A stretch of DNA of 29,405 bases from NCBI GenBank assembly GCA_964016885.1, contig CAXHJY010000771.1, positions 1-29,405 on the forward strand, in the 5' to 3' direction. This stretch comes from Eledone cirrhosa. Lineage: Eukaryota. A program made the translations under genes and the position numbers. The notes beneath the pieces are model-generated. The model was given only the letters and a program-made list of their open reading frames with translations. It did no database searches and had not been told where the DNA came from. This document shows positions 1 through 29,405 of this stretch, piece after piece; within the stretch, counting starts at the first letter, position 1; each line of letters begins with the position of its first letter.

Positions 1-1281
<1,281 letters not shown>

Positions 1282-1329
1282 CATAAAACATGTCAAAATA
1301 AACTAGAAGAAAAGTGTACATATTTAATT

Positions 1330-1407
1330 ACCTCTACCATGGTTTAATCCGCATTTTAAGGCATCCGATAACATTGGAAATCTAGAGCTTCGGATTCTTC
1401 AGGAAGT
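1330..1407 (-). ncRNA. Type I hammerhead ribozyme motif, family A (degenerate: GAAA to UAAA)
   Basis: Minus strand: ACUUC-CUGAAGA-AUCCG...CGGAU-UAAA-CCAUGG-UA-GAGGU. Stem I ACUUC/GAGGU, palindromic stem III ACCAUGGU, GUA triplet. Confidence 0.65.
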
Positions 1408-1879
1408 TAGCTCAAATTTAGACAATTAATTTTCCAAAGTGATCGCGCCAAGAATACATCCAAAAATGGTTAAGAATCGTGACGTGGCAGCGGTCAAGTT
1501 AGAAAGGATGTGATTAGTTGCTTACGGCAGGTAGGCTTTTTGCTAGAAAGCGCAGGCCAATACAGCCAAAATTGTATCTCAACCTAACGGGATATTATTT
1601 TATATAGAGGTTTACATATATATATAAAGTCATAAATATATATGTGTTTTGCATCGAGTCACTTTGTGGCTCAATGAAGAATTAATAAATTAAATAATCA
1701 GAGCTACATATCATAAAACATGTCTATAGAATCGCGCTTTCTAGCAAAAAGACTACCAGCCGTAAGCAACTAATCACATCCTTTCTAACTTGACCGCTGC
1801 CACGTCACGATTCTTAGCCATTTTTTAATGTATTCTTGGCGCGATCACTTTGGAAAATTAATTGTCTAAATTTGAGCTA

Positions 1880-1957
1880 ACTTCCTGAAGAGTTCGAAGC
1901 TCTAGATTTCCAATGTTATCGGATGCCTTAAAATGCAGATGAAACCATGGTGGAGGA
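1880..1957 (+). ncRNA. Type I hammerhead ribozyme motif, family A (degenerate: GUG at the cleavage triplet, stem II mutated)
   Basis: acttc-ctgaaga-gttcg...cagat-gaaa-ccatgg-tg-gagg; mirror of 1330-1407 with different lesions. Confidence 0.6.
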
Positions 1958-2081
1958 AATTAAAAATGTACACTTTTCTTCTAGTTTATTTTACACCTAA
2001 TTCTGTTTAGTTGACTGTATATCTGGTCGATTTATACATGCAAAACACATATATATTTATGACTTTATACATATATATGTA

Positions 2082-2084
<3 letters not shown>

Positions 2085-2174
<90 letters not shown>
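2085..2174. repeat. Compound (CT)n(TA)n microsatellite
   Basis: Direct reading. Confidence 0.95.
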
Positions 2175-2177
<3 letters not shown>

Positions 2178-2285
2178 TAGTTGACTGTATATCTGGTCGA
2201 TTTATACATGGTGTAGAAATATTCGATAAATAATCCATCGTAGCCGCCGCGAAGGGGCTGCTTTCGGTTATTTATCGGAGATTTC

Positions 2286-2341
<56 letters not shown>

Positions 2342-2626
2342 CAAATAACGAAACGAAATTAAATTTCGTTTCGCTTCTAACTCACTTTTGTATGACTGAC
2401 GCTTAAACAATTAAGTTAAAGTGTACATCTATATATGTATACGGAAGTATTAGTATGCATATAAATACACACATGTATACATATGTACATGTACTGAGTT
2501 TTTCACTAGACACTTTACAGTGAGTGTCAGCTAGTCTGTATGTAACCACACAGACGGACCGGGTTTTAGAGTCATACGAGTTTTCAAGGAAACACATTTC
2601 CTCTATTCTACAGAGGGCCAGACAGG

Positions 2627-2671
2627 AATATTGGACTAGTTTCGATGTTATTACATCTCATCAGCAATATT
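2627..2671 (-). ncRNA. Type I hammerhead ribozyme, family B (intact consensus)
   Basis: AAUAUUG-CUGAUGA-GAUGU aaua ACAUC-GAAA-CUAG-UC^-CAAUAUU. 7-bp stem I, 5-bp stem II, palindromic ACUAGU stem III, GUC site. Confidence 0.92.
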
Positions 2672-3095
2672 TACCCATCTTCCGGCTTCTCTGGAGAATT
2701 GTAAAAGCACATATCGTTATATGCTTTTCCTATGAAAATTAGTAGTGGGTAGACTAACTTGCATAGAACGTGAGTCATTGTACGCACCGGTTCAGCGGAA
2801 ACGATAAAAACAAATAACGAAACGAAATTAAATTTCGTTTCGCTTCTAACTCACTTTTGTATGACTGACGCTTAAACAATTAAGTTAAAGTGTACATCTA
2901 CATATGTATACGGAAGTATTAGTATGCATATAAATACACACATGTATACATATGTACATGTACTGAGTTTTTCACTAGACACTTTACAGTGAGTGTCAGC
3001 TAGTCTGTATGTAACCACACAGACGGACCGGGTTTTAGAGTCATACGAGTTTTCAAGGAAACACATTTCCTCTATTCTCCAGAGGGCCAGACAGG

Positions 3096-3140
3096 AATAT
3101 TGGACTAGTTTCCATGTTATTACATCTCATCAGCAATATT
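3096..3140 (-). ncRNA. Hammerhead family B, variant with a G-G mismatch at the base of stem II
   Basis: Same as 2627-2671 except ACAUC is ACAUG (plus strand tttccatg). Confidence 0.8.
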
Positions 3141-3564
3141 TACCCATCTTCCGGCTTCTCTGGAGAATTGTAAAAGCACATATCGTTATATGCTTTTTCT
3201 ATGAAAATTAGTAGTGGGTAGACTAACTTGCATAGAACGTGAGTCATTGTACGCACCGGTTCAGCGGAAACGATAAAAACAAATAACGAAACGAAATTAA
3301 ATTTCGTTTCGCTTCTAACTCACTTTTGTATGACTGACGCTTAAACAATTAAGTTAAAGTGTACATCTACATATGTATACGGAAGTATTAGTATGCATAT
3401 AAATACACACATGTATACATATGTACATGTACTGAGTTTTTCACTAGACACTTTACAGTGAGTGTCAGCTAGTCTGTATGTAACCACACAGACGGACCGG
3501 GTTTTAGAGTCATACGAGTTTTCAAGGAAACACATTTCCTCTATTCTCCAGAGGGCCAGACAGG

Positions 3565-3609
3565 AATATTGGACTAGTTTCCATGTTATTACATCTCATC
3601 AGCAATATT
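3565..3609 (-). ncRNA. Hammerhead family B, variant with a G-G mismatch at the base of stem II
   Basis: Identical to 3096-3140. Confidence 0.8.
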
Positions 3610-3955
3610 TACCCATCTTCCGGCTTCTCTGGAGAATTGTAAAAGCACATATCGTTATATGCTTTTTCTATGAAAATTAGTAGTGGGTAGACTAACTTGC
3701 ATAGAACGTGAGTCATTGTACGCACCGGTTCAGCGGAAACGATAAAAACAAATAACGAAACGAAATTAAATTTCGTTTCGCTTCTAACTCACTTTTGTAT
3801 GACTGACGCTTAAACAATTAAGTTAAAGTGTACATCTACATATGTATACGGAAGTATTAGTATGCATATAAATACACACATGTATACATATGTACATGTA
3901 CTGAGTTTTTCACTAGACACTTTACAGTGAGTGTCAGCTAGTCTGTATGTAACCA

Positions 3956-3992
3956 TGATGAGATGTAATAACATCGAAACTAGTCCAATATT
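3956..3992 (+). ncRNA. 5'-truncated hammerhead family B at the inversion junction
   Basis: Starts at tgatgagatgtaataacatcgaaactagtccaatatt; lacks C3 and the 5' strand of stem I. Confidence 0.8.
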
Positions 3993-4416
3993 CCTGTCTG
4001 GCCCTCTGGAGAATAGAGGAAATGTGTTTCCTTGAAAACTCGTATGACTCTAAAACCCGGTCCGTCTGTGTGGTTACATACAGACTAGCTGACACTCACT
4101 GTAAAGTGTCTAGTGAAAAACTCAGTACATGTACATATGTATACATGTGTGTATTTATATGCATACTAATACTTCCGTATACATATGTAGATGTACACTT
4201 TAACTTAATTGTTTAAGCGTCAGTCATACAAAAGTGAGTTAGAAGCGAAACGAAATTTAATTTCGTTTCGTTATTTGTTTTTATCGTTTCCGCTGAACCG
4301 GTGCGTACAATGACTCACGTTCTGTGCAAGTTAGTCTACCCACTACTAATTTTCATAGAAAAAGCATATAACGATATGTGCTTTTACAATTCTCCAGAGA
4401 AGCCGGAAGATGGGTA

Positions 4417-4461
4417 AATATTGCTGATGAGATGTAATAACATCGAAACTAGTCCAATATT
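4417..4461 (+). ncRNA. Type I hammerhead ribozyme, family B (intact; predicted cleavage after C4454)
   Basis: aatattg-ctgatga-gatgt aata acatc-gaaa-ctag-tc-caatatt. Confidence 0.92.
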
Positions 4462-4676
4462 CCTGTCTGGCCCTCTGGAGAATAGAGGAAATGTGTTTCC
4501 TTGAAAACTCGTATGACTCTAAAACCCGGTCCGTCTGTGTGGTTACATACAGACTAGTTGACACTCACTGTAAAGTGTCTAGTGAAAAACTCAGTACATG
4601 TACATATGTATACATGTGTGTATTTATATGCATACTAATACTTCCGTATACATATGTAGATGTACACTTTAACTTA

Positions 4677-5146
<470 letters not shown>

Positions 5147-5167
5147 CCCACCACACGAAGACCGAAA

Positions 5168-6370
5168 ATGCCACCAAAGTCTCAACAAAACAACAACTCA
5201 CTGAACCAGGACATCTTAAATGAACTCAAAGAGATTTCCTCTAAACTCTCAATTTTGACCAACAAAGTGGACCAAATACACATCTATAAAAAAGGACCCC
5301 ACGAAGAAACAGAAAATACCCAAGAGACGAATATTACTCCAGTATTAACTAAGCTAATCGAAACCATTGAAACAGCAATGCTCCAAAAGCTTGAACAACC
5401 GTTAGAACCCAATCTACGAGATGTTCACTCAGTGAAAAACACCCTAATCAACATATGGACTCAAAAGCTCACAGCCCGCAAATTCGCCCTTTGGAATCTC
5501 CTAAAAAATAATGGCAAGGCAGACATATATGAAAAGTGGCTAAACTCTACCCCAATCATCCTCCCCAAAAAACTCCAAATAAAACCCATCCCGAATGAAC
5601 CAGAAAACCAACAAAGACTTAGGGAAAAGATGGCATTGGAAAAATTTAAAACAGAAATAGAACTGTTGCGATTAAGAGCCAACTCCAACGAAGAAAAATT
5701 CAAGTCACTCGACCAACAGATGGACACAGAAATCTCAAAGCACTCTGAAGGCCTACTCTACAAAAAAACCCTAAAACTTTGGAAAGAAAACTGTGAGGAT
5801 GAAGAACTCACATCCCTCCAGCGATGGGAAAAAAACGCCACCTGGTTCAACAACTACGAAATGGACTTCAAAAATGAACAACATACAGGTAACCCATTTT
5901 TAAAACAAACTAAAACTCACACACCACATGCACAACAAATAACAAAAAAAGTAACAAAACGTCCAACATACCCCCAGCAAAACTATAACGATAATCCCAG
6001 AAACCATAGACAAAACTATAACCCTACTAACAAAAACCAAAGATCCCCGAACACAAGGCAGGACCTGATCCGCAGATCACAACCCACACAAAACCTATTC
6101 CAAAACCGTAGACCCCTGCCCACACAGAGCCTGTTCCAAAACCATAGATCCCAACCCACACAAAGGAACCAAATCTACAACCCGGACTATCAACAAACCG
6201 AACCTCAATACGTCCGAAACTTCTATACAAGACCACACAACAACAGGGGAAATACCATTAGATATAATAATACCAATGAAAAAACATTCCAGAAAAATCA
6301 TTTTTTAGACCAAGGCTACAGGACTCACGACACCCGGTGGCACAAACCGATTTTGAAAAACCGAAAATAA
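5168..6370 (+). CDS. PLE ORF1, 400 aa: E/K/L-rich, probably helical/coiled-coil core and N/Q/R-rich low-complexity C-terminus
   Basis: Uninterrupted ATG ORF directly upstream of and overlapping the RT ORF; MPPK start; repeated SQPTQ/PTQxLFQN motifs. The coiled coil is inferred from composition. Confidence 0.8.
   Translation: MPPKSQQNNNSLNQDILNELKEISSKLSILTNKVDQIHIYKKGPHEETENTQETNITPVLTKLIETIETAMLQKLEQPLEPNLRDVHSVKNTLINIWTQKLTARKFALWNLLKNNGKADIYEKWLNSTPIILPKKLQIKPIPNEPENQQRLREKMALEKFKTEIELLRLRANSNEEKFKSLDQQMDTEISKHSEGLLYKKTLKLWKENCEDEELTSLQRWEKNATWFNNYEMDFKNEQHTGNPFLKQTKTHTPHAQQITKKVTKRPTYPQQNYNDNPRNHRQNYNPTNKNQRSPNTRQDLIRRSQPTQNLFQNRRPLPTQSLFQNHRSQPTQRNQIYNPDYQQTEPQYVRNFYTRPHNNRGNTIRYNNTNEKTFQKNHFLDQGYRTHDTRWHKPILKNRK
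6301..6341 (+). promoter_or_regulatory. Candidate -1 programmed ribosomal frameshift signal (T TTT TTA plus downstream hairpin)
   Basis: ORF1 codons caT-TTT-TTA (6299-6307). The -1 frame is open from here into the RT ORF. Possible weak stem GCUAC-A-GG/CC-G-GUGGC (6315-6341) 7 nt downstream. Confidence 0.7.
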
Positions 6371-8607
6371 TTAACATTTCAAATACAAACCTCTCAGCCC
6401 AACAAGTAAAAATTCTCTCCAAAGGTCTGAAATTCACACCAACACCACAATATCCTAACCCCAACGAGATAAATGACGATATCTCACACTTCTGTAGAAA
6501 ATTACGTCTCACAGAGGAATTCTTTGACAAGGAGAATAACGACGAATCAATTGTACGGAATAAAAGCAGCTACAACCCAACAAAAGGTAGAAACAGAGTT
6601 CTGGACAAATTTTGTGACCACATAGCTACCTTCCCATACCATGAACTACCGCAACCTAAACCCAAACCCAACACAAGTCGAAGGGAATGGGAGATTATCC
6701 ATGAACTAAAAAACAATCCGGACATTGTAATTAAGGAAGCGGACAAGGGAAGTACTGTTGTCATTATGGAGGCTGAAAAATATAAAAATTCTATGTTCTC
6801 TCTCTTACAAAATGCTAATTACTATGAAAGAGTAAAAAACTACCAGCAATCCAAAATAATGACCAAATTAAACACACTGATTTATCGATACCAGGAAGAC
6901 CTAACTAAAAAGGAACGCGATTATTTAACAAATTTTGAATACAAAACCAGCAACCTTTACGGACTTCCGAAGATCCACAAATGTAAAATAATCAACGATG
7001 CCTGTAAACAATCCACCTCAGCCTGCGTGAACACACAATACCCCACAGACCTTAAATTAAGACCAATTGTAGCGGGCCCACAATGTGAAACACACAGATT
7101 GAGCAACTTTATAGACATACTACTGAAACCAATACTGAAACACATACCAAGCCTTGTAAGAGACGATCTGGACCTCTTAAACCACCTCCCCAAACATGTC
7201 AACAACGACACTATTATTGTGTCTTTCGATGTAGTGAATCTCTACACAACGATCCCACACCAATACGGACTAGAAGCAATAGGATTCTGGCTAGAGAAAT
7301 ATCCCAATGAGATACCTGACAGAATAGAAAAAAGCTTCATCACCGAGGGATTAAAATTCATCCCACAGAACAACTTTTTTGATTTCGATGGCAATACTTA
7401 CAAGCAAATATCGGGGACTGCGATGGGCACAAAAGCCGCTCCAACTTATGCCAACTTAGTCATGGCATACTTAGAAGTCCAGATATATGAACAGTCCAAA
7501 TCAAAATACGGATTGAACTTCCACAAATATTTATCAGAGAATTGGAAACGCTACTTGGATGATTGCCTCATTCTTTGGTCCCACACACTCGACCAACTGA
7601 AGGATTTCAAAAACTTAATAAACGGCATCAATAACCACATCCAATTCACAATGGAATACAGCCAAGATCAACTCCCATTTCTGGACATCTTAATCACAAA
7701 AAAAGACACAAATATCGAAACTGACATACACTACAAACCAACAGATTCCAAACAATATCTGCTATTCACCTCCAACCATCCAAAGCACACGAAGACGAAC
7801 ATTCCTTTTAACCTAGCAAGAAGAATTTGCACAATTGTCTCCAATTATGAAACGCGAAATAAAAGACTTCAAGAATTAAAGGAAATTCTACTTGAGAGAG
7901 AGTACCCACTATTACTAATAAATAATGGAATAGAAAGGGCTAAAGCAATAGGCATTGATGAATTACGGAAACAGAAACAAATTCAAGGTACGTCCAATAT
8001 TCTATCATATATCTCAACACACAACCCAAGAAATGCGGAAGCTTACAACACTATTCACAATAACATCCCACTACTAAAACAAAACCCAAGAATGAAAAAA
8101 GCCCTTGAAACACACAAAATAATCAAAAGCAAAAGACAACCAAAATCACTGAAAACATTACTCACCAATGCCAAATTACCTACCACAAACCCACAACCAA
8201 GTATCAAAAAATGTGGTCGCTCTAATTGTGGAACCTGCACTCACCTCATTGAAGGCAACACGTATACATTTAAATCAGGACAAAATTTTACTGTAAAAAA
8301 TCACTTCACTTGCTCATCAAAAAATCTAATTTATGCCATTAAATGTAAAGGATGCAATGAAGATTATATAGGACAAACTAAACTCACACTCAGAAACAGA
8401 ATGACAGTTCATCGCCAACAATTACGAGATCCAACCACGAGACAGATACCACTAAGTGCACATCTAGACATTTGCGCAAGTAATAAGACACCCAAATTCA
8501 AAGTCTTCCCATTTTACCTTTGCGCTAACAATACAACAGAACAAATGCGAATAAATAAGGAAAATATGTTTATTCAAAAATATAGACCAACATTAAATAA
8601 GGTTTAA
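6337..8607 (+). CDS. PLE reverse transcriptase / GIY-YIG endonuclease (probably entered by frameshift at about 6301-6307 rather than from the GTG at 6337)
   Basis: LSKGLKFTP, EADKG, LYGLPKIHK, LRPIV, SFDVVNLYT, GTAMG, RYLDD, LPFLD, YKPT; Cys linker CGRSNCGTC; LIYAIKC...YIGQT...R...H; E...IQKYRPTLN. Confidence 0.96.
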   Translation: MAQTDFEKPKIINISNTNLSAQQVKILSKGLKFTPTPQYPNPNEINDDISHFCRKLRLTEEFFDKENNDESIVRNKSSYNPTKGRNRVLDKFCDHIATFPYHELPQPKPKPNTSRREWEIIHELKNNPDIVIKEADKGSTVVIMEAEKYKNSMFSLLQNANYYERVKNYQQSKIMTKLNTLIYRYQEDLTKKERDYLTNFEYKTSNLYGLPKIHKCKIINDACKQSTSACVNTQYPTDLKLRPIVAGPQCETHRLSNFIDILLKPILKHIPSLVRDDLDLLNHLPKHVNNDTIIVSFDVVNLYTTIPHQYGLEAIGFWLEKYPNEIPDRIEKSFITEGLKFIPQNNFFDFDGNTYKQISGTAMGTKAAPTYANLVMAYLEVQIYEQSKSKYGLNFHKYLSENWKRYLDDCLILWSHTLDQLKDFKNLINGINNHIQFTMEYSQDQLPFLDILITKKDTNIETDIHYKPTDSKQYLLFTSNHPKHTKTNIPFNLARRICTIVSNYETRNKRLQELKEILLEREYPLLLINNGIERAKAIGIDELRKQKQIQGTSNILSYISTHNPRNAEAYNTIHNNIPLLKQNPRMKKALETHKIIKSKRQPKSLKTLLTNAKLPTTNPQPSIKKCGRSNCGTCTHLIEGNTYTFKSGQNFTVKNHFTCSSKNLIYAIKCKGCNEDYIGQTKLTLRNRMTVHRQQLRDPTTRQIPLSAHLDICASNKTPKFKVFPFYLCANNTTEQMRINKENMFIQKYRPTLNKV

Positions 8608-8717
8608 TATACATTATGTCAACACCACTATATGACATACACACACACACATAACACCTTCTACTTTAGAAAATAAAAACCCGAACTAAATAAACCTTAA
8701 ACATACGTTTGCACTGG

Positions 8718-9079
8718 CAATACAATAGCAAACACGAAAAAGTCAGGAAAATATGTTCATTCAAAAATATTCCTACTAAAGGAATCATTTTCCTACACAC
8801 ACACATACACACACACACAATATATATATATATATATATTCTCTTCATCTTAACATGCTAACCATACTCCCACACACATAACACCCATACACACACATAA
8901 CAACCCCCACACCTACAACACCCTCCCCATTTCTACTAATAGAACCACTTTCCTACACATATATATATACACACACACAAAATATATATTCTCTCTATCT
9001 AACATACTCGCACACACACACATAACACACAACTCCCTCCCCCATCTCTACTAATAGAATCATCTTCCAATACACACAT

Positions 9080-9090
<11 letters not shown>
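8718..9090 (+). repeat. 3'UTR internal duplications (degenerate copy of the ORF2 end; three tactaa-ta/ag-gaa...acacac subrepeats)
   Basis: 8718-8771 resembles 8529-8584 (aggaaaatatgttYattcaaaaatat); subrepeats start near 8774, 8934 and 9049. Confidence 0.65.
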
Positions 9091-9112
<22 letters not shown>

Positions 9113-9623
9113 AGCACACAAATAAACACATATCTTCAGTCTCAATAGAAAATCTGAACTCTGACACCTGAACTCTGACAGCTGGCCATATTCACTGAAC
9201 CAGAACATTTCTCCCAATCCCTTTTCCCTTGACCACTATCTCTCCATTGTCATAACATTCACTATAAAGACTACAGAATAGTTTTCCAAATAAGGGCGCA
9301 AAAATGTAATGAAAACTTGTTCACGTGACAGCCAAATTTCATTTATAACCAACCAAAAAAAAGCCTTCGTGAGCCTCATTTTTTCAAGTAAAAAGAAATT
9401 CAAACACTCATATATGAAAAAACAACCTGTGACAAACCCCCCCTCTCTTATTTGAAGAACTATTGTAACGCGAACTGGCGCGAAATTTATTATAATTATT
9501 GACAAACCAATCAAATTACTTCTCGAAAAACCTGGTTTTCGAGCCACTTTTTCCATATAAAACAAGTAACATTTAGAGACCAACCAGATGTGAGAAAAAC
9601 CACAGACCCTCCATCTCAACTCA

Positions 9624-9661
9624 CCTTTTGAAAAGCAGAAGAACTGCGAAACCGGTAAAGG
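9624..9661 (+). ncRNA. Minimal type I hammerhead with compensatory U3-A8 core, family C (pLTR of the intact PLE)
   Basis: cctt-TTGAAAA-gcag aagaa ctgc-GAAA-ccgg-ta^-aagg; palindromic ACCGGU stem III; GUA site after 9657. Confidence 0.8.
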
Positions 9662-9720
9662 AACCAAATAAATATATATATTTAAAAAAAAAAATAAGAC
9701 TTCAGTTGCATTTTCGATTT

Positions 9721-9815
9721 CATCCCTTTTTCTTTATACTTCCACTCGTGTAGGACACCTCGGTTGTTTTTCATTTTGTAAAAAAAAAACAAAAAACCTC
9801 ACTTTCTAATATATA
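9721..9815 (+). repeat. 3' terminal direct repeat of the PLE
   Basis: Matches 5061-5146 and runs into (TA)n. Confidence 0.93.
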
Positions 9816-9918
9816 TATATATATATTACCCACTCTACTATTATCCACTCTACTACCTCAAGTATTGAGTACATTGGTGCGTTATGGTCCACCTGGTTCC
9901 TTACCACATTTCCTTCGT

Positions 9919-9950
<32 letters not shown>

Positions 9951-10148
9951 TATATGTATATATATATACATTTATATATATATGTATAAATTGGAATAAA
10001 TGCTCTGAAATAGCGATATATATGTGAATATAGACATAGAATATTCGAAAATATTCTGTATGTTTATAATAAACATTTTGAAGACCTAATCGCTATAGAA
10101 TAGAATACGTCACGTATTACAATTAGATTCTCGATAAAAGCAAGGGAA

Positions 10149-10191
10149 GTAATCTACGCGTTTCATTCTTTTTAGAAATCATCAGGACTAC
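10149..10191 (-). ncRNA. Type I hammerhead ribozyme, family D
   Basis: GUAGUC-CUGAUGA-U UUCU aaaa AGAA U-GAAA-CGCG-UA^-GAUUAC; palindromic ACGCGU stem III. Confidence 0.88.
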
Positions 10192-10458
10192 ATATCCAGT
10201 GCTTTTATCGAGAATGACACAGCTAGAGACTTATAGAATACTTAGCTGTGTACAGGAACTGGTTTGAAAGAGCGGTTGCCGGTCCGGCAGAAATTAGAAA
10301 TTGGAATAAATGCTCTGAAATAGCGATATATATGTGAATATAGACATAGAATATTCGAAAATATTCTGTATGTTTATAATAAACATTTTGAAGACCTAAT
10401 CGCTATAGAATAGAATACGTCACGTATTACAATTAGATTCTCGATAAAAGCAAGGGAA

Positions 10459-10501
10459 GTAATCTACGCGTTTCATTCTTTTTAGAAATCATCAGGACTA
10501 C
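10459..10501 (-). ncRNA. Type I hammerhead ribozyme, family D (second unit)
   Basis: Identical to 10149-10191. Confidence 0.88.
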
Positions 10502-10626
10502 ATATCCAGTGCTTTTATCGAGAATGACACAGCTAGAGACTTATAGAATACTTAGCTGTGTACAGGAACTGGTTTGAAAGAGCGGTTGCCGGTCCGGCAG
10601 AAATTAGAAATTGGAATAAATGCTCT

Positions 10627-11624
<998 letters not shown>

Positions 11625-11703
11625 GAAAGGAGAAGAGAGACTATGGACAGAGAAAATAACCAAGACGAACACACAGACACACAAAATAGAGTAGATAATA
11701 ACA

Positions 11704-14194
11704 ATGAGCCAGAGGAAAGAGACAGGAGCAATAATGAGAGACATAGAAACAACCATGAGGCTGTTGGGAAATAGAAATAGAAACAACACAACTAACAATA
11801 ACAATAGCACTAGTACACATAAAGCAGCAGCCTGGAACTCTACTTTTTATAATCTCTCCGATAAGTCGTTCGACCTGAGACGAGTCGACGCCACGACTTT
11901 AGCTTTTAACAAACGCACGCAATTACCGTCGCAGGTCGATGAAAAAACAGAAGCACAATTTAGTATAGCTAGATCTAAACTTAGAAATATTATAGAACAG
12001 TATAGCAAGAAGCATAATAGAATGGAGGCCCAGCAACTGGGAGAAAAATCTGCAAATGGCTTGCGTAAGCTCATGCAGCGCTCGCGTAATGGAGAGATAG
12101 CATGCTTTCCAACAGACAAGTCTGGCAGAATGTCGGTTGACAGCCTGCCAAACTACACCCAGGCAATGCAACTCCACATCACTAACACAAGAGAGGTAAC
12201 ACGACAAGAGCATGAGGATAGAGAAAAAGCCCTCAATTCCCATATGGTGATGTGGACAAATATAATGCAGCCCAACAAAAGGACTGCCAACAACTTCCAG
12301 GCCAGGAACAATGACGTGCCAGCGTTGTATGGGCTTCGAAAAGACCATAAAACGGGGAGTGACCCTGTCACGGGACCACCAACACGGCCAGTCTGTGGAG
12401 CTAACATTGCTAGTAACTACAGACTGTCCTACTTCCTCTCCCTGATCATACGCGCCATCATTGAAATGTCCCCAGATGTATGTGACAGCACGGAGGACCT
12501 CCTCAGCGGAATCGGCGCGAGTAACCGATCTAGGGACCTAACAAACTGCATAATAGGTAGTATGGATGTTGTGTCTCTGTATCCATCTATTGACGTGGAT
12601 TTTGCTGTGGAGAAATGCGTAGAAATGATCAGTGAGAGCAATGTTGAGTTCCGTGGGGTTGATACCAGTGAGCTGGGACTCCTACTTAAACTTACCTATA
12701 GTAATAATTACCTAGACACATACAACCTTAGAAACTGTGCCCTACAAGACCAGCAAGAGGCAGACCACCTACCATTACCTCAATAGCCAAGAAAACCCAC
12801 ACAGATAGATGGAACGGGTGGACCAGAGCCATACGGACCCCCGAAAACCACGATGAACTAAAGAAAATGATTGCACATGCGGTGGGGGCCAGCATAAAAT
12901 TAACCCTTAAGGAACATATGTTCAAATTTAATGGAAAAACATATGCCCAAGAGGAAGGAGCAGCCATTGGGGTTAACATTGCAGGCGACATAGCTAACTT
13001 ATTCATGGTATGGTGGGACAGTAGACTTAAACTTAAACTTAACCCTGATAATGTACTCCCGCTACGTTGATGATATAAACATCGTAGTTAAACACACACC
13101 CACTATAGAACAGTCAGGAATTAGAGAAAAACACAATGGAAAGCATCCAGCAAATAGCTAACTCCATCCACCAGGGTATTAGAGTTACTATAGACTACCC
13201 AAGTAAACACCCCAACTATCGATTACTTGTACTAGACACAGAGCTCTGGTTAGATACCATTAATAACAAAAAACAAATCCTCCATTCCCATTATGCCAAA
13301 CCCATGACTTCCAAATATCTGATCCACCGAAACTCAGCTGTTTCGGACCATACCAAAATCAACATACTGATTGCGGATTTGGTACGGCTGATGAGAAACG
13401 TGTCCCGCATGTGCAACCCCGAAGAACTAGAGAGACACATACAACACTTCATCCACCGTATGCAGTTCTCTGGTTACAATCAGAGAGATAAAATCAGAGT
13501 GTATAGAGGAGCCAGAACCAAATGGGAAAAAATTTTAAATAATGACACAAAGGTGACCTGCCCTTTGTATAGGAGCAAATTTTGGAATAGAATAGAAAGA
13601 ACTAGGAATAAGGCTAATAGAATAAACTCATGGTATGATAGCAATAAATACCAGAGTGTAATGTTCATCGATACAACCCCTAGAGGTGAATTAGCTTACA
13701 AATTTAGAAGGGCCCTAGATAAACATAAACTCAATATTAAGATAGTAGAAAGACCAGGTACCTCCACAAAAACACTTATTAGCAAGACATACCCTTTTCA
13801 AAGACCACCCTGTATATATAAGAAATGTATAACCTGTAAATTAAGCTCCCACATTAACTGTAAAACTAGAAATGTAGTATATAGCATAAGATGTACTGAA
13901 GGACAATGTAGAGACAAAAATATAGTGTACATAGGTGAGACAGCTCGTAGTATGGGGGAACGGATAAATGAACACTGGCGAGACATTCAAGATAGTAAAG
14001 AATCATCTGTACTCTACCAACATGCTAAAATAGAACATAAGGGTAAATTAGAGAACATAGAAATAAAAATAGAATCTACACACAGAAAAGACGCAATGTT
14101 TAGACAAATCACAGAGGCAATAAACATAAAAGAATTACAACCAAAATTAAATAGAAAACATGAGTGGAACAGCAACATCATAACTTACAATTAA
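11704..14194 (+). pseudogene. Disrupted RT-GIY-YIG ORF of PLE family 2, copy A
   Basis: Fragments 11704-12786, 12867-13070 and 13136-14194: PTDKSG, LYGLRKDHK, TRPVCG, SMDVVSLYPSI, GAAIG, LDTELW, YAKP, MQFSGY, CxxxxCxxC, VVYSIRC...YIGET. Frameshift near 12735 and deletion near 13041 relative to copy B. Confidence 0.92.
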
Positions 14195-14290
14195 GGACAA
14201 AATGAAAACACACACGCACATAGAACAAACAACAAACCGGTAACATGTAAATAAACATATAAAAAAACAAATATAAACACACACAGACAC

Positions 14291-14348
14291 CCGGATGTGG
14301 CGCATGCGCAGACTGAGCACACTACACACACACAGAAACAAGATGGCG
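14291..14348 (+). promoter_or_regulatory. Candidate pLTR Pol II promoter motifs (ETS-like CCGGATGT, NRF1-like GCGCATGCGCA, YY1-like CAAGATGGCG)
   Basis: Motif matches by eye, retained at 27286-27343; no functional evidence. Confidence 0.4.
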
Positions 14349-14395
14349 TAAGACAGAACAAAGGAGAGGCACAGAAACAAAGAAAAGAATCCCCA

Positions 14396-14438
14396 GTCAC
14401 TGAAGAGGTCACAGAATGTGTGACGAAAGAACTTTGAC
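14396..14438 (+). ncRNA. Type I hammerhead motif, family E (PLE family 2 pLTR)
   Basis: gtca-ctgaaga-g-gtcaca gaatg tgtgac-gaaa-gaac-tt-tgac; very short, non-palindromic stem III; CUU triplet. Confidence 0.7.
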
Positions 14439-14467
14439 AATATATAAACAACCATCTGGTTGTGGAA

Positions 14468-14613
14468 CCTTCCGTCTTTGTTTCCGCATTTGTCTATGTG
14501 TTTCCGGAAAGACGAGGCCCTGGTTTTAGTGTGTTCCTTGAAAGGAACACACTATAACCAGTGCCTCGTCTTTCCGGAAACACATAGACAAATGCGGAAA
14601 CAAAGACGGAAGG
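14468..14613. repeat. 146-bp near-perfect hairpin palindrome (5' inverted duplication of a third PLE fragment)
   Basis: ccttccgtctttgtttccgc...gtgttcct tga aaggaacac...gcggaaacaaagacggaagg, centre near 14540. Confidence 0.92.
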
Positions 14614-14745
14614 CCCATTGTCACAATTCTAGCGACTGAAAGAAACGTCGGCACGTTACGTATCAAGGAAGCGCTTTTTATCAAACGCCTGCAACCGCAA
14701 ATAAACAACCGATCAGAGAGAAGCGAAATGAGATGGCTGGTTTAA
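14542..14745 (+). pseudogene. C-terminal GIY-YIG fragment of a third PLE family (Penelope/Poseidon-like); not in the ORF track
   Basis: Manual translation: KEHTITSASSFRKHIDKCGNKDGRPIVTILATERNVGTLRIKEALFIKRLQPQINNRSERSEMRWLV*. KEH...H...IL...E...I...P.IN pattern of PLE endonucleases. Confidence 0.8.
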
Positions 14746-15129
14746 GTTAACAAACGATGCAGCAACACACAACACACGCACACACACAAACGAGACAACT
14801 ACACACACAGTAGCATTCCACCATACGAACATACTACACTGCCAATACAGAGGAAGAAGCCAACAACACACGCACACACACACACACACTCAAGCGAGAC
14901 AACAACACACGCACACACACACAGTAACATTTAACAAACAGGCAGAGAATGAACTGACAGCTAGCGCCATCCCACTCCCTCATTCGGCGCTGACCTCTGC
15001 CCGACCGACCCCATTTCACGCGCACGCGCGCTCTGCCGAATACCTCAGATATTCAAAACAACAAACAGCGGAGGACACGTTGCGCACCTGTCCGACAGAC
15101 AACCTTTTCACCCACCCCGATAAAAAAAA

Positions 15130-15164
15130 CCCAGTTGATGGATGTGAATCCGAAATATATAGGG
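15130..15164 (+). ncRNA. Degenerate hammerhead motif, family F (pLTR of the third PLE)
   Basis: cc-cagttga-t-ggat gtga atcc-gaaa-tata-ta-ggg; core differs from CUGAUGA at two positions, stem I very short. Confidence 0.5.
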
Positions 15165-15427
15165 ACTATTAAATCTCTCCCAAGGTAACTCTCTCTTGTG
15201 TTGTTATTTTAATTTTATCCTTTATACTCTTCCCTTCATTCTACACATCTTACACATCATATACACACCACGCATCTCAACGTACACCCACTTACATCTC
15301 TCCCTCCACCACCGGATCTTGTTACCCGGTGATTTACCCATTTGCATTGTCGAGGCTTCCAAACGACTTAAAGATATTTACTTATTATTCCATAATGCTT
15401 CAAGCAAACTTCAATACTCTCTTATCC

Positions 15428-15852
<425 letters not shown>

Positions 15853-15857
15853 GATGA

Positions 15858-15906
15858 GATTCTACAGGACTAGAACTGTTTCATTCTTTAGAAATCATCA
15901 GGAATC
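15858..15906 (-). ncRNA. Type I hammerhead, family G (left arm of palindrome)
   Basis: GAUUC-CUGAUGA-U UUCU aa AGAA U-GAAA-CAG uucuaguc CUG-UA^-GAAUC. Confidence 0.85.
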
Positions 15907-15910
15907 ATCA

Positions 15911-15963
15911 GAGAATCCTGATGATTTCTAAAGAATGAAACAGTTCTAGTCCTGTAGAATCTC
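15911..15963 (+). ncRNA. Type I hammerhead, family G (right arm of palindrome)
   Basis: gagaatc-ctgatga-tttctaaagaat-gaaa-cag ttctagtc ctg-ta-gaatctc; one mismatch in stem I. Confidence 0.82.
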
Positions 15964-16045
15964 ATCTATATTAAAACTTTTATACTCTGCAATGTATTGA
16001 GTACCTTACTTACTGTGGTTGCCTCGGATTCAACCCGGAATAACG

Positions 16046-16079
16046 TATATATATACATATATATATATATACACACATA

Positions 16080-16129
<50 letters not shown>

Positions 16130-16130
16130 C

Positions 16131-16163
<33 letters not shown>

Positions 16164-16177
16164 CATATGTATATACA

Positions 16178-16211
<34 letters not shown>

Positions 16212-16214
16212 CAC

Positions 16215-16247
<33 letters not shown>

Positions 16248-16328
16248 CATATGTATATACATATATATATATATATACATATATATATACATATATATAT
16301 ACATATATATATACATACATATATATAC

Positions 16329-16359
<31 letters not shown>

Positions 16360-16386
16360 CATATATATACATACATATATATATAC

Positions 16387-16419
<33 letters not shown>

Positions 16420-16522
16420 CATATATATACATATATATATATATATATACATATATACATGTATATATATATATATACATATATATACATATATATACAT
16501 ATATATATATATACATATATAT
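16046..16522. repeat. (TA)n microsatellite
   Basis: Direct reading. Confidence 0.97.
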
Positions 16523-16579
16523 AATATTATAATGAAATGACAGGAGGCTGGATTTGTGTAAATCCTTGAAAGGTTTATT

Positions 16580-16637
16580 ATACTATGATCATTTCAATGA
16601 CCGGGTTCCGTATGAATCCGGTGATATCATCAGGTAT
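16580..16637 (-). ncRNA. Type I hammerhead, family H (inverted arm)
   Basis: Reverse complement of 19757-19814. Confidence 0.78.
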
Positions 16638-17457
16638 TCGAAATATAATACGTGAATGTAATAGGTAAAATCCATGGGGCTGAAAATCGAGACCCGAGGG
16701 CGACCGCTATTCTGTTCCTTCAACCTCAGCCGGTCGCCCTAGAGTGACGTGGCTAAATTTTACAGTATGCTACTACCGGTCAGATGAACGAAAACAGAAA
16801 GGGATGGGAGCATAGGTTAACGTCGATCCCATGACACAAGGTAAAAGAAAGAAAGAAAGGAAGGAGAGAGAAGAAGGGGGAAGAAAGAATAAGAGAAGCC
16901 AGGGTAAATGTCAGCTAAAAGAGGAAGGCAACTACTACTGGTCAGATATAGGCAAGCAAGAGGGGGAAGGAAGATAAGTCTGCGGGAGGAAGACAGGGGG
17001 AGGGGAGAAGACAGGGGGAGGGGAGAAGAGAAGGAAGGGAAGAGAGAAGTAGAAAAGTAAGGGTTGATGGCTACAAGAAGGAAGATAGAAAGGTCGATAT
17101 TAATGTCAGACCACAGTCAAGCCAGGAGTGGCGCGAGAAAATTTTCACAGGGACCCGCATCTTACCAGAGATGAATATATTGGGAGTCAGTGTTTTACAG
17201 TGTTTAGACTTCTAGGATGAAGTTAAAAAAATTAATAATCAATATTCAATATTAAAGAGGTTAGAAAATTTAAAGTTCAACAGTTTAACATTTAATTATA
17301 TAATAGTTCCGATTTGTTCTGTAATTTAAAGGTACTATTTGGCGGTTAAAACACCGGCCGCGCCCCGGGCCCCATGGCGAATTAAGCCACGCCGAGTATT
17401 TTCATTTACTGAAAGAAGGGGAAATTTATTTTTCCAAGCACTCCAGGTGAGCTCGTA

Positions 17458-18150
17458 TTTATATCTTTACATCTTTATTTGCTGTATTGATGCCCCTCCA
17501 CGTATTCTATCTCTATACATCCATGTACTTTCTACTTCCCTTATTCGGACTTTTACTCGCGTGTACCCTTAGCACACGTCACTGGAATATTTCCCCCTGG
17601 GAACATAAATACCGCAACCTGAACTATATTGTATCTCTCATGCGTCTTGAACTCTACATTTACTAGACAACGACTATCGTTTGTTTATCTATACCTTCAC
17701 ATCTTTGTTTGCTGTATTAATGTCTTTCCACGTACTCTACCTCTATACATCCATGTACTTTTTACTCCCCTTATTCGGACTTTTACTCGCGTGCACCCTT
17801 AGCACACGACACAGGATTGCCCCCCCCCCCGGGAACATAAATACTGCAACCTGAACTATATTGTAATTCTCCTATGTCCTGATTTCTCCATCTTACCCCA
17901 ACACCACTCTTGTTGGTTTATTTATTTACATGTTTATACCTATATATTGATATGTTTATATATTTATACCTCTGCTGTACCAATGTGCTCTTCCACGTAT
18001 TCCACTTCTATGTATCCATGTATTTCTACTCCTCACATTGGGACCTGTACCCATTAGCACACGACACTAGAATGTCTCCTCCTGAGAACAAAAATTAAAC
18101 ATTACACGACTACATCCCGTACTCTACATCCCACTAGGATAAATTACAGA
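17458..18150. repeat. Three diverged tandem repeats of about 230-260 bp
   Basis: gctgta...ccacgta...atccatgta...ttagcacacg recurs at 17481, 17711 and 17974. Confidence 0.85.
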
Positions 18151-18331
18151 TCTACATAATACAATTAACGTTTCTTCATAAAAGACTATTTAATTAAACC
18201 CCGCAACCCAAAACCTCATAGAAGTTATTTGAATGTTTAATCTTCAATTTTCTGTTTGTTCAATTCTCAATCCTTTTACTCCTTAGTTTTATAATGTTAT
18301 TCTGAATTCTTTCAACTTCATCCGATAGAGT

Positions 18332-19351
18332 TAAGCAAAATTCTAAAGTTCCAACTTTCTGTCGGACCGTTGGGTGGGTTTTGGCGGCGGCGCGACCAGC
18401 TCCCTGGCGAACGGGCTCACCTGGAGTGCTTGGAAAAATAAATTTCCCCTTCTTTCGGTAAATGAAAATACTCGGCGTGGCTTAATTCGCCATGGGGCCC
18501 GGGGCGCGGCCGGTGTTTTAACCGCCAAATAGTACCTTTAAATTACAGAACAAATCGGAACTATTAGATATATCAACCTGAAACTGTTGAGCTTTAAATT
18601 TTCTAACCTCTTTAATATGGAATATTGATTATTAATTTATTAATTTTTTAACTTCATCCTATAAGTCTAAACATTGTAACACACTGACCCCCAATATATT
18701 CACCTCTGCTAAGATGCGAGTCCCTGTGAAAATTTTGTCGCGCCACTCCTGGCCCGACTGTGGTGTGACATTAATATCGACCTTCCTTCCTCTCTCTTTC
18801 TATCTTCCTTCTTGTAGCTATCAACCATTACTCTTTTACTTCTCTAAGCAAAATTTTAAAGTTCCAACTTTCTGTCGGACTGTTGGGTGGGTTTTAATGG
18901 TGGCGCGACCGGCTCCCTGGCGAACGAGCTCACCTGGAGTGCTTGGAAAAATAAATTTCCCCTTCTTTCAGTAAATGAAAATACTCGGCGTGGCTTAATT
19001 CGCCATGGGGCCCGGGGCGCGGCCGGTGTTTTAACCGCCAAATAGTACCTTTAAATTACAGAACAAATCGGAACTATTATATAATTAAATGTTAAACTGT
19101 TGAACTTTAAATTTTCTAACCTCTTTAATATTGAATATTGATTATTAATTTTTTTAACTTCATCCTAGAAGTCTAAACACTGTAAAACATTGACTCCCAA
19201 TATATTCATCTCTGCTAAGATGCGGGTCCCTGTGAAAATTTTCTCGCGCCACTCCTGGCTTGACTGTGGTCTGACATTAATATCGACCTTTCTTCCTCTT
19301 TCTTTCTATCTTCCTTCTTGTAGCCATCAACCCTTACTTTTCTACTTCTCT
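18332..19351. repeat. Diverged 513-bp direct tandem duplication
   Basis: taagcaaaatt.taaagttccaactttctgtcggac at 18332 and 18845. Confidence 0.9.
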
Positions 19352-19756
19352 CTTCCCTTCCTTCTCTTCTCCCCTCCCCCTGTCTTCTCCCCTCCCCCTG
19401 TCTTCCTCCCGCAGACTTATCTTCCTTCCCCCTCTTGCTTGCCTATATCTGACCAGTAGTAGTTGCCTTCCTCTTTTAGCTGACATTAACCCTGGCTTCT
19501 CTTATTCTTTCTTCCCCCTTCTTCTCTCTCCTTCCTTTCTTTCTTTCTTTTACCTTGTGTCATGGGATCGACGTTAACCTATGCTCCCATCTCTTTCTGT
19601 TTTCGTTCATCTGACCGGTAGTAGCATACTGTAAAATTTAGCCACGTCACTCCAGGGCGACCGGCTGAGGTTGAAGGAACAGAATAGCGGTCGCCCTCGG
19701 GTCTCGATTTTCAGCCCCATGGATTTTACCTATTACATTCACGTATTATATCTCGA

Positions 19757-19814
19757 ATACCTGATGATATCACCGGATTCATACGGAACCCGGTCATTGA
19801 AATGATCATAGTAT
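19757..19814 (+). ncRNA. Type I hammerhead, family H
   Basis: atac-ctgatga-t at c accgg...ccggt c at t-gaaa-tgatca-ta^-gtat; palindromic AUGAUCAU stem III, long stem II. Confidence 0.78.
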
Positions 19815-20012
19815 AATAAACCTTTCAAGGATTTACACAAATCCAGCCTCCTGTCATTTCATTATAATATTTAACTCCGTAATAGCACCACCAACTACAA
19901 AAACAAAGACGGTTGAACTGCTTTACGTTGAGTACTCTCTATATTATTGCATTACGATTGACCATACGGAATAGACCAGCTCTATACAGTGGTGAACCTC
20001 AAACCTGAATAA

Positions 20013-20278
20013 ATATACATATATATACATATATATATATACATATATAAATATATATACATATATATATACATATATGTATATATATATATATACATAT
20101 ATATATACATATATATATATACATATGTATATATATATACATATATATATATACATATATATATATACATATATATATATACATATATATATATACATAT
20201 ATATACATACATATATATACATATATAGCCATATACATATATATACACATATATATATATACATATATATATATAAAC

Positions 20279-20345
<67 letters not shown>

Positions 20346-20430
20346 CATAAATATATATACATATATATATATACATGTATATACATATATATATACATAT
20401 ATATATATATACATATGCATATATATATAC

Positions 20431-20463
<33 letters not shown>

Positions 20464-20480
20464 CATATACATATACATAT
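20013..20480. repeat. (TA)n microsatellite
   Basis: Direct reading. Confidence 0.97.
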
Positions 20481-20981
20481 GGTCAAATGTACTGAACAAT
20501 AGCAGGCAAAAACACTACAGGGAGCCTCACCCCTGAAAGAATTCTATAGACTTCTGACTGAGGAATGCTCTCAGAACTGACCAATGGGAAGTTTGACACT
20601 TTTTTGTTATTTTGTTCCTTTAACACCTTGTCCCTTCTACCATTTTATCAATTTTTAAGCTAACTCCAACAATAACAACACTTAGAATGAGGAATGTTCT
20701 AATAACTGACCAATGAGAGGAGAAGGGGACCCTTGACACTGAAATTCGTTTGTTTGAATTAATATGACTCCAGTTCCTCAGTGAATTAACAACCCAACAA
20801 GGAACTGGGCATATCAGAGTATTGACAATATTATACACCTAAACAACATATGTACTTGTCTATACCATACTAATTCAAACTGCCTGAAGAGGTCACAGCC
20901 AAAGATGGCTGTCACTGAAATATATATAGCAGTAATAAACGAAGCTAAATTTTAATCATTTAACTTTTATTTAACTTTATT
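20481..20981 (+). mobile_element. About 500-bp solo pLTR-like insert with HHR
   Basis: Non-coding island between TA tracts; two CCAAT boxes (about 20581 and 20710) upstream of an HHR near its 3' end. Confidence 0.6.
20879..20933 (+). ncRNA. Type I hammerhead, family I
   Basis: actgc-ctgaaga-ggt c acagcca aaga tggctgt c act-gaaa-tatata-ta^-gcagt; palindromic AUAUAUAU stem III. Confidence 0.85.
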
Positions 20982-24049
<3,068 letters not shown>

Positions 24050-24089
24050 TCATTAACAAATGTGTTCAACAACAACAACAACACAAATA

Positions 24090-27000
24090 TATACGGCAAC
24101 ACAAGAATAGATGACGATGAGATATCTGTGTTATGTTTACACCCGAAATTTGCGACATTCAAGAAGGTAAATATGATTAGTTGTCTGTCAGAAATAGAAA
24201 AATAATTTACAAAACTACGCTGGAGCCTCAAAAACAAAAACAAAAGCAACAATATACGCACACCAATATACAAGACACATCCCAACAACAACAGACACAC
24301 AGACACAAACAACAATAACAACGACACACACACCAACAACAACGACAATAACAATATACCCACCCAGAAACAACAACAACAGACACGCTGACACAAACAA
24401 CAATAACAACACACACAACAATAATAACACACACGGAGACAACAACACACATCAACAACAGCACACATCAACAACAACACACACGCATTCAATGCCTCTC
24501 ACCACCACCACAATCTTTACAAACACACAGACACAGAAAACAAGTAATGACAGTAGCACAGAAATCACAGAAATAAGGGAAAGTAATAGGATTAAAAGGA
24601 GAAGGGAGACTAAGGACAAAGAAAATAACCAAGACGAACACACAGGACACACAAAATAGGGTAGATAACAACAATGAGCCAGTGGAAAGAGATAGGAGTA
24701 ATTATGAGAGACATAGAAACAACCACGAGGCTGTTGGTGGAAATAGAAATAGAAACAACACAACTAACAATAACAATAGCACTAGTACACATAAAGCAGC
24801 AGCCTGGAACTCTACTTTCTATAATCCCTCGGATAAATCGTTCGAGTTGCGACGGGTCCACGCCACGACTTTACCATTTAACAAACGCATGCAATTGCCG
24901 TCGCAGGTCGATGAACAAACAGAAGCACAATTTAGTATAGCTAGATCCGAACTTAGAAATATTATAGAACAGTATAGCAAGAAGCATAATAGAATGGAGG
25001 CCCAGCAACTGGGAGAAAAATCTGCAAATGGCTTGCGTAAGCTCATGCATCGCTCGTGTAATGGAGAGATAGCATGCTTTCCAACAGACAAGTCTGGCAG
25101 AATATCGAATGACAGCCTGCCAAACTACATCCAGGCAATGCAACCCCACATCACTAACACAAGAGAGGTAACACCACAGGAGCATGAGGATAGAGAAAAA
25201 GCCCTCAATGCCCATATGGTGATGTGGACGAATATAATGCAGCCCAACAAAAGGACTGCCAACAACTTCCAGGCCTGGAACAATGACGTGCCGGCGTTGT
25301 ATGGGCTTCGAAAAGACCATAAAACGGGCAGTGACCCTGTCACGGGACCACCAACACGGCCAGTCTGTGGAGCTAACATTGCTAGTAACTACAGACTGTC
25401 CTACTTCCTCTCCCTGATCATACGCCTCATCATTGAAATGTCCCCAGATGTATGTGACAGCACGGAGGACCTCCTCAGCAGAATCGGCATGAGTAACCGA
25501 TCTAGGGACCTAACAAACTGCATAATAGGTAGTATGGAGGTTGTGTCCCTGTATCCATCTATTGACGTGGATTTTGCTGTGGAGAAATGCGTAGAAATGA
25601 TCAGCGAGAGCAAGGTTGAGTTCCAAGGGATTGATACCAGTGAGCCTGGACTCCTACTTAAACTTACCCATAGTAATAATTACCTAGACACATATGACCT
25701 TAGCAACCTGTGCCCTACAAGACCAGCAAGAGGCAGACCACCTACCATTACCTCAATGGCCAAGAAAACCCACACAGATAGATGGAACGGGTGGACCAGA
25801 GCCATACGGACACCCGAAAACCACGATGAACTGAAGAAAATGATTGCACATGCGGTAGGGGCCAGCATAAAACTAACCCTTAAGGAACATATGTTCAAAT
25901 TTAATGGAAAAACATATGCCCAAGAGGAAGGAGCAGCCATTGGTGTTAGCATTGCAGGCGACATAGCTAACTTATTCATGGTATGGTGGGACAGTAGACT
26001 TAAACTTAAACTTAAAGAACAATTAGAAGCCCCTTAACCCTGAAAATGTACTCCCGCTACGTTGATGATATAAACATCGTAGTTAAGACACCCCCTCTAG
26101 AGAACAGTCAGGAACTAGAGAAAAACACAATGGAAAGCATCCAGCAAATAGCAAACTCCATCCACCAGAGCATTAGAGTTACTATAGACTACCCAAGTAA
26201 ACACCCCAACCATCAATTACCTGTACTAGACACAGAACTCTGGTTAGATACCATCAACAACAAAAAACAAATTCCGCCATTCCCATTATGCCAAACCCAT
26301 GACTTCCAAACATCTGATCCACCGAAACTCGGCCGTTTCGGACCATACCAAAATCAACATACTGATTGCGGATTTGGTACGGGTGATGAGAAACGTGTCC
26401 CGCATGTGCAACCCCGAAGAACTAGAGAGACACATACAACACTTCATTCTCCGTATGCAGTTCTCTGGCTACAATCAGAGAGATAAAATCAGAGTGTATA
26501 GAGGAGCCAGAACCAAATGGGAAAAAATGGTAAATAATGACATAAATGGGACCTGCCCCTTGTATAGGAGCAAATTTTGGAATAGAATAGAAAGAACTAG
26601 GAACAAGGCTAATAGAATAAACTCATGGTATGATAGCAATAAATACCAGAGTGTAATGTTCATCGATACAACCCCTAGAGGGGAATTAGCTTACGAATTT
26701 AGAAGGGCCCTAAACAAACATAAACTCAATATTAAGATAGTAGAAAGACCAGGTACCTCCATAAAAACACTTATTAGCAAGACATACCCTTTTCAAAGAC
26801 CCTCATGTATAGATAAGAAATGTATAACCTGTAAAATAAGCCCCCATATTAACTGCAAAACTAGAAATGTAGTGTATAGCATAAGATGTACTGAAGGACA
26901 ATGTAGAGACAAAAATATAGTGTACATAGGTGAGACAGCTCGTAGCGTAGGAGAACGGATAAATGAACACTGGCGAGACCTTCAAGATAGTAAAGAATCA

Positions 27001-27189
27001 TCTGTACTCTACCAACATGCTAAAATAGAACACAAGGGTAAATTAGAGAACATAGAAATAAAAATAGAATCTACACACAGAAAAGACGCAATGTTTAGAC
27101 AAATTACAGAGGCAATAAACATAAAAGAATTACAACCAAAATTAAATAGAAAATATGAGTGGAACAGCAACATCACAACTTACAATTAA
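24090..27189 (+). pseudogene. Disrupted RT-GIY-YIG ORF of PLE family 2, copy B
   Basis: Fragments 24090-24205, 24682-26037, 26046-about 26275 (YSRYVDD, LPVLD) and 26299-27189 (YIGET). Stop at 24203-24205, frameshifts near 26035 and 26275; catalytic SMD is SME here. Confidence 0.92.
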
Positions 27190-27390
27190 GGCGAAAATGA
27201 AAACACACACACACATAGAACAAACAACCAAATGTTAACATGTAAATAAACAAATAAATAAGTGAACATAAACACACACAGACACCCGGATGTGGCGCAT
27301 GCGCAGACTGAGCACACAGCACACACACAGAAACAAAATGGCGTAGGACAGAACAAAGGAGAGGCACAGAAACAAAGAAAGGAATCCCCA

Positions 27391-27433
27391 GTCACTGAAG
27401 AGGTCACATAGTGTGTGACGAAGGAACTATGAC
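27391..27433 (+). ncRNA. Hammerhead family E, copy B (GAAA to GAAG; CUA triplet)
   Basis: gtca-ctgaaga-ggtcaca tagtg tgtgac-gaag-gaac-ta-tgac. Confidence 0.62.
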
Positions 27434-27586
27434 AATATATAAACAACTATCTGGTTGTGGAACCAACCAACCAACCAGAAATTTATAAATTTATAAGTTT
27501 ATTGGCAACATGACCCTCCCTAAGTATAACAATATCGGTTTCAACACACGATTTCAGATAAAGAATCTTGCTAAACAAATTCAGAA

Positions 27587-27682
<96 letters not shown>

Positions 27683-27776
27683 GTATATATATATATATAC
27701 ATATATATATATACATATATATATATATACATATATATATATACATATATATATACATACATATATATATATATAC

Positions 27777-27809
<33 letters not shown>

Positions 27810-27880
27810 CACATATATATATATATAAGTATGTATGTATACGTACATACATATATGTATACAGACGTATAGTAGCATGC

Positions 27881-27925
<45 letters not shown>

Positions 27926-28091
27926 TACACATATACATACAGGTACACATACATATATGCCATACATATATGCCATACATATATGCCTGACCGACTTGAC
28001 TCACTCGATATGCAAATTAGGCTGCTCAGCCGTTAATTTTCATAAGGAAAGTATATACTTTCGAACGTTCAACTATCTGGCAGAAGGGTAT

Positions 28092-28134
28092 ACGGTGCTG
28101 ATGATAGCTAACAAGCTTGAAACTAGTACATCGT
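28092..28134 (+). ncRNA. Type I hammerhead, family J (intact)
   Basis: acggtg-ctgatga-t agc taacaa gct t-gaaa-ctag-ta^-catcgt; palindromic ACUAGU stem III. Confidence 0.9.
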
Positions 28135-28291
28135 TCCTGTGTCAGTGTTGAACAAAAAGGTGACGTGGTTGCCTTAACACCGTACGGCATAAAATTCAGG
28201 CTGTTCAGTTTGTTTACAAACGAACAAAGCGGCGTTATAATAAGGGTCCGCTAAACTGATACGTGCATATATCTATGTGTACTTGTATGTA

Positions 28292-28326
<35 letters not shown>

Positions 28327-28563
28327 GCGTGCTACTGTACGTCTGTATACATATATGTATGTACGTATACACACATACTTACATTTAAGTAAGTGCCGTA
28401 CTAAGAGTGAGAAATGAAATTTCGTTTTCATTTTATTTCAACTTATCGTTTTCGTATGCCTGACCGACCTGACTCACTCGATATGCAAATTAGGCTGCTC
28501 AGCCGTTAATTTTCATAAGAAAGTATATACTTTCGAACGTTCAACTATCTGGCAGAAGGGTAT

Positions 28564-28606
28564 ACGGTGCTGATGATAGCTAACAAGCTTGAATCTAGTA
28601 CATCGT
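28564..28606 (+). ncRNA. Hammerhead family J, second unit (GAAA to GAAU, probably inactive)
   Basis: Same as 28092-28134 except gaatctagta. Confidence 0.75.
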
Positions 28607-28833
28607 TCCTGTGTCAGTGTTGAACAAAAAGGTGACGTGGTTGCCTTAACACCGTACGGCATAAAATTCAGGCTGTTCAGTTTGTTTACAAACGAACAAA
28701 GCGGCGTTATAATAAGCGTCCGCTAAACTGATACGTACATATATGTATGTGTACCTGTATGTATATATATATATATGCATGCTACTGTACGTCTGTATAC
28801 ATATATGTATGTACGTATACACACATACTTACA

Positions 28834-29319
<486 letters not shown>

Positions 29320-29405
29320 AAATATTAAACAAATAATGAATAAAACAATGAAACAGTTCCTTATATTAAACAAAAAAAGTTCATTATTTAACGATCGTTT
29401 CTAGG

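Follow-up and report, generated by a model that had tools for sequence, protein, structure and literature searches.

Near its right end the window, as the whole analysed stretch of 29,405 nucleotides is termed here, carries an insertion of a putative retrozyme of clade B (the 472-nt family) composed of two arms. The forward arm (27982..28837, + strand) comprises 1.8 units with two hammerheads, is 5′-truncated at unit position 308 and terminates in (TA)n at the short 3′ site, one of the two fixed ends described below. The inverted arm of the same insertion extends over unit positions ~131-239 (27826..27961 on the - strand by sequence; 27820-27924 by BLAST), and its outer end is likewise the short site in (TA)n. 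Where the two arms meet, a 13-nt unit is repeated 3.1 times (27948..27987, + strand), which is likely to reflect template stutter. A full monomer, taken from cut site to cut site, occupies 28129..28600 (+ strand, 472 nt), with a predicted circular fold of -150.4 kcal/mol in which 69% is paired. Within it, a 62-nt “tail” (28385..28446, + strand) runs from the short 3′ end (after 28384) to the long 3′ end (after 28446, between TTAT and CGTTT), and is predicted to contain the 3′ arm of a long-range helix together with a AAAUGAAA/UUUCAUUU hairpin. GC content is 0.32 at 28001-29000, and no open reading frame of at least 100 aa covers the unique part of the unit, the only frames being those running through TA runs. 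The clade-B unit is low in GC and non-coding, and an LTR structure was judged to be absent, arrays beginning at variable points.

The two copies lie 472 nt apart, as previously noted, with cores at 28098 and 28570. Hammerhead 1 (28092..28134, + strand) is of type I, with stem I ACGGUG/CAUCGU, core CUGAUGA (28098-28104), stem II AGCU/AGCU closed by U.U, GAAA and the palindrome ACUAGU; the predicted cut falls after GUA at 28128. Hammerhead 2 (28564..28606, + strand) reads GAAUCUAGU: A15.1 is changed to U (28594) and the palindrome is broken, with the cut site (after 28600) intact, and this motif would likely be unable to supply an active core. An earlier note on this DNA described stem I as changing from AAUAUUG/CAAUAUU in the 469-nt family to ACGGUG/CAUCGU here while the core and ACUAGU are kept, a description that fits the first copy and fails for the second, in which the core is changed and the palindrome broken. 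Stem II, previously read as AGC/GCU, is in fact U-AGCU-AACA-AGCU-U, four pairs closed by U.U at 10.1/11.1; both families share a 14-nt layout of this stem, with U.U in the 472-nt family where the 469-nt family has G-C.

Other elements are also present in the window. A Penelope-like element at 5062-9819 comprises a first frame of 409 aa and an open frame of 775 aa for RT + GIY-YIG, and by sequence its 3′ region bears a hammerhead-like variant whose palindrome is ACCGGU. A second Penelope-like family is represented by two frameshifted copies (11420-14469 and 24592-27588), in which a hammerhead motif lies close to the 3′ end (cores at 14400 and 27395) and the tail, at ~55 nt, is near the retrozyme tail length. 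On the - strand, a 310-nt tandem repeat at 9988-10641 contains a hammerhead motif with U.U at the stem II base and the palindrome ACGCGU; it resembles the units of the 469-nt (A) and 472-nt (B) families weakly (z 3.6-3.7, ribozyme included). More hammerhead-core motifs occur at 15901-15918, 16633, 19761 and 20884, several as inverted pairs. A look-alike of the window (L182/L183; G000:C2:305906000-305920000) is devoid of 2338-10626, which holds the A array, the first Penelope element and the 310-nt repeat, and of one Penelope copy; it has a shorter 13-nt run at the arm junction and ~1 kb of extra TA-rich sequence between its two B hammerheads, and represents either the other haplotype or a duplicate of the window.

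The 469-nt family, termed A, forms a two-armed array, with a left arm on the - strand (2335..3955), whose long 3′ end lies in (TA)n at 2335, and a right arm on the + strand (3956..4684), whose short 3′ end lies in (TA)n at 4684. Left-arm copies with cores at 3602 and 3133 carry G.G, not G-C, at the stem II base; the right-arm hammerhead (core at 4424) is intact. The A and B units align with a local score of 595, compared with 125 ± 19 for dinucleotide shuffles (0/500 as high). When the ribozyme is left out, homology is retained both upstream (z 13.8) and downstream (z 8.6), each with 0/1000 shuffles, and the first 130 nt downstream of the ribozyme, which are free of the TA-rich hairpin, give a z of 6.1. 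Identity amounts to 299/426 aligned bases pairwise, and to 0.60-0.62 between the main clade medoids in the multiple alignment. The match is thus significant outside the hammerhead on either side, and the proposal that the 472-nt repeat is a diverged relative of the 469-nt family stands. Other parts of that description require revision. Unit length is not constant: owing to a variable internal TA run, 28 window-type monomers range from 453 to 603 nt, and most units of sister subfamilies measure 407-443 nt. The supposedly shared block tgactcac (TGACTCAC) is retained in most other B copies and in family C only as its CTCAC/CCCAC part, and aatttcgttt was probably matched out of register; the fold aligns two hairpins there with a C-G to U-A exchange.

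Covariation in the ribozyme was assessed in a gap-free alignment of ten natural copies picked to represent recurrent types. The stems are paired in 90.7% of 140 cells, with 20 cells changed on both sides; 6/14 pairs show changes in both partners, and four pair types occur at one stem I position. None of 500 shuffles reached the paired percentage or the covariation score, a test that is inflated by relatedness between copies, while the number of pairs with a double change was reached by 71/500, and slid structures pair 23-47%. The compensatory stem changes across subfamilies thus hold with more copies. Since covarying hammerhead families inside one genome have already been described in the accessible text of earlier reports (PMC4209133; PMC7229834), such covariation is not new; it is real but ordinary. 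Family A matches Rfam HH9 with 31.8 bits, below the gathering score of 52. Matches to Rfam microRNA families, also below their gathering scores, were dismissed as artefacts of TA runs.

Folded as circles, A and B display the same helix order, with z scores of -7.6 to -12.1 (0/60 shuffles each) and the sense strand more stable than the antisense in 4/4 cases. In the predicted folds, tgcaa.ttag and taattttcata, two blocks singled out in the earlier note, constitute the two arms of one hairpin (28008..28043, + strand), CTCAC pairs with GUGAG, both sides being altered in B2 copies, and a helix closing ~200 nt presents two clean exchanges between clades in a gap-free alignment. Folds were compared with a pairing-aware aligner, using neutral mutants of A at the same identity as control. 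Pairs of A located outside the ribozyme and the TA hairpin were also independently predicted in three B-clade monomers (28/93, 35/90 and 41/87); the 89 neutral simulations shared 3.0 ± 4.0 pairs, with a maximum of 17. The number of double changes beyond the ribozyme (5-8) remains within the neutral range (4.3 ± 2.2). With sequence-only alignment outside the ribozyme, p was 0.08-0.45 for the window's A-B pair and 0.0002-0.006 for A-B3, and RNAalifold on a cross-clade MAFFT alignment lost most helices by misregistration. Variants shared within A/C avoid paired sites (20/240 versus 25/110, p 0.0004); those shared within the B clade show no such avoidance (83/179 versus 53/123; 72/197 versus 58/124), a test of G.U versus A.C asymmetry was null, and the TA hairpin changes freely in length. 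A branched fold of the whole unit is therefore predicted to be conserved between clades. The suggestion of selection on RNA structure is supported, by the whole-unit fold as well as by stem covariation, and extends beyond the ribozyme.

Genome-wide abundance was estimated from exact ribozyme-pattern matches in the 3.0-Gb assembly, which number 25,666 for clade B and 4,081 for family A (0 for reversed-pattern controls); a pattern excluding both returned 5,738 matches, with family C dominating among the matches listed. The retrozyme repeats are dispersed at high copy number, and long arrays also exist. Seventy distinct monomers group into an A/C clade, with medoids 89% alike, and a B clade, with main subfamilies at 79-93%. 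The best 40 full-length matches to the window's B unit are 99-100% identical to it, indicating that subfamily B is young. Arrays at L005, L008, L017 and L101 contain subfamilies or clades directly adjoining one another, including one apparent mixed B/B2 unit. In run X24, which derives from another organism, two contigs bear clade-B sequence, one of them spanning a tandem junction. On the sense strand of family C copies (L087-L116), A-to-G changes affect 15/122 A sites and T-to-C changes 3/111 T sites (p 0.006), an excess that resembles what RNA editing of the template would give; it is absent from A and B, and in family C there is no enrichment at paired sites.

The arrays of every family end at two fixed positions, beyond which (TA)n follows. 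The long end is located inside the TTATCGT block, after TTAT (299 in A, 303 in C, 298 in B and 272 in B3), and the short end ~56-74 nt upstream of it; the boundary between TTAT and CGTTT is a fixed 3′ insertion end in both clades. Target-site duplications, which in non-LTR retrozymes exceed 4 bp where they occur, are unreadable because the ends lie in (TA)n. Ends were tallied in 170 sequences from loci recovered by similarity and pattern searches, not by random draw, after exclusion of U1/U2 loci and ten duplicate or look-alike loci. These sequences contain 69 head-to-head junctions, five of which reached the locus edge, leaving 64 in the tally. One long and one short end were combined in 35/64 two-armed insertions (21 in clade B and 14 in clade A/C), and no insertion had two long or two short ends; 24 of the remaining 29 have one fixed end and five have none, some of the latter being alignment breaks. 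Fixed ends abut TA in 80/94 cases. Inner 5′ ends are scattered over the whole unit, with 3/128 at the cut site. The A array of the window obeys the long-plus-short rule; its clade-B insertion, with two short ends, is an exception and was left out of the tally.

This arrangement recalls Penelope-like elements, whose footprint consists of 5′ truncation, an inverted arm, a tail on one end and (TA)n targets (accessible text of PMC8557442), the tail being the segment between two internal RT start sites, with both DNA strands cut and extended (accessible text of PMC11167929). Retrozyme insertions match it in their 5′ truncation and inverted truncated arm, with a one-ended tail in 35/64. In the locus L181 (G000:C1:41489652-41493390), a family-A arm with the long end stands head to head with a 5′-truncated Penelope arm with the short end, with no TA between the two, and the inversion junction (unit positions 85/439) is identical to that of the window's A array. 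The Penelope arm presents ~46-54% protein identity to the RT-endonuclease frame of the window; its family, with 1,108 search candidates and a tail of ~36 nt, displays long-plus-short ends in 9/9 two-armed insertions seen whole (30 loci). Such a hybrid was seen once; by accident alone it would fit the long-plus-short rule half of the time, and it could be a deletion between two insertions. Among the 30 loci of this Penelope family, one of which is L181's own place, no second hybrid with a retrozyme was found. L003 was considered as another hybrid and rejected, its junction containing TA and Penelope's own inverted arm. Comparison of the units with three Penelope 3′ regions revealed no homology (z -1.4 to 0.8). 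Penelope elements have been proposed as retrozyme mobilisers (PMC7229834; bioRxiv 10.64898/2026.07.22.740005, as far as their accessible text goes).

We consider it highly probable that the 472-nt repeat represents a single insertion of a non-coding tandem element that bears one type I hammerhead motif in each unit and forms a clade sister to the 469-nt family, and that this element is likely a non-LTR retrozyme, which a Penelope-like RT-endonuclease copied into (TA)n. Multimeric transcripts would undergo self-cleavage as double hammerheads through ACUAGU, with both partners mainly from one clade, and monomers may close into circles. The Penelope protein would nick both strands of the TA tract, and copying would begin at two internal RNA sites, one per strand, thus leaving one long and one short outer end; tandem units could arise by copying round the circle or along an uncut multimer. 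In the double-hammerhead geometry, stem I is formed between the two strands. Computed energies are -17.8 and -20.0 kcal/mol for the A and B homodimers, and -17.2, -14.8 and -2.9 kcal/mol for the mixed dimers A x C, B x B2 and A x B, respectively. Since stem I would form between strands, clades A and B are predicted to cleave each other poorly through their common ACUAGU. The window's own B pair would cut the downstream site only, so that this copy is likely unable to release a monomer. Ribozymes which, like these, have a two-pair stem III and a palindrome have been described as working as dimers (accessible text of PMC7229834 and PMC4209133); 8/9 Xenopus retrozyme dimers gave no cleavage in vitro (accessible part of bioRxiv 10.64898/2026.07.22.740005). 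A more specific proposal, which we advance tentatively and rate as nearly as likely right as wrong, is that the conserved fold would be a handle for the Penelope protein, fixing two start sites around the hairpin-bearing tail, in place despite ~61% identity. With a two-headed complex, one strand would then receive the copy of a retrozyme RNA and the other that of a Penelope RNA, naming the L181 family as a mobiliser, and the stem I exchange would stop the clades from cutting each other.

The strongest alternative, which appears possible though somewhat doubtful, is that the same Penelope enzyme takes as template a linear transcript that reads through an existing array and remains uncut, with the hammerhead and circles contributing little to spreading. 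Such a template would suit the scatter of inner 5′ ends, just 3/128 of them at the cut site, and the 85/439 junction common to the window and L181, as if the template had been transcribed from a two-armed locus already in place; in addition, ribozyme cleavage was unnecessary for insertion in vitro (accessible text of PMC11167929). However, the core and the palindrome have been preserved between clades that are ~61% alike and whose stems have been exchanged, so the ribozyme was under selection, and other retrozymes accumulate as circles (accessible text of PMC7229834).

An unlikely explanation for the shared upstream blocks is that they form a small-nuclear-RNA-type promoter with octamer and AP-1-like boxes, like that of newt satellite 2, and that the unit thereby transcribes itself. 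The octamer-like ATGCAAAT is found in 13/16 aligned monomers, its pairing partner varying at two bases, yet the three deviant copies include A-to-G changes that preserve pairing. Moreover, among the distinct U1/U2 promoters examined, neither an exact octamer nor TGACTCA occurs in the upstream 330 nt. With a profile from eight U1/U2 promoters, 7/8 left-out promoters score 8 to 25, against -15 to -26 for the four unit types, whose scores lie inside the range of shuffles. A U1/U2-type promoter (octamer, AP-1-like box and proximal element) was rejected because the boxes are absent upstream and the profile is at shuffle level. The conserved blocks put forward as candidate cis elements can accordingly be retained mostly as helix arms, with ttatcgttt as an insertion end, and not as a promoter of this type. 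Upstream of U1/U2 in this genome (L063-L086), a TCCCTT-containing box at ~-260, AATTA at ~-90, TCAGT at -56 to -58 and a TATA-like run at ~-30 are observed, without an octamer. Finally, a satellite-like DNA repeat spread at the DNA level, with DNA palindromes for a fold and a relic hammerhead, is very improbable and already disfavoured. In its favour are the long arrays, the null result of the strand-specific G.U test and the free length variation of the TA hairpin; against it, the fixed 3′ ends, variable 5′ ends and long-plus-short rule are unexpected from unequal crossing-over, and the hammerhead multiloop covaries on one strand.

The enzyme that spreads animal retrozymes has been proposed and little tested, in the accessible text of PMC7229834 and bioRxiv 10.64898/2026.07.22.740005. 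Two diverged clades, homologous start sites, a candidate partner and an in vitro assay (accessible text of PMC11167929) make the mobiliser directly testable, and the clade comparison indicates which RNA elements to mutate. What the present comparison adds is the predicted fold shared across clades, the homologously placed start sites, the predicted insulation of the clades and one hybrid naming a candidate partner; a literature search confined largely to freely available main texts found no prior description of fold conservation or of cephalopod retrozymes. Hammerheads cutting only with their own clade would constitute a natural set of orthogonal dimer ribozymes.

The closest known systems are the metazoan non-LTR retrozymes (PMC7229834), which, in the accessible text, share with the present repeats tandem units with one type I hammerhead, low GC, the lack of a coding frame, a highly self-paired predicted circle and two families per genome; the axolotl HHR_Amex2 also has U.U at the helix II base. 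Their dimers cleave better than monomers, and their circles and cleavage have been demonstrated, whereas sequence and predictions form the basis here. Units here measure 407-603 nt, and the same text proposes Penelope mobilisers but makes no mention of fixed ends, of insertions with two arms or of a fold conserved from one family to another. The animal retrozymes of Li, Clavereau and Pollet (bioRxiv 10.64898/2026.07.22.740005, accessible part), regarded there as non-autonomous Penelope sequences, likewise co-occur with Penelope and exist as monomers, dimers and multimers genome-wide; there the Penelope link consists of pseudo-LTR homology, and here of an insertion footprint and one hybrid. The minimal dimer-forming hammerheads of Penelope elements (accessible text of PMC4209133) are similar in their short palindromic helix III and in presenting consensus families with compensatory changes in one genome. 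In contrast, stem I here has 6-7 pairs extended by further helices, stem II is short and G10.1-C11.1 is replaced in the most abundant clade. GIY-YIG Penelope-like elements (PMC8557442; PMC11167929, in their accessible text) display the same 5′ truncation, inverted truncated arm, one-ended tail and (TA)n targets, but the retrozyme unit has no ORF (no RT and no GIY-YIG) and its tail of ~56-74 nt compares with 30-40 in those elements. As in PMC11167929, two internal start sites lie downstream of the hammerhead; in the accessible text of that report they are non-homologous to the target, whereas both retrozyme ends share a few bases with TA, which speaks against the parallel.
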